Origin: a virus | Lineage: Duplodnaviria; Caudoviricetes | Virus record (IMG/VR): IMGVR_UViG_3300037067_011302 | Coordinates: 1 to 64,000 of that record | Length of the DNA stretch: 64,000 nt | Direction: 5' to 3' (one strand) | Shown: positions 1 to 64,000 of the stretch, piece after piece | Numbering within the stretch: the first letter of the stretch is position 1 | How the letters are laid out: each line of letters opens with the position of its first letter | Position numbers and translations under genes: made by a program | The notes under the pieces: model-generated | Seen by the model: only the letters and a program-made list of their open reading frames with translations | Told to the model about the DNA's origin: nothing | Databases searched by the model: none

Positions 1-779
1 ATCGTTGACGTCATCTTGTGGACTGCATCAAGCCTGATCCGCCTAATCCTCGCGTGAGCGCATGCTAACTTGATCCGTGCCTTCACTCGGTTCGAAGAAC
101 CTTTCTTCTTCCGACTGAAAGATTGGTTCAACGACTTAATCTTCTTTTCGTGTGTCCTGTAGCTCTTTGGGTTCTCAAACCTTGTTCCATCGGAACAGAC
201 GGCGAGCGTCTTGATTCCGAGATCCACACCGACTCGTGCTTGGCTTTCGCACTTGTGTGGATAGACGTAACTTTCATCTAACTCAATCCCGAATGAAGCG
301 TACCAGTTTCCGTCTGAACCCTTCGAAATCACTGCACTCTTGATCTTCCCAGGAAACCTCACTTCCTCAGCCATCCGAATTGTTGACTTTAGACGTGGGA
401 TCCTTAAGAACTTATCGATCACCTTTGAATTGTTCAACCCGACATAGAATGACTCCTTTGTGATACCTCTCTTCTTGAACTTTGGATACTTCGATGTCTT
501 GTTAAAGAATCTCTTGAATGCCTTTCCCAGGTTATGAATTGAAACCTGAGTGACCTGTGAAGACATTTCACTCGTCCAAGGAAATTCTTCTTTTTTGATC
601 CTGTTAAATTCCTTGTCAAGTGTGTATCCTGAGAGACCCTTGATACCCTGCTTGTAAAGTTCATTCCACTTGGCAAGTGCCCAATTCCAGGAAAATCGTG
701 CCATACCCACAGCTTGAGCGAAGTAGCTCAAAACTTGCTTGTTCGGATATAGCCTGATTTTGTGTGTCAGGTGGGGCAC
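1..779 (-). CDS. tnpB: TnpB-family RNA-guided endonuclease (IS200/IS605/IS607 type), 3' end outside window
   Basis: Not in the ORF track. Manual translation from GTG 779: HKIRLYPNKQ...GMARFSWNWAL...YPKFKKR...WYASF...RVGVDLGIKTLAVCSDG (RuvC-I Asp)...KKGSSNRVKARIKLA. No tnpA upstream. Confidence 0.92.
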   Translation of the reverse strand, partial: MPHLTHKIRLYPNKQVLSYFAQAVGMARFSWNWALAKWNELYKQGIKGLSGYTLDKEFNRIKKEEFPWTSEMSSQVTQVSIHNLGKAFKRFFNKTSKYPKFKKRGITKESFYVGLNNSKVIDKFLRIPRLKSTIRMAEEVRFPGKIKSAVISKGSDGNWYASFGIELDESYVYPHKCESQARVGVDLGIKTLAVCSDGTRFENPKSYRTHEKKIKSLNQSFSRKKKGSSNRVKARIKLACAHARIRRIRLDAVHKMTST

Positions 780-785
780 AATTAC

Positions 786-813
786 ATCCTACAACTCAAC
801 TATCGTTTGTTTA
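786..813 (-). promoter_or_regulatory. Putative early/middle promoter for tnpB (TAAAC-N17-TAGGAT)
   Basis: Same layout as the TGAAC-N17/18-TANNNT sites at 6513-6541, 13813-13840, 18152-18180, 21701-21728, 35461-35489 and 50239-50267(+). Confidence 0.5.
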
Positions 814-836
814 CTCAACGCATCATGAGGAACTCA

Positions 837-911
837 TCAATGTACTTCATCGCCTTGAACGAGCGCATATTCTCGTGCAAAGATCAGGTCACCAACACTC
901 ACACTGTTCAT
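837..911 (-). pseudogene. 24-aa truncated paralogue of the 4526-5484 family
   Basis: MNSVSVGDLIFAREYALVQGD aligns with TVNVGDLILARSRALICG and TVKVGDAIVVWSKALVCG, then stops just upstream of tnpB. Confidence 0.55.
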
Positions 912-983
912 TGTGATTTGTTCATGTAGTGCGCGGTTCGATAATATATTCCTGATATTCTACTCTTGTCATCTCACAACTTC

Positions 984-1853
984 CTATTCGATGTCATCTT
1001 CCGGTGTCAAGTCACGTGCCATGACCTCGCCGCGGTTCAGCGTCTTGACGAGTTCGTCTCCGTAGAGGCGCCTGACAGTTCCGTCGTCAAGAGTTAACTC
1101 CTTAAATCCACGAGATGTGCGCTCGTGTGCGATTATGAGCTCGATTGCCCTCTCGATCAATCGAAGCGTCTCTAGTCCCAACGCGTCATACTTGATGAAG
1201 TTACCGACTTTTTCGAGACTCTTGAAGTTCACGCCCTCGACCCACGGTGCCTGAGGTTCTCCTCTGTTCGTGATCAGCGGTATCTTGTTCGGTAGGTCGT
1301 CGCAGATCAGCACACCGCCGGCGTGGCGGCCCAGTGACTTGTTCTGCTTGAACAACACGTTCATCGACTCACCGACCTCCGGATGCTGATCAATGAACGC
1401 CTTGAACGACTTGGAGTGCTTCAGTGCATCGTCATACTTCAACACGAACAGGTTCTTGTCGTCGCCGTGCTTCGTGGTCGCCCGACGAACGTCCTGCTCG
1501 ACGGTCCTAGTTGCCACCTTGACCTCGTCGAATGGAATCCCATAGAACTTGCTCAAATCACTGAGCAAGCTCTTGACCTTGAAACAGTTCATGTTAGAGA
1601 TGGGAACGACGTTCCTGTAGCCGAAGTAGTCTCTCAGTTGATCGAGGACTTTATCTCGATCTGCGAGGTCTGAGTCAATGTCAGGCGCACCTGAATTGTG
1701 TGTTAAAATCCAATGACGATCGTCGTCTGACACCCAAAATGTGTGTTCTCCTTCGACTTCAATGTCTATGAGATCAAACTCTTCGTCAATGAATTCAATC
1801 GTTTCGATCTTTGCGATGCCTGATGATGAGATGCTTGGTTCCTGCATAATCAC
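984..1853 (-). CDS. dnaE: DNA polymerase III alpha, second piece: C-intein (1695-1853) plus palm region
   Basis: DIEVEGEHTF...LTHN/S intein C-terminus, then SGAPDIDSD, GRHAGGV and KYDALGL motifs. Ends before the finger/OB domains. Confidence 0.92.
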   Translation of the reverse strand: MIMQEPSISSSGIAKIETIEFIDEEFDLIDIEVEGEHTFWVSDDDRHWILTHNSGAPDIDSDLADRDKVLDQLRDYFGYRNVVPISNMNCFKVKSLLSDLSKFYGIPFDEVKVATRTVEQDVRRATTKHGDDKNLFVLKYDDALKHSKSFKAFIDQHPEVGESMNVLFKQNKSLGRHAGGVLICDDLPNKIPLITNRGEPQAPWVEGVNFKSLEKVGNFIKYDALGLETLRLIERAIELIIAHERTSRGFKELTLDDGTVRRLYGDELVKTLNRGEVMARDLTPEDDIE

Positions 1854-2754
1854 GATGTTCTAGATTGATGATTGTGTTGTACAAATTTCTTTGTCGAAGA
1901 TCATCATAAAAGTCATCCATGTATATGACATCAATATGATGACCCATTGTTGATGCAGCTTCTCTAGTTCGTGTATTTGAATTTAATAGTTGAGAAAAGC
2001 GTGATTCACCTTCTCGAACACCTTTCAATTCAACGTACGAATCGTTGTCACTAAACCAAAAATCAGGCGTATAACATCTTTCGATGCCGTCTATAATGAC
2101 GTGAAATGTCTTGAATTCATATTGAGGTATGACATTAGTGATCTGTAAACAATAACGATAATAGTCAGCCTCAAATGAGCTCTTGAAATAAGGACTGTTC
2201 AAAATATCAGAACGAAATCCTGATCGACCGTTCACGTGTGTTTCAATCATTCCTCGTGATTGTGCTTCATAAGTGCAAATTTTGCTACAAAATCGTGGCA
2301 CATGGCTCTTTCTTACAACGATCACTTTATTGCACACTTCACATACATGTTCACTTCTGTTAATTTTTGATTGACTTGAACATCGAGGTGAACAAAATTT
2401 TCGCTTATGATTCTTAGTCATAAAGTCAATTTTGCAGTACGCACACGTCAACGTTAACAACTTTTTTCTAGTTGTTAATTTCGCTGCGTGTTTGTATCTA
2501 CAAGTGTTTGAGCACAATTTACGAGAAGAATGACACTTGGGAACGTAGAATTCACGTCCACATTCCGAACAAATATTCTTTAATCTTGATGAAAGTGGAG
2601 CTTTTTTTGATGCTAATTTACATTCATCAGAGCAATATTCTTTACGTAATTTGCCTGAACCTTTATTGAGTTCATATTCAACATGAAACACATTACCACA
2701 TAGTTTACAATGTTTCTCAACAGTGATCATAGTGGTACGTATACAACACATCAT
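1795..2754 (-). CDS. Free-standing putative homing endonuclease (CxxC...CSxxC repeats plus PD-(D/E)xK)
   Basis: Four Zn-ribbon repeats, SSFEA...YTPDF...VELKG. AT-rich, overlaps both dnaE pieces. Confidence 0.8.
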   Translation of the reverse strand: MMCCIRTTMITVEKHCKLCGNVFHVEYELNKGSGKLRKEYCSDECKLASKKAPLSSRLKNICSECGREFYVPKCHSSRKLCSNTCRYKHAAKLTTRKKLLTLTCAYCKIDFMTKNHKRKFCSPRCSSQSKINRSEHVCEVCNKVIVVRKSHVPRFCSKICTYEAQSRGMIETHVNGRSGFRSDILNSPYFKSSFEADYYRYCLQITNVIPQYEFKTFHVIIDGIERCYTPDFWFSDNDSYVELKGVREGESRFSQLLNSNTRTREAASTMGHHIDVIYMDDFYDDLRQRNLYNTIINLEHRDYAGTKHLIIRHRKDRND

Positions 2755-4516
2755 CGACCGTCAAGTCAGACGCACGTTTTTTCATAGGCAGTCCGTCCGG
2801 ACCGACAACAAGCCATTCATGATTTGCCGAACACGTAAATGTTGAACCGTTGACTTTTATTCTGTATGCACCACGTCGTTTTGACGACACAACGTTGATG
2901 ACTTCACGTTTTGACCCATCACGTGCAATGACTCGATCACCTACTTTCACATCACGTAGTGCCGATGTCGTCAAATCTGACATCAAAACACGAGTCTCGG
3001 GCGACAAACACCTGTAGGTCGACAAAAAGCGAAAAAATTCAAGGTTCCACACGAGCGGGTCGAGTTCCGTGATCCCGAGGACGTAGTTCACCAACGATCC
3101 ACCTCCCGATCCTCGGCCACACCCAACGGTCGTCACTCTCCTCGCCAGGTCGATGATCTTCTTGTATGAGATGAAGTAGTCAGCGTTCTTCATCACCTTG
3201 ATCACGCCGAGCTCGACCTTCAGCCTGTCAACGTACTCCTGTTTCTTGTCGAATCCATGTTCAATCATTCCCTCCTTGCACAATCCGACCAGGTGATTGA
3301 ACGAATTCACGCCCTTTGGCACGAGCCTTTCAACTGCAAACTTCGGAGAGCGATCGGGTTCAATGTTTCCGATCACGTTGTGTGCAATGTCATACGTCCT
3401 CTCGACGGCCGCGCACACCTCCTCGTCATCATAGAACGAGGTTCCCTCCTTCGATCGCTCATACTCCTCCCAGATCTGTGCAGCGTTCTTTGGGTAGAGC
3501 TCACACTTGAGTTCGTCCCTCGACTTCGGCAGAGAATCCGGAGAGAACGTCTCGTAGTTCATGAAGCCGAGGCGCTTGTAGATCTCCCGATCTCGCCACA
3601 GTTCAGGACGATAGTAATGCGCATCACACGTGACCGTCAGCTGCTCCGTGATTCCTCTCCTTCTCACGAATTCAATGATCGAACGATTGACGAGGTTCTG
3701 TGCACCGAGCCGATTGAACTGCAACTCGAGGTAGAAGTCATTCCTGTCCTTCATGCAACCAGCGATCAGGTCGTAGCCGGCACCGACAGCATTCACGCAC
3801 CTGTCAAGCACCGCAGGATCGTCCAACATCGATTGGTCGAGCGCATCGAACTCAACGTCCTTGAACTCCTGGAAGACGTTGTACGCAAGGAGGCCTGACA
3901 CGCATGCTGATGACACGATCACCTCACCGGTCGAGGTCACGTCCCTCAACACTCGTGCATCAATCCTCGGAAAACGATAGAATCCATCAAGGTAGCCGCT
4001 GCTGACGGCCGAAAAGATCTTCAGGAGCCCTCCCTGCGTCTTCGGGAGCAGGACGAGGTGGTGGCGCCTGTTGACGGGATTGAATCGTTTGTTGGACTTC
4101 GATTCGCTCTCATTCTCAATCGTGAGAGCGTTCTTCATCTCAAGCTCTTCCTCGTCATCCTCTTCGTCGTCGGGCCTCTTCGCCTTCACCTTTGACTTCT
4201 TTTCAGCATTTGCTATCGCACGATCGGCGTCTGCAATCTCCTTGTCATGCTTCCACTTCTCGAGGTCAGGATGGAAGTACATCTCTACGCCTGGAATGTA
4301 GAGGAACGGCTTTTCGGGGTGCTTCTTGTTCCAGTCTTCAACCCACAGGACGGCATGTGGGTAGCTATTCATGTTGCCGTGCTCGGTGATCGCGTGAGCG
4401 TCGAGACCGTTCTCCATGCACCACGTGAAGTGCTCATCAGGGTACCCCAACCCATCGTAGGTCGAAAACATCGTGTGATTGTGAAGGCTGACGTATCGCG
4501 TTGGTTTTCTGCTCAT
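2717..4516 (-). CDS. dnaE: DNA polymerase III alpha, first piece: PHP domain plus N-intein (2717-3010)
   Basis: SLHNHT..S..DG, ITEHG, CDAHY, GRGSGGGSLV, RFL. Then CLSPETRV (block A) and TCSANHEW (block B), stop after ~97 intein residues. Confidence 0.93.
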   Translation of the reverse strand: MSRKPTRYVSLHNHTMFSTYDGLGYPDEHFTWCMENGLDAHAITEHGNMNSYPHAVLWVEDWNKKHPEKPFLYIPGVEMYFHPDLEKWKHDKEIADADRAIANAEKKSKVKAKRPDDEEDDEEELEMKNALTIENESESKSNKRFNPVNRRHHLVLLPKTQGGLLKIFSAVSSGYLDGFYRFPRIDARVLRDVTSTGEVIVSSACVSGLLAYNVFQEFKDVEFDALDQSMLDDPAVLDRCVNAVGAGYDLIAGCMKDRNDFYLELQFNRLGAQNLVNRSIIEFVRRRGITEQLTVTCDAHYYRPELWRDREIYKRLGFMNYETFSPDSLPKSRDELKCELYPKNAAQIWEEYERSKEGTSFYDDEEVCAAVERTYDIAHNVIGNIEPDRSPKFAVERLVPKGVNSFNHLVGLCKEGMIEHGFDKKQEYVDRLKVELGVIKVMKNADYFISYKKIIDLARRVTTVGCGRGSGGGSLVNYVLGITELDPLVWNLEFFRFLSTYRCLSPETRVLMSDLTTSALRDVKVGDRVIARDGSKREVINVVSSKRRGAYRIKVNGSTFTCSANHEWLVVGPDGLPMKKRASDLTVDDVLYTYHYDHC

Positions 4517-4525
4517 TTGAAATCC

Positions 4526-5002
4526 TCAGTGCGTCATCGCTGAACGAAGCGTCAGCGTAACTTCAAGATAGGCTTCGCCCTTTTGTTCGTCGCTGAACGG
4601 AACGTCTGTTGGCTTTGACCTGCACAACCTCCTAAAGAAATCGATGGTCACTTCTCTATCGTCGTATTTCGTCTTCGGCTCTTCAGGACGGCGCCAGTAT
4701 CCTTGTCTGCGTGCATACGGCAAATCACACTTCAAACGATCATTAAAGACTCTAGCGACTTGTCCATCTGGAAGCAACACGTGAAAGTGATTCATCTTCG
4801 GTTCGTCATCGTCGGTGATGATTGCAATCACGGTACACAATGTTTCATGATCACGAGGAGTATTGCGCCACGAAATGGCCGTCGATCGTCCCAACCACTT
4901 CCATCTGTGGTCTGAGTCGCCGTAAGAATCACTCGTGTCATCACCACACACGAGCGCCTTCGACCACACGACGATCGCGTCGCCTACCTTGACAGTGCAC
5001 AT
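4526..5002 (-). CDS. Hypothetical protein, paralogue of 5056-5484
   Basis: Shares VGD.I...ALxCG and NHFHVLLPDG..AR.F with its neighbour. Confidence 0.7.
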   Translation of the reverse strand: MCTVKVGDAIVVWSKALVCGDDTSDSYGDSDHRWKWLGRSTAISWRNTPRDHETLCTVIAIITDDDEPKMNHFHVLLPDGQVARVFNDRLKCDLPYARRQGYWRRPEEPKTKYDDREVTIDFFRRLCRSKPTDVPFSDEQKGEAYLEVTLTLRSAMTH

Positions 5003-5005
5003 CGT

Positions 5006-5028
5006 TCAGCCGATCGGAATGTTTGAAA
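5006..5028. repeat. 23-bp exact copy of the 3' end of the epimerase gene (5490-5512)
   Basis: tcagccgatcggaatgtttgaaa at both 5006 and 5490. Confidence 0.9.
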
Positions 5029-5055
5029 ACATAACGTAGCGTTCTGTAACTAGAA

Positions 5056-5484
5056 TCATCTTGAAACACCTGTCTGTTGCTTGTCTTTAATGAAGGAATC
5101 TGTGATGTACATCGGTCCAGAGCCAGCGTGGCGGCATTGCCAAGCGACCAATGAATCTTTTGGATCAGTAACACTCGATTTAAGCCAAAATCCGTCATTC
5201 ACATTGTCAAAAATTCTCGCAATTCGACCATCAGGTAGTAGCACGTGAAAGTGATTCAAGACACACATCTCACCAGGAAATTGCACAGAAACGATGATCA
5301 CACAAGGCGTTAGGTGTTCATCGTTTCTGTCTCTGTATGAAAAAGCCCACTCATTTCCTAACGAATTATAATCATTCTTCTTCCATTTTTTAGGTTCGTA
5401 TTCTGAACCACATATGAGAGCACGTGAACGAGCAAGGATCAAGTCACCGACGTTCACTGTTGGAGAGCTGGTGCAGTCGTTCAT
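5056..5484 (-). CDS. Hypothetical protein, paralogue of 4526-5002
   Basis: Probable start ATG 5484 (MNDCTSS); contains NHFHVLLPDGRIARIF. Confidence 0.7.
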   Translation of the reverse strand: MNDCTSSPTVNVGDLILARSRALICGSEYEPKKWKKNDYNSLGNEWAFSYRDRNDEHLTPCVIIVSVQFPGEMCVLNHFHVLLPDGRIARIFDNVNDGFWLKSSVTDPKDSLVAWQCRHAGSGPMYITDSFIKDKQQTGVSR

Positions 5485-5489
5485 TTGTA

Positions 5490-6494
5490 TCAGCCGATCG
5501 GAATGTTTGAAATCACTCCCTGTTTGTGCCAATACAACGCCAACTTCCTCAGTCCTTCGTTGAGCTGAACCTTCGGCTCCCACTTCAAGAACTTCTTGGC
5601 GATTGAAATGTCAGGACACCGTCGTGTGGGATCGTCGGAAGGAAGTCGTTGGTTCTGCACCACGAGCTCCACTCCGAACATCTTTGAGACTCTTTCTGCA
5701 AGTTCAAGCACCGTGAACTCGTTTGGATTGCCGAGGTTGATCGGCGAACCGTAGTTCGTCTCTGCCGACGCCACAGCGGTGATTCCGTCAATGAGGTCGT
5801 CGACGTAACAGAAGCTGCGCGTTTGACTGCCGTCGCCGTAGACCGTGATCGGAGCACTGTTCCCTGCCTGCTTGATGAAGTTGCTGATCACGCGACCATC
5901 ATCGGGATCAATGTGCGGTCCATACGTGTTGAAGATCCTCACCACGCGGACGTCAACGCCCATCTTGAGGTACGTGTGACACAGCGACTCTGCGCTCTTC
6001 TTTCCAACGTCATAGACGCTGCGTTCACCCCAGGGATTGACGTTCCCCCAGTATGACTCCGGTTGTGGCGACACGAGTGGGTCTCCGTAGACCTCTGACG
6101 TAGATGCATGAACGACGATTGCCTCGTGTGCACAAGCAATGTTCAACACGTTCATCGTGCCATCAAAACACGTCCTCATCGTCTCGAGCGGCAGTGCTTG
6201 ATACCTAGGAGGTGATGCGGGACAGGCAAAATTGTAGATGACGTCAATCTTGTCGGAAGCACCTGCAAGGAGCGGTAAGTCATGAATGCGTTCATACATC
6301 TTATTGTAATTGACGATGTCACATTCAATAAAATTGTACAATGACCTTCGTTGATTCAATTTCTTGACGTGTGGACTGTCTCGCCGCGACGAACAAAAGT
6401 TATCGATGCCGATGACCCGATCACCTGCCGTCAAGTGACGAAGCGCAATGTGACTGCCCAAAAATCCGGTGACTCCAGTGACAACGACGATCAT
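5490..6494 (-). CDS. UDP-glucuronate decarboxylase-like NAD-dependent epimerase/dehydratase
   Basis: TGVTGFLG, ACPASP, ASTSEVYG, YDVGK, RIFNTYGP, GDGSQTRSFCYV, DDPTRRCPDI. Confidence 0.92.
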   Translation of the reverse strand: MIVVVTGVTGFLGSHIALRHLTAGDRVIGIDNFCSSRRDSPHVKKLNQRRSLYNFIECDIVNYNKMYERIHDLPLLAGASDKIDVIYNFACPASPPRYQALPLETMRTCFDGTMNVLNIACAHEAIVVHASTSEVYGDPLVSPQPESYWGNVNPWGERSVYDVGKKSAESLCHTYLKMGVDVRVVRIFNTYGPHIDPDDGRVISNFIKQAGNSAPITVYGDGSQTRSFCYVDDLIDGITAVASAETNYGSPINLGNPNEFTVLELAERVSKMFGVELVVQNQRLPSDDPTRRCPDISIAKKFLKWEPKVQLNEGLRKLALYWHKQGVISNIPIG

Positions 6495-6560
6495 TATCTG
6501 ACTCCTTCATCAAACTTAACACACTTGATGATTCTCGTTCACACCCGCCTATTTTAGGAC

Positions 6561-6782
6561 ATGACTAAGGAAATGATGTTTGAAATTGTGTGCCGCACGT
6601 TGCTCGAACGCTTCGGTCAGAAGATTGGTGACCAACCTTCAACGGTCGGCGTCCCAGATGAACGTGGTGACATCAATGAGGACGATGAGATCGAAGAAGT
6701 CGCACCGCCTGGGCGTGAAAAGGTCAACCCATGGGCGGTGGCATGGGCCGCCGAAAAGAAGGGTCACAAGAGGAGCGATTGA
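6561..6782 (+). CDS. Small hypothetical protein (NPWAVAWA motif)
   Basis: Fills the gap exactly; preceded by a TATTTTAG late-promoter-like site. Confidence 0.6.
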   Translation: MTKEMMFEIVCRTLLERFGQKIGDQPSTVGVPDERGDINEDDEIEEVAPPGREKVNPWAVAWAAEKKGHKRSD

Positions 6783-7769
6783 TCACTTGTTCGCCGACAT
6801 TGCGTCGGCGACGTACTCGGCAACGTTTGCCGCCATTTCACGCCTCGAAATTCCCAACGCCTGTGACCACGTGGACCACTCAGGATGTTCGTGGAAAAAG
6901 TTCAATGCTATGTCGTACGCAAATGCTGAGACGTCCTCACCGGTGCTCATGACGTCAATTTCACTGCACTGATCGGCGAATGCAATGACTGCGTCCATGT
7001 ATTGCTTTTCATAGTCGACAGCGACGTCTTCGTCAAAATAGTCGTCGTTGTTCATGTCGCTGAATTTCTTTGCGCCGTGGGGAACGTGTTCAGGGTGCAA
7101 CTGCGACGATGATGCTAGCTTTCCCTTCTCGAGGACGACCTCACCCGAGTTGTCATCGACGTAGTCAGCGTCTGAAACATCGTCCGGACCCATGTTTGAA
7201 ATTGCGTCAACGAGTTCATCGCGCGTCATGTAGACGATCGACCCTAGATCATCGTCCTGTTTAAGACGAACGCCGCTCTTCGGTGGATCGAAGATCGCCT
7301 CTCTGATCAATTGCTTCAATTGCCGCAACGACAACTTTGCAACACTTTCACCAAACAGGTCACGTTTGATTGACTCAAACATCTCTGTCATTCCGCCCGG
7401 GCGTACCGTACGCTTTGTCCTCGCGCTCCAGAATGATTCATGACGTTCCAGGTCAAAAACGAATGACGTCAGGTCATCGATCGCCGCGACGACCTCTTGG
7501 ACAGCATTCCTCACGTCAGTCTCGTCGAGCTCGACCGGTTCCTCGGCGTTCGGATCAAATTCTGGACTACCGGCCGCGATTGAACACGCATTCGACAACC
7601 TGTCGACGAGCGCTTGATCGTCACAGTGTTCCCTGACGTCAGACAGGATCTCCTCGAGCTCTGCGTAGTCGCCGACTGAACCTTCAAACGAACACGCTCG
7701 AACGAGCATCGACGACAAAGTATCGGCGACGGATTCCTGCGTGACGACCTCACTGATCATTTTCTTCAT
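6783..7769 (-). CDS. Acidic hypothetical protein, possible virion internal protein
   Basis: 328 aa; internal KLSLRQLKQLIREAI leader-like motif. Confidence 0.65.
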   Translation of the reverse strand: MKKMISEVVTQESVADTLSSMLVRACSFEGSVGDYAELEEILSDVREHCDDQALVDRLSNACSIAAGSPEFDPNAEEPVELDETDVRNAVQEVVAAIDDLTSFVFDLERHESFWSARTKRTVRPGGMTEMFESIKRDLFGESVAKLSLRQLKQLIREAIFDPPKSGVRLKQDDDLGSIVYMTRDELVDAISNMGPDDVSDADYVDDNSGEVVLEKGKLASSSQLHPEHVPHGAKKFSDMNNDDYFDEDVAVDYEKQYMDAVIAFADQCSEIDVMSTGEDVSAFAYDIALNFFHEHPEWSTWSQALGISRREMAANVAEYVADAMSANK

Positions 7770-7776
7770 GTCTTCC

Positions 7777-8319
7777 TCACACCGTGCTGCAACGTTGCTT
7801 CAATAGGTAGATGGAATTCTCATGTGCATCCTGAATTCCCGCGAGCATGTTGTCCAATCCACGCGTGAGCAGTCCCTTGTCACGTAGTGCCGCGGTGACA
7901 AACTCAACGCACCTCGCGAATCCCTGTTCGGCAACGAGCGACCTACGTGCGAGGTCAGATTGAGTGGGAATCGTCATCGAGACGCCGTACGACTTCGACA
8001 GTTGAGCGACCTGTTCCGATTGCACCAACAGATTGACGTTCTCAGTGCATCCCAACCCAACTGCCTTCTCTGCAATGACATCAATGTCTGCCGAGGCGAC
8101 ACCGTAGAGCCTCTCAAAGAGCAGGTGATCACCGTAGAATGGATCGCCCTTCGCCTGCCAGTGGTGCGTCTGGTGTACACACGCCAAGAACCTTGCGTAG
8201 ACCAGCATGACGCTCAGTTCGCCGTACGGTACGTTTCCCCACATGGCGACCATGTTCTCAAGAGCGATTCCGTACCCGGGATCGGGTGCGATTGCGTAAA
8301 TTTCGATTGATTCTCTCAT
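7777..8319 (-). CDS. Dps/ferritin-like protein
   Basis: HHWQAKGDPFYGDHLLFERLY...IDVIAE, a Dps-type ferroxidase signature. Confidence 0.8.
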   Translation of the reverse strand: MRESIEIYAIAPDPGYGIALENMVAMWGNVPYGELSVMLVYARFLACVHQTHHWQAKGDPFYGDHLLFERLYGVASADIDVIAEKAVGLGCTENVNLLVQSEQVAQLSKSYGVSMTIPTQSDLARRSLVAEQGFARCVEFVTAALRDKGLLTRGLDNMLAGIQDAHENSIYLLKQRCSTV

Positions 8320-8329
8320 CTTCGTGCCC

Positions 8330-9454
8330 TCACTTCAGAACGACGCTGAAACTCACCTTGTCGACCGACTCCGGGTGATTGCGCCACTCAACGACGAGAG
8401 GTTCACCACGAAGCGACTGCACCGCGTTCCAGTGTGTACAGTATGCGTCCATCGCTCGCTCATCAAGGGCCCTGGGTACCCCTCCGTGAGGCATCCTACA
8501 CACAACAGGTATCATCCCCACCTGCAGCGGATCGCCTCCCGAGCGGTACTTTCTGATGCCTGAGGGCACCGTCGACTCACGGACCTGGAAGAGCTCGTTG
8601 GCTCGGGTCAGGTACTCAGCAGCACTGCACTTTGACTCGACGAGGTCACGGACGGGATCCGGCGTCTCAACGAACTCTTCTAATTCCTCAAGGCGCGAAC
8701 GCGCGAACGATTCGTTGATCTTACACTCGCCGAGCGACTCATCGTCAATCGATTCAATGAGGTCCTTCAACGCCTTGAGCAACTTGTCGGAATCAACCTC
8801 AACACCTGACGTTGCCTTCAGAGAATTGACGAACGTCTTTACCGCCGTCTCCTCCCAGGTGTACTCAATGTTTCCGCCGAAGTCCTGCAACAGCTTGAAC
8901 GCCTTGTCCTTGTACCAACGATCGGAGAGCTCAGGACCCTTGTCCTGCTTCACGGCGTCGCCGAGGCGCTTCTTTCCGTACATGTCGAATGGTTCATCAA
9001 CGACCGTCGGAGCCGCGAGGCCCTCTGCGAGGCACTGCCTGTCGCAGATCTTCCTGAGAATTCTATCGTTCGGGAACTTTCGCATCATCTCACGGACCTG
9101 ATTCGCCGAAGACCGTGTTGCCGCGATGACGCGCACCTTCGACGAAGAATCATTCCTGGCGTTCTCCAACATTCGTTGTGGCACAACGCGAGCCGCGAAC
9201 GCTCTGACGTCCTGGTCCTTGTGAACAGTCAGGCGTCGTAGCAAATTTTCATCGACGGCAACAGTGACCTTTCGACCGTCAGCCGTGCCCTCATCCAACA
9301 ATCTGTTTGCACGCCGAGCTGCGGAAGCGATGTCTCGATCACGGACGGACGTTCCTGACAATCGAGCGGCACACTCATTGATCAGTGCGGTGCTCTCTTC
9401 ATCGCTGATTGCCTCGTTCACGACCCGTTGCAACGACCTAAGATTCACTTTCAT
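8330..9454 (-). CDS. Hypothetical protein with leader motif and short HEAT/LRV-like repeats
   Basis: MKVNLRSLQRVVNEAI; HKDQDVRAFAA and NDSSSKVRVIAA repeats. Confidence 0.65.
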   Translation of the reverse strand: MKVNLRSLQRVVNEAISDEESTALINECAARLSGTSVRDRDIASAARRANRLLDEGTADGRKVTVAVDENLLRRLTVHKDQDVRAFAARVVPQRMLENARNDSSSKVRVIAATRSSANQVREMMRKFPNDRILRKICDRQCLAEGLAAPTVVDEPFDMYGKKRLGDAVKQDKGPELSDRWYKDKAFKLLQDFGGNIEYTWEETAVKTFVNSLKATSGVEVDSDKLLKALKDLIESIDDESLGECKINESFARSRLEELEEFVETPDPVRDLVESKCSAAEYLTRANELFQVRESTVPSGIRKYRSGGDPLQVGMIPVVCRMPHGGVPRALDERAMDAYCTHWNAVQSLRGEPLVVEWRNHPESVDKVSFSVVLK

Positions 9455-9473
9455 GACGACTCCTAGATTCTAA

Positions 9474-9683
9474 CTAGGCACGACGGACACGACGATGCGT
9501 TCTTCTGTTGCCTGTTGACGATAGGCACATCGCCCTCGCCCACTTTGAGATCACCTTCTTGATGTCATCAGGAACGAGCATGCTTTCATCATTGTATGAT
9601 TCATCGTCCGTCAGGTCTTCATCGTACGGAGAGTTGATCGACTCGATGATGAATTCACGCAGGAGCACTATGTTGTTCTTCAC
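9474..9683 (-). CDS. Small hypothetical protein with leader motif
   Basis: LLREFIIESI. Confidence 0.55.
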   Translation of the reverse strand: MKNNIVLLREFIIESINSPYDEDLTDDESYNDESMLVPDDIKKVISKWARAMCLSSTGNRRTHRRVRRA

Positions 9684-9696
9684 ACAAACAAATATG

Positions 9697-10077
9697 TCAT
9701 TCAGAAGGCCTAACGCATGTGCAACGCACGCGAACGTGCAAATTGGTCACCTCCTCCGTTGACATGATCGAATCGGCGTTGCACTTTACGACCTCACTCT
9801 TGTGTTCAATTCTTTGAATCGCAACGATGTGTAGTTCGTCCACACACGGCAATTGTTCAGTCTCCCGGGTCGAAACGACAGCTATGGTGCCGAATGACAT
9901 TCCAATGGAGGCGACAACGATGCCCCAGAACCTATACGTTCCAGCGTCACTTACTGCCTTTGACAACTTTTTTTGAACTATGTCAAATTGTTCCCTAAGA
10001 TTGTTCAACAATTTGTCTCGTTCCACACAACCTTGACACGGCGTACTCGTGCGATATGGTGAACTAGAATCATTCAT
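9697..10077 (-). CDS. Membrane-anchored hypothetical protein (SPYR-CxxC-coiled coil-TM)
   Basis: SPYRTSTPCQGCVERD...YRFW followed by a hydrophobic segment. Confidence 0.6.
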   Translation of the reverse strand: MNDSSSPYRTSTPCQGCVERDKLLNNLREQFDIVQKKLSKAVSDAGTYRFWGIVVASIGMSFGTIAVVSTRETEQLPCVDELHIVAIQRIEHKSEVVKCNADSIMSTEEVTNLHVRVRCTCVRPSE

Positions 10078-10403
10078 AGAATTCCCACTAGTCGAAAAAT
10101 GACCAGCACGTGCACTTCAACCGCCAGCACACAGCACCAAAATCGCCACGACTTTCTACTGCACTCAGAGACGGTCAGCTTTTCGCACACATCATCGTAC
10201 TGTTTCTTGACGCTGACAAAAAATTCATCTCGTTGTAGGCAGTTAGAACACATCGCGCTCAAACGATAAGGTGAATCTTTTGTTGGTGGTAGCTTGAGAG
10301 CAATTGGTTGAGGAGGAGGTGGAGGCTTTGGATTCATGAGCATTCCGATCAACGATCCGACAAATTCGATCATCGTTAGTTCCTGCACAAAAACGTGTCC
10401 CAA
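10074..10403 (-). CDS. Membrane-anchored hypothetical protein, paralogue of 9697-10077
   Basis: SPYRLSAMCSNCLQRD...WRFW followed by a hydrophobic segment. Confidence 0.6.
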   Translation of the reverse strand: MGHVFVQELTMIEFVGSLIGMLMNPKPPPPPQPIALKLPPTKDSPYRLSAMCSNCLQRDEFFVSVKKQYDDVCEKLTVSECSRKSWRFWCCVLAVEVHVLVIFRLVGIL

Positions 10404-10906
10404 TCATCGTGCCAAGCACTCGAACGCGTCTTATCGTAGGCCAACGTGTGAGGAGGAACCTTGGGCTGCTCCAACAAAGACATGTGTGCATCCGCCAATG
10501 AGCGATCGCCCTTCTTCTTGTTGCACGGCCTACACGAGGTGACGCAGTTCGTCCAAGAGGTCACTCCACCCTTGCACCTCGGAACCACGTGATCGACCGT
10601 CGCCTCAGCGCGGCCGCACAGTTGAACTCCACAGTATTGACACGTCCATGCGTCACGGTTGAACAGGACGAGCTTGCTGAACTGCGGCACGAACCTCTTG
10701 CGCTCAATGCGCTTACGTAGCCTGATCGTCGCCGGCACGTGGACGAAGCCTTCAGCAAAGTGATACACATCGTCCCACAGTGACGCTCCATTTCCCACGT
10801 CAACAACGTCAGCGCGGTCGCACGTGATGAACTTGATCGCCCTCCTCTCGGTGACGAAGCAAAGGGGTGACCAGTCAGAATTGAGGAGCAGCGTTTTTCG
10901 ACTCAT
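10376..10906 (-). CDS. HNH endonuclease (McrA-like)
   Basis: LLLN, RDAWTCQYCG, TVDHVVPRCKGG..SWTNCVTSCRPCNKKK. Confidence 0.92.
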   Translation of the reverse strand: MSRKTLLLNSDWSPLCFVTERRAIKFITCDRADVVDVGNGASLWDDVYHFAEGFVHVPATIRLRKRIERKRFVPQFSKLVLFNRDAWTCQYCGVQLCGRAEATVDHVVPRCKGGVTSWTNCVTSCRPCNKKKGDRSLADAHMSLLEQPKVPPHTLAYDKTRSSAWHDDWDTFLCRN

Positions 10907-11747
10907 CGTGTTCCAGCGACTTCTTTTGGCGTAAAAAAAGTTCGTACATCATCGGGTTCTTATCGCCGATCAACTTCGTGTCGATATAGGGCGCAATCTG
11001 CAGCAATTGCTCATTCGTGAGCGCCGGAGCAATCTTGTGTATGAGTTGAGCGTGCTTTTCATAAAAGAACTTAGGATCCATGTGAAAGAACGCCCGGATG
11101 CTGTCAGGAAAGTCAACGCTTCCGTCAACGTACGACCTCATCAACACAAACCTCTTGATGACCTCATCGGCCAACTTCTCCTTCATTTCAGGTGATTGCT
11201 TTAGTTCACGTCTTTCAGTGTACTTGTGAATCCTCGTGAACAACCACACTGAATTCCAATCGTCAACGTGCAGTTCATTCTCCTGCTCATATGACTGCCA
11301 CCTATCATCAACGTACAATCGTTTGTCGTCGAACGCCGCCTTGACGTTCACGAAGTCGAACGTGTCGAGCACCTCGGCGACCGAACCACGAAACGCAGTG
11401 ATCACCTGCGCTTGGCGATTGATGTAAACGTTGAACGCGGAGTTCGTGATTGACTCCGACACACGCATTGAATTTGAACTGAGCCAACGCTTGAAATCAT
11501 CGAGGTCCAGTTCATTCTTGAAGTAAATGTCGACATCACCATCGAAATGATCATCGAATGACTCTCCGAAAAATACGTGGCGCGCGAGGTGTCTGGCAAA
11601 CCCTCCGGCAACGAACCCTCCTCGATCGAACACGTTCTTCAAGACGGTACGAGTCATCGCTGTGTTCAACGTAGTTTTATGACGACTGGGATTATCGTCA
11701 CGAAACGTGATTGAATCAAAGTCAAACTGTTGTTCGACTAACATCAC
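10875..11747 (-). CDS. Pol-beta-superfamily nucleotidyltransferase-like protein
   Basis: VAGGFAR...GDVDIYF...VLDTFDF, like CCA/poly(A) polymerase head motifs. Confidence 0.7.
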   Translation of the reverse strand: MMLVEQQFDFDSITFRDDNPSRHKTTLNTAMTRTVLKNVFDRGGFVAGGFARHLARHVFFGESFDDHFDGDVDIYFKNELDLDDFKRWLSSNSMRVSESITNSAFNVYINRQAQVITAFRGSVAEVLDTFDFVNVKAAFDDKRLYVDDRWQSYEQENELHVDDWNSVWLFTRIHKYTERRELKQSPEMKEKLADEVIKRFVLMRSYVDGSVDFPDSIRAFFHMDPKFFYEKHAQLIHKIAPALTNEQLLQIAPYIDTKLIGDKNPMMYELFLRQKKSLEHDESKNAAPQF

Positions 11748-12559
11748 TTCACACCCACGATCCCGGCAAACGCCGGAGCGCCGTATTCAGCACCGCCCAC
11801 GTCAACGCGTAGATTCTTCGTGATGTTTCCCGACCACGCACCGTGAGTGTGACCGCACAGCACGCGGAACGCAATTCTGGGATACGTACGGGATGCCTCG
11901 AGCAGCACATTTCCCATCGTCCTCGACGTAAAGAACGGCATGGCCTCAGCGTCACCCTGGCTGCCGTTATAGACGTGTGCCTCAGGGAACGGTGGAACGT
12001 GTGTTGCAACGATCACCTCCTTGCTGTACCTGGCACATGCCTTGATTCCGTTGACGACGTGTGCCGCGGCCTGAGCAGCGAGCGTCCTTGACACCTCTTG
12101 GATCGTTGAACGATCGGGAAACATTCCTCGACGTTTTACAGTGTACTCACCGATTGACGTCCAATCGTTGAGCGTCATGTCACTGTTGACGTTGCCGTTC
12201 AGGACGTCGTACCACCCGTCGTGACCGACGAGCGACGTTGTGGACGATAGCTGGACGTATGGAGTGTTCGGCAGGTAGCGAGCGTACTGCGACATTCCGT
12301 CAAGCTCTCGCATTGCCTTGTGAACGTCCTCGACCGATGAGCCCCAGAAATCATGGTTGCCGAGCACGTAGTAGATCGGCTTTTCGATGATCTTCTCCAG
12401 CGCGGAAATGTAGTACACCAGAACGTTCGAGGTCGCGATGTCGCCTGTGATGATCACGCCGGAAGAACGAGCGTCACGAACTCGTTCTGCAAACGCAATG
12501 AACTCATTGTTGTCGATGAAGTTGAAGTGCAGGTCCGTCAGCCAGATGTAGTCGTTCAC
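11744..12559 (-). CDS. Calcineurin-like metallophosphoesterase
   Basis: TDLH, TGDI, LGNHD, THVPP, CGHTH. Confidence 0.92.
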   Translation of the reverse strand: MNDYIWLTDLHFNFIDNNEFIAFAERVRDARSSGVIITGDIATSNVLVYYISALEKIIEKPIYYVLGNHDFWGSSVEDVHKAMRELDGMSQYARYLPNTPYVQLSSTTSLVGHDGWYDVLNGNVNSDMTLNDWTSIGEYTVKRRGMFPDRSTIQEVSRTLAAQAAAHVVNGIKACARYSKEVIVATHVPPFPEAHVYNGSQGDAEAMPFFTSRTMGNVLLEASRTYPRIAFRVLCGHTHGAWSGNITKNLRVDVGGAEYGAPAFAGIVGVK

Positions 12560-12568
12560 GTTCGTCTC

Positions 12569-13240
12569 CTAGTCAAAGAGGCCATAGCCCCCAATGTTAA
12601 CCAATCCTATTTCATTATCAGCCTCAATCACGAGCTCTTTGTCACCGCTCTCAACAATGTCGATCCAAGTCTCAACGTACGACCAAGGCTCTAGGTCAAC
12701 GTAGTCGACGACGTTTCCATCGTCGTCCGGCATGTCCCAGTTCCAGTCCTCGTCAAACTTCACGCCGCCGGCAACGAGCGCATCGTACTGCTTCTTCGTG
12801 ATCTTCTTTTCTCTGTATTCACGCGCGATCGTCTTGACGAAGTCAAATCCAATCTTCTTCGTCGCGACCTCGTACGCTCGCATGACGTCCTCGTAGGGCT
12901 TGTTGGCACGGATGAGAAATTTCTCGTTCTTCTCGTGTCCAAATCCTCCGGCACCGACCGCGACGTGGAAGAGGAACTTCATCTTTGACTTCTTTGATGA
13001 ACTCCTTTCATCATGCGCTTTCTGCCTCGCAATGTTCTCTTCCATCCTCGTTTGGACTGTGACAGCAAAGCACTCATTGTAGTTGCGTCCATCATGAGGA
13101 GACTTCCAGTACTCTTCATCGTCAAGAAGATTAGACTCCGCGAGTCCCTCCTTGACGAGGATCCACCCACTTACCTTGAGATAGTTGCTTCGTGCTTTGT
13201 GGAGGTCTTCCTGTAAGACCACACAAGGTTTCTTTTTCAC
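12569..13240 (-). CDS. Hypothetical protein
   Basis: 223-aa ORF overlapping the stop of the upstream gene. Confidence 0.65.
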   Translation of the reverse strand: MKKKPCVVLQEDLHKARSNYLKVSGWILVKEGLAESNLLDDEEYWKSPHDGRNYNECFAVTVQTRMEENIARQKAHDERSSSKKSKMKFLFHVAVGAGGFGHEKNEKFLIRANKPYEDVMRAYEVATKKIGFDFVKTIAREYREKKITKKQYDALVAGGVKFDEDWNWDMPDDDGNVVDYVDLEPWSYVETWIDIVESGDKELVIEADNEIGLVNIGGYGLFD

Positions 13241-13806
13241 GTTGTCACCTCTTGAATGATCTGATCCCAGTCGCTCACTCGCTTCGTTCCGACAGTCATT
13301 GCGAATTCGTTGTCCTCATTCCAAGGCCTCGTCCACAACAACGCCGTCCCGCTTAAATTTCCACTGAGCCAGTCTGCACAGTTCTCCGCGAGGTCGTCGA
13401 TGATGAAATCTCCGCTGACGTATCGCTTCGTCCTCGTCATGACGATGCGCTCGTGAGGAACATTGAAGTACCTCTTGAGCCACTGCGTCCTCTCAAGGGC
13501 CCACGGAAGTGACTGCATCGGTGAGGTGACGATAACTACCTCAGCCTCCAACGAGAGCCTCCTGAGGCCATCCTGAGCCCCCGAGTACGGTATCATGCCA
13601 CTACACCATCCGCCCCTGGTGACGAGGTCAAAGAACTGTGCCTCGAGGTACTCGTACTTCAGGCACTCAAATGCGTTCCAACCTCTGACTTCGTCGACTG
13701 TGTGTGACATTCCCGTGCGTTCATTGATGAAGTCGATGCACGGCGTCATGAAGTCGGCGAGGATCCCATCACAGTCAACGAGCACACGCTTCTTATCCTT
13801 GATCAT
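13237..13806 (-). CDS. 5'(3')-deoxyribonucleotidase, HAD/NT5C family
   Basis: VDCDGILADF, IVTSP, K...GDFIIDD, PWN. Probable start ATG 13806. Confidence 0.88.
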   Translation of the reverse strand: MIKDKKRVLVDCDGILADFMTPCIDFINERTGMSHTVDEVRGWNAFECLKYEYLEAQFFDLVTRGGWCSGMIPYSGAQDGLRRLSLEAEVVIVTSPMQSLPWALERTQWLKRYFNVPHERIVMTRTKRYVSGDFIIDDLAENCADWLSGNLSGTALLWTRPWNEDNEFAMTVGTKRVSDWDQIIQEVTT

Positions 13807-13872
13807 GTGTTGATTGTCAACCATGTGTGCGCACAGTTCACTGAATGCATCGGAACGCAAAGTGATGTCAAT

Positions 13873-13911
13873 AAAACAAAAAGGATCCCAAGCGTAGCCT
13901 GCCTGGGACCC
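13873..13911 (-). terminator. Intrinsic terminator closing the protein plus ncRNA unit
   Basis: Minus strand GGGTCCCAGGC...GCTTGGGATCC hairpin followed by TTTTTGTTTT. Confidence 0.85.
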
Positions 13912-13943
13912 ATGTCTTTTTTCAACTTTTTAACGGTTGAACC

Positions 13944-14132
13944 GCCGATTCTTGAGAAGGGCACTGCACTTTTAATCCAGAAGATCAGCCCTTAGATGCG
14001 TCCGCTCTACCTTTGAACTACCGGGTCATTCTATCAAACCAGCTTTCGCGGTGGCGACCCAGGAGGGAATTGAACCCACATTGACGCACAATATTTCAGT
14101 CCTCTGGAACTCGATCAGTACCTCATTTCGAC
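13944..14132 (-). ncRNA. Circularly permuted tRNA-like RNA B (YrlA/Y-RNA-like); tRNA core 13997-14088
   Basis: Order on minus strand: TGCGTC, T arm (TTCAATT loop), CTGGGTC-G-CCA, linker, GACCCGG-TA, D arm GTTCAAAGGTAGAGC, GACGCA. Extended by TCCAGAGGA/TCTTCTGGA, GGTACTG/CAGTGCC and GTCGA/TCGGC helices. Confidence 0.85.
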
Positions 14133-14144
14133 TTAATAAACCTG

Positions 14145-14284
14145 TTGCAATAGCCTCAGGTTAACTGCCACCGTGCCTCTGCCAGTTGGGCTACTCCCCC
14201 ATAGTTCGGTGGGGGAATCAGGATTCGAACCTGAACCTTTCGGTGGTGTTGTGAGCATCAAGTTGAATCGTTCAACCTGTGCAA
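14145..14284 (-). ncRNA. Circularly permuted tRNA-like RNA A (YrlA/Y-RNA-like); tRNA core 14168-14246
   Basis: Order on minus strand: CCACCG, T arm TCAGG-TTCGAAT-CCTGA, TTCCCCC-A, short loop, GGGGGAG-TA, D arm GCCCAACTGGCAGAGGC, CGGTGG. Outer helices CAGGTT/AACCTG and TTGCA/TGCAA. Confidence 0.85.
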
Positions 14285-14293
14285 CTTGCTCGG

Positions 14294-15025
14294 TCACCCG
14301 AACAAGAATCTGAAGACCTGGGCGCCGACCTTCATCGGTTCCACGGTCCGTGAATTACATTCCTCACGTGCAAACTTCACCGCACGTTGGAGCTGCTCGA
14401 CACGGTCGAGCATCTGAGTGATCACCGTCGCCGGGAGCGCACCAGAAAACTTCACAGTCCTCCACGTGCCGACCGGCTTGTCCTCAAAGCCCTCCTTGAC
14501 CTGAGCTGCGTGCTTGTCGGTCGCCGGAGCAAGGACGAGAGGCGTAAACACCTTCTTCGTCCTGACGGTATCGTTCGGCTTTGACACGTAGGAGCCAACG
14601 TTTGGCTCGTAGGTCCACTCCTCCGACGGATCGAGGACGGGAAGCTTTGAGACGAACGTGTGAATGTCAACGAGCTTCTTCTCGAGGAAGAGCAGGTACG
14701 TGACAGGAACCGCCTTCGCGATCGTGACATCGCCGACGACGACGTCCGCTGAGGCAACACAGTTACCCCAATCCTTCGTCGCTGTGACGTCGAACAGGTC
14801 GACCATGACCTTCGTCACGTCCTTGATCAGGTCACTGACGTTGAGCTGAACCTTCGACGTCTCAGCCGGAAGCTGCTCACCCATCTCATCGTTGGGTCGA
14901 TATGCACGAGAGATGCCGGTCGTCAGTGCACCCTTCTGCATTTTCCGATAAGCTTCAGTGATGCCGACGTGGGCCTTGTTCTTGATTGCCTTCTCGACGG
15001 CGATAATTTGACACAACTTCGTCAT
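14294..15025 (-). CDS. Uncharacterised protein (MTKLxQIIAVEK type) directly upstream of the tRNA-like RNAs
   Basis: ATG 15025 with GAGGAAG RBS; VPVTYLLFLEK, LPVLDP, ATDKH.AQV, KFSGA, AVKFAREE. Resembles a conserved hypothetical I recall from bacteria and phages; accession not verified. Confidence 0.8.
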   Translation of the reverse strand: MTKLCQIIAVEKAIKNKAHVGITEAYRKMQKGALTTGISRAYRPNDEMGEQLPAETSKVQLNVSDLIKDVTKVMVDLFDVTATKDWGNCVASADVVVGDVTIAKAVPVTYLLFLEKKLVDIHTFVSKLPVLDPSEEWTYEPNVGSYVSKPNDTVRTKKVFTPLVLAPATDKHAAQVKEGFEDKPVGTWRTVKFSGALPATVITQMLDRVEQLQRAVKFAREECNSRTVEPMKVGAQVFRFLFG

Positions 15026-15105
15026 TTGCTTCTTCCTCGTTTCCTCACCTGAGTTCAAGGTAAGCTGTCACACTCACCCGATCACTTTCATTTTTCGTTT
15101 TGAAA

Positions 15106-15531
15106 TCACTCAACGAGGTGTGCCCGTGGCTTGTAGTCTTCACTAAGCGAAATGGTGATCGTCAGCACGCCATCCTCGTGCTTTGCTCTGAGCGATGAAG
15201 CGTCGTAGCCATCGCGTGGTTGGAACTGACAGTGTTTATCAACACCCTTTTTCTTCCACGAAACATTGATCAAGTGTGCGGCCGACTTCACGATGATGTC
15301 CTGCTTCTTCACGCCTGGAAGTTCCAACTTGTACAAGAGATCGTCCTTCTCATCAAGATAACACTCAATAACAGTTTCCGGTTCAGACGGAGTCAATTGA
15401 CGGTGTTGTCGAAGTCGCTCACTCCATTCTTCAAGTTCAAGCACTCTTCTATTGTCACGCTTGATCTCTTCGCGAATACAAGTCCAACCCGAACCATTCC
15501 ACCCATTCCAACCAAACGTATTTCCGCTCAT
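15106..15531 (-). CDS. Small heat-shock protein (Hsp20/alpha-crystallin)
   Basis: LELPGVKKQDI...AKHEDGVLTITI; AAGGAG RBS. Confidence 0.85.
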   Translation of the reverse strand: MSGNTFGWNGWNGSGWTCIREEIKRDNRRVLELEEWSERLRQHRQLTPSEPETVIECYLDEKDDLLYKLELPGVKKQDIIVKSAAHLINVSWKKKGVDKHCQFQPRDGYDASSLRAKHEDGVLTITISLSEDYKPRAHLVE

Positions 15532-15605
15532 GTATCTCTCAACTCCTTCGCTGACTGATATAAATCACTTTTGGCGCTCGAAAACTGGCCGACACACTTT
15601 TTTCA

Positions 15606-16229
15606 TCACCGCGAACGAGCGATCCAATTCTCTGCCGCCGCGATGAGCCTGACGTGCGCATGTTGCAGAATGCACCGCCAATCCTCGTCATGCAGCGGCT
15701 TGAGACCCAACACGTTCGTCAGGACCGACCAACGCTTTGGCCTACCGACTCGCAACAGTTCTGGATTGAGGATGAACAGCTTCATTGCCTCCGCAAACGA
15801 TTCGTCGATGTTGGGTTCGTACGATGACACCTGAGGCTCGTGCTTCCTGACGTCGTTCATGAGCCTCACGATCTCAACACGGCCCACTCGTCCGAGCTCC
15901 AACATATTCTGCACGTGGTGACCGACCTCGTGTGCAAGGACGCCAGGTGCCGTCAGGTCAGCCTTGTAGCCTGTGAACGACCAGCTGAATCCAGGCGTCT
16001 TGACGGGTGGAAGCGATGCCTTCAGGTTGACGTAGATCTGTCTCGTTCCCGAGTCATAGAAGCCCCTGCCCGTCCAGTTCTCATCGCACGTGCCTTCGGC
16101 GTGAGTGATGAGATCGGAGTAGTCCTCAAGTTCATTATGAATGAGGAACTCATCAACGTATTTCATCGCAACATCGAGCGCTGATGACTTGTCATAATCG
16201 TTCGGATCGACAATGATTGGCACAACCAT
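15606..16229 (-). CDS. Zincin-like metallopeptidase-domain protein
   Basis: AHEVGHH...ESFAE. Probable start ATG 16229. Confidence 0.65.
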   Translation of the reverse strand: MVVPIIVDPNDYDKSSALDVAMKYVDEFLIHNELEDYSDLITHAEGTCDENWTGRGFYDSGTRQIYVNLKASLPPVKTPGFSWSFTGYKADLTAPGVLAHEVGHHVQNMLELGRVGRVEIVRLMNDVRKHEPQVSSYEPNIDESFAEAMKLFILNPELLRVGRPKRWSVLTNVLGLKPLHDEDWRCILQHAHVRLIAAAENWIARSR

Positions 16230-16266
16230 GATCTGATCAGACCACGGCCGTGTCGACGAATCACCG

Positions 16267-16638
16267 TCAATATCCGGACGTGATGCGCTCGACGTTCGTG
16301 CGACCCTTCTCGAGGTAGACGTCGACGAGCTCATCGAGCGTGATACCGGCGAACATCAACGACTCAAAGTAGAGGTGCAGCACGTCGACCATCTCCTCGA
16401 GGTATGCGTCCCTGTCGACGTCGTTGATCTCAGTCACGCGGTGCATCTTGACGTTCTTGAGGTGTTGGTTCGCCTCGAACAATTCCTTCATGATGTGAAA
16501 CGTGAGCGACTCGAGGAATTGTTGACCGCTCTTCGACTTGATGTCGACAGGATCAGTGGGAAAATTTCGCTCCTTCTGCAACAACTTGACGAACTCTCGT
16601 TGCTGGTCCCACAGTGTCTTTAGGCGATCTTCGTCCAT
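16267..16638 (-). CDS. All-alpha NTP pyrophosphatase (dimeric dUTPase/MazG-like)
   Basis: ELFEA...K.H...EEMVDVLH...YLEK...NVER. Start ATG 16638. Confidence 0.8.
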   Translation of the reverse strand: MDEDRLKTLWDQQREFVKLLQKERNFPTDPVDIKSKSGQQFLESLTFHIMKELFEANQHLKNVKMHRVTEINDVDRDAYLEEMVDVLHLYFESLMFAGITLDELVDVYLEKGRTNVERITSGY

Positions 16639-16639
16639 G

Positions 16640-16900
16640 TCAGTCAACCATGATGAGAGGATTCTTCTCGCGAGCCTCGCGTTCCTTCTGTAACTTTTCG
16701 GCCTTCGCCTCGAGCTTCTTGTGCCACTCGGCAACGTGAGCCGAATATTCGCTCGTGAGCTCGAGGTTCCCGTCACCGTTCGGATCGTGGAGCCTCACCA
16801 TTCGCATGAGGTCTGCACCGTCGAGGCCGAGCAACAGCGACTCCTGAAAGATCTGAACGAATCTACGCAAAACGTTGTCACTTAATTTCATCATCTTCAA
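16640..16900 (-). CDS. Small hypothetical protein
   Basis: Tightly packed in the operon; C-terminal coiled coil. Confidence 0.65.
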   Translation of the reverse strand: MKMMKLSDNVLRRFVQIFQESLLLGLDGADLMRMVRLHDPNGDGNLELTSEYSAHVAEWHKKLEAKAEKLQKEREAREKNPLIMVD

Positions 16901-17552
16901 ATTTCTCCTCGTCGTATTCTACAACACTTGGACCATCGATCAACTCCCGTAGTGCAAGGTAAATGTCATTTCCGTCAATTGCATCACCAACGCACGTCCA
17001 TCCAGGACGCTGCCTCCTTGCAAACATCTCTAACTTGTTCGCATTCGGAAACATCTTCTCGAGCTTGTCCTGCAGTGACTCTGGCTTCGTTGAGTGCCTC
17101 GTCCTCTCGTCGAGGGAGACAGAACGTTGCGAGTGGTCGTTCAACTTCTTGTAGACGTCCTTTCCCATCGTGCCAATCAAGACAATCTCGTGTGACTGCC
17201 TGAACAACCGACCCATTCCGAACGCCAAGACGTCATTCACGTTGGTGACGACAGCACCCGGTTTTGATTGCTTCGTCTTGACCCAGACGAACGTCTGCTT
17301 GAACGTAAACCCCCACATGTGCATGAGGTCAAGACCGGTGCTCAACAACGTCGACGGTACCCAGAGCGCGAGAACGCTACCCGATGGATCGGCAAGTTCC
17401 TTTACGTCGAGCTGTGCCAGCTCAGAAAATGACAGCGTGCTATACTGCGACGCCGCACCACGCCTCACGGGCTTCTTCATCGCCTTGAGACCGTCGCTGA
17501 ACGACCACGGAGGATCGACGACGATTACGTCAAATGTCACTGCACCCATCAC
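16878..17552 (-). CDS. MT-A70-family adenine methyltransferase
   Basis: VVDPPW, LALWV, WGF, FVWVK, HSTKP, KLEMFAR. Confidence 0.92.
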   Translation of the reverse strand: MMGAVTFDVIVVDPPWSFSDGLKAMKKPVRRGAASQYSTLSFSELAQLDVKELADPSGSVLALWVPSTLLSTGLDLMHMWGFTFKQTFVWVKTKQSKPGAVVTNVNDVLAFGMGRLFRQSHEIVLIGTMGKDVYKKLNDHSQRSVSLDERTRHSTKPESLQDKLEKMFPNANKLEMFARRQRPGWTCVGDAIDGNDIYLALRELIDGPSVVEYDEEKFEDDEIK

Positions 17553-18130
17553 TGCACCTCCTTGATGATGTTCATGATGTTCTCGTGCGTTTCTTCGATG
17601 TTTCCTCTGTTCGTCACGACGATCGTGTCGGTGCAGTTGCGATTTGCGTACGAAATGTAGCCCCTCTTGACGCTCGATTGCAGTTCGTTGTCACTCTCAT
17701 ACGTGTCAGGTGATTCAATGCGCTTATACGTTGCACCGTCGATGATCAACGTAAATGTAGGCCTGAACAACAACGCCGTTAGAAATCTTGTGAACAACGC
17801 ATTTGCACCTGATGCATTGCCGTACACGACCTGCGATGCCGACCAACGATCGAGCACAACGTATTTGCACGTCAACACGCTCCATAGGATTGTCGTGAAT
17901 TGTGCAATGAACTTGTTCGTAAACTGGATGAACTGAAATACGTTCGGATATCGACCTGCGGAACCCGTCCTCAGCATTCGATAGATCAACGAATGAACGA
18001 GCGGCATCCTAACTGGAACCTCGTGCAGCGCAACTCGACACCCATGTTCTTCTATGGCGTGAACTAACTTCTTTGCTTGCGTGTGCTTTCCGACCCGATC
18101 AGCCCCCTCAATCGCAATGATCTTTGTCAT
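17549..18130 (-). CDS. tmk: Thymidylate kinase
   Basis: IAIEGADRVGKHTQ, VLDRWSASQVVY. Confidence 0.88.
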   Translation of the reverse strand: MTKIIAIEGADRVGKHTQAKKLVHAIEEHGCRVALHEVPVRMPLVHSLIYRMLRTGSAGRYPNVFQFIQFTNKFIAQFTTILWSVLTCKYVVLDRWSASQVVYGNASGANALFTRFLTALLFRPTFTLIIDGATYKRIESPDTYESDNELQSSVKRGYISYANRNCTDTIVVTNRGNIEETHENIMNIIKEVQ

Positions 18131-18239
18131 TCTACAACCTCACTTCTGACAAAAATAAACCACCCGTCCTGACTCGTTCACTCATGTCAAGAATCTGACA
18201 GGATTGGAACGTGATGAACAAGGAAGAAGCATGACGTGT

Positions 18240-18245
18240 TATTTA
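18240..18245 (+). promoter_or_regulatory. Putative late promoter TA(C/T)TTA (representative site)
   Basis: Also at 19520, 32762, 46205, 47785, 52442, 53709, 56849, 59993, 62008, 63241 and 63709, nearly all in front of structural or leader-motif genes. Confidence 0.7.
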
Positions 18246-18250
18246 GCGAC

Positions 18251-19453
18251 ATGAAGATCATCCTCGGAACACTGCGCCACCTGATCAACGAGGCCTTATT
18301 GTTTGAGGATCGTGTTTCTGACGCGAAGAAAAAGTACCCTGAATTCGATGCAGAGATCGATGAATTGGCTTCTTCAGATCCATCTGGTTCTCAGAAGTAC
18401 CTAGCATGGAGCGTAAAGCAGTTGTCGTTGGGCGCAAGTATCAACGATTTGATTCCGACCGTTGAGTTCTTCCATAGAAATACACCTAAATTCAAGAATA
18501 GGGATATCAACGCCTATAAGACGTTGAAGGAGTTAGAGGATGAATTGAAGTCAATTTCACCCACTAAGACTCAGGAACGAAAGGCAGTGAAGGAGACAGG
18601 TGTTGAGAAGATGGGCGAGACCGGTGGGTACGAACTCATCCACGTGAAGAACAAGGGTGCATCACAGTTGTACGGTTCAGGTACCAAGTGGTGCATCACG
18701 ATGAAGGAACGCTCGTACTTTGAACAGTACAATGGTGCGAACGTGATGTTTTATTTTGCACTCTCAAAGACATTGCCGAAGACAAATCCTCTCTACAAAG
18801 TTGCATTCGCTGCACAACGAAATGTGAAGAACGTAGTTCAAAAAATTGACATCTTTGACGCAGAGGATAAACTGCTCGACAAAGTTCCTAATGAACTAGA
18901 AAATTTCTTGAGGATCATTGAACAGGATGCTCCGAAGCGAGAGATAAGTCTACTTGCAAAGATCAAGAACAGAAAAGCAACACTTGAAGAAATAGAACAA
19001 GCGTTAAAATTATATGACGATGATAGTGATACGCTTAAGTTCATTCTGAATTCTAAGTTAGCGGTGCCGTTCCTTCCACGCTATATGCACCATGAGGATG
19101 GATTTATTCGAATCGAAGTTGCAAGATTAATACAACAATCGTACCTGCCAGAAATGATGGATGATGAATTCTATAGAGTCCGTGAATTTGTCGCATGTCG
19201 AATCGATCAATCATACCTTCCACGAATGATGAATGACAGTGAGGCAACTGTACGATGGCACGTCATAAAACTTATTGATCCATCTTATTTGCCTGAGATG
19301 ATGGATGATGAAAACGCACTTAATCGATGGGAAATTGCAAAACGTATCAATCTTAAGCACCTTCGAGCAATGTCAAATGATACCTCAGAATTGGTTCAAG
19401 ATGCCGTGAAAAAACGACTCAGGACCCGTGCTTCGAAAAATCGTCCTCGTTGA
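18251..19453 (+). CDS. Leader-motif / YGxGTKWCI-domain / LRV-repeat protein, copy 1
   Basis: ATG 18251; 24-aa repeats of the type IDPSYLPEMMDD...VR. Confidence 0.8.
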   Translation: MKIILGTLRHLINEALLFEDRVSDAKKKYPEFDAEIDELASSDPSGSQKYLAWSVKQLSLGASINDLIPTVEFFHRNTPKFKNRDINAYKTLKELEDELKSISPTKTQERKAVKETGVEKMGETGGYELIHVKNKGASQLYGSGTKWCITMKERSYFEQYNGANVMFYFALSKTLPKTNPLYKVAFAAQRNVKNVVQKIDIFDAEDKLLDKVPNELENFLRIIEQDAPKREISLLAKIKNRKATLEEIEQALKLYDDDSDTLKFILNSKLAVPFLPRYMHHEDGFIRIEVARLIQQSYLPEMMDDEFYRVREFVACRIDQSYLPRMMNDSEATVRWHVIKLIDPSYLPEMMDDENALNRWEIAKRINLKHLRAMSNDTSELVQDAVKKRLRTRASKNRPR

Positions 19454-19483
19454 TGATGAACCGCCCGTCCTAACTCGTTCACT
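19426..19483. repeat. Duplication junction: 36-bp copy of the thyX 3' end (20856-20891) fused to a 25-bp copy of 18158-18182
   Basis: ccgtgcttcgaaaaatcgtcctcgttgatgatgaac is identical; aaccRcccgtcctRactcgttcact has 2 mismatches; the two overlap on AAC. Confidence 0.9.
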
Positions 19484-19530
19484 AACACATCATCACACGT
19501 CAACGTACGTCATCAACATTACTTAGCAAC

Positions 19531-20883
19531 ATGAAGATTGTTGTTGGAACACTTCGTCGTCTAATTCGTGAAGTCTTGCTTCTTGAAGATCGTGTCTCAG
19601 ATGCGAAGGTGAAGTATCCTGAACTTGAAAAAGAAATCGATGAACTCGCGTCCTCAGATCCCTCAGGTTCACAGAAGTACTTGGCTTGGGGAGCGAAGCA
19701 ATTATCGCGAGGTGCCAGCATCGTAGACTTGATTCCAACGATCGAACTATTTCACAAGAATGCATCACAGTTCAAGAGCAAGGACATCAACTCGTACGTG
19801 TCACTGAAGGAGCTCGAAGACGAAGCAAAGTCAATCACGCCATCGAAATCGCAGGAACGCAAGGTCACGAAGAAAACAGGCATCGAGAGGATGGGCAACG
19901 ACAATGGCTACGAACTCATCTACGTGAAGAACAAGAGTGCAGCGCAACTCTACGGTTCAGGCACCAAATGGTGCATCGCAATGAAGGACGGAAAACACTA
20001 CGAACACTACGTGGGCGCCAACAATGTGTTCTACTATGCGCTATCGAGCACATTGCCAGAAACAAATCCTCTCTACAAGGTTGCATTTGCAATACAACGA
20101 GATTCTAATGGTGCCGTCCGCTATGTTCACATCTTTGACGCAACCGACAAACTTCTCGACAGAGTTCCTGATGAATTGACTGATCTATTGAAGACCGCCG
20201 AACAGGACGCTCCGAAACGTGAAGTGAGCATCCTCACCAAAATCAAGGACGGCAATGCATCATCAGAAGAGATTGAACAAGCTCTCGAATTGTACAAAGA
20301 CAATGCAGACGTACTTGCCTACATTCTTCAACAGAAGTACGCGGCACAATTTTTAACTCGTTACATTGATCACAAGGATGGAATCGTTCGAGCATCAGTC
20401 GCACATTCAATTCAAGTGTCTTACCTGCCTCAATTGATAAACGATGACAATCAATTCGTCAGGGCGACAGTCGCCAGAAGAATCAATTTCAAACACCTTC
20501 CGAAGATGATGAACGACGAATTTTGGGGCGTTCGTAGGAACGTTGCAACCCGGATCAATCCAACATATCTTCCTGAGATGATGAACGACGAAAATTCTAT
20601 GATCCGTGAGACAGTTGCAATCCGGATCAATCCGTCATATCTTCCTGAGATGATGAACGACGAAGACGAGTACGTTCGTCAACACGTTACTTTTCATATT
20701 GATCCATCTTATTTGCCTGAGATGATGAACGACGAAAGCGAACACGTTCGCAAAAATATTGCAAAACGTATCGATCCAAAGTACCTTCAGGAAATGTCAA
20801 ACGACGAATCCCAAACGGTTCAAAAAATAGCAAAGTCAAGGATGCTCAGGCTGCACCGTGCTTCGAAAAATCGTCCTCGTTGA
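19531..20883 (+). CDS. Leader-motif / YGxGTKWCI-domain / LRV-repeat protein, copy 2
   Basis: Paralogue with 72-bp-period DNA repeats (cctgagatgatgaacgacgaa) around 20570-20740. Confidence 0.8.
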   Translation: MKIVVGTLRRLIREVLLLEDRVSDAKVKYPELEKEIDELASSDPSGSQKYLAWGAKQLSRGASIVDLIPTIELFHKNASQFKSKDINSYVSLKELEDEAKSITPSKSQERKVTKKTGIERMGNDNGYELIYVKNKSAAQLYGSGTKWCIAMKDGKHYEHYVGANNVFYYALSSTLPETNPLYKVAFAIQRDSNGAVRYVHIFDATDKLLDRVPDELTDLLKTAEQDAPKREVSILTKIKDGNASSEEIEQALELYKDNADVLAYILQQKYAAQFLTRYIDHKDGIVRASVAHSIQVSYLPQLINDDNQFVRATVARRINFKHLPKMMNDEFWGVRRNVATRINPTYLPEMMNDENSMIRETVAIRINPSYLPEMMNDEDEYVRQHVTFHIDPSYLPEMMNDESEHVRKNIAKRIDPKYLQEMSNDESQTVQKIAKSRMLRLHRASKNRPR

Positions 20884-21679
20884 TGATGAACTTCCTCAAC
20901 TGCTTCCACCCACGTAGATTTCCGCACCTCTCTTTAGTCTCAAGCGGACAAGCAACGTGTTCAAATGGACTGAGGTGACCCTTCACGCGTAGCATGTCAG
21001 CCAACTCGATGTCGGCCGTAGGATCACGCTTTCCATCGTGCGTTAGGTAGCTCACTCTCGCACACCTCCCAGCAGAAATTGAGAGCACGTTTGACAACGA
21101 GTGCCCAGCGGCGCGTAGTTGTTGCTTATCTGTGACGTACGGCGTGTGCCACTCTCCTCTCATGAGGAACTGTGGGCGGCTCGTCTCGTACGAGGCACGC
21201 ATCATCGTCGCAATCGTCCTGATCTCAGGTTGAGCGTCGGCATCCGTCCTCAACGCAAAGAAGTTGCTCCAGTCAGTGGCAGTGCAGATGACGGTATGCC
21301 AGCAGAAAGGTTCAATCAACCTGTTCGCCAATTGCTTGTGCACGCCTAGCTTTGCGAGGTACTTTGCCGACCTGATGGCGTCATTCGTTGCGTTGATCCA
21401 CGTCGCACGTGCCTTTGCGGACGCCTCATCGTCCAGCTGCTCGTGTGCCTGCATTCCCTTCATGTTCTTGCCGAACGATTCAGGAATGAACGGGTCGGCC
21501 TCCAACGATGCAATCCTCCTCTCAACGGGAATCGCTCGGCTTGAGGCACTGTTCCGCGAGAACGTCCGGTGGGTGTTGAACTCCGCCAGGATGATCCGAG
21601 GAAACGTGACCTCCATCGTCGTAAGCCGCACTCCGTTGGTCGAGATGCTGTCCAGAATGACCTTTGATGAAAATGCCAT
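20846..21679 (-). CDS. thyX: FAD-dependent thymidylate synthase (ThyX/Thy1-like)
   Basis: AEFNTHRTFSRNSASSR, NFFALR..DAQPEI, GHLSPFEH. Confidence 0.85.
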   Translation of the reverse strand: MAFSSKVILDSISTNGVRLTTMEVTFPRIILAEFNTHRTFSRNSASSRAIPVERRIASLEADPFIPESFGKNMKGMQAHEQLDDEASAKARATWINATNDAIRSAKYLAKLGVHKQLANRLIEPFCWHTVICTATDWSNFFALRTDADAQPEIRTIATMMRASYETSRPQFLMRGEWHTPYVTDKQQLRAAGHSLSNVLSISAGRCARVSYLTHDGKRDPTADIELADMLRVKGHLSPFEHVACPLETKERCGNLRGWKQLRKFIINEDDFSKHGAA

Positions 21680-21700
21680 GAGTCCTTCCCTTAAACGATG

Positions 21701-21728
21701 ATCCTACACCAGAATGCATCGTCGTTCA
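21701..21728 (-). promoter_or_regulatory. Putative early/middle promoter TGAAC-N17-TAGGAT (representative site)
   Basis: Recurs with 17-18 nt spacing in front of several non-structural genes. Confidence 0.55.
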
Positions 21729-21733
21729 ATCAA

Positions 21734-24196
21734 TCAGCACTTCGACCAACCACAAGCAGAACACGTCACACATCCTTGTAAATATGTCAGCTTCGCACCG
21801 CACTCAGGACAAACCTTTTCCGCGGTCGCCGTGCCATCTTTGATGTAAGTCTTCAACACTCGTGCCAAAACGCTCGAGAAGCTCTGCAGGTCAGAGTGCC
21901 TGTCCTTCTTGAGCTGCTCGCACAGGTAGTGAACTGGGACCCCGTGTCGAAGCGACAACGACGCCATTCTGGTCAGCGCACCGTAGTCAGGATTGTCGAA
22001 CAGCGAAACGATGTCCCTGAAGACGAACTCATCATCGTCACCGACTGGAATGAGGAGGTTGTAGGTGACGATCCCGTCCTTCTTTCCATTCTTGATGAGC
22101 ATTCCCACCTTGATCTTCTTCGGAACCTCAACTCGTTGCTGAAGCCCAGCGAACACCTCGTATGGTTGCTTTTCAAACAAGCCGACGAGCACGAGGTACG
22201 ATTCCCCCTTCACGGTCACGCGGTGAATGTCGCACGGCACTTCCTTCGGACGCTTCGGCGCATGGCTCTCGACGATCGTCTTCGGTTGATCGTCGTGTTC
22301 GTCGGACACAATCACTCCGGACCTACACCCATCGCGGTACACGGTCACGCCCTTGATGCCAAGCTTCCACGCCTTCATGTAGACGTCTGACACCACCTGT
22401 TTTGAAACGTTCTTCGGCAGGTTGACTGTCTTTGAGATTGCGTGTTCACACCACTTTTGAGCGCGAGCCATCACATCAATCGATGCAACCCAGTCGACGT
22501 CATTCATCGTCGCGTTGTGATATGGCGATTCTGACACGTCGCTCTTTCCGGACGCCTTCATCCACGACGTCAGCCCGTGGTGCACGAATTTGTATTCCTT
22601 CCAGGAGTCTCCCAGTTCATCAACGAAACTGACGTTCGGATCGTCAGGCGTCGTCTTGCACCGCCTAATGCCCTCGAGGAACGTCACCGCCTCGATTCCA
22701 CTCGTCGTCTGCGTTTCAATTGAGACAGTACCTGCGGGAGGTGTCGTCGTCAGGCTGATGTTTCTGCGACCGAACTTCGCAAAATCATCGTTGACGTCCG
22801 CGGGACAAACGCTTGCAAGTCGCTTCGCGAATTCATTGTCTGTGTAGCGACCAGGTTCCCACGCAGGAAACGCTCCACGTTCCTTTGCCATCTGGACGCT
22901 CGATGAGTGCGTTGAGACCTCGTGCGTCTTGTAGATCTGTTCAACAACGTCGAATGATTCCTGTGAACCGTACGTGATCCCAAGAGCTGCCAACGTATCA
23001 CCGACCGCCGTGATGCCGGTACCAGTGCGTCGACCACACCTACACGTTTGAAGTATCTTCTGCCACATTGATAGTTCTCGGTGCTTTTCGTCATCGCCTT
23101 CAGGATCGTTCATCACCTTCTCGATGATTCGTTCGATTGCCTCAATCTCAAGGTCGACAAGGTCATCAATCAGCCTCTGCGCCCTCCACGTGTGCTGCGC
23201 AAATTTGAAGTAATCGAAACGTGCCTGCGGCGTGAATGGATCGACAACGTATGACAACGCATTCAATAGGAGAAGGATGCAACTTGAATACTCGCTCAGT
23301 GGTAATTCACCACATGGGTTAGTACAGATGGTGCTAAATCCTTTGTCGGCAAATTCGTCGGCCATCGAGTACTTCAGGACATTGTCCCAAAACAGGACGC
23401 CGGGCTCGGCGTTCGACCATGCCGCGTCAACGATCTTGTTCCAGAGGTCTCGAGCCTTGACGACCTTCGTGAGACGAGCGTCTTCGATTGACTTATCGAC
23501 GGGCCATCGCAGCGTAAATTCAGAATCGTCCTCGACCGCGCGCATGAATTCATCCGTGCACTTGATCGACGTATTCGCACCGGTGACCCTTTTTGGGTCG
23601 CGCTTGATGTCGATGAACGTCTCAATGTCAACGTGTCGAACGTCGATCGTCTCCATCAACGCACCGCGGCGGCCACCCTGCGCGACCTCCCTCGTCGTGT
23701 TTGAGAAACGTTCCATGAAGATGCCTATTCCGTCGCTCGAACCGGCAGCATTCTTCACCGGCAAACCTCGTGGACGTAGTGAACTGATGTCAATACCGAC
23801 GCCTCCCCTACGTTTTTGGATCTGAAGGATCTCTTCGTCAGCACGTGCAATCGACCCGTACGAGTCGGCGGGGGGCGCAATCACGAAGCAGTTCGATAGT
23901 GATTGTACCTTGTACGGATTTCCGATCGCCGACATCGGAGAGCCCTGCGGCACGACGTAGTGAAAGTGATCGAACAACAGAAAGATCTCAGACTCTGACA
24001 TCGCACAATCGTACTTCGACTCAATCCTCGCAAACTCCTTCGCCAACCTGTGGTGCATGTCCTCCGGCGACAGCTCGAGCAGTTCACCTTTATCGTCACG
24101 TAACGCGTACTTGTTTATGAACGTTGCCGCCGCAAGTTCATCACCGTCAAAATACGCCAAAGATGCTCGAAGCGCCTCGTCGTGTGCGTACGTCAT
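21734..24196 (-). CDS. nrdJ: Class II (B12-dependent) ribonucleotide reductase
   Basis: SNCFV, GGRRGA, TNPCGEL, PAGTVS, ISKTVN, TVYRDG, C-terminal CxxC...CxxC. No nrdB nearby. Confidence 0.9.
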   Translation of the reverse strand: MTYAHDEALRASLAYFDGDELAAATFINKYALRDDKGELLELSPEDMHHRLAKEFARIESKYDCAMSESEIFLLFDHFHYVVPQGSPMSAIGNPYKVQSLSNCFVIAPPADSYGSIARADEEILQIQKRRGGVGIDISSLRPRGLPVKNAAGSSDGIGIFMERFSNTTREVAQGGRRGALMETIDVRHVDIETFIDIKRDPKRVTGANTSIKCTDEFMRAVEDDSEFTLRWPVDKSIEDARLTKVVKARDLWNKIVDAAWSNAEPGVLFWDNVLKYSMADEFADKGFSTICTNPCGELPLSEYSSCILLLLNALSYVVDPFTPQARFDYFKFAQHTWRAQRLIDDLVDLEIEAIERIIEKVMNDPEGDDEKHRELSMWQKILQTCRCGRRTGTGITAVGDTLAALGITYGSQESFDVVEQIYKTHEVSTHSSSVQMAKERGAFPAWEPGRYTDNEFAKRLASVCPADVNDDFAKFGRRNISLTTTPPAGTVSIETQTTSGIEAVTFLEGIRRCKTTPDDPNVSFVDELGDSWKEYKFVHHGLTSWMKASGKSDVSESPYHNATMNDVDWVASIDVMARAQKWCEHAISKTVNLPKNVSKQVVSDVYMKAWKLGIKGVTVYRDGCRSGVIVSDEHDDQPKTIVESHAPKRPKEVPCDIHRVTVKGESYLVLVGLFEKQPYEVFAGLQQRVEVPKKIKVGMLIKNGKKDGIVTYNLLIPVGDDDEFVFRDIVSLFDNPDYGALTRMASLSLRHGVPVHYLCEQLKKDRHSDLQSFSSVLARVLKTYIKDGTATAEKVCPECGAKLTYLQGCVTCSACGWSKC

Positions 24197-24262
24197 AATC
24201 TCTCACTCACCAATTCATCGTCCAACAGAGGAAAAAGTGTCATGTCCTTGTAGGTATCAGCA

Positions 24263-25498
24263 TCAAGGTTCGCGGTCGCCGCCCTTCTTTCCGATGGCCA
24301 ACGTCGGATCATCCTGTAGTTCCTTGAGCTTTGCCTTGAGCGCCTTCTTCAAATCGCTCTCATTTTCCTTCGTCGCTTCCTGCAGCGTTCCCGCCTCGCC
24401 TGACACCTCAAATCTACTCTGTGCGGTGTCAATGCGAATGGGAAACACCAATCCGTCACGGCCAACGCGGCTCTTTGCAATGTACAACCTCCCGAAGCCG
24501 GACGCCTTCTCGTGCGCACGCCTGGAGACTGAGACGATCACGTCAGCAACGAATGCCTTTCCGTACGCCTCTGACATGTTGCTGAGATCGATGATGTCGG
24601 AATTTGCGCCTTCCTTATTGCTCTGGCTCGCGCTCCAGATAGGAACCTTTCTCTCGCCTGCCCAACCTCTGAGTTCCTCGTACACCAACTTGAGCTCGTG
24701 CCTCAGTGAGTCAAACTTACGCGTTGAGCGCATGATGTCCGCGTAGTCTATGATGATCAGACCAGGAGTGAATCCCTTCAGTTCAAGGCGTTCAACGTGA
24801 GCACGCATCGTGTAAATTGATGCGGAACCTGTCGGAAATTCTTTGATGATCAACCGACCGTACTTGTTTTCCTTGTAGTGATCGAGAACCGCTTGCTTTG
24901 ACGACATGATATCATCAAAGTCAACGCCACACAAGTATGAATCATACCTACGACCGACAATCGCTTCTGACAACTCCAACGTATAGTGAAGAACGTTGAT
25001 GTTCTGCTTCATGGCATTGGCACCGATCATCGCCAACCAGTGAGAATTATGTGACAACACATCATTAGAATAATAACAATGAACATCTGCAACTTGTATG
25101 TCACATAATCTTTGTAAGCCTTCTATTTGTTGAATAGAAACAACTTTAGCAACACCAGTTCGTACAACTATTAAATCATTACACTTCAATTGTTGAATTT
25201 GTACCCATTCACCTGAACTCAAACGAACTATGTGTTCAGGTGAACACAACATTTCTAAAAGTTGATTATCGCAAATTGAACACGACAATTTTACAATTCG
25301 TTCAAATTTTGTCCATCGCAGTGCTTCAATCTTATGATAACCTCCTTCGCCTAAAATTTCTATATCGTCTGAACAAGACACGCAGCTATCGCCTGTTTCA
25401 TCTGATGGCGATTCTACATGAAAATTTAACTGTTCAAACAAATCGCCTATTTTTACACATTTTTCAATGGTTCGACGCTCGATTGTAGGCATCATCAA
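24263..25498 (-). CDS. dnaB: DnaB/gp41-like helicase, C-piece: long C-intein (25046-25498) plus RecA-fold motor
   Basis: CSPEH (block B), DIQVADVHCYYSNDVLSHN/S, then YTLELS, IIDYAD, SASQSNK, KSR.G. Confidence 0.9.
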   Translation of the reverse strand: MMMPTIERRTIEKCVKIGDLFEQLNFHVESPSDETGDSCVSCSDDIEILGEGGYHKIEALRWTKFERIVKLSCSICDNQLLEMLCSPEHIVRLSSGEWVQIQQLKCNDLIVVRTGVAKVVSIQQIEGLQRLCDIQVADVHCYYSNDVLSHNSHWLAMIGANAMKQNINVLHYTLELSEAIVGRRYDSYLCGVDFDDIMSSKQAVLDHYKENKYGRLIIKEFPTGSASIYTMRAHVERLELKGFTPGLIIIDYADIMRSTRKFDSLRHELKLVYEELRGWAGERKVPIWSASQSNKEGANSDIIDLSNMSEAYGKAFVADVIVSVSRRAHEKASGFGRLYIAKSRVGRDGLVFPIRIDTAQSRFEVSGEAGTLQEATKENESDLKKALKAKLKELQDDPTLAIGKKGGDREP

Positions 25499-26573
25499 TC
25501 TCCTTCAAAATTGAAGCATGATCATTCTTCCAATCACGTTCCCACACAACAACAACCTCGTATCCGTCATCTTGAAGCTCTTGTATTTTACGAGCATCAC
25601 GTTCCCACACAAGTGTGCTTGATCGCTTCGTAAAGGGGTTAATCCAATCAATTGAATACATGTTTGGATTATGATGCCAAAAATCACCAAAAAATTCAAC
25701 TACTAATTTGACGTCGTGATTTACGTAATCACAACACCACCCTATTACGTAGGAATTTTTTTCGCCTGTATATCTACGAACTAATTCATCCGTTAATTCA
25801 TGCTCAACTGTAGAACGTCGTGAATGATTAACAGCTTCGCCTATTTTTCTAATTGCATCTTTTGAATGTTTTTTTCCAAACATTGGATGTTTTTCACCGG
25901 AACGTCCGTAACAAGGTGTTAATGATTTTGCTTCATCTAGTGAAACACCGTGTCTCTCGGCGATTGATTTAATCGACATTGGGTTATTATCGCCCGCAGA
26001 TTTTGCATGTCGAAGCGCTCGAGTCTTATCATTATTACCTTTAAGAGATTGAGTTCGTTGAAATTCAGCAACTTTTACTTTTGCTTCTTCTAAAGAAAAT
26101 CCTTTTCTGATCCAGTGTTTACATTCTGATGGGAATGAACGTTTATCAAGTAACTTTTGACGAACTACTGGATCACTCAAGATCAGTTTAGCTCGTTCAG
26201 AGCATTGAACACGCTGTTCTTGAGATATCTGTTGTAAGATATCTTCGGGAAATTGAGAACGATATTCATCTGTTGACATATTATGCTTACACGTAATGTG
26301 AGAAATAATTGAATACACCGATTCAAATCCGCACAATTTACAAGTCAACAGTTGCAAGTCACTTTCTTTAGCTAGCACCAACTTCAATTCATGATTCGCA
26401 ATACAAAGTGCTTCTTTTTTTGATTCACGTTTTTGTTGTTCAAGCTTATTAATCCCAAATTGTTCTTTGTATTCACTAATCAGTTGTTTGTGCACTCGAC
26501 GTAAATGAGTCACAAATGATGAACGATTGCAAAAAATACGTTCACAATGTAAACACTTCTCAAAGAATTTCAT
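25464..26573 (-). CDS. Free-standing putative homing endonuclease (C2H2 fingers, NUMOD3-like, Vsr/EDxHD-like)
   Basis: HPMFGKKHS, CDY...VEFFGDFWH...RD...GYEVVVVWE. AT-rich. Probable start ATG 26573. Confidence 0.8.
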   Translation of the reverse strand: MKFFEKCLHCERIFCNRSSFVTHLRRVHKQLISEYKEQFGINKLEQQKRESKKEALCIANHELKLVLAKESDLQLLTCKLCGFESVYSIISHITCKHNMSTDEYRSQFPEDILQQISQEQRVQCSERAKLILSDPVVRQKLLDKRSFPSECKHWIRKGFSLEEAKVKVAEFQRTQSLKGNNDKTRALRHAKSAGDNNPMSIKSIAERHGVSLDEAKSLTPCYGRSGEKHPMFGKKHSKDAIRKIGEAVNHSRRSTVEHELTDELVRRYTGEKNSYVIGWCCDYVNHDVKLVVEFFGDFWHHNPNMYSIDWINPFTKRSSTLVWERDARKIQELQDDGYEVVVVWERDWKNDHASILKEIDDAYNRASNH

Positions 26574-27330
26574 CTGATTCAACGATGTCTCTTGCGTAGA
26601 TAGTTCCTCGTTTTGTTGTAACTTGTTCCCAAGGATCATATTCTCGTCCATCAATGATGATTTTATTGTATCTGACACGTATATACGTATTACGCTCTAC
26701 ACATTTGCCCGCCCCCGTCGCACCGATGACGATCGCCAACTCTCCTCCCGCGATGCCACCATTGAAGATTCCCTTCTTGTCGAGCTCAGGCAGGCCCGTC
26801 TGGATGCACTGGCGTTGAAGCTCCGCGAACCTAGACTCGTAGTCGACGAAGAATTCGTGACCAAGCGCAGGGGCGGTGCCGACGCAGACGGCACGTTTTA
26901 TGCTGTCGACGATCTGCTCGTACTTCTCGGCCTGCATCTGATCGACGGCCTCTTCAAGTGCCTTCTTCAGTGCCTGCTTTCTCGCGAAATCAAGTGACCT
27001 CTCCTTGACAAAGGGTAGGTCGCCGAGGTCAGGTGACGTCTTGATGCGTTGAAGAAAGTCAATTATCTGATCCCGTAGGATCACGTCCGTGCCGATCTTC
27101 AATTCGTCCCTAATGATCGTGACGAGGAGGGGCAACGTCGGAAATACCTTGTACTTCTTTGCGTAGTCAAAGTACCTCGTCGCCAAGAACTGTAGGTACT
27201 TCAGATCAAAGTATAGAGGATTGAACACCTCAACCATCTGTTCGGCGTACTGTTTGTCAGCCAACATCGCCTGTAGCACCTTCTCTTGAAAGGCACGACC
27301 GTATTGTCCAAAAGTTGACTCTGGAATCAA
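26560..27330 (-). CDS. dnaB: DnaB/gp41-like helicase, N-piece, ending in a short N-intein (26560-26703)
   Basis: TGLPELD...GG..GGEL..GATGAGK/C, then a stop 47 residues into the intein. Confidence 0.9.
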   Translation of the reverse strand: MIPESTFGQYGRAFQEKVLQAMLADKQYAEQMVEVFNPLYFDLKYLQFLATRYFDYAKKYKVFPTLPLLVTIIRDELKIGTDVILRDQIIDFLQRIKTSPDLGDLPFVKERSLDFARKQALKKALEEAVDQMQAEKYEQIVDSIKRAVCVGTAPALGHEFFVDYESRFAELQRQCIQTGLPELDKKGIFNGGIAGGELAIVIGATGAGKCVERNTYIRVRYNKIIIDGREYDPWEQVTTKRGTIYARDIVESDEIL

Positions 27331-27348
27331 ATCACTCTCCGTTTAATG

Positions 27349-28299
27349 TCAACCGACTTCAATGCAATTGAGCGACTGAAAGAATCCTGCAACGTCGAAG
27401 TCGTTGATTCCTTCCTTCATCAGGCACTTCATCAGTCCCATCCTATCGACCTTCGGCTTAAAGTCGGCCATCACCTGATTCACGTTCATCGCCTGAGAGT
27501 TCGACAGCATGCTTCCGTCTAAGTAGACCAGTCGCCAGTTCTTTCTGACTGTGTCCTGCTCATCGACAACACGTCGATAGATCGGTGACTCGTCGGAATG
27601 CGCGGCGGCGTAATCGATCACGTCCTGCAAAACTAGTTCATCATCCGTGCCGAGCATCGGAAACTTCTTCGCGCACGTCTTGAATCCGATCCCCTTGATT
27701 CCCTTGACGTTGTCAGACACATCGCCACACAGTGCCTTCGCGAGTGCAAAGTTCTTTGACGTGACTCGAAACTCTTCAAGGACCTCTGCGGGACCCACGA
27801 ACGTCTTCTTGTGCATGTTGTACGCGTTCGTTCGTTCGTCGAGAAGTTGAAACATGTCCTTGTCTGACGACATGATCGTCTTTTTGTCCTCGCGCAGAGG
27901 TCCCATGCACAGGTGAGCGATCAAGTCATCCCCTTCACAATCCTGTACGTATAACTGACAGATGGGCACGTTCTTCAATGCCGAGAGCAGTGCCATCATC
28001 TGTCTCTTTCTGTTCTCGTCGGTGTCAGGAATGTCATCCTCATAGAAGCGATTCAACTTCTCAGGACGTCGACCTTTCTTATATTCTGGATCGAGACTCC
28101 TTCGTCTCTGTGAACCACCGCTCTCCCATGCTGCGTACACCGCACGTGGTTGCACCATCGAGACGACACGTTGCATCATCTTGAGAAAACCAACGTACCC
28201 ACCCATCTGCTCGCCGTCAACGTTCATCTGCGGAAATGCGCAATATGCCCTGACGAACACATTCAAACAGTCGACGATCAGTATCGGTCGTTCATTCAT
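27349..28299 (-). CDS. 5'-3' exonuclease / flap endonuclease (T4 RNase H-like)
   Basis: IVDCLN, YKKGR, EGDD, SSDKD..QL, GDVSDNVKGIKGIG.KT. Confidence 0.9.
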   Translation of the reverse strand: MNERPILIVDCLNVFVRAYCAFPQMNVDGEQMGGYVGFLKMMQRVVSMVQPRAVYAAWESGGSQRRRSLDPEYKKGRRPEKLNRFYEDDIPDTDENRKRQMMALLSALKNVPICQLYVQDCEGDDLIAHLCMGPLREDKKTIMSSDKDMFQLLDERTNAYNMHKKTFVGPAEVLEEFRVTSKNFALAKALCGDVSDNVKGIKGIGFKTCAKKFPMLGTDDELVLQDVIDYAAAHSDESPIYRRVVDEQDTVRKNWRLVYLDGSMLSNSQAMNVNQVMADFKPKVDRMGLMKCLMKEGINDFDVAGFFQSLNCIEVG

Positions 28300-28337
28300 G
28301 GCCCAATTCTACGCCATGGTGCTGCCCATGGACAACG

Positions 28338-28772
28338 TCACCGACCCGTTGAACCAAAGCCACCCGAACCACGTGATGTGTCGGTCAGTTCATCGACGAC
28401 CTCAAAGTGTGCACGGACGACCGGAGCAATGATCAACTGTGCAATTCGATCGCCCTTCTTGACCTCATACGCAACGTCTGACGTATTCCACAACAACGCA
28501 CCGACCTCACCCCTGTAATCGCTGTCTATGATGCCGACACAGTTCATGAGCGTGATGCCGTGCTTCATTGCCAGGCCTGACCTGGGCACCAAGCGGCCCT
28601 CGAATCCATCAGGTACCTCCAAGAAGAGACCCGTGCGGACGAGCCGATGGTCCCTTGGTGGCAGGACGATGTCAACGCCTGAACAAACGTCGCACCCTGC
28701 GGCACCAGTCGTTGCGTACTTTGGTGCCTCGGCAGCACCTTCCAATCGACACTTCACCGTGATATCACTCAT
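28338..28772 (-). CDS. dut: Trimeric dUTPase
   Basis: AGCD, PRSGLA, GIIDSDYRGE, RIAQL, RGSGGFGSTG. Start ATG 28772. Confidence 0.95.
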   Translation of the reverse strand: MSDITVKCRLEGAAEAPKYATTGAAGCDVCSGVDIVLPPRDHRLVRTGLFLEVPDGFEGRLVPRSGLAMKHGITLMNCVGIIDSDYRGEVGALLWNTSDVAYEVKKGDRIAQLIIAPVVRAHFEVVDELTDTSRGSGGFGSTGR

Positions 28773-29970
28773 CTGAAGGCTCTTCCTCGCCACTGTCGTG
28801 TTCGTCACCTTCGCTTGTTCCCATTTCACCTGATTTTATTGTCAACGCTTCATCCAACGCCTCCAACAAGAACGGTGCATACTGTTTATCCTTCATGAGC
28901 GTGCCAAACTCCGACTTGTAGAACTTCTTCTCGATCAACACTTCACCCGTCTTGGTGTCAGTGACCTGCAACTCCTTCCACGCACCCGTTCCGGTGACGC
29001 TGACCTGGTGACCGTCCCTGATGACCTCGTGATCTGTACAGTAAGAACGCACTGTGTCGAACAGGAACTCACTCTCATCAATGCCCTTTCCAAAGATGAT
29101 GTCAAACTCACACTTTCTGAATGGAGGGGCGACCTTGTTCTTCTTGATCGTCACGATCACGTGAATGCCGATCACATTTCCTGACGAATCCTTCACCTGA
29201 CAGCCTCCAGAGAGGCGAATGCGTATAGTAGAATGAAATGGTACGCTTTTTCCGCCAGGTGCCACCAACGGATCGCCGTGCATTACGCCGATCATTTCGC
29301 GCAATTGATTGATGATCAAAAACGTGACGTTGTTCTTACCGATGACTCCAGTGATCTTGCGCATCGCCTGAGAGATCACGCGTGCCTTTAGTCCAACCGA
29401 CTTGTCGTCATACTCTCCTTCGATCTCAGCTTTCGGCGACGTAGCAGCGACAGAATCCCAGATGATGAGAATGGGAACGTCCTTCGTAGTCGGAACGTTC
29501 TTCACCTTCGTGATCACCGACTCGATGACCTTGAACACATCCTCGACGACGTGACAATCAACATACACAAAACGATGCCTGACATTTATTCCCATTGCGT
29601 GCAACTTGTCAAGCGGCGTTGCATTCTCCGAATCAATGAGAACGACAATTCCACCCATCTTTTGGACGATGGCCGCGGCGTGATATCCCAAGTGAGACTT
29701 TCCAGACGATGGTTGACCGGTGATTTCAATAATTCGACCTTCAGGATAGCCACCACCGAACGCATTCCTGATCGCGTAGTTCAGTGCAATCGACCCTGTG
29801 TCGAGCCACCTCTTGACGATCGTAGGGGCCGTCATCTCGCTGAGATTATAGCAGCACCTCTCGCCCATCTCCTTGTTGATGTCCTTGATCAACTGAGACG
29901 TGAAATCATCAAGCACGGTCTCATTCTTTGGCGATTGTTCAGTATCTGAATTTTTTGCTTTTTTTGACAT
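28765..29970 (-). CDS. recA: RecA/UvsX recombinase
   Basis: GGYPEGRIIEITGQPSSGKS, IDSE, DSVA, INQLR, PGG, KNKVAPPF. Confidence 0.95.
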   Translation of the reverse strand: MSKKAKNSDTEQSPKNETVLDDFTSQLIKDINKEMGERCCYNLSEMTAPTIVKRWLDTGSIALNYAIRNAFGGGYPEGRIIEITGQPSSGKSHLGYHAAAIVQKMGGIVVLIDSENATPLDKLHAMGINVRHRFVYVDCHVVEDVFKVIESVITKVKNVPTTKDVPILIIWDSVAATSPKAEIEGEYDDKSVGLKARVISQAMRKITGVIGKNNVTFLIINQLREMIGVMHGDPLVAPGGKSVPFHSTIRIRLSGGCQVKDSSGNVIGIHVIVTIKKNKVAPPFRKCEFDIIFGKGIDESEFLFDTVRSYCTDHEVIRDGHQVSVTGTGAWKELQVTDTKTGEVLIEKKFYKSEFGTLMKDKQYAPFLLEALDEALTIKSGEMGTSEGDEHDSGEEEPSDE

Positions 29971-30064
29971 TTGCGCTCCTGTGAACAAAGCTCAAGCCAC
30001 GAAGAGGAAGTCGAATATCATCAATTCGATCACCTCTTCGGAGCGTGAACTCCGAATGCCTACG

Positions 30065-30958
30065 TCACTCGTTCATGAGGTCGGCGAATGCAGCGTCGAG
30101 GTTCGTGTTGGGAACGACTGCGTCATCGTCGCTTCCGGAGACCTTCTTCGACTTCTTCGGTTTTTCAGCGACGGGCTTCTCTGCAACGGGTGCTTCAGCG
30201 ACCTTCTCTACAGGCTTCTTTGCAAGGTCAGCAAACTTCTCAAACTCATCGTCTGCCTTCGTGTCGCCGCCTCTCGACGTACCGTCAGTGGAAGTATCTG
30301 GCACGCCACCCTCGAGCCACGAATTGAGGATCGCCTCAATCTCAGCGGGCTCCTTCAGGCGGAAGACGTCATCCAGGTTTGGCACCGCGTCGAGCCACTT
30401 CTTGATCTGCTCAGGATCATCCGACAACTTGCGAGGACGCCGGGCCGCCTCAACGCTCGTGTCCAAGAACTGCTTTCCTGGCTGTTGCGTAATGGTGACC
30501 TCGATGTCGAATCCATCGATTGGATCCATGATGTCACCGACCTCCTCGTTGAGGTAGTAGCCCAACAGCTTCTGATAGATCAACTTTCCGAACGAGAACA
30601 CCTGAATGCCATCATCCTCGTGTCCTCTGACGAGTACTGCCATGTATGCTCGCATCTTCGGAAGCAACTTCTTTGCGAGAGCCTTGTCATTCGGATCACG
30701 CGTGTTGAACAGCTTGCGGATCAAATTCTGGATGGGATCGGGCTTGCCGAACTGATTTGGCGTCAGAATCCCTCTTTCCTCGCCGATGTAATAAAACCAC
30801 CGTTCAATGAAGGGTTGACCCTCAGGAGCATTCTTCCACGGAATGCCACGTACTTTGTACGTTCCGGGTCCCGGCTTCCAAAACTGAACGTTCGAATTCT
30901 TCCGCTGTCCTGAGAGTTCTGCCACGCGCTTACGAATTGCATCAAGATTGAGTGCCAT
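30065..30958 (-). CDS. Single-stranded DNA-binding protein (gp32-like)
   Basis: FWKP, ERWFYY, GKPDPI, acidic tail DAAFADLMNE; adjacent to recA. Confidence 0.78.
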   Translation of the reverse strand: MALNLDAIRKRVAELSGQRKNSNVQFWKPGPGTYKVRGIPWKNAPEGQPFIERWFYYIGEERGILTPNQFGKPDPIQNLIRKLFNTRDPNDKALAKKLLPKMRAYMAVLVRGHEDDGIQVFSFGKLIYQKLLGYYLNEEVGDIMDPIDGFDIEVTITQQPGKQFLDTSVEAARRPRKLSDDPEQIKKWLDAVPNLDDVFRLKEPAEIEAILNSWLEGGVPDTSTDGTSRGGDTKADDEFEKFADLAKKPVEKVAEAPVAEKPVAEKPKKSKKVSGSDDDAVVPNTNLDAAFADLMNE

Positions 30959-31132
30959 TTTGTTTTCCTATCTCCTCTTTCCTCTGACCGTTTTCCTCTG
31001 ACATGTCACTTATGTGACTTCCTGCTTCATCGACAATTGCTCACATGAGTTCTTGCAAACTCACACTTGTCTTACACCATCTCCACGGGCGTTTTCTGTC
31101 TCCTCGTGTCCCGGGGCGACACAAATTTTCTG

Positions 31133-31223
31133 TGGCATTTGTTCCTTGTTGTGAATGATCGATCCTTAAGATTGCTTGGTTTTCACATTCTAAAAGATGA
31201 TCAATTCATCCAGAACAATGCCA
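31133..31223. other. ~90-nt imperfect inverted repeat
   Basis: tggcatttgttc/gaacaatgcca, tgaa/ttca and tgatc/gatca nested pairings. Confidence 0.5.
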
Positions 31224-31228
31224 AAAGT

Positions 31229-32206
31229 TCATATTATTTTCCTTTCCTGATTGTTTGAACCCACAACGCTCTCTCGCAGTTCATCGAGCGTCATTGCCTT
31301 GAACTGCTTGTCTGTGACTCTGATCAACCTAAACCCTAGTTGTTCAAACGTATTCCGTTGTTTTTCATCGCGTTTAATGGTGCCCAGGATCACTCTGTCT
31401 CGAGGGCACGTTGAACGTTCGATCACTTCGATTGGGCGGTCTAGACCGTGCCAGTAAACGCCGTCGAATTGAACGTACGTGTCAATGTGTCGAACATAAA
31501 TATCGATGCTGTGTGAATCAACCACCACATTTCGTTCAATATTTTCACTCCCAAAGATTGTACAAAGGGCATCATAAAACCCATCTTCAGCACGAGAATG
31601 TGCATACGTTCCATCACGCTTCATCGTCTCATGGCGCTTCTTTGCAGCAGCCGTCCAATCAACAACATGATGAAATTGTGATGATTGCGGAAACCAATCG
31701 ACACCGAACCTATCGACGTTCGTCAACGCACACTTTCGCAGTGCTTCCTCACGTTCAACGTGTGCTGCACGATTCTTTTCCCTGACGCTGGCATCCTTCG
31801 ACGGATGATCAACGCCATAGCGTTCGAGAGACGTCATCATGACTTTATCGCGATGGCCTGGCAACTGCGATGAATTATCAACGTGATTCTCGGCAAGAAA
31901 TCTACTCAATCCGTCCTGCAACAGGCACGGCACACCATGACGTTCAACGTTCGTCGCCTTCTGTTTGTCAATGACATCCTGCGATTGCGTCGGAAAATCG
32001 CACCCTCTGATGCGTCGATTCGTCTCGATGACTTGTGCCAACAACACCCCTGACGCCTGAGATGCATTCGAACACTTCCTTGAACAGAAGTGAAATTTTT
32101 TCAATCTCTTTGCGTAGCGTTTCTCGGTGAATTCTATTCCACACTCATCACAACAACACCTCAGGACATGACGAGTGCCCTCCACGATCACTTCGATTAA
32201 CATCAA
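31229..32206 (-). CDS. Putative homing endonuclease (TNxERxG repeats plus Vsr-like domain)
   Basis: TNVERHGV, TSLERYGV, TNVDRFGV; IDIYV....VQFDGVYWHG...RD. Confidence 0.75.
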   Translation of the reverse strand: MMLIEVIVEGTRHVLRCCCDECGIEFTEKRYAKRLKKFHFCSRKCSNASQASGVLLAQVIETNRRIRGCDFPTQSQDVIDKQKATNVERHGVPCLLQDGLSRFLAENHVDNSSQLPGHRDKVMMTSLERYGVDHPSKDASVREKNRAAHVEREEALRKCALTNVDRFGVDWFPQSSQFHHVVDWTAAAKKRHETMKRDGTYAHSRAEDGFYDALCTIFGSENIERNVVVDSHSIDIYVRHIDTYVQFDGVYWHGLDRPIEVIERSTCPRDRVILGTIKRDEKQRNTFEQLGFRLIRVTDKQFKAMTLDELRESVVGSNNQERKII

Positions 32207-32229
32207 TCGACGAGAAGTTCCTCAAGTCT

Positions 32230-32556
32230 TCAAGGGCACCAGGTGCGTTTCCATGAGGGATGAACTCCGGCCACACGTTCTGCGAGTCCACGATCGTCGT
32301 CAGCGTAAGCAAGCGTTATGACGTCTTTGCAATTGATGTGAAACTGGCGAGCGAGTGCCTCAGTGACATCATCCTCGCTCAACAGGTTGAACGCTTCAAT
32401 CACTCCGAACCTAATTTCAGTCTCATCGAGGTAGGCAATGGCGGCGATGATGCAACCCTTCGCAACGCCTAGACGGCCTGAATTCGCTGCCTCAATTGCC
32501 AAACGACACATCCGCTGGCAACCATCAAACAACTGTTCAAAAGAAAATCTACTCAT
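32230..32556 (-). CDS. Hypothetical protein
   Basis: ATGA overlap with the upstream gene. Confidence 0.55.
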   Translation of the reverse strand: MSRFSFEQLFDGCQRMCRLAIEAANSGRLGVAKGCIIAAIAYLDETEIRFGVIEAFNLLSEDDVTEALARQFHINCKDVITLAYADDDRGLAERVAGVHPSWKRTWCP

Positions 32557-32756
32557 TTCGGGTTCTTCTTGTAAGGCTTTGATGCCTTCTTCATTCCTTT
32601 ATCGTCACGTTTGCCGGCTCCGAGCGGCGCGGTGTAACCAACGATGCATGCCGTCGTTGAGAATTCGTCCAGTTGATCCTCCTCCTCGTCCTCGAGCACT
32701 ACCTCGTCGATCGCTTCTTCGATCACTTTCCTCAGCTCACGCAAACTGATCTTCAT
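32553..32756 (-). CDS. Small protein with leader motif
   Basis: MKISLRELRKVIEEAI; TACTTA 5 nt before ATG. Confidence 0.7.
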   Translation of the reverse strand: MKISLRELRKVIEEAIDEVVLEDEEEDQLDEFSTTACIVGYTAPLGAGKRDDKGMKKASKPYKKNPK

Positions 32757-32760
32757 GAGG

Positions 32761-33306
32761 TTAAGTAGTCACCCGCGACCGCCTGACGCTGTCCTGCACG
32801 AGGAAACACAACGTCCAGAAGTAAAATTTATCTGACACGGACGCCGAAAACTGCGTGCAACCCTTCTCGTACGTCGGAAGAACCCAATTCCTGTTAAACC
32901 CCTCAAATCCGTAGTCAACCTTGCCGTCCCAATCGAACGTCAATGGTCTCTTGCTGACAAACGTCGCACAATAGTCGTAGAAGTTATGTCGAATGAGCAC
33001 CACGAGATCACCCTCACACGCGCGGTACTTGACGACAGGGAGCAGGATGTCCTTGCTCGTGTGTTCTCCGACGACGACGACCGCCGGATCGTCTCTCTCG
33101 TAGTCAGCCTGTGGTTCACCATCATCGCTACGATAGAGACGACTGTTCCCGATCAACAGGCAACCGACGGTGTGATACAAAAATTCGTGTTGAATGATTG
33201 CATCATCGAGCCATTCAGCATCCTTATCAATCTTGTGATCCCGTTGCCACAGGACCATCGATTTGCCGTTGAGAGCGTAAAAACGTTTGAATATATCGTC
33301 CATCAC
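32761..33306 (-). CDS. Hypothetical protein
   Basis: 181-aa ORF in the operon; HTSKDILLPV. Confidence 0.65.
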   Translation of the reverse strand: MMDDIFKRFYALNGKSMVLWQRDHKIDKDAEWLDDAIIQHEFLYHTVGCLLIGNSRLYRSDDGEPQADYERDDPAVVVVGEHTSKDILLPVVKYRACEGDLVVLIRHNFYDYCATFVSKRPLTFDWDGKVDYGFEGFNRNWVLPTYEKGCTQFSASVSDKFYFWTLCFLVQDSVRRSRVTT

Positions 33307-33608
33307 TTCCCAGATCTATCAGAAACCACAGTTCCAGTTGGCAACGACGAAGAATCTACGCTTGGAATGTCATCAACGTTCCTTGCTTTAATCCTGTAAG
33401 GTCCGCCACACTCGGGTGCCGTCGTCACTGTCACATCCACCCAGGGCTTCAAGCTCGGTGTCATCTGTTCAATGAACTTCTTGAGATCACTAACCTGTTT
33501 TTCGAGCTCAACAATCTTCTGCTCGACCGTCGCGGTCCGACCCTCGAGCATCACAACGTGATCCCGCGTCCACTCAGTGATTCCAACTCCAGTTGCCGTG
33601 TTGCTCAC
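33303..33608 (-). CDS. Hypothetical coiled-coil protein
   Basis: Overlaps both neighbours by 4 nt. Confidence 0.55.
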   Translation of the reverse strand: MSNTATGVGITEWTRDHVVMLEGRTATVEQKIVELEKQVSDLKKFIEQMTPSLKPWVDVTVTTAPECGGPYRIKARNVDDIPSVDSSSLPTGTVVSDRSGK

Positions 33609-34222
33609 CCTTCACGCCTCTCCCATTCCTTCTCTTGGATTGTTGCAGAATAATCGGCCGTCATGACCACGTGTGCTAGGACGGGTTCCTTCATGCAGTA
33701 CGGTTTGTTCTCGTTCAAGACGAATCCGTCGTGAATGCAGATCGTGACCCACTCCTCGTAAGACAGAGGAATTCCGTACTTCTGCATCAACCACAGGCTC
33801 CTCTGTGCGACTGGCATGTAGGGAACTTTCTCGTTGTGCTTGTACATCTCGCCGCACTTTTCACGGTGCCAGGAACTGTCCTGCGGAACGTACACGTCAA
33901 CGAACTCTCCTCCGACGACGTGAACGCACTTTCCGATGTCGTGGAACAGTGCACTGACGATCAGAGATTCCAACGACACGTTCCACGAGCACGCCTTGCT
34001 GATGTTGACGGCGTTCCTCAACACGCGCAATGAATGATCGACGAGGCCACCCGGCGTTGCAAGGTGATATTCCACTCTTGCGGAAGCAGGAGCGAGTGCC
34101 AACCTCTCTCCGAGGATGTCAACGAATTGAACTGCCGCCGGGCTCCTTTCGCCGAGCTTTTCGCACTGTGCTCTAAACTTGTTGTAATTCTCTTCGATCT
34201 TTTCCGCTGTGAACTCTATCAT
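33605..34222 (-). CDS. HD-domain phosphohydrolase
   Basis: APAS...H...GGLVDHSL, LFHDIGK, IHDG, TAD. Confidence 0.88.
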   Translation of the reverse strand: MIEFTAEKIEENYNKFRAQCEKLGERSPAAVQFVDILGERLALAPASARVEYHLATPGGLVDHSLRVLRNAVNISKACSWNVSLESLIVSALFHDIGKCVHVVGGEFVDVYVPQDSSWHREKCGEMYKHNEKVPYMPVAQRSLWLMQKYGIPLSYEEWVTICIHDGFVLNENKPYCMKEPVLAHVVMTADYSATIQEKEWERREG

Positions 34223-34243
34223 GGTTACACCATACACCAAAAT

Positions 34244-35452
34244 TCAACACAGGACATCGCACCTAACCGTAAATTTCTGCACGTAACCTGGAACCTTTAT
34301 TCTAGAAATTTCCTGAAGCTTTTGCAGCTCGCCAGGCGCACAGTCGACGAACAATGCATCGTGAAGCAAGAAGATGGGGTTTGAGTTCGGCGCAACGATT
34401 GCCATCATGTCAAGCACGTTCTTGTACCCGTGCATGACGACGTCTGCGGCCGAAGATTGTGCATAGTAGTTGATGAAGATGCGATCAAGTGGATCAGAAA
34501 CGACGATCGGTCTACCGTAGCGATTCAGGATTCGGCCGCTCTTCAGGAACTGTGTCTTGATTCGTTTCAACAATTTATCAACGTCAAAGAACGCCGCGAC
34601 CTTTTCAATGAACCCATCGACGTCGTCTATCACGCCGAACAACTTTTCCCTCAGCGCCTCCCTCGATTGCCCATAGATCCTAGCGAGGACGGCTTGCTTT
34701 ACTGCCGCGCGAGGAGCACCTCCGACCTCACGTGCAATGTGCTCGTACACGTCGCCGTCTATCCGCTTGCCTGCCTCGTATAGTAGGACGCTCGGTTCCA
34801 ACGCGTGAAAGTCATACATCACTATGTTCCCACCGACGCGTGATGGAGCGATGATCGACCTGTGCTCGTGCTTGAGCGTCAGGATGCTCGGACCCGACTC
34901 GACGCTCAACCTTCCGGTGCACGTGCCAAAACGATTGTACGTGATTGACCTTGCACGTGACCCATTGATAGGAACGAACGATTGTAACGCCGGAACGTTC
35001 CCCTCACCGGACGCCAAGATCGACCTTAACCGAGGTACATTGATCGTGGAAGGTTGGAGGGAACGCAAGACGGCATTTCCGTTCACCCAGGTCCTCTCCA
35101 GATACGTCCTTGGGCCCTTGGACAGGGTATCATTGGCCTGTGATAGGAGGCCCTCCACGAAGGTTCTGTGAACCCTCGTGGGCAATACCTTGTGCCACGG
35201 AATTGTCGTCGGTGATCCATTCTTGAATGCATGTGCGACTGACGCAACGAATTGCTTCGGTGGTAGGACGTTGAGCTCAATTCCACCCAACCTCGCCAAC
35301 GTATCGAGGCAGTGATCGTCACAGTATTTCACTGTGCCGGTCATGTACCACGAATTGGGAGGACGTTCGTCAACGAACGAATACGTTCCGTTCAGCGTGG
35401 CAAGGTGCTTGCCGGTGCCGAGCAGAGACGAATCAATGCAAATCAGGTCCAC
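34244..35452 (-). CDS. Family A DNA polymerase domain protein (short, no exonuclease)
   Basis: TGRLS, YDFHALE (motif A), RAAVK...IYG (B), NYYAQSSAAD, LHDA (C). Confidence 0.8.
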   Translation of the reverse strand: MDLICIDSSLLGTGKHLATLNGTYSFVDERPPNSWYMTGTVKYCDDHCLDTLARLGGIELNVLPPKQFVASVAHAFKNGSPTTIPWHKVLPTRVHRTFVEGLLSQANDTLSKGPRTYLERTWVNGNAVLRSLQPSTINVPRLRSILASGEGNVPALQSFVPINGSRARSITYNRFGTCTGRLSVESGPSILTLKHEHRSIIAPSRVGGNIVMYDFHALEPSVLLYEAGKRIDGDVYEHIAREVGGAPRAAVKQAVLARIYGQSREALREKLFGVIDDVDGFIEKVAAFFDVDKLLKRIKTQFLKSGRILNRYGRPIVVSDPLDRIFINYYAQSSAADVVMHGYKNVLDMMAIVAPNSNPIFLLHDALFVDCAPGELQKLQEISRIKVPGYVQKFTVRCDVLC

Positions 35453-35492
35453 TGCACGTCAACATACGACACGGACATTCAAGCGTTCACCA

Positions 35493-38400
35493 TCAAACCT
35501 TCAGCGATTGAACGAACTCAGCCAACGTCGGCGCTCCCTCGTATTGTCCATAGGCATCCGAAAACGTGAGCGTCATCTGCGTCTCAAATTTTCCTGGCGT
35601 CAGAGTGTGTGTCACGCCCGTCAGGCCGTAGATGTTGTCGACGGTCGTGCCGGTGTTCAGGTCGACGAAGAACATTTGGCCGAACGTCAACAGCGGACAC
35701 CCCAAGGACGTGATCGTCATCGTCGCCGGAATGATCCTGAGGGGTAATCCACGGACTCCTGATCCGTTCGGCTGCGCGACCTTCGGAGGACCCGACTTCT
35801 TTGCGACCGTCTGCATCTGAGCGACAGTCATCAGCGCGTCCTGCTTTGATGCAAGCGTCATGTTCGTGACGGTCGACGAGTTCATTCCGTAGATGATGCT
35901 CGGAACCATCTTCGACACGTAATCCTTGATTCCTTGGTTCGTCGTCGCATTCGCGTCACCGTAGCTCAACGTTCCGTCCTTCTGCATCTGAGGAATCAAC
36001 TTCTGCAGCTGATCGATGTTCAAGCCTGTCGCTGAATTCTTTGCCTTCTCAACGTCCGACGAATTGACCTCAACGTAGTGACCTGATGCATCATCCTCGG
36101 AACGCAGAAGCATCTTCTCGCTCTTGTATGGATCATTCACCCTATCGAACACGTGCAATCGCATGACGCGCTTGTACATCGTTCCATCAGAGAACGTGCC
36201 CGTCGTCGGATCAATGCTCGAATAGAACTCCAACGAATCACACAGCGTGCCGTCCGCACGAACGTACGTCGTCTCGATGTAGAACTCAATGACCGGCATG
36301 CTGAAGGGACCCCTCGATGAAAACATGCCAGACAGCGCATTCTCGTACGCCTGTTCGGCGTTGAAGTTCATCACCTTCTTGATCTTTGCGTCCTTGTTGA
36401 AGGGATCGTATGGCATGAAGAATGATCTGAACCCGTACCCGATCCCACGCATGTCGCCCAACTGAGCGTCGACGACCAGCCTAAAGAACTCCTCGATCGT
36501 TATGTTGCCTGAACCCTTCGCGGTGACGTACTCACGGTACTGGTCAAAGAACATCGACGTGTCAATCGGAAATTCTGCGATGTTTGAACCTCCTGCGGCA
36601 CCGGCTTGAGCGTTGAACTGGTAGAAGAATAGTTGCAGTTCATCGATTCCGTCCAACGAGTCTAGAATAGAGCCCAAGAACACCGCCGTCAACTTGCCGA
36701 ATGTCGTCACGCGGCGCCTGAACCCAGTCTCATTGCGAGAAAAATTCCCGACCGTCAAACTGATGGAATCCGGCATGCCGCCGGGGCGCTTCTGGGCGGC
36801 ACTCTTGGCAGCTAATTCTTCTGTCGTTCCTTTCACGGTCACCGACTCCGGTTCTGCTAGATATGCGTCAATTGCATCGCACATCGTCTCAAACTGGGTC
36901 GGGGGTGCCTGGTACGTGACCGGACTCTTTGCTTGCTTCTTTGCTGAACACCTGAATGGATCGTCGCCATTGAATGCCTTTCTAAATCTCTCATTAACAA
37001 TCGAGATTGTGGCGTCCTTCACCTGTTCTTTGAACGTCTGTGCGTTGTACCCCTTCGGCCTCGAATAGTAGTCCCTTAACGCATCGGTAAGCTTCTTGAA
37101 ATTTTTCTGCGAAACGCTCGGAGTCTTTCCCTTCGTCCTTGTTGCCGCAGCGTATCCTGCCTCGAGGTCCTTTATTGCTTGGTCAATTTCACCTTGTTTG
37201 AGCGCCGGAAACGTCTCGTTCACGGCCGATTCTAGCAACATCACGCCACGAGCGTCCTTGCTTGAACCGAACGAATATCCGGAATAGACGACGTTGGCCG
37301 CGGCCGCGACTCGTTTTGCTGCGGCACGCAGCTTCATGATCGTTGCGTTGCTGCTGAAGTTGTCGCTCGCAACGTTCAACGTACGCATCGTCGGCATTCC
37401 CTTCGTCCACAGTTCCAGCGTGATCGTCACCTGGCCAAATGCATCGAACGAAAACTGCGTGTTTGCTATGCCGTATGCCTCGCGCACGAGCATGTTCTTG
37501 TTTATGAAGTCAGCGTACGTTGACGAACCGACGACGGAAGTCGTGGAATCTTCAGGATAGTGCCACCCGTACGTGATCCACACCGTCGGAGCTGACTCAG
37601 CGCTCTGATAGACGTTTGGCCTGATCAGGTCACTGATGTCGCACAACCTCGAGCGATCGTGCAGCTTGATGACCAACGTTCCCTTCTTGTATGAAAAAAG
37701 GCCTGCTGTCGGCGCGACGGATATGTTGAAGCTCTCAATCGACATGAGAGGTCGCATGGGATCGATGACGTCAACGTACCGTGAACCCTGTGCCTTCTGG
37801 TCGAGGTTCAACAACGTTTGTGGCGCGGTGAAGGCCTCCATTCCCATCGACGTCACGACGGTGTCGTACGCTTCGGTTGAATCATTCGTCGAGTATACCG
37901 ACTTGACTGACTTTTCTCTGCCCGATATCAATGCATGCGTTCCGGTCCCGGGAACGTTCGGTGCGTTGTCAAAGCCGACCAAGAACTTGACGAGCCCCGG
38001 TGACTGGAGGTTGTCAGTTGAATCGATTCGATTAAACACGAACTCAACGTCCAACACAGGCGACATGCGGGACGCAATCATCGATGGCACGTAGTTTAAG
38101 AACTGCTCACACCGTTCTGCGTTCCTACACGATGGACTCAGGAATGGAGACGTGCACAGGATGATTCCCATCCGTTTTTCGAGCTTCGTTCCGACGATCT
38201 GTTCAAACGTCACGTTCTCTGTCGATCCGTCTGAACGCACTGACAAATTGTTCATCTTCGCAAATTCTTTATTTGTCGTCACGTCGCTCGATGCGTACAG
38301 CCTGATCACATCGTTGAACGTTTTGCGTAGTTCGTCAGGAATCTGCTTTCCAGACGTCCCCTGCAACAATTCGTTCAACTTCTTTGCGAGGTCGTCAATG

Positions 38401-38558
38401 CTTAGGACGCCGTTCACTCCGTATATCGTGTCAAGCACTTCCTTCGCGATTGACACGCTATTCACGTCAGACGATGACACGAGGCGGCGCGCACCGAGCA
38501 ACGTCGTCGGCGTCACCATCCTGTAGATTCCTTCGAGCGTGTTCTGTATGTCAGACAT
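35493..38558 (-). CDS. Large virion protein, probable baseplate hub
   Basis: 1021 aa after a LysM-like gene; C-terminal LGCP...YGLTGVTHTLTPGKFET is hub-like. Confidence 0.6.
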   Translation of the reverse strand: MSDIQNTLEGIYRMVTPTTLLGARRLVSSSDVNSVSIAKEVLDTIYGVNGVLSIDDLAKKLNELLQGTSGKQIPDELRKTFNDVIRLYASSDVTTNKEFAKMNNLSVRSDGSTENVTFEQIVGTKLEKRMGIILCTSPFLSPSCRNAERCEQFLNYVPSMIASRMSPVLDVEFVFNRIDSTDNLQSPGLVKFLVGFDNAPNVPGTGTHALISGREKSVKSVYSTNDSTEAYDTVVTSMGMEAFTAPQTLLNLDQKAQGSRYVDVIDPMRPLMSIESFNISVAPTAGLFSYKKGTLVIKLHDRSRLCDISDLIRPNVYQSAESAPTVWITYGWHYPEDSTTSVVGSSTYADFINKNMLVREAYGIANTQFSFDAFGQVTITLELWTKGMPTMRTLNVASDNFSSNATIMKLRAAAKRVAAAANVVYSGYSFGSSKDARGVMLLESAVNETFPALKQGEIDQAIKDLEAGYAAATRTKGKTPSVSQKNFKKLTDALRDYYSRPKGYNAQTFKEQVKDATISIVNERFRKAFNGDDPFRCSAKKQAKSPVTYQAPPTQFETMCDAIDAYLAEPESVTVKGTTEELAAKSAAQKRPGGMPDSISLTVGNFSRNETGFRRRVTTFGKLTAVFLGSILDSLDGIDELQLFFYQFNAQAGAAGGSNIAEFPIDTSMFFDQYREYVTAKGSGNITIEEFFRLVVDAQLGDMRGIGYGFRSFFMPYDPFNKDAKIKKVMNFNAEQAYENALSGMFSSRGPFSMPVIEFYIETTYVRADGTLCDSLEFYSSIDPTTGTFSDGTMYKRVMRLHVFDRVNDPYKSEKMLLRSEDDASGHYVEVNSSDVEKAKNSATGLNIDQLQKLIPQMQKDGTLSYGDANATTNQGIKDYVSKMVPSIIYGMNSSTVTNMTLASKQDALMTVAQMQTVAKKSGPPKVAQPNGSGVRGLPLRIIPATMTITSLGCPLLTFGQMFFVDLNTGTTVDNIYGLTGVTHTLTPGKFETQMTLTFSDAYGQYEGAPTLAEFVQSLKV

Positions 38559-38559
38559 T

Positions 38560-38853
38560 TCAACCCAACAACTTTGCGACCGCGGCGATGTCAGGAATTC
38601 TTAGCTCCGTTCCTGCCGGAACCTGCATTCCCCATCCTATCTCACTGGCGGCGGCAATCACCCACCAATAACGTCCATCGCCGTACACCGATCCTGCGAC
38701 GGTGTCCAATCTCTCTGCACCTCGTAAGACGTCGATCGTATACGACAACGTCCCAGCGGCCATGGCCGACCTGATCGTCTGAATGGCAATCGATGTTCCA
38801 AACTGTGTGCCGAGGCTCAACTTCGGCGAACGTGCGTACCTACTGAATGCCAT
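38560..38853 (-). CDS. LysM-like baseplate protein (gpX/gp53-like)
   Basis: ERLDTVAGSVYGDGRYWWVIAAA...GTELRIP. Confidence 0.8.
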   Translation of the reverse strand: MAFSRYARSPKLSLGTQFGTSIAIQTIRSAMAAGTLSYTIDVLRGAERLDTVAGSVYGDGRYWWVIAAASEIGWGMQVPAGTELRIPDIAAVAKLLG

Positions 38854-38855
38854 TG

Positions 38856-41800
38856 TCAGTCCTCACTCTCAAGGTCGAATCCGTGCTTCATCGCGGCACC
38901 GACTGGATAAATTGGAGCGCGATTGTACCCGTGATGGTCGATGCCAGGAGATACGTCGTGGATCGGTGAGAACGCCAACGTCACCTTGCACGACATCGGA
39001 GCTATCCTACCAGGCGTCTCAGTCTCCCACAGTGAATCGAACCACTCAAAGCCCATCGACTCAATCACGCCGGCGAGACCCTTTCCTCGTGTTGTTCTGA
39101 AGGATCGCGTGATGGCGTTCGTCTTTTCACTCAAGAAGTTTGACAACGCATCAACGTCCTCAGCGCCGCTGATTCCGATCGTCGCCAACGCCTCGTGCAT
39201 CGCCTTCCTTGAAGGCTTTAATATATTGTGATTAATGATGAAATCAAGACCGATGAACTTTACATATTTCTTACTCAATTCACCAATGATCCTATTCGCT
39301 TCAGCACTAGCATAACCAGCTTGAATCAATTCATCAGCGGTGATCAATTCACATGTGGCCAACACTGACAAGTATTGATTAAGTGCATTCACCTTCAGTC
39401 CTTTTCCGAGAAATATGAAATAATCGAGATCAGCAAGGCTTCCTCCGAGATCAAATACTTGAACGGGAGGTGATGAACCAGGTGCAGACACAGCGTTGGG
39501 AGCCGCTGGAAAGCCATCAGAATCAACGTGGAACGTCTTTCCGGACGGCGACGACCAAATTGAATCGATGACCGTCTTGATCCTATCCTTGTACTGTGCG
39601 TAGCCTCTGAATTCTATCTTATTTCCTCCATTATTTCCTCCAATCGACATCACATCTGAGTCAGCACCAAACAGGCGCGCCAGAGCAAATCGTGAATAGT
39701 TCGACCTGATGAGGTCTCCAACGCGCAGGCGAATGAGAGGCGAAGAACCGATCAGCTGGCTGAACGGTTGGATGAACGTCGTTCCATCGTCGGCAACGAT
39801 CGATCGACCTCGCGTGTATTGCGGATAGATGAGGGTGACGAGCTTGTTGATCTTCATCCACATGTCGTCGAAGTCCTGCTTGCTCGTCGCGACGACGTAG
39901 AAACTGAGGTCGATCTTCCTCGCGGTGCTCTTGTAGATCTTCACCGGATCAACGCGACCAAATCCTTCAGGCGACTCATAATTTGCGACGTAATTTTCAC
40001 CGAGCGACGACAAGAACGCATGAAATCCAACGATCTCATTCGTCCTCAAGTCGTGAAAGTAAAACGGAACGTACTCAGCCTCGAGCATCGACTCCATCTT
40101 CTTGACGGTCGGCTCGTCCATCGCCTTCGACGTACGTGGAATCCTCTTTGTACCGTCGTTCGTCGTTGCCGCAAAGAACGTCCTTGAATTTGTGTCAGTC
40201 AGACCGAGCGGTCCGCGGAATCCACCCAACTTGTCGTCGAGCAATTGCATCGTCATCGTTGAGTCAGGGATCAGGTACAACGACGGTGCGCGGGAAGATG
40301 CCCAAGCGAGCTTAGCACAAGTATTTCCGCTCGAATCTTTCAACCTACTCTTCTTGACGTTTGCGTGTGGAACGTCGTTTGGCAGCCTGTTGACGTCGAG
40401 GTGACTCACGTTCTCGTCACTCTTTGATGCGACGGTCGCCAGGACGGCATCTCCGAGCGTTGTGAACACGTTCATTGCGGCAATGATCTTTGAACTCTTG
40501 ATCACGCGAAGGATGCCCACGGCGCCTTGGACGCCTGCGATCGGATTCCTAGCGAATGCGTCGGCAATCTTGTTGATGGCTTCGGCAATGATCTGTCCTG
40601 AACGAACGATCGTCCTGGCAACGTTAATGTTGAATCCTGCAGACGTGGTGTCGTCTAGAACGCCGGTCATTGCAGACGAAAGTGCACCGATCACCTGCGA
40701 GCCCACGCCGCCCATTGCCGCCTTCGCTCCTAGAAAGAACGCAGCGGCACCCGTCTGAAGCGCCGTGCCGAATGGATAGACGGTTCCGTGCAGGCCGAGC
40801 AGCGCCATCATATTGGGTGGAAAGCTAGTGTCATTCGGATCGGTCAACGAATCGTACGTTGAACTGCCCAACTTGTACATGTCATCGCGCTTCTTCAATG
40901 CCGGTGTCGTCTCTGATCCGATCGAGATCAGCGTACCAACGACCTCAAAGACGACCAAGACGCCGGCGGTGAGCGCCAACGATAGTGCTATCTGTCCAAC
41001 GTTCAGTGCACCCACGAACGGCTCGTTCACGTTGTTCACGGCGCCCCACGACTGACCTCCGAACGGCGCGATCTCAACCAACGCGTCGGTGGGGTACTCG
41101 TCGCTCGAGAGCCGTTCCAGAACGTCCCTTGCGCTCAACAGCTGGTTGTCCACCTTTGTGATGCCCATTTGATTGGGAGATGGCAAGAATGATGCTTCTA
41201 GGGCCGCGGAAGAGTTTGGATTGAACCCATCCTCACCCGACAACACTTCACCTGATGCACGTAGCGAGAGTGCAGCACCGACCTGCGCCATCTTCATGAA
41301 CGACACTGGTTTCTCGAACCCAGGAATTTTGACAGTCGTGTCGAAGTCTGCTGGAGGATTTGACGACAACGCAGGATCGATTATCGGTTCCTCGGCAGAG
41401 AATCGATTGTGCGACAGCACGGCGGACGCGTACTTTTTGGCAATGACGCGTGGTTGATCAACGTCTCCAATCAATAGGTTGTTGCCGTTCGCCGCGCCGG
41501 GCGGTGACAACTTCTTTCCTTTGTTGAGTTGATTGGCTATCGTCGGATAATCACGAGAGTACGTCTGGTCAATTCGTTGATATTCTCCTCCTGCAAAACC
41601 ATTTTCGTTCTGAGGTGATGGAGGAATGGGATAGCCCTTCTCGTCGGACACGCTGGTTTCGGACGTCTTGTAATCGACAAAATAATAGTTTGGCGTTCCC
41701 TTTGCGTAGCCGTGCCCACCGTGTGTTGATGTCGAAAGGTACCTACCGAGCGTCTCACGCGTTTGCTTGCTGACGTCCTTCTTTGGTGCCGGCTGCGACA

Positions 41801-42005
41801 TGTCGCCGTGGTCGGTCTCAACGGGATCAACGGGTTGTTCATTTTCTGAGATGACGTCGAGCGCATACGTCTTTCCGTCTATCTCAAAGCCACCGATGCC
41901 GGTGTCGATTCCTGCACCAACACGACCCGAGATCTTTGCCGCGGTGGACGTTTCATTCGTGCCCATCGCGTTTGCATTTGTGTTGGTGCCGTCGGGCTTT
42001 GCCAT
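38856..42005 (-). CDS. Large virion protein, probable tube-initiator/baseplate component
   Basis: PFYFHDLR, GRVDPVKIY..T.R.I...F, SPLIRLRVGDL; lies between the tape measure and LysM genes. Confidence 0.6.
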   Translation of the reverse strand: MAKPDGTNTNANAMGTNETSTAAKISGRVGAGIDTGIGGFEIDGKTYALDVISENEQPVDPVETDHGDMSQPAPKKDVSKQTRETLGRYLSTSTHGGHGYAKGTPNYYFVDYKTSETSVSDEKGYPIPPSPQNENGFAGGEYQRIDQTYSRDYPTIANQLNKGKKLSPPGAANGNNLLIGDVDQPRVIAKKYASAVLSHNRFSAEEPIIDPALSSNPPADFDTTVKIPGFEKPVSFMKMAQVGAALSLRASGEVLSGEDGFNPNSSAALEASFLPSPNQMGITKVDNQLLSARDVLERLSSDEYPTDALVEIAPFGGQSWGAVNNVNEPFVGALNVGQIALSLALTAGVLVVFEVVGTLISIGSETTPALKKRDDMYKLGSSTYDSLTDPNDTSFPPNMMALLGLHGTVYPFGTALQTGAAAFFLGAKAAMGGVGSQVIGALSSAMTGVLDDTTSAGFNINVARTIVRSGQIIAEAINKIADAFARNPIAGVQGAVGILRVIKSSKIIAAMNVFTTLGDAVLATVASKSDENVSHLDVNRLPNDVPHANVKKSRLKDSSGNTCAKLAWASSRAPSLYLIPDSTMTMQLLDDKLGGFRGPLGLTDTNSRTFFAATTNDGTKRIPRTSKAMDEPTVKKMESMLEAEYVPFYFHDLRTNEIVGFHAFLSSLGENYVANYESPEGFGRVDPVKIYKSTARKIDLSFYVVATSKQDFDDMWMKINKLVTLIYPQYTRGRSIVADDGTTFIQPFSQLIGSSPLIRLRVGDLIRSNYSRFALARLFGADSDVMSIGGNNGGNKIEFRGYAQYKDRIKTVIDSIWSSPSGKTFHVDSDGFPAAPNAVSAPGSSPPVQVFDLGGSLADLDYFIFLGKGLKVNALNQYLSVLATCELITADELIQAGYASAEANRIIGELSKKYVKFIGLDFIINHNILKPSRKAMHEALATIGISGAEDVDALSNFLSEKTNAITRSFRTTRGKGLAGVIESMGFEWFDSLWETETPGRIAPMSCKVTLAFSPIHDVSPGIDHHGYNRAPIYPVGAAMKHGFDLESED

Positions 42006-42013
42006 GATTCTAA

Positions 42014-42226
42014 CTACTCACTGTGTTTCGTTGTGTGCTCACTCGCGGTCGCGTTCGGCCTAACGACAGACGTCACTCTGCCAAGCGATGCCGCAAATTC
42101 AACGACGAACGTTGACGCCGCAGAGGTGATCCTCTTCCTCTCGTCATCGTCCTTCGCCAACGACAGAGCTCGTTGAAAGATAGGATTGTCACGCAATTTC
42201 TTCAGCAGTTCTTCATTCGATAGCAC
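42014..42226 (-). CDS. Small hypothetical protein
   Basis: Fills the gap; GAGGTG RBS. Confidence 0.55.
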   Translation of the reverse strand: MLSNEELLKKLRDNPIFQRALSLAKDDDERKRITSAASTFVVEFAASLGRVTSVVRPNATASEHTTKHSE

Positions 42227-42234
42227 GCTTCACC

Positions 42235-45200
42235 TCATGAACTCGACTTCGTGATGTCGGCAACTGACGACTGGTACGCACCTGGAAGTGCCGGCTCTCC
42301 TCGTTGTCCTGCGGTGTCGCCGGTCGTCGCAAAGTTCAACCTCTGCCTGATGATCGACGACGACCTCATGATCATGACCTTCTCGACCTGACCGGCGTCC
42401 ATCGTGATGTTGAGGTTCAACTTGATGTTCACGGCCTTGTTCTTGATTGTATACTCCGCCTTGGCACCCAGGCCCAACGACGTTGCAACCTTCTCGAGCT
42501 TCGCCTTGACGTTGAACTTGTTGAGCGTGTCGTCAGACAATGCATCGTCCATTTCGTTGACGACCTTCACCATCTGTTTCACTGCGTTCATTGCCTCCTT
42601 CAACGCGCCAGAATTAATATTACCTATGAGTTGTGCAGAAGACGCTGCAATAGACGTCACAGCATCAGACATGCCAGAAAGTTGGCTAGATACGTTATTC
42701 AAATTTTCCAAATTTTCCAAATTTGATATCGCTGATGACGCACTATCAATTCCTAAGATCGATTCAAACATTGACGTCGTGTCTGCCGTACTGTCTTTCA
42801 TGACATCTGGCATGTCTTTTATGCCTAGACCCAGTCCTTCAACGATTCTTGAACCAATGCGTTGTGACCATTTTGAAGGACTTTGTACTTCATATTCTTG
42901 ACTCATTGCTTCTTTCGACTCTGCTGCGGCCGCTAACATTTTTTCTCTCACGCCAGGCAACACCTCTTCAAATGGAGCTATAACGTTATTGACGACTCCT
43001 TTAAAGAATTTCTTAATATTTTCCCATGAAAAGATCTTTTTTATAGTTTCCCATACTGTCTCAAATGCATTTCCAATTGGCGTGACAACGTAATCATCAA
43101 ACCACTTACACACAGAAGAGAACACATCTTTGATCCACGACCAAGCTTGTACAGCCGCTTCATAACATGCAGTAAAAGCTCTTCCTATTGCTCTACCGGC
43201 TGCCATGAATGCATCTGCAATTTCTTGAGCACCTTGTGCTAATTTTTCATTAATTTTGCTAAATGCTATTTTAAATTCTTCAATAGTTGGTCCTAACTTT
43301 TCTGATAACCAATCAACAGCTTCAGAAAATGCTAATCCTAACATTCTTACAAAGATCTTGATCCCTCTAAACGCATACATTGCGCCTTTGTAGATCAGTC
43401 CAATAAGCTTGAACAAATAACCTAAAATTGGTATGTCGCCTAATTTCTCACAAACTTTTGACATGACTTCATAAAACTTTTCGGTGAACAACAACCCAAG
43501 CTCGACAGCCTTCGTAATCACACGTGGTATGCCTTTGATCGTAAAAACAATCGCGGAAACAAGCACATCAATGATTTTTTCACCCACTGCGACAACGGAA
43601 TCAGAAATTTCGGCTGTATCACCAGTAAAAATAGCTTTTATTGCATTTCCAACTTCTCGCAAAAGGTTGAGCTCTTCACGTAAATACGTACCGAATGATT
43701 CGCTGAATCCGGGTCCAAAGCATTTCTCAAGTTTTTTCAAAACTTTTCCCGCAAACTCAGCCGAAGCAATTGATATTGATTCAATTGTGCTGTCAGGAAG
43801 CAATCCTAATGTCAAAGCGTTAGCAACGCCTCCGACTGATAAGCCAATCGTGCCCTCTGTTTCGCCACACCTCGTTTTCACGCTAGATTCAAACTTATCA
43901 AAGACAGTGTCAATGTTTGTTGACAACGCAATGACGGCGCCTGCAATACCAACGCCTTTACCGAGCGAACTACCTAGAATTTTGCCAAACAATGATGCCG
44001 CTTTAGAGAATGCACCAACAGCACCACCACCAGTAAACAAACCCGTTATAGCGTTAATAATCAGTGGTCCCGCTGTAATAATTGCGCCTATGGCTGCCTG
44101 AATTGCCGCAGGTCCAAACAGAATACCCACAGCCCAAGGAAGTATTTTCTTCAACAACTTACTGACTCTTGGTGATTTGATAAACTCAACGAACTTGTCC
44201 CAAATCTTACGTGCAAGTTCCTCAAGCGGACCCTTCAACCTGTTCCACGCGTACTTCAAAGAGTCGATGAGCGGACCAAAGAACTGCTCGAGGAACCCAA
44301 GCGCACCGGACGCCGCACCACCCACCGCCAACTTCTTCTTGCCAGTGACCAAGTCAGCGATCGCCTGAAGTCCATCGGCGACCTTGTCTGACACCCACCT
44401 GATGATTCCACTGAGTGCCTTGCTGAATTGCAGGCCGAACTCCTTTGCGCCATTCACGATGTTGTCAAATGCACCCTTTTGTTTATTGAAGTACTTGGAA
44501 AACTCACCACGCATACCTTCCATCTTTTCGGCAACTGACTTCTTACCGTCAGAAAGAATAGTGACGCATCCTCCAACCATTTCCTGCATCTTCTTAGGAT
44601 TGAAAAATTCTGCCAACCCGCCGAAGAACGACTTGATGGAAGGCATGTTAGCAAACGCCTTGCCGAGCCTGATGCCCTGCATGTAGACCATGCTCAACGC
44701 CTGCTTGATGCTGAACATGAGCGTCATGAACTCCTTCGACGACTGGATGCCACCAAAGAACCCCTTCACGAACATGTCCCAGAAACTGCCGAGCTGACCT
44801 CCACCCGACATCACCAATCGCTCGATGCTGTCGGCGAGCTTGCTCATCGCCTCTTCCTGCGTCATCTGCTTCTTTGCGGCCGCTTCGCTCTTTCTCTTGA
44901 TCGAATCATACGATGCACCGGCATTCTGCATCGAGAACGCCTGCTTCGCCGTGGCGGCATCCAATCCCGTCGTCTGCGCCACGAGCGCCAGCTGCTGCCT
45001 GCTGAACTTTGATGCGTCAACGCCGGCGGCGCGGAACGACTTTCGTAGTGCTTCGATCTGCTCGGCGGGGTTCTGTGCCTCCATCATCTTGAACGCGTCG
45101 ATCTGCACGCCGAACGTTTGTGACAACTTCGCGGCGTTCTCAGCGGCGGAATCGAACGTCTCGAACGCCGACAATGTGCCGACGATCTTATCGAGCTCGA

Positions 45201-46200
45201 GGCCCAACTTACGCGCGTACACAGACGCCTGAGCAATCTCTTTGACCGTGAGCTGGCCGAAGTGAGCGACGTTCTGCAACGCCTTCGCCATGTCCTTTCC
45301 GATCAACTTCTGGTCAATGTCAAACGCCTTGCCGAGCTCGAGCGTCTGCTTCGTCATGTCGAGGAACACCTTGTTCATCGGCTGACCCATCGTCAACGCA
45401 CGTTGGCCGATCGCACCCATCTGCTCATTGGTGACGCCGAGGCCCTTCTGGAACCCCATGAGTGCGCCGCCATTCTCAACGAACTCATTCTTCAGGACGC
45501 TGAATGTGGCGCCCATTCCCTCGGCGGTCTCACGCACCGCCTTGATGCGATCGTGCATGAATCCAAACACTCTGAACGTGCTGAGGCCGGTCGCCTCGAA
45601 TCCCTTGAACGATTTCGATGTATCGAGGATCGCCTTTGCACCCGCGGTGCGTAGGTTACCGAACGACTTTCTCACGTCCTCAATCGCCTGAGCGAGCTCG
45701 TTCATTCCGCCGCCTGATTGAGCTGCGATGCCGACGAGCTTCTTGAGCATGTGAAGTGGAGCCGCCAGGATCGCGGCGCCGATGTTGAAGATCGACTTCG
45801 CGGCCTGTGCGGTGAAGCCGACGAATCCCTTTCCGAGTGCAGTGACGTTTCGCAGACCCTGCCTGAAGCCGTTCATTGCAGCCGTCGCAACGATGAACGC
45901 TGGATGGACCTTCTTCAGCGTCGTTGCCGATAACTCCGTCATCCTGTTCGACAGTGCCTTGGCGCTGACCGTCGACTTGCCTGCCTCCTGTTGCAGTTCC
46001 TTCAACTTTGACGTGTCAATGTTTCCGAGCTTCTTTGACATCAACTCATCGACCGACTTCACGAGTTCCTTGAGCGAACCCGACTGAACGTCGAACGACT
46101 TCTCAAGTCCCTTCTGCATCGCGAGCATCTGATCCGTCAGAGTGTTCAACTTCGACGTCAACTCGATCTGCATCGTCAAATCTTTTGCTTTCGAGGCCAC
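42235..46200 (-). CDS. Tail tape measure protein
   Basis: 1321 aa, Ala/Gly-rich and helical, with hydrophobic segments and periodic W/F; position in the tail module. Confidence 0.8.
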   Translation of the reverse strand: MASKAKDLTMQIELTSKLNTLTDQMLAMQKGLEKSFDVQSGSLKELVKSVDELMSKKLGNIDTSKLKELQQEAGKSTVSAKALSNRMTELSATTLKKVHPAFIVATAAMNGFRQGLRNVTALGKGFVGFTAQAAKSIFNIGAAILAAPLHMLKKLVGIAAQSGGGMNELAQAIEDVRKSFGNLRTAGAKAILDTSKSFKGFEATGLSTFRVFGFMHDRIKAVRETAEGMGATFSVLKNEFVENGGALMGFQKGLGVTNEQMGAIGQRALTMGQPMNKVFLDMTKQTLELGKAFDIDQKLIGKDMAKALQNVAHFGQLTVKEIAQASVYARKLGLELDKIVGTLSAFETFDSAAENAAKLSQTFGVQIDAFKMMEAQNPAEQIEALRKSFRAAGVDASKFSRQQLALVAQTTGLDAATAKQAFSMQNAGASYDSIKRKSEAAAKKQMTQEEAMSKLADSIERLVMSGGGQLGSFWDMFVKGFFGGIQSSKEFMTLMFSIKQALSMVYMQGIRLGKAFANMPSIKSFFGGLAEFFNPKKMQEMVGGCVTILSDGKKSVAEKMEGMRGEFSKYFNKQKGAFDNIVNGAKEFGLQFSKALSGIIRWVSDKVADGLQAIADLVTGKKKLAVGGAASGALGFLEQFFGPLIDSLKYAWNRLKGPLEELARKIWDKFVEFIKSPRVSKLLKKILPWAVGILFGPAAIQAAIGAIITAGPLIINAITGLFTGGGAVGAFSKAASLFGKILGSSLGKGVGIAGAVIALSTNIDTVFDKFESSVKTRCGETEGTIGLSVGGVANALTLGLLPDSTIESISIASAEFAGKVLKKLEKCFGPGFSESFGTYLREELNLLREVGNAIKAIFTGDTAEISDSVVAVGEKIIDVLVSAIVFTIKGIPRVITKAVELGLLFTEKFYEVMSKVCEKLGDIPILGYLFKLIGLIYKGAMYAFRGIKIFVRMLGLAFSEAVDWLSEKLGPTIEEFKIAFSKINEKLAQGAQEIADAFMAAGRAIGRAFTACYEAAVQAWSWIKDVFSSVCKWFDDYVVTPIGNAFETVWETIKKIFSWENIKKFFKGVVNNVIAPFEEVLPGVREKMLAAAAESKEAMSQEYEVQSPSKWSQRIGSRIVEGLGLGIKDMPDVMKDSTADTTSMFESILGIDSASSAISNLENLENLNNVSSQLSGMSDAVTSIAASSAQLIGNINSGALKEAMNAVKQMVKVVNEMDDALSDDTLNKFNVKAKLEKVATSLGLGAKAEYTIKNKAVNIKLNLNITMDAGQVEKVMIMRSSSIIRQRLNFATTGDTAGQRGEPALPGAYQSSVADITKSSS

Positions 46201-46242
46201 GACGTAAATAGCGGCGGTGGGCGAGGACGATGCCTCCTACGT

Positions 46243-46515
46243 ATGATCATGTCGACGCAGAAGATGAACCTCTCTCAGGTGATGATGCTACGGGCAATCA
46301 GGTCGTGGATCACAGAGGGAAAGATGCCACTGAAAGTAAGAGGAACGCTGGATGAGGTAAGGATCGTGGGTGAGGTTGCTGAAGCCTCACGCGCACTACA
46401 CCTTGAAGTCAATGGCGATGATGCATCGTTGGTCAAGATCAACGAACTATTGTCGAGGAAATGTGCCGTCGCAAAAGAGTTCGAACGAACGTTTGGGTTC
46501 AAGTACCCATTCTGA
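46243..46515 (+). CDS. Hypothetical protein
   Basis: 90-aa ORF divergent from the tape measure gene. Confidence 0.6.
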   Translation: MIMSTQKMNLSQVMMLRAIRSWITEGKMPLKVRGTLDEVRIVGEVAEASRALHLEVNGDDASLVKINELLSRKCAVAKEFERTFGFKYPF

Positions 46516-47779
46516 TTCTTCTTTTTGCGGTTTCAATAACACGAGAAGACTTATCGTCTCGGAAAGACTCATTATTCATCATTTGTTGAAGATACTTGGG
46601 TTCAATTCTTCTTGCAACCATGTCACGTACATTAATGCTATCATCACTCATCATTTGTGAAAGATGTTGTACATCAATACGTTCTGCGACTATTAATCGT
46701 ACTCGTCCATCCACGTCATTCATCATCTTGATCAGATATGATGGTTCGATACATCTTGCGACCGCAGTACGCACGTCGGGATAAATACTTTTCATCATTC
46801 TTGGAAGATATGATGGATCAACGCGCCAAGCAACGGCGGCACGTACTCCACCATTTTCATCATTCATCATCTCTGGCAGATATTTTTGATCGATCACTCT
46901 AGCGATTAAGACACGAATATCAGCATTATGATGTTGAATGTAACGTGGCGCAATTTTTTTCATTGTGTTACCAGCGTTCTGCACAATTAGTCTAAGCATT
47001 GCGGCGTCATCATCGTACAATTTTAACGCTTGTTCGATCTCTTCTTCAGTCGCTTTTCCCAATTTGATCTTCGCCAACAGGCTCATCTCTCGCTTCGGAG
47101 CGTCCTGCTCAACAATTTTCAACAAATTTCTCAATTTAATGGGAACTTTTTCAAGTAATTTGTCGGTCGCGTCAAAGATGTCAACTCCTTGGACTTCATT
47201 CTTTACATCTCTCTTTGCCGCAAACGCCACCTTGTAGAGCGGATTCGTGTCGGGTAGTGTTTTAGAAAGCGCAAAATAGAACACAACATTTGCGCTCGTG
47301 TACTGTTCAAAGTATGTGTGATCCTTCATCGTGATACACCACTTGGTGCCTGAACCGTACAACTGCGATGCACCTTTGTTCTTCACGTGGACGAGCTCGT
47401 AATCATCATCCTCACCCATCTTCTCAACGCCGGATTCCTTTGTCGCCTTTCGTTCCTGAGTCTTCGTCGGCGAAATTGACTTCAATTCATCTTCAAGTTC
47501 CTTCAACGTCTTGTACGCGTTGATGTCCCTGTTCTTAAACTTAGGACCATTCTTATGGAAGAACTCAACGGTCGGAATCAAATCGTTGACGCTTACACCC
47601 AACGATAATTGCTTTGCACTCCACATCAAGTACTTCTGAGAACCTGAAGGATCTGAAGAAGCCAGCTCATCAATCTCTTTTTCGAGTTCAGGGTACTTTT
47701 TCTTCGCATCAGAAACGCGGTCCTCAAGCAGCAGGACCTCACTGATCAGGCGGCGCAACGTTCCGAGGACGATCTTCAT
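46499..47779 (-). CDS. Leader-motif / YGxGTKWCI-domain / LRV-repeat protein, copy 3
   Basis: N-terminal half nearly identical to copy 1; repeats divergent. Confidence 0.8.
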   Translation of the reverse strand: MKIVLGTLRRLISEVLLLEDRVSDAKKKYPELEKEIDELASSDPSGSQKYLMWSAKQLSLGVSVNDLIPTVEFFHKNGPKFKNRDINAYKTLKELEDELKSISPTKTQERKATKESGVEKMGEDDDYELVHVKNKGASQLYGSGTKWCITMKDHTYFEQYTSANVVFYFALSKTLPDTNPLYKVAFAAKRDVKNEVQGVDIFDATDKLLEKVPIKLRNLLKIVEQDAPKREMSLLAKIKLGKATEEEIEQALKLYDDDAAMLRLIVQNAGNTMKKIAPRYIQHHNADIRVLIARVIDQKYLPEMMNDENGGVRAAVAWRVDPSYLPRMMKSIYPDVRTAVARCIEPSYLIKMMNDVDGRVRLIVAERIDVQHLSQMMSDDSINVRDMVARRIEPKYLQQMMNNESFRDDKSSRVIETAKRRIRMGT

Positions 47780-47783
47780 GCCA

Positions 47784-47824
47784 CTAAATAATCAAACGGC
47801 ACGTTAAAACGTGCCGCTCAATCA
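47784..47824 (-). terminator. 41-bp terminator plus late-promoter module, identical to 53708-53748
   Basis: ctaaataatcaaacggcacgttaaaacgtgccgctcaatca; CGGCACGTT/AACGTGCCG hairpin followed by TTTGATT on the minus strand. Confidence 0.85.
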
Positions 47825-47825
47825 T

Positions 47826-48098
47826 TCAACTGAACCTGCGCAATCTTGACGGTGAGTCTGTCCTCGTATTTCCCAACATCGCTCGCACCTCAGGAGAATT
47901 CTGGTGTAGTGCCCTTGAGTGCGACTCATTGTCCTTGTCGGAATTCCTGCTGAGTTCCTTTGAAATACGGGAGATGAACCACCTCTTGTACTCAACTGGC
48001 AACTCATACGTTTCCTTCCAGGTAAATCCTCCATAATAAATAAGGATGAAGCTGGGTTCGAGGATCAGCTTCTCTTTATCTGCCGACGTTAGGCCAAA
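47826..48098 (-). CDS. Probable frameshift extension of the upstream tail assembly/hub chaperone
   Basis: Protein-like frame FGLTSADKEKL...YYGGFTW..YELP...RWF with no ATG near its start. Confidence 0.55.
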   Translation of the reverse strand, partial: FGLTSADKEKLILEPSFILIYYGGFTWKETYELPVEYKRWFISRISKELSRNSDKDNESHSRALHQNSPEVRAMLGNTRTDSPSRLRRFS

Positions 48099-48960
48099 GA
48101 AAGGATACGCCGATCGGCATCGACACCTCTTCAACGTGGCCACACGATTCACACGCACACTCCTGCGTCATCATGATTCCTGGCTCGTTGTCCTTGATGT
48201 AGTTACGCAGTGCCAACGAATCACGGGCAGGCATTGACTTCACGAACGTTGCGATCTTGGACCGATCATTGATGCCGTCGATCGATATGATGCTATGAAG
48301 CAATTGCGTGGTCACCACGGCATCGTTCCTCATGCCGAGCTTCTTCTGTCGATCCTTCATGACCATGATCTCTTCTTCATCGGCACCGGTCATGAACTTG
48401 AACGCAACGCGCTTCTTCGTGTACGGAAGCAGGAACATGAACTCATTCACGCCGACGGACGTCGGTTCGAGTTCCAATCGCTTCACGGGAAGTGCAGTGA
48501 GGTCGAACACGTGTTTCGACTTCGCCTCGCACTCAGGACATTCGATCTCAGCGTCGTACTCTGCACCGTATCCCGTGATCCGGATCGCAATCATCAGGGC
48601 ATTCCTGTCGCCGGCGAGCAACGTTGTCGGTTCAACGTTCCTGTTGACGAGGCACGACTTGATGAGCTCAGTGATCACCGTGCCCTTCTTCAAGAGAGCA
48701 CGAGACGTCAGGATGTCCTCCTCCTTTGCCGTCATTGCCTTGATCTCGACCATGTCCTGGCGATGGAACGGGTGGGGCGGTGCGTACGCAACGCCGTTCG
48801 AAGGCAGAGGCACAATTTCAGTCGGAATCTCAAGGCTGAGCTCGTGCCTCTGTGGTTGTGGTTGAGGCTGCACGACGACCTGTCGGGGCACGGGCACGTC
48901 TTCCGTCGAATCAGTTGCAAACACCTTGTTCTTCTGCTCACGTTCGTCCATTGTGTTCAA
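48076..48960 (-). CDS. T4 gp26-like baseplate hub assembly protein / tail chaperone
   Basis: LPSNG, MTAKEEDIL, GDRNALM..IR..GYG, CPEC, CESC, FLWP end. Confidence 0.75.
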   Translation of the reverse strand: MNTMDEREQKNKVFATDSTEDVPVPRQVVVQPQPQPQRHELSLEIPTEIVPLPSNGVAYAPPHPFHRQDMVEIKAMTAKEEDILTSRALLKKGTVITELIKSCLVNRNVEPTTLLAGDRNALMIAIRITGYGAEYDAEIECPECEAKSKHVFDLTALPVKRLELEPTSVGVNEFMFLLPYTKKRVAFKFMTGADEEEIMVMKDRQKKLGMRNDAVVTTQLLHSIISIDGINDRSKIATFVKSMPARDSLALRNYIKDNEPGIMMTQECACESCGHVEEVSMPIGVSFLWPNVGR

Positions 48961-49011
48961 TTCTCCGCGTCAATTGTCGATTGTAAACCACGGACGATGA
49001 AATGTATGGTC

Positions 49012-49127
49012 GAGCGTCAAAACGTTGACATGAATTGCTCCACGATTGTCACGAGCACCGCTCGGCCAAGAACCATAGAACCCCTCACTCGGCCGACGAA
49101 TGCCCCTCCTGCCACCGTCTGACGCTC
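49012..49127 (-). ncRNA. Candidate structured RNA (three-way junction)
   Basis: GAGCGTCA/TGACGCTC closing stem; TCGGCCGAG/CTTGGCCGA and TGCTC/GAGCA arms; G-U pairs favour the minus strand. Confidence 0.5.
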
Positions 49128-49136
49128 ACGAGAGGT

Positions 49137-49433
49137 TCACTTCTTGGCTCGTCTTAGCTCCTGTTCAACGATCACTCGTAGGTCAGTCGCCGACAGCTTC
49201 ACGCTCTCCGACTGACGCACGGCTCCCGGGGACCTCTCACCGACCAATGCATGCGTGACAATGCTCACCTGCTTACGTAGTGGATCAAATGCACTCGCCT
49301 TCTTCAGAGCAGCGATGATGTCCTCGAACGCCTCAGCAGCTGAGTCGGCAATGTTCATGTCCTCAACGTACTCATTTACCGCCTCGAGCTCTTCCTTGAT
49401 GATCCGTTTGAGATCGTTGTTCGAAATTTTCAT
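49137..49433 (-). CDS. Small protein with two copies of the leader motif
   Basis: MKISNNDLKRIIKEEL and VKLSATDLRVIVEQEL. Confidence 0.7.
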   Translation of the reverse strand: MKISNNDLKRIIKEELEAVNEYVEDMNIADSAAEAFEDIIAALKKASAFDPLRKQVSIVTHALVGERSPGAVRQSESVKLSATDLRVIVEQELRRAKK

Positions 49434-49489
49434 CTTGCCTCGTAGACAAATATGTTGATCAACAACTCTCTAAGCGAGAAACGTTCGAT

Positions 49490-49780
49490 TCAAATGACGG
49501 GAGCGTCACTGTAAAAGATCAGCGACGACGGGATGGGCATCGGTTGGACGTCGATCACACCCTTCAGGTACGATGCTGAAAGAAGTCGACCCACTGTTCG
49601 CCACAACGCGTGTTCATTTGCCCACACGATCGTGATGATCGACTGTCCTCCTTCGTCGAACACAGAAACGACGGTGCCAACGCCTCCTAAACAACGTGCA
49701 ATTGCACCGGGCACAAAATTGCCGTCGACCTCAATGCCGTTCCAACGAAGGTCATCATGCGTGTAACTTTTGATGATCAT
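49490..49780 (-). CDS. Small protein ending in a gp23 capsid-like VQPM peptide
   Basis: GTVVSV...TIVWA domain followed by VIDVQPMPIPSSLIFY. Confidence 0.7.
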   Translation of the reverse strand: MIIKSYTHDDLRWNGIEVDGNFVPGAIARCLGGVGTVVSVFDEGGQSIITIVWANEHALWRTVGRLLSASYLKGVIDVQPMPIPSSLIFYSDAPVI

Positions 49781-50031
49781 GCGTATCCCTGGTTCTTAAG
49801 CGCCCTCAAGATGTCACGATCGATCTCTTCTGCAAGTTGGCGTGTAAGTTCGTCAATGAGTGGTTGTCTGTAGTCAAAGGGATTCGTCGCCCACACGATC
49901 GTCATGCGCTCGTCCTGAATTGAGACGACGACACCGCACGACCTATTGACGTGCACGATCGATCCGGCAATGATCGGCTGTTCAACCTCGATGTCTCCTA
50001 GCGCACCGGTGAAGTAACTTTCAACGAACAT
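49777..50031 (-). CDS. Small protein ending in a gp23 capsid-like EIDRxIL helix
   Basis: GVVVSI...TIVWA domain followed by ELTRQLAEEIDRDILRAL. Confidence 0.7.
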   Translation of the reverse strand: MFVESYFTGALGDIEVEQPIIAGSIVHVNRSCGVVVSIQDERMTIVWATNPFDYRQPLIDELTRQLAEEIDRDILRALKNQGYA

Positions 50032-50252
50032 AACAACACTCTATCACCGGACGAGCGTCGTTCATCATAGCACATGCACGATTCAGCTGCGCCCCTGTGG
50101 GGGTCAATTTTATTGTCCGTGATCGAACACCAGTCTGTCCGACGACACTTGTCGAAGACGCGCTCTGTCTTGGTGATGCAGTGCTTGCAGTTCCTACAAC
50201 GTTTGACCTTCGACGATTGTTCGGGAGTGATCATGGATTGAACGTACAACAT
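49998..50252 (-). CDS. Small Cys-rich hypothetical protein
   Basis: CRNCKHC...C...C...C; start uncertain. Confidence 0.45.
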   Translation of the reverse strand: MLYVQSMITPEQSSKVKRCRNCKHCITKTERVFDKCRRTDWCSITDNKIDPHRGAAESCMCYDERRSSGDRVLLCSLKVTSPVR

Positions 50253-50272
50253 GGTGAGGTGTAGTTTTTTAT

Positions 50273-51910
50273 GTGTCGTCTATTGCCAGAATTACGTGTC
50301 CTCGATGTGAAGCGTCATTTGGACAGGAAAAACGATTCATTGAACACCTAAAAATCGTTCATGAAATTGATGACGTCCTTGAATTTTATGTCAACACATT
50401 TCACAACGGAATACACCCAACATGTTCCTGCTGTGACGACTGCAAAGAACGTCTGTCGTGGTGTAGTTGGAAAAAAGGATTCACATCGAAGTACATTCGA
50501 GGGCACAATGCACGAGTGTACAACGTATATGCGGATCCTTCTTATCGTGATAAACTCGCCGAATCAAGACGAAAGGCGATAGAAGAAGGAAGGTTTACTT
50601 CATGGAACAAAGGTCTCACGAAGGAAACCAACGAGAAAGTTGCATCTGCGTCTAAGAAAGCTGGTGTTACGCTACATGAACGTTATGTAACGGGTTCACT
50701 CATCAATTGGCGTATATCAGATCCAGACAAGGGGGCTGAGGCTGCACACAAATCATCGCTCACAAAACGTGCACAATTTGCTTCTGGCGAACTATCTGGT
50801 TCGTGGAATAAGGGTCTCACGAAGGAAACAAGCGTTGCTTTGATGAAGATTGGTAGAAATATTTCAAAGAGTTACGATCGTCGTGAAATAAAGCAACGTT
50901 TCAGTATAGAAGAATTTGATGCACAGATTGCTGCACACTCTGACAAATTCGAACTGATCACAGATCCATTGTTATATAGAAGTAGTAAACGAACGATCCT
51001 TGAATTCAAGTGCAAAAATTGTGGAGCAACACAATTCAAGACACTTGTAAAATTGAACAATACGCCGAGGTGCTTTGAGTGCATGCCAAAAGCGTCAATT
51101 GCACAAATTGAAATTTTTGAGTTTGTCGAATCACTTGGATTCAACACGATTCTAAATGACAGAAAAACAATTTCACCGTTAGAGTTAGACGTGTATGTCC
51201 CATCTTCATCATTCGCCATTGAATTTAATGGGCTCTATTGGCACAGTCGACCACCTCTGAATGATGAATTTAGAATGCAGAAAAAATTGAATACATGCAA
51301 AAAAGTTGGAATTGACTTGTTAAACGTATTTGAAGATGAGTGGGAACATCATCAAGAAATCATTGAATCACTCATCGCCACTAGACTTCACATCTACAGG
51401 AGAACTTTCAGTGCTAAAGAACTGAACGTTGTCATTTTGAACACTAACGACGCAAAATCGTTCTTTGACGAAAATCATCTCGAATGCTACGTCCCAACAA
51501 CTATCACATTTGCTCTACAAACAATTGATGGTGAAATAGTTGCTGCGATGTCATTGAAAAGACTATTTCACAAAGAAATCAATGCATCTGTCGAAATTGC
51601 CAGAGCTTGTTCATCGATGAATTGTCATGTCTTTGATTGGGTAGAACGTTTGTCAGAGGCGTCACTAAATTGGTCTCAACAAACGTATGGAATCGATCGA
51701 TTGACGATATTCATCGATGAACGCATTGATGATGTGAAACAATTTTCACCTTGTTGGACACAGATAGGTGCTGAACAAACACCTAGATCATGGATCACCA
51801 ACAACAAATCAAGATTAGAACCACTCGACGAAAATTATTTGTCGAAACACGACAAAAAGATTTTTGGATGTGTTAGAACGAAGTGGTCTTATCCAAGATT
51901 TAATTCCTAG
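50273..51910 (+). CDS. Putative free-standing homing endonuclease (Zn finger, WNKGLTKET repeats, Hef/Vsr-like nuclease)
   Basis: ELDVYVP....AIEFNGLYWHS...FEDEW. AT-rich and antisense to the tail operon. Confidence 0.75.
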   Translation: MSSIARITCPRCEASFGQEKRFIEHLKIVHEIDDVLEFYVNTFHNGIHPTCSCCDDCKERLSWCSWKKGFTSKYIRGHNARVYNVYADPSYRDKLAESRRKAIEEGRFTSWNKGLTKETNEKVASASKKAGVTLHERYVTGSLINWRISDPDKGAEAAHKSSLTKRAQFASGELSGSWNKGLTKETSVALMKIGRNISKSYDRREIKQRFSIEEFDAQIAAHSDKFELITDPLLYRSSKRTILEFKCKNCGATQFKTLVKLNNTPRCFECMPKASIAQIEIFEFVESLGFNTILNDRKTISPLELDVYVPSSSFAIEFNGLYWHSRPPLNDEFRMQKKLNTCKKVGIDLLNVFEDEWEHHQEIIESLIATRLHIYRRTFSAKELNVVILNTNDAKSFFDENHLECYVPTTITFALQTIDGEIVAAMSLKRLFHKEINASVEIARACSSMNCHVFDWVERLSEASLNWSQQTYGIDRLTIFIDERIDDVKQFSPCWTQIGAEQTPRSWITNNKSRLEPLDENYLSKHDKKIFGCVRTKWSYPRFNS

Positions 51911-51913
51911 ATT

Positions 51914-52402
51914 TTAATAATCAAGGATCCAATTATCTCCACGTAGTGTTAATGCGATTTCGACCAACCCATGATCTTCATAAGTTAACTCCCCAAAATC
52001 GCAATCCGTTATCATAACACCTTTTCCGCGCCACATCTCTATTATTGTGCCGATGGGATCTACGAGCTTAAGGTCCGCGTCGCGCTTGTAGAAGTCAGCG
52101 TAACCCGCTCGGCCGGACACACTCTCGTAGTGCAGTCGAATCCACTCCATGACCTGTTGCGCTCCCGACGGTGCAATCGGATCGTGCAGCGTGATCGCCA
52201 CGGTCGAGAACTGTGGCTTGCCGGCAACGTAGCGGTGCGAGTTCATGAACGGGATCGGCACCTCTTCGATCGTCATCTGCGGTCGCTTCGCGGTCTTGAC
52301 GATGTACGCGTCAATTCCCTCAATCATTAAGACCCACCTGTTCTTTCGCTTTGGTTCGAAAGCAACATTCAGCATCGATGTAACGTCTAGTGTCTCGGCC
52401 AT
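51914..52402 (-). CDS. Tail tube protein (gp19-like)
   Basis: ATG 52402 with AGGAGG RBS; FEPKRKNRW, YVAGK, LHDPIAPSGAQQVMEW, GYADFYK; follows the sheath genes. Confidence 0.85.
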   Translation of the reverse strand: MAETLDVTSMLNVAFEPKRKNRWVLMIEGIDAYIVKTAKRPQMTIEEVPIPFMNSHRYVAGKPQFSTVAITLHDPIAPSGAQQVMEWIRLHYESVSGRAGYADFYKRDADLKLVDPIGTIIEMWRGKGVMITDCDFGELTYEDHGLVEIALTLRGDNWILDY

Positions 52403-52475
52403 TTCTTCATCCTCCTGCGGACGCTCAGTTCCGCACGAACTTAAGTACAAGTCGTGGCGAACAATCTCTCGCTGA

Positions 52476-53693
52476 ATGATTATGTTCTCACAGACAATGG
52501 ATGGAATCACAGGATCAACGATCTCGATCATCACGTGTCCGATCTGTGGTGAGTACTCATCAAAGCGTGAAACTAACGTTGAACGACACATGTTCGAAGC
52601 GCACGGCACGACGCTCGTTGACGAATACGTCAAGCTGCACGGACGACGACAGTGTGCGTGTGGGTGTGGCGGCGCGACGACGTGGCACGGTTGGAGGAAG
52701 GGATTCAGCACCTCGATCTGCGGTCACAACGGTAACATCTACTCGTTCTACGACCACAACAAAGCAACCGCCATCAGCGAAAGAAGGCGCGCGGCACTAC
52801 GTGGCAAGCAAAGTTGGGCAAAGGGATTGACGAAAGAAACTGACAAACGCATTGCACGACGAGCAAAATTGTCCACAATCAGCAAGCGTAGGACTACCTC
52901 ATGTGCTCGTGGTTCACGTGGTCAGACTGAGCTGTCGAAGTTCGTCGAATCGCTCGGCTTCACTGTCGGAAACAACGTCAGAGGAATCATCGGAAACAAG
53001 GAACTTGATATTTTCCTCCCCGAACACTTGTTTGCAATCGAGTACAACGACCTCTACTTACACAGCGAGAGGTTCAAGAGTTCGACGTACCACGAGGAAA
53101 AGTCGTCTCGGTGTGAGGCGATCGGCCTGTCACTGATGCACGTGTTTGAAGATGAGTGGGTGTACAAGAGGAAGATCGTCGAGTCAATCATCAAGAATCG
53201 ACTGAACGTTCCCGACAAACGCATTGACGTCGGATCATGCACTGTGAGAACGATCGACAGGAACACATCCGACTCATTCTTCGACGAATGTCACCTAGAC
53301 GGAAAGAGCGACGTGTCAGGACAGTCAACGATCGCGCTCTTCAACAATGAAGAGTTGGTCTACGCCATTGCAACGACGAACGGTGAAGTCCTGAGGTGCT
53401 GCCCGGCGCTGGGAACGAATGTCCCGGGTGGCCTCGTTGAACTATTGAAACAGCGACCAAACGTCAACTCGATCATCGTCGACGAGAGGCTCGGCAGCAC
53501 GAACTCAGCACTTCGCTCTGCAGGGTTCTCTCCGACGAACGAGACAACACACCGCTCATGGTGGACAGACTACGATTCCAGGTACGACTCATCGCTGTGT
53601 ACTAGAGACGAAGCGGGCACAAGAGGTCTCTACTTCATCCACGGGTGCAGCGTTAGGAGGTGGAAACGAATCACTACTCGTCACGATTTATAA
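52476..53693 (+). CDS. Putative free-standing homing endonuclease, paralogue of 50273-51910
   Basis: CACGCG..W..W.KGF, WAKGLTKET, ELDIFLP...AIEYNDLYLHS...FEDEW. Confidence 0.75.
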   Translation: MIMFSQTMDGITGSTISIITCPICGEYSSKRETNVERHMFEAHGTTLVDEYVKLHGRRQCACGCGGATTWHGWRKGFSTSICGHNGNIYSFYDHNKATAISERRRAALRGKQSWAKGLTKETDKRIARRAKLSTISKRRTTSCARGSRGQTELSKFVESLGFTVGNNVRGIIGNKELDIFLPEHLFAIEYNDLYLHSERFKSSTYHEEKSSRCEAIGLSLMHVFEDEWVYKRKIVESIIKNRLNVPDKRIDVGSCTVRTIDRNTSDSFFDECHLDGKSDVSGQSTIALFNNEELVYAIATTNGEVLRCCPALGTNVPGGLVELLKQRPNVNSIIVDERLGSTNSALRSAGFSPTNETTHRSWWTDYDSRYDSSLCTRDEAGTRGLYFIHGCSVRRWKRITTRHDL

Positions 53694-53700
53694 CATATCG

Positions 53701-53748
53701 CATGTCGCTAAATAATCAAACGGCACGTTAAAACGTGCCGCTCAATCA
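53701..53748 (-). terminator. Terminator plus late promoter and orphan ATG, repeat of 47784-47824
   Basis: 41-bp identity; 53701-53715 is also the exact reverse complement of 18239-18253. Confidence 0.85.
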
Positions 53749-53767
53749 CTCAATCACCGTCAAAACA

Positions 53768-56700
53768 TCACAAGGAGGTCGCTGAATTACCAACCACGAA
53801 GTCCAGCGATGCGTACTCAAGTGCCTTGAGCGGCTTCACAAAGATCTTTCCACGGATCGTGTTGTTCTCAACGTCAGCCTGAGTCGTCGTCGAAGAATCG
53901 ATCATGATCTTGTACCTCTCGAGCCCCGACAACGCCTGAACCCTCTGCAACCTCGGTGTGACGGCCGCGGAGAACTTCGCCAGTGTCGTTTCCCTATTCT
54001 GCTCGAACATGATCGTGTCTGCGATCTCTCTGACCTGTCGACGAATGTCGATCATGAGTCGCCTGACGTTGACGCGGTCGAGCGACGAAGCGGCAGCCTG
54101 GAGCGTCTTCTGCCCCCACACCATCACGCCACCCTTCGGCGCAGTTCCAGACGACGGAGCGCCAGGGAATGCAATAAGCGGATTGATGTTTGCGTCGTAC
54201 AACACGTCCATGTTGTTCTTGGAAAGTTGCACCCGAGCTTCGAGGGTCGTCGACAGAGCACCTCGAGTGAAACCGGCAGGTGCAAACCAAGGATATCCAA
54301 CCGCATCATTCAAGGCCAGTGCTCCGAGGACAACGACCGACGGAGGAACGAACAGGTTGGTGTCCGTGTTTGGATCGGTGATGCTGACGTCAGGGAAGTA
54401 TGCAGCCGCGAATGACGTATCGAGCGAACGATCAGTCAGTTTCGTTGCCGTCAATTGGACGGCTGGGAACTGTGAATCAGCGGTGACATTCTCCTCATCG
54501 TTATCGACCTGTTCGATGTCCATGACGTACATGGCATCAAACCTCTCCTCGACGGCATCGATTGCAGCGTCTGTCACGATCGGATGCCTAATGCCAGGAA
54601 TCGCGAGCAGCTGAATGTCAACGTTCACGACGTTCTTCATCACCTCGATTGCCTTCAGGTACGCCCTGACGTTTGGACCGTTGTTGTACAGGCGATCTGC
54701 ATCGTTCATGTCAGCAACGACTGCGTTGTCATTGATGTTTGTTTCATCCTCATTGAAGAGGTTCGTTCCGTCAAATCCACCCTGCATGAACGCCGTGAAC
54801 TTAACGAATCGCCTGTTCGCTTGAGTGATGTCATCGACCGAGAACCTTCTTGACTTTGCCGTCTCGTCAGCCGAGATGACGCCGTTCCGGACGTACGTTG
54901 CCTGATCCCATTCCTGAGGATCGGCGAGCGTCGTCGATGAGGTGACCACGGACAGGTTCTCGAGGGTGAACATGTTGCGACAGAACTTGTCAGAATCAAT
55001 GATTCCATTCTCCGCAGACTCGGCTGTCCCGGCGTTGTCACCGGCCGCAAATCCCATGTTGGTGACCGCAAATTCAGGGAAGTACTTTGCGTACGATTCG
55101 AGCGACTCATTCTTGAGAGTGCTGGCGTTCTTTGTCGTCAACGACGTGACGTGCTCAAACTGCGTTCCCCAATATAGGAGAGGATTGACGAGCACCTTCA
55201 CGCCTGATCCCTGTGTGATATTCTCGCGGAATGGAACGGGCGGCTCGACTGCACGCTTGTACGCAGTCGGAACGATCAATTGTTGCGTCGTCGAACCACT
55301 GACGGGAACGAAGCTCGTCATTGGAAGCGAACCAGACGTCACAATGTGATAGGGACCTCGGAATCCAACAGGAAGTGCGGTGGGATCGACGGTCTCATTC
55401 TCAATTCCGGAGTCGACCTCGATGCGAATGAGGTTTGACTTATTCTCGTAGTTTCCCTCGACCACGAGCTTCTGTGCAGACTCCGTGCGATCGAAGTCAT
55501 AGAATGCGTGAACGTCGCCGATGATCTTTGAGATGTAGCGATCTGACGAAGGATCGAGGCTAAGACCTCTCCACTTTTCGAGCGCAACTTGATTGACGTC
55601 GTTATCGTTCCAATCTCGAACGATCAGATCAAACGTTCCGTACTTGTACGTATCGTCAGACGAAGGCGCGAGGTTCTCGATCGACAACTTATAGTTCGTA
55701 GAGATTCCGGAACCAGCATCGAGAGCATGGACCCTAAACAGGTTGACCGGATTTCCACCGAATTTCTGTGAAATGAACCACGGCGATCGAGCGTGCGAAA
55801 AGCGATCAACGAACGTCTCGTAGTTAGGAACGTATGCAGTTCCAACATTGCGAGCACACGAACCAGTTGTGATGAACGCAGCGGCTTCAGCTCCTGACTT
55901 GAACGCCGTCGATGCACCTGCACCGCTGAGGTTATCAACAATTCCTGTTCCGGTCACGACCGCCGTCGTCGGGTGAATGTCCCAGTGAGCGTACAGGTAG
56001 TGTCCGGCCTTCTGACAGAGCAACGGATCGGTGTTGAATACGTTCGCAAAGTAGTTCGGCGAAGTGTAGTCAAACGATGCAGTGAGCACGTTCGGATACA
56101 ACGAGTCGAGGCCCTGATGGCCATTCAGGAGCATCACAAACTCCTCCTTGGCGACGGTACCGTCCAACAACACGACCGCACCCTCGACCGCACCGTGGGC
56201 TGTGGTGGTGGTTGCAATGAGTGTCGACGGAGGAGGAGTGTTGTCGCCCTCACGAGAGTTCGACAACGTGAGGATGACGCCTGACGGTGCCATCAATACG
56301 CCACGAACGATCGGAATAGACGATGTGATTCCAGGCGTGATGCCCCCGGCACCCTGTAATCCTGCATCACTAAAGATCGTTGAACCCAAAGATTCAGACA
56401 TCAGTGCACAGAGAAAGTACGTCCGACCGAGAACGCTGTTGCTGCCTGAGTTTGCGTACTCATTGCCGAACAACGCTCCATCGCTCGCACGAGGTTGATC
56501 CTCACCGACGGTGAAGCCGGCGCTCGTGACGCTGCCATCTGCGTTGCGCTTGAGGCCATTTCCGACGCCGAGCACTCTGATGAATGTTGCGGCACCAGCA
56601 TTGCGTAGCCACTCTCTGACGGCCAACGGTCCGAACTTCTTTCCATCCGACAGCCCAAACTTCGAGTAAAAATCGTCGACGATGCCGACGGTGATCGGAA

Positions 56701-56830
56701 CGAATGCCGGTCCCTGTAACGACGTACCGATGACGCCCGCCGGAACGCCTACCGGTTCCTGAACTACCGGACCGGAGATGTCAATCTCACGCGCTGTCAC
56801 GCCCGGCGAACCAAATTTCATCTGCGCCAT
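53768..56830 (-). CDS. Tail sheath protein 1
   Basis: SPGVTAREID, GPAFVP, PWFAPAGFTRG, INP, WGQKTLQ, LDRVNVRRL. Confidence 0.92.
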   Translation of the reverse strand: MAQMKFGSPGVTAREIDISGPVVQEPVGVPAGVIGTSLQGPAFVPITVGIVDDFYSKFGLSDGKKFGPLAVREWLRNAGAATFIRVLGVGNGLKRNADGSVTSAGFTVGEDQPRASDGALFGNEYANSGSNSVLGRTYFLCALMSESLGSTIFSDAGLQGAGGITPGITSSIPIVRGVLMAPSGVILTLSNSREGDNTPPPSTLIATTTTAHGAVEGAVVLLDGTVAKEEFVMLLNGHQGLDSLYPNVLTASFDYTSPNYFANVFNTDPLLCQKAGHYLYAHWDIHPTTAVVTGTGIVDNLSGAGASTAFKSGAEAAAFITTGSCARNVGTAYVPNYETFVDRFSHARSPWFISQKFGGNPVNLFRVHALDAGSGISTNYKLSIENLAPSSDDTYKYGTFDLIVRDWNDNDVNQVALEKWRGLSLDPSSDRYISKIIGDVHAFYDFDRTESAQKLVVEGNYENKSNLIRIEVDSGIENETVDPTALPVGFRGPYHIVTSGSLPMTSFVPVSGSTTQQLIVPTAYKRAVEPPVPFRENITQGSGVKVLVNPLLYWGTQFEHVTSLTTKNASTLKNESLESYAKYFPEFAVTNMGFAAGDNAGTAESAENGIIDSDKFCRNMFTLENLSVVTSSTTLADPQEWDQATYVRNGVISADETAKSRRFSVDDITQANRRFVKFTAFMQGGFDGTNLFNEDETNINDNAVVADMNDADRLYNNGPNVRAYLKAIEVMKNVVNVDIQLLAIPGIRHPIVTDAAIDAVEERFDAMYVMDIEQVDNDEENVTADSQFPAVQLTATKLTDRSLDTSFAAAYFPDVSITDPNTDTNLFVPPSVVVLGALALNDAVGYPWFAPAGFTRGALSTTLEARVQLSKNNMDVLYDANINPLIAFPGAPSSGTAPKGGVMVWGQKTLQAAASSLDRVNVRRLMIDIRRQVREIADTIMFEQNRETTLAKFSAAVTPRLQRVQALSGLERYKIMIDSSTTTQADVENNTIRGKIFVKPLKALEYASLDFVVGNSATSL

Positions 56831-56941
56831 TGTTTAACCTCTGACGTGTAAGTATCGTTGTCATGGTGAACACGCAGCGTGAAATGCACATCGGCGCAGC
56901 ACCACTTGGCACCGCGCCGACTTTTATCGTATGATCGTCGA

Positions 56942-59900
56942 TCAGACGAACATGACGTTGTTGTTGGTGATGATGAAATCTACGGCGATGTTCTCAATCG
57001 TCTTCGTCGGAATGACAACGATCCTACCGTTCATCCTGTTCAACTGCACGTCCTCGGCCGTGTTGTTCGTCTCATTGCAGATGACCTTGCACCTCTCGAT
57101 TCCCTGTTGGCTCTGGATCAGTGCCAGTTGAATGACGACGTCGGCAACAAACTTATTTCGTAGCGCCGGCGTGATGTTGTCGAACATCTCCTTTCTGACG
57201 ATGTCAACAACGATCCTCTTCACCTCAAGCATGAGGCGACGAACGTTGACGCGGTCGAGCGATGACTTCGCAATCTGCAACGTCTTCTGTCCGTAGATGA
57301 CGTACTTGAGACGTGGGAACGTTGCAATCGGGTTGATTCGACTGTCGTACAACCTGTCACGGTCACTGACGTTCAGTCTCACGTCAACGTTCGTGACAAA
57401 GTCAAGCGACGCGCGGTTGAATCCTGCCGGAGCGTACCACGGGTACTTGACGCGATCGTTGAATCCAATGGCACCGATCGCCGCAATGGACGCCGGCACC
57501 TTCACCCTGCGTTTGTTTGTCAGGTCGTCAATGTAGACGCTCGGGAAGTACGTGCCGGCGTAATTGTTGTCAATCGCTCGTGTGTCCAACTGTGCAGCGG
57601 TCTGATCAACGTTCGGCCTGGCGGTTGAATCATCGTACAGTCGACCTGAATCATCGTCGTACGATGGAATGTCCATGATGTAGTACGCCAAGCCGTAGTC
57701 CTTTGTCTTGCTCATCGCATAGTCGGTCAGGAACGTCTCCCTGATTCCAGGAATCAGAATGACATTGTGATTGACGATCATTCCGTCGGTCATGATGTCG
57801 ATCGCCGTCTTGTAGGAGATGACGTTCGAGTTCGCCTGTCCCGCACCGTTCATGTTCGACAACATTCCCGGAGATACGTAATTCGCCTCAGCACCGCCGC
57901 CAGTGTCGAATGACGTTGACTTGTCGTTCATGCGCCGAGCATTGAGATCGAGGAAGTTCAATCCGTCGAATCCACCTCCCATGAACGTGACGAACTTTGC
58001 GTATTGCGCAAACTTGTTAAAATTTGCCGCCGTATCATTCGCGAGGATCGTTGCAAACGTGACGCGCTTTCCGAGAGCGTCGGTGATCGTGTAGTTCGTT
58101 CCGTCGACGACACCGTCGCGGATGTACGCCGCCTCACGCATGTGTTCCTTCAACGTTCCTGTCAGCGACGTGAGAGAGACCGCCGACAGAGCAACCTTCG
58201 ACAGAGAAAACTTGTTGTTGTTGAACGTGTCAGCACCTGAACCGGTGACGAGAGCATCGAGCTTCTTGATGCCGACGAACTTCGTGTACGCGTCAACGAT
58301 TGCATTCTTCTCTGATTCAATGTTCGTGTTGAGAGGAGTAGTGCAACGCTCGAACTTGACGCCCCAATAGAACTGGCTGCTCGCCATTTCATTTTGGCCC
58401 GGTTGACCGTCCCAAGTCGTCGACGACGGAATCGCTCCCTTCGTGATCTTGTAACGGAATGGAATCGGAGGAACGATCGCTCCAGACAACGTCAACTGCG
58501 TATCAACGCCCAGGCAACCACCGAAGCGAGAGAGTGCGGCGGTCGTTGGGACTGTGTCATTCAGCGAATCGTTCGTCTTGATCGTTTCAATTCCCTTGAA
58601 GCCGAAAGGCAATGACCTGGCAGGAATCGTTGCCTTTTCGACCGCGGTCGTGGGCAGCACGCGGACAAGCTTCGACATGTTCTTGTACTTTCCACTCATG
58701 ACGATGCGACGTTCATTTTCATCGACGGCATCAAAGTTGAACGTGACCTTACGATCACCGATCAATTTTGCGATGTACGTGTCAGAATTCGGATCCAACG
58801 AACAATTGTGAAACTCCTCGAGCGGCGTAGGATTGAGGTCATTGTCATTCCAGTCCCTGATCTGGACTGTGAACGTGCCGTACGGGTATGAATCATCAAG
58901 CGACGCCTTGAGGTTCTTGATCGCGATCTTGTACAACTTGTTGGCGTACTCGCCATCGTCGAGCGCCTCAAATTTGAACAGTTCGTACTCAGTTGTGCCG
59001 AAAGGTTGTGAGATGAACATCGGCGAAGCAGGCGTCGTGTATCGAGTGTTATAGGCGCCGAACACTTTCCTGAAAGGCAACGTTGTGTCGCCTGACACAC
59101 TCGACGTTGACGCAGAACCTGACAACACGCCGACGACTGTCGGAGTCGCCAACTCATCATCAACCGCAAAGTCAGCGTGCAGATAGTGCATGTCCTGAAC
59201 GAATCGATCAGGATCTCTTTTCAGCACCTTACCGATGTAGTCAGCACTGGTCGGATCAAGCGATGCCGTCATGATCCTAATTCCAGGATTGTTGTCAGTA
59301 TTGTAGTAGGCGTTACCGAGCGTTGACGAGATGACTAGTTTGAACTTTCCACCGACGAGCGTTGCACCGTCGTCCGGACCGTCTGCAGTGAACGCACCGA
59401 CAGCCGACTCATTTCCGTCCAAAACCATCAACCTAGCGCCCGTGGCGACCATGACGATGCCCCTGACGAGCTGTGCAGTCGTTGCGCCGTACGACGTATT
59501 GTCGGTGAACATCGGCATGCCGTACGCCTCTGACGTCTGAAGCGTGTGCTTTGCAACGATGAACTGCACGGCACCGTCGTGACGTCCACGAGAGTCATGT
59601 GTCGCGAGCGCACCGATCATCGAAAATCCTGCATTTGTCACCGTTCCCTTCAACGATGTCGTTGACATGTCAGTGACCGTGACATTTCCACCAGCACCCA
59701 ACACACGCATGTACGTCAGTGCAGAACGATTCTTCAAGAATTCATTGACAGCGTACGGTCCAAACATCTTCGTGTCTAGGCCGCCGAATATGCTGACGAA
59801 TTCATCGTAATTTGCCAACGTCACCGGCACAAATGCTGGACCCTTCCTTGACGTACCGATAACGCCAGCCGGAATTCCGGATGGCACTACGGCAACCGGT

Positions 59901-59962
59901 GCCGACAGATCAACTTCACGATCGTAAAAATTTGGTGAACGAAATGTTTGCTCTTGTGCCAT
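56942..59962 (-). CDS. Tail sheath protein 2
   Basis: SPNFYDREVD, KGPAFVP, PWYAPAGFNR, INPI, YGQKTLQ, LDRVNVRRL. Confidence 0.92.
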   Translation of the reverse strand: MAQEQTFRSPNFYDREVDLSAPVAVVPSGIPAGVIGTSRKGPAFVPVTLANYDEFVSIFGGLDTKMFGPYAVNEFLKNRSALTYMRVLGAGGNVTVTDMSTTSLKGTVTNAGFSMIGALATHDSRGRHDGAVQFIVAKHTLQTSEAYGMPMFTDNTSYGATTAQLVRGIVMVATGARLMVLDGNESAVGAFTADGPDDGATLVGGKFKLVISSTLGNAYYNTDNNPGIRIMTASLDPTSADYIGKVLKRDPDRFVQDMHYLHADFAVDDELATPTVVGVLSGSASTSSVSGDTTLPFRKVFGAYNTRYTTPASPMFISQPFGTTEYELFKFEALDDGEYANKLYKIAIKNLKASLDDSYPYGTFTVQIRDWNDNDLNPTPLEEFHNCSLDPNSDTYIAKLIGDRKVTFNFDAVDENERRIVMSGKYKNMSKLVRVLPTTAVEKATIPARSLPFGFKGIETIKTNDSLNDTVPTTAALSRFGGCLGVDTQLTLSGAIVPPIPFRYKITKGAIPSSTTWDGQPGQNEMASSQFYWGVKFERCTTPLNTNIESEKNAIVDAYTKFVGIKKLDALVTGSGADTFNNNKFSLSKVALSAVSLTSLTGTLKEHMREAAYIRDGVVDGTNYTITDALGKRVTFATILANDTAANFNKFAQYAKFVTFMGGGFDGLNFLDLNARRMNDKSTSFDTGGGAEANYVSPGMLSNMNGAGQANSNVISYKTAIDIMTDGMIVNHNVILIPGIRETFLTDYAMSKTKDYGLAYYIMDIPSYDDDSGRLYDDSTARPNVDQTAAQLDTRAIDNNYAGTYFPSVYIDDLTNKRRVKVPASIAAIGAIGFNDRVKYPWYAPAGFNRASLDFVTNVDVRLNVSDRDRLYDSRINPIATFPRLKYVIYGQKTLQIAKSSLDRVNVRRLMLEVKRIVVDIVRKEMFDNITPALRNKFVADVVIQLALIQSQQGIERCKVICNETNNTAEDVQLNRMNGRIVVIPTKTIENIAVDFIITNNNVMFV

Positions 59963-60011
59963 TTTATGCTCCTACAACTGCGCTAGTCAGCATAAGTATG
60001 GCGTGCGTGAG

Positions 60012-61325
60012 TCACACTTCAGCATCGTCTTCGACGGTCAGAAGTTGCAGATCACCCAAATCAACATCAGACGAATACACAGTCTCTCCGACGTATGAAT
60101 TCATCGACGCAATACGTATGTACTTCGTCGTCTTTTTTCCTGACGAATCTGTCCTGACGATCTTCTTGTATCGCTTAAGACTGTGTCCTCGAGGAACGTT
60201 TGCCCTCGCAGGATCGTGTTGAGCAACAACACCTCGAGACGGATACAATTGAGTCTCTCCAACGCTTCGTCCATCACGACGTAACGTTGAACCGGCAACT
60301 GGAAGCGTCGGATCGTCAGAACCTATGAATGGTTCCTCCACATACCCATCGATCTTTCCCTCTCCGGTGTCGCCGGTTGAAATGTCAAACGTGATGAACG
60401 GAGCCGAAACGCTTCGCTTCAACGGAACAGGCGCACCGGGCACTGACGTTGCAAGTATGTACGATGGAACTTTCACGACAAATTTTGTCATGATCGTTCG
60501 TTCGTCCGTTGACATGTCGTCTGCGTTGTTCTCTGCATTGAACGAATTATCCTCAACGCTCGCTATGAACCAATATCCCTTCTTGGTGTCTAACCTCCAC
60601 GAATTACCTTGTGGGAGGAATGATGAAATTAACTGCTCGATCACCTGATTCATGTGCAGCAATTTTTGCGTCCACACGGTCACCTCATACGTTGCCGTGT
60701 AAAATTGTGGTGTTGGAATTGAGATCGTCTCATACACGTTTCTTCTACGATCGAGCAACAACAATCCGCCGTCCTCAACCGTCGGATCTTCTGATAGATC
60801 TCCTATTGTACGAGACGTCGTCAATTGAGATTGATCGCCCTCACCCTCAGAGACTGCCAAGTTCGATTGATGAGGAATCAACGTCCTGTTGATCAAATTT
60901 TGATACGTTCGATCGCTCGATGACAATCGTCTCCTGATTACAAACTCTCCGGTCTGTTGATTGATTCCTCTACCTGCAATGTCCTGCACGGGATCCTGAA
61001 CGACAGACGTCCTTATCATCGTGATCAACGGAAGGATCAGTGAACCATTCCTATCACGCAGTGCCCTGTTGTTCTTGATCATCGACCAACGTTCGCCACA
61101 CGCAAACATCACGGGAACGTTCACATTCGACTTTCCGTCGCCTCCAACCTGTGGCCTGATTTCCTTGTCGAATAAATTGAACAGTGCCTCGTCAACGTCC
61201 TCAAGACCGATGCACGGAACTGTCAAGTTACCTGCACTGATGCCGTCGTATCCAGAAGACAACCCAGGAACGTTGAACCTTGAACTGCTTCTCGAATTAA
61301 ATCGTGTCGCCATTCGCACCCTCAC
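60012..61325 (-). CDS. Probable tail terminator/completion protein (gp15-like)
   Basis: GERW, LPLI...R, P.P.....YEVTVWT...MNQVIE; lies between neck and sheath genes. Confidence 0.6.
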   Translation of the reverse strand: MRVRMATRFNSRSSSRFNVPGLSSGYDGISAGNLTVPCIGLEDVDEALFNLFDKEIRPQVGGDGKSNVNVPVMFACGERWSMIKNNRALRDRNGSLILPLITMIRTSVVQDPVQDIAGRGINQQTGEFVIRRRLSSSDRTYQNLINRTLIPHQSNLAVSEGEGDQSQLTTSRTIGDLSEDPTVEDGGLLLLDRRRNVYETISIPTPQFYTATYEVTVWTQKLLHMNQVIEQLISSFLPQGNSWRLDTKKGYWFIASVEDNSFNAENNADDMSTDERTIMTKFVVKVPSYILATSVPGAPVPLKRSVSAPFITFDISTGDTGEGKIDGYVEEPFIGSDDPTLPVAGSTLRRDGRSVGETQLYPSRGVVAQHDPARANVPRGHSLKRYKKIVRTDSSGKKTTKYIRIASMNSYVGETVYSSDVDLGDLQLLTVEDDAEV

Positions 61326-61996
61326 TCATCGTAGAAGCCGGGACTTGCTGTTGAGTTATCTTCACCAGTGCCCTTTTCTGACACTTCACGTTGACCAGTC
61401 AATGGTGCATCCAACACGTTCTCCTTTATCAGGTCACGGACGTCGCCGGTAGGACCTGACGAATTGCTCGCAAGTCCTCTCTGTTGTTCAAACTTCTTCT
61501 GCACCGCATCATCATCTGTGTACTTGATGTCGGTTGGACCCTTCAATTGTGCCTTAAATTGACTGTCACGTGCCTTCATTCCTGTCAACTTCACACCGCG
61601 TCGATGTTCAGGAAGGCCGAAGATGTTTCCAACGTACACGAGGTCAGTCACCTCATAGAAGATGTCGCTGAACGAAAAGAAATCACCGATGCACGCCTTA
61701 ATTCCCTTGTCGACCATGTCACGGTACTGAACGAATACCTCAATCTTGAACCTCGCATCAGGACCAAATGCCTGCGTCTTTGTCTCATCCTGAAAGTGCG
61801 AATCAACGATGCAATCAAGGACAATCGGATTGTCGTACACGTGTTCCATCGCTTCATTGTACACGCCGTGAACTCGAGTCTTCAACTCTGAGATCGGATA
61901 GTACGTGATGAAGAACCCGCCGACGTCCTTCACGAGTTCCTTCGTGACATCGCTGATGAAATTTAGGTCTCGTGGAGTGACAAACAGTCGTGACAT
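61322..61996 (-). CDS. Probable neck/head-completion protein (gp14-like)
   Basis: VYNEA, IGDFF....FYEV; position. Confidence 0.6.
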   Translation of the reverse strand: MSRLFVTPRDLNFISDVTKELVKDVGGFFITYYPISELKTRVHGVYNEAMEHVYDNPIVLDCIVDSHFQDETKTQAFGPDARFKIEVFVQYRDMVDKGIKACIGDFFSFSDIFYEVTDLVYVGNIFGLPEHRRGVKLTGMKARDSQFKAQLKGPTDIKYTDDDAVQKKFEQQRGLASNSSGPTGDVRDLIKENVLDAPLTGQREVSEKGTGEDNSTASPGFYDE

Positions 61997-62032
61997 CGTG
62001 TTGAAACTAAGTATGATACAGACGACACGATG

Positions 62033-63235
62033 TCACCCGATGATGAGCGCCTTCGGGAATGGAACATAACGAAGTTGCTTCTGCATGTTCTCGGCCAACG
62101 TTGCCTGCTGTTCCATCAACGCATTGTGCGTCAACTTTTGCAACCACTCCTTGATCTGATCACGTAGGCGCGTTTGATCTTCTCTTCCTTCCGACCTCAG
62201 CGCATCACCGTTCAACGTCAATTCTGAATTTGGAATTGGAATTGATTGGTACTTTGAACGCACGAGTCCCAATAGTTCCTTACACAAAGCAAGACAATAT
62301 TGCCTGATCCACTGTCGACCAGGCTGCGTGATTGACGAGAACGGAATGTTCGACACTGGAAAATTGTTCGGTCCTGAAATGCCGTACAACGTTGAGTCGG
62401 CAGCCGATCCTGACATCAATCCTCCGCCGATCGCCGTGGGATCAACCGGATTTGTCGGGGACGTTCGCACCCGCAGGAACAACTTTCCCAACTGAATTGC
62501 AGTCGAAGGAACGGGAAAAATCTTCAAGTTGCTGCCGAATATGCCATAGCTATAGTTCGACCTACGCACTCTGAATGCAGTCTCCAACATTCCTCTTCGA
62601 AGGATGTCCTCAAACACAGGTAGCACATAGAAGACCGTGCTGTTGACGTAGCTCTCATAGTTGAAGTTAGTCGCAAGGAAGTTTGTGATGTTTGAAGCAT
62701 TCAAGAGAAAGTGCTGTGCCGCGAGCGGCTCAAAGTGAAACACCTCCATGATTCGCATTGCACTGCGCGAGCCCGATGGAACTGTCTGCCAAAGGTTGGT
62801 TCCACTCACTAGATGCTTGACGTCTGCATAGATGTTGTAATCTTGTTGTCCAGCGACGAGGTCGATGTAACCCATCTGAGCGTCGTACTGACCTCCGACG
62901 AACGCCTCGCCCGCGTAAGGCTCTGCCTGCCTGATCAGGTACTCTAATGATTGACGTGGATAGACGTTGGTTAGGTTCGTCGATCCTGTCGGAAGTCCAA
63001 GCACGTTGACGAGTTCGGATTGAATCTTAAGCTCATGAATCAAGCGACTGTATTCACAGACAGCTTCCTCAAAGCACGCCCAAATCTGCTTCTTGGTACA
63101 CTCAACGCTCAGGACGTCGTCGCCGAGCTTCCTTTTCACGTACGTCACCATGCCGTCGGCCTCAACCTGGAATGTGGCGTCGTCATCAAAGAATGAGAAC
63201 GGCGTTGGATTCGGCGTCTGTACGAATGTCGGCAT
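62033..63235 (-). CDS. Probable neck/adaptor protein (gp13-like)
   Basis: Start ATG 63235; KRKLG...VE, WIRQYCLALCKELLG.VRSKY, TLNG..L..EG. Confidence 0.72.
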   Translation of the reverse strand: MPTFVQTPNPTPFSFFDDDATFQVEADGMVTYVKRKLGDDVLSVECTKKQIWACFEEAVCEYSRLIHELKIQSELVNVLGLPTGSTNLTNVYPRQSLEYLIRQAEPYAGEAFVGGQYDAQMGYIDLVAGQQDYNIYADVKHLVSGTNLWQTVPSGSRSAMRIMEVFHFEPLAAQHFLLNASNITNFLATNFNYESYVNSTVFYVLPVFEDILRRGMLETAFRVRRSNYSYGIFGSNLKIFPVPSTAIQLGKLFLRVRTSPTNPVDPTAIGGGLMSGSAADSTLYGISGPNNFPVSNIPFSSITQPGRQWIRQYCLALCKELLGLVRSKYQSIPIPNSELTLNGDALRSEGREDQTRLRDQIKEWLQKLTHNALMEQQATLAENMQKQLRYVPFPKALIIG

Positions 63236-63261
63236 GACACTAAGTATGCGCCGCGCGCAGG

Positions 63262-63465
63262 ATGGTATACGATGATCACATGACCGCGACAATTGAAAAG
63301 ATCATTGAGGACATTGACCGCTTGAACGTTGAGATCAACGAAGCGCGTGCCGAAGGAAAAATTGAACTCATCAGAGCACTAGAGGGACAGCGTAACACGT
63401 TGGAAAAGTGCCTGAAGACGTTCAACCGTGTTCTCAGCGAAAACATAAACGTCTTGAAAGGATGA
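63262..63465 (+). CDS. Small coiled-coil protein
   Basis: Heptad pattern; start may be ATG 63280. Confidence 0.55.
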   Translation: MVYDDHMTATIEKIIEDIDRLNVEINEARAEGKIELIRALEGQRNTLEKCLKTFNRVLSENINVLKG

Positions 63466-63466
63466 C

Positions 63467-63688
63467 ATGACACAAAGAGTGAACCTATATCAACCAATCG
63501 CAGCTGACCGTGCCGGACCGCCGCCTCTCACGATCCGTGCAATCGTGATACCGAACGTCGATTACACGATTGGAGGAACGATCGGATCGACTGAGCGTGC
63601 AGAGACCTACGTGCTCTTGTCGGCACTTCCAGACGAAATACGATCACGTGTGATCACGGCCGTCCAAGCGTTGATCAGTTCAATGTGA
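63467..63688 (+). CDS. Hypothetical protein
   Basis: 73 aa with AAGGA RBS. Confidence 0.55.
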   Translation: MTQRVNLYQPIAADRAGPPPLTIRAIVIPNVDYTIGGTIGSTERAETYVLLSALPDEIRSRVITAVQALISSM

Positions 63689-63718
63689 CGTGTCCAGAAC
63701 ACGCTTCCTATTTAGAGC

Positions 63719-64000
63719 GTGCAGACACTTAGAAAAGGAGCAACAGGGGCAGAAGTCAAGTCGTGGCAGCTCTTCTTGAGGGGTAGCGTTCCTAACAGCG
63801 AGATGATCGTCGACGGCATGTTCAACGACGCAACGTTGATTGAGACGATCGCGTTCCAGAGTGCACATGGATTAAAGCCAGACGGCGTCGTCGGACCATT
63901 GACGTTCGCCACGGCAATGTCACTTGGCTTTGACCCAACACGTGATGACAGCGGCGACGAGAACGGTCCCAATTGGCCCCCGAAGCCTGATTGTTGGCCC
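63719..64000 (+). CDS. Peptidoglycan-binding-domain protein (endolysin-like), truncated by window end
   Basis: Not in the ORF track. Manual translation from GTG 63719: LRKGATGAEVKSWQLFL...VDGMFNDAT...AFQSAHGLKPDGVVGPLT. Confidence 0.85.
   Translation, partial: MQTLRKGATGAEVKSWQLFLRGSVPNSEMIVDGMFNDATLIETIAFQSAHGLKPDGVVGPLTFATAMSLGFDPTRDDSGDENGPNWPPKPDCWP

What the first reader, a model, noticed from the sequence alone, without database searches (positions are those of the whole stretch)
13873..15025. Uncharacterised protein co-transcribed with two circularly permuted, anticodon-less tRNA mimics: candidate Ro60-independent RNP system
Seen: within about 10 nt of the stop of 14294-15025 a ~350-nt structured region begins and ends at a strong terminator. 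It holds two tRNA folds with canonical U8/A14, GG D-loops and TTCRA T-loops. In both, the 3' half precedes the 5' half, the acceptor stem is closed by a linker, and the anticodon loop is replaced by a long interrupted helix formed by the RNA ends. The halves pair only within each unit (GGGGGAG/TTCCCCC; GACCCGG/CTGGGTC). Established: this topology is that of bacterial YrlA Y RNAs, normally encoded beside Ro60/Rsr; RNA B starts with GTCGAAATG, resembling the Ro-binding strand as I recall it. No TROVE/Ro60 gene is in these 64 kb. Inference: the upstream protein is the RNA partner (YTGA recurs in the outer-stem region: GGTTGAA, ACTTGAT, ACCTGAG, TACTGAT, GACTGAA, GGCTGAT), forming an RNP that displays tRNA elbows, e.g. 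as decoys for tRNA-targeting defence nucleases or to capture host Ro60/PNPase.
Basis: partly seen in the sequence, partly recalled or inferred. Interest (0 to 1): 0.92.

Follow-up and report, generated by a model that had tools for sequence, protein, structure and literature searches.

The report
Double tRNA-mimic RNA beside DUF7873 gene
This phage carries an unstudied protein gene (DUF7873) followed by a folded RNA of about 410 bases with two back-to-front tRNA look-alikes. The same pair recurs in very different phages and bacteria, and its RNA handle differs from that of the known Ro60/Y-RNA particles. It therefore probably marks a second, undescribed kind of tRNA-mimic RNA-protein particle.

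Summary
On the minus strand, the DUF7873 gene (15025-14294) is followed 8 nt later by two circularly permuted, anticodon-less tRNA-like domains: A at 14286-14127 and B at 14136-13952. A strong terminator follows at 13911-13873.

The gene-RNA pair is conserved:
- 82 of 85 homologous loci have the RNA just downstream on the same strand.
- These include cultured phages of Gordonia, Arthrobacter, Rhodococcus, cyanobacteria, Rhizobium, Vibrio, Klebsiella and Ralstonia.
- Covariation supports every helix of domain B (35 of 35 pairs) and the cores of both domains.

The heads resemble YrlA Y RNAs, but the stalks lack the Ro60-binding motif GNCGAAN0-1G. They carry their own conserved loops instead: AUCNA and UUAAACG in B, and UNA every 6 nt in A.

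In one bacterial class, all 8 strong hits of the domain B model lie beside DUF7873. Ten of 11 weaker hits lie beside Ro60, and all 11 keep the Ro60 motif. Some genomes hold both types.

Most phage records with DUF7873 that were searched (30 of 34) encode no Ro60. DUF7873 is therefore the likely cognate protein. This is inferred; there are no binding or expression data.

The "GTCGAAATG" resemblance to the Ro site is a chance, unconserved match.

This scan has already met the same module on other DNA (243 notes in at least 145 genomes). I found no paper or Rfam family that describes it.

The parts
14294..15025 (-). DUF7873 protein gene (243 aa, ATG at 15025, stop TGA at 14296-14294)
   Evidence: Pfam PF25283, E 3e-97, profile positions 1-242 of 244. 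5284 homologues and 2253 cluster representatives at 50% identity. No match in PHROGs, NCBIfam, PADLOC or PDB sequences.
14127..14286 (-). RNA domain A: a long interrupted stalk plus a permuted tRNA-like head
   Evidence: Model R2: 85.2 bits, E 2e-15, full length. In the 56-sequence alignment the T, acceptor and D stems are 97-100% paired with compensatory changes, and the stalk is 60-75% paired.
14168..14246 (-). Head A core. Order: anticodon-stem 3' strand, variable loop, T arm, acceptor 3' strand TTCCCCC, linker ACCGAACTAT (14210-14201), acceptor 5' strand GGGGGAG, U8, D arm, anticodon-stem 5' strand
   Evidence: Read from the sequence and found by my scanner. The D arm is nearest to tRNA-Leu in 30 of 37 relatives, and the discriminator is mostly A.
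14247..14286 (-). 5' stalk strand of domain A, with U-N-A triplets every 6 nt (TTGAA, TTCAA, CTTGAT, GCTCA)
   Evidence: Family consensus cTnAnnnTnAnnnTnAnnntnA. Window match TCAACTTGATGCTCA at 14266-14252.
13952..14136 (-). RNA domain B: stalk helices P0 and P1 plus a permuted tRNA-like head
   Evidence: Model R1: 63.6 bits, E 1e-14, full length. In the 64-sequence alignment 35 of 35 pairs show compensatory change and 94.2% of cells are paired, against 36-44% when the partners are slid. Rfam YrlA gives 23.9 bits at 13975-14106.
13998..14087 (-). Head B core: T arm 14079-14063, acceptor 3' strand CTGGGTC 14062-14056, G-CCA and linker 14055-14028, acceptor 5' strand GACCCGG 14027-14021, D arm 14018-14004
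   Evidence: Read from the sequence and found by my scanner. The tertiary Levitt pair 15-48 covaries in relatives (A-U 24, G-C 13, none mismatched).
14109..14115 (-). Conserved 5' internal loop of stalk B (AUCGAGU; family consensus aUCnA)
   Evidence: T 98%, C 100% and A 98% conserved in 64 sequences. Window ATCGA at 14115-14111.
13967..13975 (-). Conserved 3' internal loop of stalk B (UUAAAAGUG; family consensus UUAAAcG)
   Evidence: The UU, AAA and G positions are 94-100% conserved; the position before G is C in 70-90%. Window TTAAA at 13975-13971.
13873..13911 (-). Intrinsic terminator (11-bp stem, 7 G-C pairs, then TTTTTGTTTT)
14124..14132 (-). It lies at the A-B junction, is not conserved, and does not fit GNCGAAN0-1G.
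   Evidence: For contrast, see the Ro60-side RNAs.

Best explanation
The locus is one member of a widespread gene-RNA module. It consists of the DUF7873 gene followed on the same strand by one structured RNA of about 410 nt, ending at a terminator.

Shown:
- The RNA has two domains. Each is a long helical stalk, closed by the RNA's own flanks, that carries an anticodon-less, circularly permuted tRNA-like head.
- In each head the T arm is followed by a 7-bp acceptor stem closed by a linker, and then by the D arm.
- The heads are of the same kind as those of YrlA Y RNAs.
- The stalks are not. They lack the Ro60-binding motif and carry their own conserved loops.
- Those loops occur only in copies that sit beside DUF7873.

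Inferred:
- DUF7873 binds these stalks, as Ro60 binds the YrlA stalk. This would give a Ro60-independent ribonucleoprotein that displays two tRNA-shaped heads.
- One head (A) looks like tRNA-Leu.
- The heads would recruit or occupy tRNA-recognising host factors such as RNase P, the CCA-adding enzyme, modification enzymes, synthetases, or tRNA-directed defence or decay enzymes.
- The 7-bp acceptor stems, and the frequent NCCA just after them, suggest that RNase P nicks the linker, as reported for Mycobacterium smegmatis YrlA. That would leave a two-piece head with a CCA end.

The output of the particle is unknown.
For: 1. Synteny. The domain B model R1 hits within 900 nt downstream, on the same strand, in 82 of 85 homologous loci. 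The domain A model R2 gives full-length hits in 56 loci, starting a median of 46 nt after the stop codon, and A and B always abut. The pair also holds in distant relatives at 29-40% protein identity: Pam2, RHph_TM30, Vibrio D497, Klebsiella FBKp24 and Ralstonia phiRSL1. It holds in six of seven bacterial MAG contigs with downstream sequence.

2. Specificity. In five complete phage genomes, R1 matches only at the DUF7873 locus, apart from two weak core-only hits (27-32 bits).

3. RNA structure. Domain B has 35 of 35 pairs with compensatory changes and 94% of cells paired. The cores of domain A are 97-100% paired. The Levitt pair covaries.

4. The stalk motif tracks the neighbouring protein. In 121 genomes of one bacterial class, all 8 strong full-length R1 hits (84-99 bits) lie directly downstream of DUF7873. 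Of 11 weaker full-length hits (46-56 bits), 10 lie beside a TROVE gene. All 11 Ro60-type RNAs (the weaker hits) carry GACGAAUG or GCGAAUG, whereas the DUF7873-side RNAs carry AAUCNA and CUUAAACG. Genomes G003, G038, G073 and G078 hold both types.

5. GNCGAAN0-1G occurs in only 2 of 56 A domains and 2 of 64 B domains, below the 4-5 expected by chance. It is absent from the window.

6. Ro60 is absent from the own record, from GodonK, Racecar and NiceHouse, and from 26 of 30 further DUF7873 phage records. In two phages that have both proteins, separate YrlA-like hits lie in the loci fetched around the Ro60 gene.

7. [quoted passage not shown] NCCA follows the acceptor stem in 19 of 37 A domains and 15 of 37 B domains.
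Against: - There are no expression, processing or binding data. No RNA run was listed for this sequence.
- The argument for binding rests on gene order and on the motif swap alone.
- The protein family is not basic (median pI 6.6, range 4.7-9.6) and has no recognisable RNA-binding fold.
- Two related loci (L048, L049) have the gene without the RNA.
- One genome keeps the RNA next to a DUF7873 gene broken by stop codons (G101).
- DUF7873 co-occurs with Ro60 more often than expected in bacterial genomes: 6 of 10 against 23 of 111 (odds ratio 5.7, p 0.012), and 4 of 5 MAGs. A functional tie to the Ro60 pathway therefore cannot be excluded. Genome size and completeness confound this count.
- An earlier check of the same module in this scan priced the binding claim at only 22 in 100.
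Confidence: 0.55

Rival explanations
1. The RNAs are ordinary YrlA-type Y RNAs that work with the host's Ro60/Rsr. DUF7873 is only a neighbour, or an accessory of the Ro60 pathway.
For: - The RNA has the YrlA topology and gives sub-threshold Rfam YrlA matches.
- A YrlA-like RNA beside the Ro60 gene of phage Bxz1 scores no better (32.5 bits against a gathering score of 69).
- R1 also detects Ro60-side RNAs over its full length, so the two types are related.
- TROVE is found in 4 of 5 MAGs and 6 of 10 class genomes that carry DUF7873.
Against: - The Rsr-binding motif GNCGAAN0-1G is missing from the window and from the family, yet is present in all 11 Ro60-type RNAs.
- Different loops are conserved in the stalk instead.
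- Thirty of 34 DUF7873 phage records lack Ro60.
- In two phages, and in genomes such as G003 and G078 that hold both proteins, Ro60 has its own YrlA-like RNA nearby.
- From my own knowledge, only about 5% of bacteria have Ro60; in the controls, 2 of 14 genomes did.
Confidence: 0.1
2. The RNA is matured by RNase P and 3' trimming into two-piece, CCA-ended tRNA-like molecules. These would be charged (head A by LeuRS) or otherwise used as tRNA surrogates, and DUF7873 would be a maturation or delivery factor rather than a scaffold.
For: - Both acceptor stems are 7 bp.
- NCCA follows the acceptor stem in about half of the copies, and C74 is 92% conserved in domain B.
- In the window, domain B reads G-CCA and domain A reads A-CC.
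- The D arm of head A is nearest to tRNA-Leu in 30 of 37 copies and its discriminator is mostly A. From my own knowledge, LeuRS does not read the anticodon.
- M. smegmatis YrlA is cut by RNase P and receives CCA (PMC4201824).
Against: - CCA is not universal. Many copies read NCUG or NCUA, with linkers of 29-36 nt.
- Many linkers are only 6-9 nt.
- There is no anticodon, so the molecule cannot decode.
- There are no charging data.
- This reading does not exclude the ribonucleoprotein reading.
Confidence: 0.12
3. The structured region acts in cis as the 3' part of the DUF7873 mRNA. It would stabilise the message, or define its 3' end through RNase P as the mascRNA element does for MALAT1. It would have no function in trans.
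For: - The RNA starts 0-50 nt after the stop codon in most loci, and 8 nt after it here.
- The sigma-70 consensus scan finds no promoter-like site in the gap.
- It always lies on the same strand and ends at a terminator.
Against: - About 400 nt with two complete tRNA-like tertiary cores and conserved single-stranded loops is far more than a stabiliser needs.
- The sequence is conserved across phage lineages of very different hosts.
- The FBKp24 record annotates a promoter between the gene and the RNA.
- In some loci the RNA lies 200-500 nt from the gene, in one case (L012) with a tRNA gene between.
- One genome keeps the RNA beside a broken gene.
Confidence: 0.1
4. The RNA alone is a decoy or sponge for host tRNA-directed defence or toxin enzymes that recognise the elbow or acceptor end. 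DUF7873 would have a separate function within phage tRNA gene clusters.
For: - 47 of 106 loci have tRNA genes within 1.5-3 kb, and in actinophages the module sits inside tRNA arrays.
- From my own knowledge, tRNA arrays are discussed as counter-defence elements.
Against: - This phage has no tRNA gene in 184 kb yet keeps the module.
- The strict order, strand and spacing relative to DUF7873, and the stalk motif specific to DUF7873 neighbours, would be left unexplained.
- A mimic without an anticodon cannot decoy anticodon-loop nucleases.
Confidence: 0.08

Closest known systems
YrlA Y RNAs with Ro60/Rsr (Rfam RF02553; Chen et al. 2014, PMC4201824)
   Same: - Both have a permuted tRNA-like head: T arm, loop-closed acceptor stem, then D arm, with U8, A14, G18G19, the T loop and a covarying Levitt pair.
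- In both, the stalk is formed by the RNA's 5' and 3' parts.
- Both are encoded next to one protein gene, and often two RNAs lie side by side (YrlA and YrlB).
- Both occur in bacteria and in phages, often near tRNA genes.
- My domain B model detects Ro60-side RNAs over its full length.
   Different: - There is no GNCGAAN0-1G motif.
- The stalk has its own conserved loops.
- The neighbouring gene is DUF7873, not TROVE.
- Two full tRNA-like heads are fused in one RNA of about 400 nt.
- Rfam scores are 16-38 bits against a gathering score of 69.
[quoted passage not shown]
   Same: Both have a 7-bp acceptor stem, the feature that the authors tie to RNase P cleavage. In about half of the present family, CCA is already encoded after the discriminator.
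   Different: Processing is not shown for the present RNA. The M. smegmatis RNA is bound by Rsr.
Two-piece (circularly permuted) tmRNA with SmpB (from my own knowledge)
   Same: In both genes, the part that ends in the acceptor 3' strand and CCA precedes an excised linker and the acceptor 5' strand. Both are tRNA mimics without an anticodon arm that work with a dedicated small protein.
   Different: - ARAGORN finds no tmRNA here.
- The D arms are canonical.
- There are none of tmRNA's pseudoknots, and I did not look for a tag reading frame.
- DUF7873 shows no match to SmpB.
SPFH/Band-7 modules with 'a novel tRNA-like molecule' in RNA-repair systems (Burroughs and Aravind 2016, Nucleic Acids Res 44:8525). 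I recall this from the abstract; the paper is not held here and I could not check it.
   Same: It proposes a tRNA-like RNA with a protein partner other than Ro60. In NiceHouse, its relative L052 and L040, a Band-7 gene lies 0.35-1 kb downstream of the RNA.
   Different: A Band-7 gene is adjacent in only 3 of 33 DUF7873 phage records and is absent from this phage's 184-kb record. I could not test whether their RNA is the same one.

Membership tests
YrlA / bacterial Y RNA (RF02553) | tRNA-like domain in permuted order: T arm, loop-closed acceptor-like stem, then D arm | tested here: met
   Sequence, scanner, covariation and the Rfam alignment.
YrlA / bacterial Y RNA (RF02553) | tRNA tertiary signature: U8, A14, G18G19, T loop, covarying Levitt pair 15-48 | tested here: met
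   These positions are 91-100% conserved. The Levitt pair is A-U in 24 and G-C in 13 copies of domain B, with none mismatched.
YrlA / bacterial Y RNA (RF02553) | Ro60/Rsr-binding motif GNCGAAN0-1G on the 5' strand of the terminal stem (PMC4201824) | tested here: not met
   Absent from the 440-nt window region. Found in 2 of 56 A domains and 2 of 64 B domains, below the 4-5 expected by chance. Positive control: all 11 Ro60-type RNAs have it.
YrlA / bacterial Y RNA (RF02553) | Encoded next to a Ro60 (TROVE) gene | tested here: not met
   No TROVE in the 184-kb record, which is about 54% complete. None in GodonK, Racecar or NiceHouse, nor in 26 of 30 further records.
YrlA / bacterial Y RNA (RF02553) | Score at or above Rfam's gathering threshold (69 bits) | tested here: inconclusive
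   The window scores 23.9 and 15.6 bits. The YrlA-like RNA beside the Ro60 gene of phage Bxz1 also reaches only 32.5 bits, so the threshold does not decide membership.
YrlA / bacterial Y RNA (RF02553) | Bound by Ro60/Rsr | not testable with these tools
   This needs immunoprecipitation or a gel-shift assay.
DUF7873 (PF25283) | Full-length profile match above the curated cut-off | tested here: met
   325 bits against a cut-off of 27, covering profile positions 1-242 of 244.
   R2 85.2 bits and R1 63.6 bits, both full length. The motifs are present in the window.
Canonical tRNA gene | Cloverleaf in standard order with an anticodon loop | tested here: not met
   ARAGORN finds none. The Rfam tRNA model gives 17.3 bits against a threshold of 29, and only over part of the model.
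Permuted (two-piece) tmRNA | Detected as tmRNA, with a tag reading frame | tested here: not met
   ARAGORN with tmRNA search finds none. Rfam gives no tmRNA match in the window.
SPFH/Band-7-associated tRNA-like RNA system (Burroughs and Aravind 2016) | Band-7 gene in the same neighbourhood | tested here: not met
   No Band-7 gene in the 184-kb record. It is adjacent in 3 of 33 related records. The paper is not held, so the identity of its RNA is not tested.

The most novel reading that the evidence does not exclude
DUF7873 is a non-homologous counterpart of Ro60. It would bind the stalks of its own two-headed Y-like RNA through the AUCNA/UUAAACG loops and the 6-nt periodic UNA repeats. The result would be a second family of Y-RNA-type particles, spread by phages across many host phyla. 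Its paired tRNA-shaped heads, one Leu-like and possibly nicked to a CCA end, would recruit or block tRNA-handling, RNA-decay or defence enzymes during infection.
Probability: 0.4. Interest if true: 0.85.

Novelty: new variant of a known kind. Interest (0 to 1): 0.75.

Why it matters
Y RNAs are known only as partners of Ro60, and what their tRNA-like module is for remains an open question.

This locus belongs to a very large protein family: over 5000 proteins and 2253 clusters at 50% identity. In it the same kind of tRNA-mimic head is attached to a different stalk and a different, unstudied protein, and it is doubled. The module occurs in cultivable phage-host pairs (Gordonia, Klebsiella, Ralstonia, Rhizobium, Vibrio, cyanobacteria), so the question can be tested directly.

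The natural contrast within single genomes gives ready-made specificity mutants: Ro60 beside a GNCGAAUG stalk, and DUF7873 beside an AUCNA/UUAAACG stalk.

If the particle is real, it would give DUF7873 a function. It would also explain a recurrent unannotated gap, sometimes mis-annotated as small ORFs or a suppressor tRNA, in many phage genomes.

Tried and rejected
- Protein fold. The AlphaFold model has pLDDT 85.6. Foldseek against PDB and BFVD gives nothing below E 1e-3 with a meaningful TM-score. VIA-align wide gives only generic helical-bundle matches at Z 8 or less. The ESM Atlas returns only DUF7873 clusters and weak unnamed or DIP1984-like neighbours at TM 0.45-0.6. No function can be read from the fold.
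- Protein sequence libraries. PHROGs, NCBIfam, PADLOC and PDB sequences give nothing. Scanning 40 family members against Pfam at E up to 5 shows no recurrent second family.
- The look-up of sequencing runs listed no RNA holder.
- RtcB is absent from the own record. Band-7 is not a general neighbour.
- The search for related loci on genome contigs with the diverse alignment failed because no stretch was conserved enough. A single protein worked.
- RNAalifold on the MAFFT alignment of domain A recovered only the core. The stalk had to be taken from one sequence's minimum-energy fold and then tested by pair counts.
- The sigma-70 consensus scan found no promoter between gene and RNA. This is weak evidence, because a T4-like phage uses other promoter types.
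- Papers. None holds 'DUF7873'. Searches on YrlA, phage and tRNA mimics found only Ro60-linked work or other RNA families. The Sim et al. 2020 review and Burroughs and Aravind 2016 are not held.
- Rejected reading, dimeric-tRNA artefact (T arm of one tRNA plus D arm of the next): the acceptor strands pair only within each unit, and no tRNA genes exist in this record.
Full report
**What is in the window.** Genes here run on the minus strand. ORF 15025-14294 encodes 243 aa and matches Pfam DUF7873 end to end (E 3e-97). It matches nothing in PHROGs, NCBIfam, PADLOC or PDB sequences.

Eight nucleotides after its stop codon a structured region begins. It runs to a strong intrinsic terminator, with the stem at 13911-13883 and a T run to 13873.

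The region holds two units in which the tRNA 3' half precedes the 5' half.
- Unit A: T arm 14234-14218, acceptor strands TTCCCCC and GGGGGAG joined by ACCGAACTAT, D arm 14191-14175.
- Unit B: T arm 14079-14063, acceptor strands CTGGGTC and GACCCGG joined by a 28-nt linker that starts G-CCA, D arm 14018-14004.

ARAGORN calls no tRNA or tmRNA in the window or in the whole 184-kb record. Rfam has nothing at gathering thresholds. At relaxed thresholds it gives a full-length YrlA match on B (23.9 bits) and a partial one on A (15.6 bits).

**The genome.** The window is the first 64 kb of a 184-kb IMG/VR virus record, estimated 54% complete. That record has no TROVE/Ro60, no RtcB, no Band-7 and no tRNA genes.

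**The gene-RNA pair is conserved.** DUF7873 is a large family with a very constant length: 5284 hits and 2253 cluster representatives at 50% identity.

It occurs in 75 cultured-phage records. Their hosts include Gordonia, Arthrobacter, Rhodococcus, Pseudanabaena, Rhizobium, Vibrio, Klebsiella and Ralstonia. In GodonK, Racecar and NiceHouse the gene sits inside tRNA gene arrays, followed by an unannotated gap of 400-530 nt. Rfam YrlA gives sub-threshold hits in the gaps of GodonK and Racecar (38.2 and 32.9 bits).

A simple scanner looks for a T arm, a 7-bp acceptor stem closed by a linker, U8, A14 and a D stem. It finds one or two units 50-450 nt downstream on the same strand in most of the 92 loci, and almost none on the opposite strand. 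It also finds them in the distant Pam2, RHph_TM30, D497, FBKp24, phiRSL1 and Ziko loci.

I built covariance models for domain B (R1) and domain A (R2).
- R1 hits within 900 nt downstream in 82 of 85 loci with enough sequence.
- R2 gives 56 full-length hits.
- A starts a median of 46 nt after the stop codon, and A and B always abut.
- In five complete phage genomes R1 matches only at the DUF7873 locus, apart from two weak core-only hits.
- Six of seven bacterial MAG contigs with downstream sequence carry the same arrangement.
- Exceptions are L048 and L049, where a terminator and another gene follow directly.

**RNA structure.**
- Domain B (64 sequences): all 35 pairs show compensatory changes and 94.2% of cells are paired, against 36-44% with slid partners and 58% with shuffled partners. 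This supports two stalk helices (P0, P1), the anticodon-stem equivalent, and the T, acceptor and D stems.
- Domain A (55 distinct sequences): the T, acceptor and D stems are 97-100% paired. The anticodon-stem equivalent is 75% paired with much covariation. The long stalk is 60-73% paired, with conserved U-A pairs alternating with frequent mismatches.
- The tertiary Levitt pair 15-48 covaries perfectly in B (A-U 24, G-C 13) and is A-U in 35 of 37 copies of A.

Conserved unpaired nucleotides are as follows.
- In B: aUCnA between P0 and P1 on the 5' side, UUAAAcG on the 3' side, and UnA between the head and P1.
- In A: U-N-A every six nucleotides, four times on the 5' strand, with matching blocks on the 3' strand.

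Two further points concern the heads.
- The D arm of head A is nearest to tRNA-Leu in 30 of 37 loci, and its discriminator is mostly A. Head B has no clear isotype, and its discriminator is mostly U.
- NCCA follows the acceptor stem in 19 of 37 A units and 15 of 37 B units, and many linkers are only 6-9 nt.

**Relation to Ro60 and YrlA.** Chen et al. 2014 define YrlA RNAs as encoded beside Ro60, with a tRNA-like module and a 5'-strand motif GNCGAAN0-1G. They also report that the M. smegmatis RNA, which has a 7-bp acceptor stem, is cut by RNase P and receives CCA (PMC4201824).

The motif is absent from the window and from the family. It occurs in 2 of 56 A domains and 2 of 64 B domains, where chance predicts 4-5. 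The window's GTCGAAATG has two bases, not zero or one, before the final G, and it lies in an unconserved junction.

Ro60 is missing from GodonK, Racecar and NiceHouse and from 26 of 30 further DUF7873 phage records. Only 2 of the 16 records that are at least 90% complete have it.

In two phages with both proteins (RHph_TM30 and a 341-kb uncultured phage), separate YrlA-like hits lie in the loci fetched around the Ro60 gene. The Ro60 phage Bxz1 has no DUF7873. Its YrlA-like RNA beside Ro60 matches only the head part of R1 and reaches only 32.5 bits of Rfam's YrlA model. Rfam's threshold is therefore not decisive.

**The most informative test.** I searched 121 genomes of the bacterial class that contains one DUF7873 MAG.
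- DUF7873 occurs in 10 of them and TROVE in 29.
- R1 gives 8 strong full-length hits (84-99 bits). All 8 lie 200-480 nt downstream of a DUF7873 gene.
- R1 also gives 11 weaker full-length hits (46-56 bits). Ten of them lie directly beside a TROVE gene.
- Aligned to the same model, all 11 Ro60-type RNAs carry GACGAAUG or GCGAAUG on the 5' stalk strand and UUGUCGUC on the 3' strand.
- The DUF7873-side RNAs carry AAUCNA and CUUAAACG at the corresponding places.
- Four genomes hold both types.

The heads are thus of one kind, and the stalk signature changes with the neighbouring protein. That is what one expects if each protein binds the stalk of its own RNA. This is the main ground for naming DUF7873 as the partner, and it remains an inference.

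**Caveats.**
- No expression or binding datum exists. No RNA run was listed, and the complex predictor was closed.
- The protein family is not basic (median pI 6.6).
- The protein model is confident (pLDDT 85.6): four long helices plus long beta hairpins. It matches no solved or viral predicted fold convincingly.
- DUF7873 genomes carry Ro60 more often than others in the class sample (6 of 10 against 23 of 111, p 0.012). Four of five MAGs also carry it. Genome size and completeness confound this. Still, a functional link to the Ro60 pathway, or a preference for hosts that have Ro60, is not excluded.
- One genome keeps the RNA beside a DUF7873 gene that contains stop codons.

**Novelty.** No paper in the searchable library mentions DUF7873. 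[quoted passage not shown]

As I recall, that abstract links SPFH/Band-7 modules to 'a novel tRNA-like molecule'. The paper is not held here. A Band-7 gene is adjacent in only 3 of 33 DUF7873 phage records.

The scan itself has met this module many times on other DNA (243 notes in at least 145 genomes). Those follow-ups reached the same general reading. A later check there priced the binding claim at 22 in 100.

My own figure is higher, at 0.55. The reason is the stalk-motif contrast between Ro60-side and DUF7873-side RNAs within one bacterial class and within single genomes.

**Verdict.** The locus is a typical member of a widespread, undescribed gene-RNA module whose RNA is a two-headed relative of YrlA with a non-Ro stalk. 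A ribonucleoprotein formed with DUF7873 is the best-supported mechanism, but it is unproven.

Noticed in passing
L098 3018-3097 (Klebsiella phage FBKp24, record positions 46041-46120): The record annotates a 'tRNA-OTHER, tRNA-Sup-TTA' here. It overlaps the permuted head of domain B (scanner 3070-3148; R1 hit 3051-3169). It is probably a mis-call of the tRNA mimic rather than a suppressor tRNA.
   Followed up: partly
L100 2729-3197 (Ziko gp125, gp126); L097 2931-3026 (D497_0061); L001 2536-2664 (GodonK gp151): Small hypothetical ORFs are annotated over or beside the conserved RNA region downstream of DUF7873. They are likely spurious gene calls.
   Followed up: no
L001 5755-6283 (GodonK): Rfam finds a full-length tmRNA (90 bits). 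The record annotates only a 'tRNA-His' at 6143-6204 within it.
   Followed up: no
G101:C7:198224-198945 and 197838-198012: In one bacterial genome the DUF7873 gene is interrupted by several stop codons, yet the domain B RNA downstream still scores 84.5 bits.
   Followed up: no
L048 and L049, 2227-2900: These DUF7873 homologues (about 50% identity) are followed by a terminator-like hairpin and another coding gene. They have no tRNA-mimic RNA and are the only clear exceptions among 85 loci.
   Followed up: partly
Class sample of 121 genomes around G003: DUF7873 and TROVE/Ro60 co-occur more often than expected: 6 of 10 against 23 of 111 (odds ratio 5.7, Fisher p 0.012). Genome size and completeness may explain part of this.
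   Followed up: partly
window 15106-15531 (-), 13237-13860 (-), 15606-16334 (-): The neighbours of the module are an Hsp20/alpha-crystallin-like protein (E 5e-5), an NT5C-type 5'-deoxyribonucleotidase (E 1e-20) and a protein with a weak zinc-metallopeptidase motif (E 1e-3). None recurs beside DUF7873 in the related loci whose annotation I read.
   Followed up: no
L003 1130-2002 (NiceHouse gp121); also L052 and L040 records: A Band-7/SPFH gene lies 0.35-1 kb downstream of the RNA in three related phages. This may connect to the SPFH-linked tRNA-like RNA that Burroughs and Aravind mention, as I recall it. It is not general (3 of 33).
   Followed up: partly
window 13933-13947 (-): A small extra hairpin (around GGCGGTTCAACCGTT) lies between the end of domain B and the terminator. 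I did not examine it in relatives.
   Followed up: no

What the first reader, a model, noticed from the sequence alone, without database searches (positions are those of the whole stretch)
49490..50031. Two paralogous mini-proteins each display a different major-capsid peptide, one matching the T4 Gol region
Seen: both share a small beta-rich N-terminal domain (GxVVS[IV]xD...TIVWAxx) and then diverge. One ends RTVGRLLSASYLKGVIDVQPMPIPSSLIFY, the other ELTRQLAEEIDRDILRAL. Established (from memory): gp23-family capsids have VRR....LIA.DI.GVQPM..PTG.IF, the Gol peptide region that activates the Lit protease, and the helix L..EI..EI[ND]REI. Inference: a scaffold-plus-epitope family acting as decoys for capsid-sensing immunity, or as dominant-negative inhibitors of competing phages' capsid assembly.
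Basis: partly seen in the sequence, partly recalled or inferred. Interest (0 to 1): 0.82.

Follow-up and report, generated by a model that had tools for sequence, protein, structure and literature searches.

The report
Mini-proteins carrying capsid-protein look-alike tails
Two small neighbouring genes of an uncultured T4-like phage each end in a short stretch that resembles a different, highly conserved piece of the phage's own major capsid protein, which suggests molecular mimicry of the capsid, but the genes are known from this one phage only and their function is untested.

Summary
Two minus-strand ORFs, B (84 aa, 50031..49777) and A (96 aa, 49780..49490), overlap by ATGA. Both have phage-typical codon usage and share a beta-rich N-domain (34% identity, E 1e-5).

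Their tails match the phage's own 633-aa gp23-family capsid protein, which lies outside the window.
- A residues 71-93 match capsid 96-118, the equivalent of the T4 Gol region (hhalign E 9e-6).
- B residues 51-81 match capsid 409-439, the P-domain spine helix (hhalign E 2e-5).
- B also matches the same helix of T4 gp24 (E 4e-5).

Each match alone is borderline genome-wide. Two adjacent paralogs hitting the same protein is not: about 2e-3 such pairs are expected, and none appeared in five genome shuffles. The copies are old, with no nucleotide-level similarity.

No homolog exists in 1.8 billion representatives or in related phages, so this is not a core assembly factor and not yet a "family". 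The structure models were of low confidence.

My best reading is accessory capsid-segment mimics that compete for a partner which reads those segments. A host capsid sensor is the most likely partner, and capsid assembly is the alternative. The function is inferred only. The same stretch was flagged once more by this scan, from an overlapping window.

The parts
49777..50031 (-). Gene B, 84 aa plus stop. First gene of the pair.
   Evidence: ORF list. Codon-usage log-odds is 0.31 per codon in this frame, like hub and MCP, and negative in the other five frames. It was called as a gene on two other contigs that carry the same protein; the one whose DNA could be read (L003) is identical.
49490..49780 (-). 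Gene A, 96 aa plus stop. Second gene of the pair.
   Evidence: ORF list. Codon-usage log-odds is 0.26 per codon, with the other frames negative. A purine-rich AGGGA lies about 7 nt before the ATG.
49777..49780 (-). ATGA overlap of the stop of B with the start of A (translational coupling).
   Evidence: Read directly from the sequence.
49864..50031 (-). N-domain of B (residues 1-56), beta-rich.
   Evidence: Paralogous to the A N-domain. AF2 places strands at 25-29, 34-39 and 42-48, at low confidence.
49595..49780 (-). N-domain of A (residues 1-62), beta-rich.
   Evidence: AF2 places strands at 16-18, 21-23, 35-43 and 46-53, with mean pLDDT 62.
49789..49881 (-). Tail of B (residues 51-81): a look-alike of the capsid P-domain spine helix.
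   Evidence: hhalign against the MCP profile at 409-439, E 1.8e-5. BLASTP against T4 gp24 190-218 gives 13/29 identical, E 4e-5. It keeps 5 of the 6 columns that are invariant among own MCP, T4 gp23 and T4 gp24. AF2 predicts a helix at 56-80.
49502..49600 (-). Tail of A (residues 61-93, core 71-93): a look-alike of the capsid N-arm/P-domain junction, the equivalent of the T4 Gol region.
   Evidence: hhalign against the MCP profile at 96-118, E 8.7e-6. HMM alignment of A 65-92 to MCP-HMM positions 96-123. Three-way alignment with T4 gp23. AF2 predicts a helix at 56-68 followed by two strands.
50064..50072 (-). Extended -10-like element (TGC then TATGAT), 33-41 nt upstream of the start of B. No -35 element. 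Possible own promoter.
   Evidence: Read from the upstream sequence. The consensus scan, which needs a -35, did not report it. Weak evidence.
49137..49433 (-). Context: gene D, 98 aa, directly downstream of A. It has a charged leader motif at both ends, a good GAGG ribosome-binding site, and an upstream element that differs by one base from the candidate late-promoter motif ATAYTTA.
48076..48960 (-). Context: gp26-like baseplate hub gene.
   Evidence: PF12322, E 4e-16; phrog_150.
50273..51910 (+). Context: homing endonuclease gene on the opposite strand, inside a low-GC island.
   Evidence: phrog_3339, E 7e-45. GC is 0.36-0.45 against 0.49-0.55 for A/B. Codon log-odds is 0.05.
51914..52402 (-). 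Context: tail tube gene (about 162 aa, from the internal ATG).
   Evidence: phrog_4542. The start was set by comparison with relatives.

Best explanation
A and B are real, translationally coupled, lineage-specific accessory genes. Each protein is a small beta-rich domain (the two are paralogs) carrying a C-terminal tail that copies one conserved structural element of the gp23-family major capsid protein (MCP). The tail of A copies the helix-plus-strand segment at the N-arm/P-domain junction, which is the segment that in T4 forms the Gol peptide. The tail of B copies the P-domain spine helix.

Shown: the genes, the paralogy, and the position-specific resemblance of the tails.

Inferred: the tails were captured from capsid-coding sequence long ago, or converged on it, and are kept because they mimic the capsid. 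They would then compete with the real capsid protein for a partner that reads these two invariant segments. Close relatives with almost identical capsid segments lack the genes, so that partner is more likely a variable outside factor than the core assembly machinery. The most plausible such factor is a host defence sensor or co-opted host protein that recognises capsid segments, as Lit/EF-Tu does with Gol and as CapRel does with a capsid protein. The mini-proteins would act as decoys or antagonists.
For: Real genes:
- Codon-usage log-odds is 0.26 for A and 0.31 for B, like hub (0.32) and MCP (0.32). All other frames are negative.
- GC is backbone-like, unlike the neighbouring endonuclease island.
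- The genes overlap by ATGA.

Resemblance to the capsid:
- BLASTP E 4e-5 and 7e-4.
- HMM E 8.7e-5 and 5.7e-4, with 0/5000 and 3/5000 shuffles reaching the score.
- hhalign E 8.7e-6 and 1.8e-5.
- A and B rank first and second among 3408 non-MCP ORFs.
- In 101 kb of syntenic DNA from 8 relatives the best score is 3.6 bits, against 7.0 and 4.4 here.
- No adjacent pair reached comparable E-values in 5 genome shuffles.
- B independently matches the homologous helix of T4 gp24, E 4e-5, and keeps 5 of 6 family-invariant columns.

The targets are constrained:
- Both target segments are among the most conserved blocks of the capsid family.
- The Gol region is described as the most conserved part of gp23 and as the cofactor for Lit (PMC3014915).
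- T4 spine-helix residues 292, 306 and 307 are sites of gp31-bypass mutations (PMC9546572).

Accessory character:
- The genes are absent from 8 syntenic loci and 5 large related records, including a 91%-complete genome whose capsid protein is 80% identical.
Against: - Only one genotype is known, so there is no evolutionary evidence that selection maintains the tails.
- Each hit alone is within reach of genome-wide chance (an all-against-all search gives about 16 better or equal hits, mostly true repeat families).
- The matched cores are short (23 and 31 residues).
- The genes sit in the late structural cluster rather than among early accessory genes.
- No defence system or host is known for this phage.
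- A Gol-like peptide is an activator of Lit, not an inhibitor.
- The structure models are of low confidence (pLDDT 62 and 46.5), so 'display on a scaffold' is not shown.
Confidence: 0.3

Rival explanations
1. Capsid assembly or folding modulators. The tails bind the capsid protein itself, or its scaffold or chaperonin. They would either tune folding and assembly of the phage's own head (loosely like the small T4 prohead-core proteins gp67/gp68) or poison the heads of co-infecting relatives in a dominant-negative way.
For: - The genes lie within the structural gene cluster, on the same strand, directly upstream of gene D. D carries a charged leader motif that recurs on several small ORFs in relatives.
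- Both mimicked elements belong to or abut the P domain. The spine helix governs chaperonin dependence of folding in T4 (PMC9546572).
- The target segments are nearly invariant across the clade, so an inhibitor would act broadly on relatives.
Against: - The genes are absent from all relatives examined, including one with an 80% identical capsid protein. An own-assembly role therefore cannot be essential.
- There is no sequence similarity to T4 gp67, gp68 or gp22.
- The mimicked elements are mostly intra-subunit in the HK97 fold (my own knowledge), which makes simple interface competition less obvious.
Confidence: 0.22
2. Chance resemblance. A and B are ordinary fast-evolving ORFan accessory proteins, and the similarity of their tails to the capsid protein has no biological meaning.
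For: - The matched cores are short.
- HMM scores are only 7.0 and 4.4 bits. Whole-genome shuffles reach 8.8, 6.6 and 5.6 bits as top scores.
- Pfam Gp23 does not hit either protein even at E 10.
- The tail of B is a charged amphipathic helix, a composition that matches easily.
- The pair was picked by a reader who was looking for such motifs.
Against: - The expected number of adjacent ORF pairs hitting one protein at these E-values is about 2e-3 per genome, and none was seen in 5 shuffles.
- Both hits fall on the most conserved capsid blocks, at ungapped homologous positions.
- B matches T4 gp24 independently.
- hhalign probabilities are about 80%.
Confidence: 0.2
3. Neutral relics. The ORFs are chimeric left-overs of endonuclease-driven rearrangement that fused scraps of capsid-coding DNA to a duplicated small gene. 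They are still open but have no function.
For: - The slot between tube and hub is a hot spot. Endonuclease genes sit there in this phage and in loci L006 and L010, with a degenerate one in L011.
- Two small ORFs conserved at this position in relatives are missing from the 184-kb contig held for this phage.
- An endonuclease that shares the zinc-finger module lies right next to the capsid gene.
- The genes are singletons.
Against: - Both ORFs are intact, coupled and in frame, with full phage-like codon usage in N-domains and tails alike.
- There is no nucleotide-level similarity to the capsid gene: 45-49% nt identity, and identical codons at only 4 of 11 and 5 of 14 identical residues.
- The order of the segments is reversed relative to the capsid gene.
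- Two independent in-frame fusions onto two paralogs would be needed.
Confidence: 0.1

Closest known systems
T4 Gol peptide / Lit protease / EF-Tu exclusion system
   Same: The tail of A corresponds, through the alignment of the phage's own MCP with T4 gp23, to the gp23 segment that holds the Gol peptide. This is a short, highly conserved capsid segment that a host-side factor reads (PMC3014915).
   Different: Here the segment sits on a separate 96-aa protein, not in the capsid protein. Direct similarity to the T4 Gol sequence is weak (E 0.27). No Lit homolog, host or EF-Tu interaction is known. Gol activates the defence rather than blocking it.
CapRel-type sensors that bind a phage major capsid protein directly (PMC9712102; listed, paper not read)
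   Same: It shows, in concept, that a conserved HK97-fold capsid protein is read directly by an immunity protein. That would create a niche for a mimic or decoy.
   Different: No CapRel-type partner has been identified here, and I found no phage-encoded capsid mimic described as an antagonist in the library. The link is analogy only.
T4 prohead-core proteins gp67 and gp68
   Same: They are two adjacent small genes (80 and 141 aa) with overlapping stop and start in a T4-type structural cluster, and they take part in head assembly and size control (PMC9026906).
   Different: There is no sequence similarity to A or B. T4 gp67 and gp68 show no significant similarity to gp23 either (best E 0.6). 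They lie between the portal and protease genes, whereas A/B lie between tube and hub. They are conserved core components, whereas A/B are lineage-specific.
Capsid-redirecting proteins of phage satellites (P4 Sid, SaPI CpmB, PLE TcaP, and the capsid homolog Ccm of cf-PICIs); from my own knowledge, not checked here
   Same: They are small accessory proteins that act on a capsid protein's assembly, and some are derived from capsid proteins.
   Different: They are encoded by satellites, not by the phage itself. They do not consist of an unrelated small domain plus a 25-35-residue capsid segment.
gp23/gp24 major capsid family (Pfam PF07068)
   Same: The tails reproduce the family signature at two conserved blocks.
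   Different: A and B are not capsid proteins. They have no Pfam hit. The N-domain is unrelated to any part of the capsid profile. Only 23-35 residues align.

Membership tests
gp23/gp24 major capsid protein family (PF07068) | A match to the family model above the curated cut-off, over the HK97-fold core. | tested here: not met
   No Pfam family for A or B at E 0.01 or at E 10. The own MCP scores 212 bits.
gp23/gp24 major capsid protein family (PF07068) | Local signature blocks: the N-arm/P-domain junction and the spine helix. | tested here: met
   hhalign E 8.7e-6 for A and 1.8e-5 for B. Ungapped alignments with own MCP, T4 gp23 and T4 gp24. This shows resemblance of segments only, not membership.
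T4 Gol peptide (Lit cofactor) | Positional equivalence to the Gol region of gp23. | tested here: met
   MCP 73-124 aligns with residues 19-70 of mature T4 gp23, and the tail of A aligns within it. The exact Gol residue numbers are from my memory. The review says only that it is a 29-residue region in the first quarter of gp23.
T4 Gol peptide (Lit cofactor) | Significant direct similarity to the T4 Gol sequence. | tested here: inconclusive
   A 75-95 vs T4 gp23 111-136: 35% identity over 26 residues, E 0.27.
T4 Gol peptide (Lit cofactor) | Binds EF-Tu domains II/III and enables cleavage by Lit. | not testable with these tools
   Needs biochemistry. The host is unknown.
T4 prohead-core proteins gp67/gp68 | Sequence similarity, and a position between the portal and prohead-protease genes. 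| tested here: not met
   No A or B hit to gp67; the only hit to gp68 is B at E 5.6. A/B lie between the tube/endonuclease genes and the hub gene.
   AF2 models are of low confidence (pLDDT 62 and 46.5). Foldseek against the PDB gives nothing at E 0.001 or below. No Pfam hit.
SdrD_B / prealbumin-like repeat domains | A significant single-domain match. | tested here: inconclusive
   The N-domain profile hits giant repeat proteins at E 6e-11 to 8e-4, and the first one is built of SdrD_B repeats. Each stretch covers only 24-34 of the 62 profile positions, each protein matches at 5-15 stretches, and the pairwise E is 0.59. These are probably beta-strand pattern matches.
Cargo of the adjacent homing endonuclease | Shares the composition and codon usage of the endonuclease island. 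| tested here: not met
   GC3 is 0.58-0.62 for A/B against 0.35 for the endonuclease. Codon log-odds is 0.26-0.31 against 0.05. The island boundary is near 50200.

The most novel reading that the evidence does not exclude
A phage encodes a coupled pair of mini-proteins that each present a copy of an invariant capsid-protein element (the Gol-region equivalent and the spine helix). They would work as decoys or antagonists of host immunity that senses capsid proteins. This would be the first 'trigger mimic' counter-defence built from pieces of the phage's own capsid protein.
Probability: 0.2. Interest if true: 0.85.

Novelty: categorically new. Interest (0 to 1): 0.6.

Why it matters
Capsid proteins are among the best documented triggers of bacterial immunity, because their conserved segments cannot easily mutate. 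If a phage can express harmless copies of exactly those segments on a small carrier, that is a new counter-defence principle. It would also be a ready-made tool for mapping which capsid epitopes sensors read.

If the proteins instead act on assembly, they would be a minimal natural example of peptide-level interference with HK97-fold capsid formation.

In either case the architecture is searchable: an unrelated small domain plus a 25-35-residue piece of the phage's own structural protein. Such a search could show whether this is an isolated oddity or a hidden class. If it proves to be chance or a relic, the case is a useful calibration of how far short-motif resemblance can mislead.

Tried and rejected
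- **Homolog searches, all empty apart from self.** These were the word-indexed search of 5.8 billion proteins for A and B; PHROGs and Pfam; tblastn against 50,697 phage records and blastn; an HMMER profile of the N-domain against 1.84 billion representatives, which returned only repeat-protein hits judged spurious or inconclusive; degenerate-pattern scans of viral and metagenome contigs; 8 syntenic loci and 5 large related records; and a search for a third paralog in the own genome.
- **Other contigs.** Two other contigs carry B. The one whose DNA could be read is 100% identical, so no substitution analysis was possible.
- **Structure.** Single-sequence AF2 models were of low confidence, and Foldseek against the PDB found nothing significant.
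- **Complex prediction of capsid protein plus A.** It returned no answer: the score was under the mark and the controls were not run. This is no evidence either way.
- **N-domain derived from the capsid hairpin before the spine helix.** hhalign finds nothing (E 0.23 over 6 columns), so I dropped this idea.
- **A/B as diverged versions of the two small ORFs conserved at this position in relatives.** hhalign probability is below 1%, so rejected.
- **Recent copy of the capsid gene.** Rejected, because synonymous sites are saturated.
- **Decayed second capsid or vertex gene.** Rejected. The order of the segments is reversed, the N-domains are paralogous to each other, and T4 gp24 finds only the MCP in this contig.
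- **Similarity of T4 gp67/gp68 to gp23, which I recalled from memory.** It is not visible by BLAST and is not mentioned in the reviews I read.
- **T4-type late promoter TATAAATA.** There are no copies in the window.
- **ORF C (50001-50252, Cys-rich).** It has no coding signal and is not counted as part of the unit.

Full report
**What is there.**
The window is bases 1-64000 of a 184,219-bp linear IMG/VR virus contig. CheckV estimates the contig as about 54% complete.

On the minus strand lie two short ORFs:
- B: 84 aa, from 50031 down to 49777.
- A: 96 aa, from 49780 down to 49490. Its ATG overlaps the TGA of B as ATGA.

Around them, reading along the minus strand, are:
- the tail tube gene (51914-52402);
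- a homing endonuclease gene on the opposite strand (50273-51910);
- B, then A;
- a 98-aa gene D (49137-49433);
- a gp26-like baseplate hub gene (48076-48960).

The phage's own major capsid protein (MCP) lies outside the window at contig 73698-75599. It is 633 aa long and belongs to the gp23 family (PF07068, 212 bits). The nearest cultured relatives of that protein are Flavobacterium and Microcystis myoviruses at about 45% identity. Hundreds of uncultured relatives exist at 61-80% identity.

**Are A and B genes?**
A codon-usage log-odds trained on the contig's 59 long ORFs gives these values:
- A 0.26 and B 0.31 per codon in the annotated frame.
- For comparison: hub 0.32, tube 0.30, MCP 0.32.
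- All five other frames of A and B are negative.
- N-domains and tails score alike.

The neighbouring endonuclease scores 0.05 and has GC3 of 0.35, against 0.58-0.62 for A/B. The GC profile puts the low-GC island at about 50200-51950. A and B are therefore resident-like genes, not endonuclease cargo.

Both were called as genes on two other contigs, from other samples, that carry the same protein. The one whose DNA could be read is 100% identical, so it gives no evolutionary information. The Cys-rich ORF C upstream (50001-50252) has no coding signal.

**The N-domain.**
A 1-61 and B 1-55 align at 34% identity (E 1e-5 for the single comparison; alignment). No third copy exists in the contig.

Nothing related was found anywhere else:
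- the word-indexed search of 5.8 billion proteins;
- PHROGs and Pfam;
- phage GenBank records;
- pattern scans of viral and metagenome contigs;
- a full HMMER profile search of 1.84 billion representatives.

The last search returned only giant repeat proteins (the first is built of SdrD_B/prealbumin-like repeats). Each stretch covers only 24-34 of the 62 profile positions, and each protein matches at 5-15 stretches. The pairwise E-value is 0.59. I treat these as strand-pattern matches.

Single-sequence AF2 models are of low confidence (pLDDT 62 and 46.5). They agree on a beta-rich N-domain. In A it is followed by a helix plus two strands, and in B by one long helix. Foldseek found nothing significant.

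**The tails and the capsid protein.**

| Test | A tail | B tail |
|---|---|---|
| BLASTP vs own MCP | 75-92 vs MCP 100-117, 10/18 identical, E 4e-5 | 48-81 vs MCP 406-439, 14/34 identical, E 7e-4 |
| HMM of 81 family members (Z=1) | 65-92 on HMM positions 96-123, E 8.7e-5 | 58-79 on HMM positions 419-440, E 5.7e-4 |
| Shuffles reaching the observed score | 0 of 5000 | 3 of 5000 |
| hhalign vs a 40-sequence MCP alignment | probability 83%, E 8.7e-6, 23 columns | probability 78%, E 1.8e-5, 31 columns |

Both capsid segments are among the most conserved blocks of the family, nearly invariant among relatives that are only 61-80% identical overall.

An alignment of the own MCP with solved T4 gp23 identifies the first block as the stretch of gp23 that includes the Q-P-M motif. 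This is the Gol area, in the first quarter of the protein. The review PMC3014915 describes it as a 29-residue region, the most conserved part of gp23, which binds EF-Tu and enables Lit cleavage.

The second block is the P-domain spine helix. T4 residues 292, 306 and 307, which fall inside the aligned stretch, are stated to lie in the spine helix and to be sites of gp31-bypass mutations (PMC9546572).

B also matches the homologous helix of T4 gp24, a very distant family member that was not used to pick the pair. That match is 13/29 identical, ungapped, E 4e-5. In a four-way alignment B keeps 5 of the 6 columns that are invariant among own MCP, T4 gp23 and T4 gp24, and is conservative at the other conserved columns.

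A keeps the V, Q-P-M, P and F columns shared by own MCP and T4 gp23. Its direct similarity to T4 gp23 is weak (E 0.27). A resembles its own lineage more closely: the own MCP and A share L-I-F-Y where T4 has a different sequence.

**How much is chance?**
I tried to break the result.
- Against all 3409 six-frame ORFs of the contig, the capsid HMM ranks A and B first and second after the MCP itself. The scores are only 7.0 and 4.4 bits.
- Shuffling every ORF of the genome gives top scores of 3.0-8.8 bits in nine trials. Neither hit is genome-wide significant alone.
- In an all-small-versus-all-large BLAST of the genome, the A hit (E 0.003) ranks 17th, behind true repeat families.

The conjunction is what stands out.
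- The only adjacent same-strand ORF pairs that hit one large ORF with both E below 0.03 are two obvious repeat or fragment families and A/B.
- Five shuffled genomes gave none. The smallest product of E-values in the shuffles was about 6e-3, against 6e-5 for A/B.
- My estimate of the expected number of such pairs is about 2e-3 per genome.
- In 101 kb of real syntenic DNA from eight relatives, the best capsid-HMM score among 1757 ORFs is 3.6 bits.

Taking these results together with the independent gp24 match, I put the probability that the resemblance is not chance at about 0.8.

**Origin.**
- The tails share no nucleotide-level signal with the capsid gene. Nucleotide identity is 45-49%, and identical codons occur at only 4 of 11 and 5 of 14 identical residues. 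This is not a recent copy.
- The order is reversed: the helix-bearing B comes first. The two carriers are paralogs of each other. A decayed second capsid gene does not fit.
- T4 gp24 finds only the MCP in this contig.
- hhalign finds no relation between the N-domain and any part of the capsid profile.

**Distribution and context.**
Eight syntenic loci were recovered through the hub protein (58-65% identity). Five large related records were also searched, one of them 91% complete with a capsid protein 80% identical. All lack A and B.

At this position relatives carry two other conserved small ORFs. One looks like a winged helix and the other has a conserved D-R-R-W-D motif. These are unrelated to A/B and are missing from this contig.

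The slot between tube and hub repeatedly holds homing endonuclease genes. They are present in L006 and L010, with a degenerate one in L011. Here the endonuclease is in inverted orientation. A and B are thus lineage-specific residents of a variable, endonuclease-prone slot inside the structural cluster.

No T4 late promoter consensus occurs in the window. Several structural genes have an ATAYTTA-like element 15-30 nt upstream of the start. D has a variant that differs by one base, and B does not have it. B instead has an extended -10-like element 33-41 nt upstream of its start. This is a weak hint of separate, possibly earlier, expression.

**Interpretation.**
Shown:
- Two real, coupled genes.
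- Paralogous carrier domains.
- Tails that resemble two different conserved capsid elements at homologous positions.
- Accessory, single-lineage distribution.

Inferred: the tails work by mimicry. Relatives with nearly the same capsid segments do without these genes, so a core assembly role is unlikely. I favour competition for an external reader of capsid segments, such as a host defence sensor or a co-opted host factor. Precedents for such readers are Lit/EF-Tu with Gol and CapRel with a capsid protein (PMC9712102, listed). My confidence in this reading is about 0.3.

A role in folding or assembly of the phage's own or competitors' heads is nearly as likely (0.22). Chance (0.2) and neutral relic (0.1) remain open. 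I found no description of phage mini-proteins carrying pieces of their own capsid protein in three literature searches. That is a limited search, not proof of absence.

**Comparison with known systems.**
- T4 gp67 and gp68 are also two small adjacent genes with overlapping stop and start in a T4-type structural cluster. They show no similarity to A or B, and none to gp23 by BLAST. They also sit elsewhere in the cluster.
- A and B are not members of the gp23 family. They fail its model and share only 23-35 residues with it.

**Verdict.**
If real, the kind of system is new. Interest is moderate to high, tempered by singleton status and short matches.

Noticed in passing
window 49137-49433 (-); L011 5055-6007; L006 4939-5768; L005 4897-5826 and 6377-6673; L008 5720-6615; L009 4124-4420: Gene D begins with a charged leader of the type M-K-I-(S/T)-x-x-(D/Q)-L-(K/R)-x-I-I-(K/R)-E-E and repeats a similar motif at its C-terminus. 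Relatives carry up to four tandem small ORFs with the same leader and otherwise unrelated bodies. This could be a shared targeting or propeptide leader, comparable in idea to the capsid-targeting sequence of the T4 internal proteins. D itself has no hit in PHROGs or Pfam; the relatives' copies were not scanned.
   Followed up: partly
window 50273-51910 (+) and 52476-53693 (+), flanking 51914-52402 (-): The tail tube gene is flanked on both sides by opposite-strand homing endonuclease genes of the same PHROG (3339, E about 1e-44 each). The first lies in a low-GC island (0.36-0.45). A homolog sits in the same slot in L010 but in the opposite relative orientation.
   Followed up: partly
L004-L007, L010 and L011, the 300-700 bases upstream of the hub gene (e.g. 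L011 7243-7918): Two small ORFs are conserved directly upstream of the hub gene in relatives. One is about 95 aa and winged-helix-like. The other is 75-100 aa with an invariant D-x-R-W-D motif. Their order is swapped between subgroups. Both are absent from this phage's 184-kb contig.
   Followed up: partly
window 49946-49974 (+) and 50091-50113 (+): A sigma-70-like promoter match and, about 120 nt downstream, a GC-rich hairpin followed by a T-run lie on the strand opposite to B. Together they could give a short antisense RNA across the start codon of B. Both matches occur at chance frequency in the scan.
   Followed up: no
window 18236-19453 (+), 19531-20883 (+), 46499-47779 (-); contig 86397-87983, 69177-70703, 100578-101984, 113469-113807: This is a dispersed multi-copy family. 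Several 400-530-aa ORFs and two small ORFs share an N-terminal module, and the copy at 46499-47779 has HEAT/LRV-type repeats.
   Followed up: no
contig 72481-73485 (-), 132401-132658 (+), window 50273-51910 (+): The endonuclease-type gene directly downstream of the capsid gene shares its N-terminal zinc-finger module with a 92% identical fragment at 132.4 kb. That fragment in turn matches the endonuclease next to A/B at 36% identity. T4 likewise has segD right after gene 23.
   Followed up: no
window, upstream of 56830, 59962, 47779, 46200, 49433; contig upstream of 76842: The T4 late-promoter consensus TATAAATA is absent from the whole window. An ATAYTTA-like element recurs 12-35 nt upstream of several structural gene starts and may be this clade's late promoter.
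   Followed up: no
window 50001-50252 (-): The Cys-rich 84-codon ORF C overlaps the start of B by 31 nt and has no coding signal (log-odds -0.06). The gene caller of another assembly chose a 55-codon ORF on the opposite strand instead. Probably neither is a gene.
   Followed up: partly
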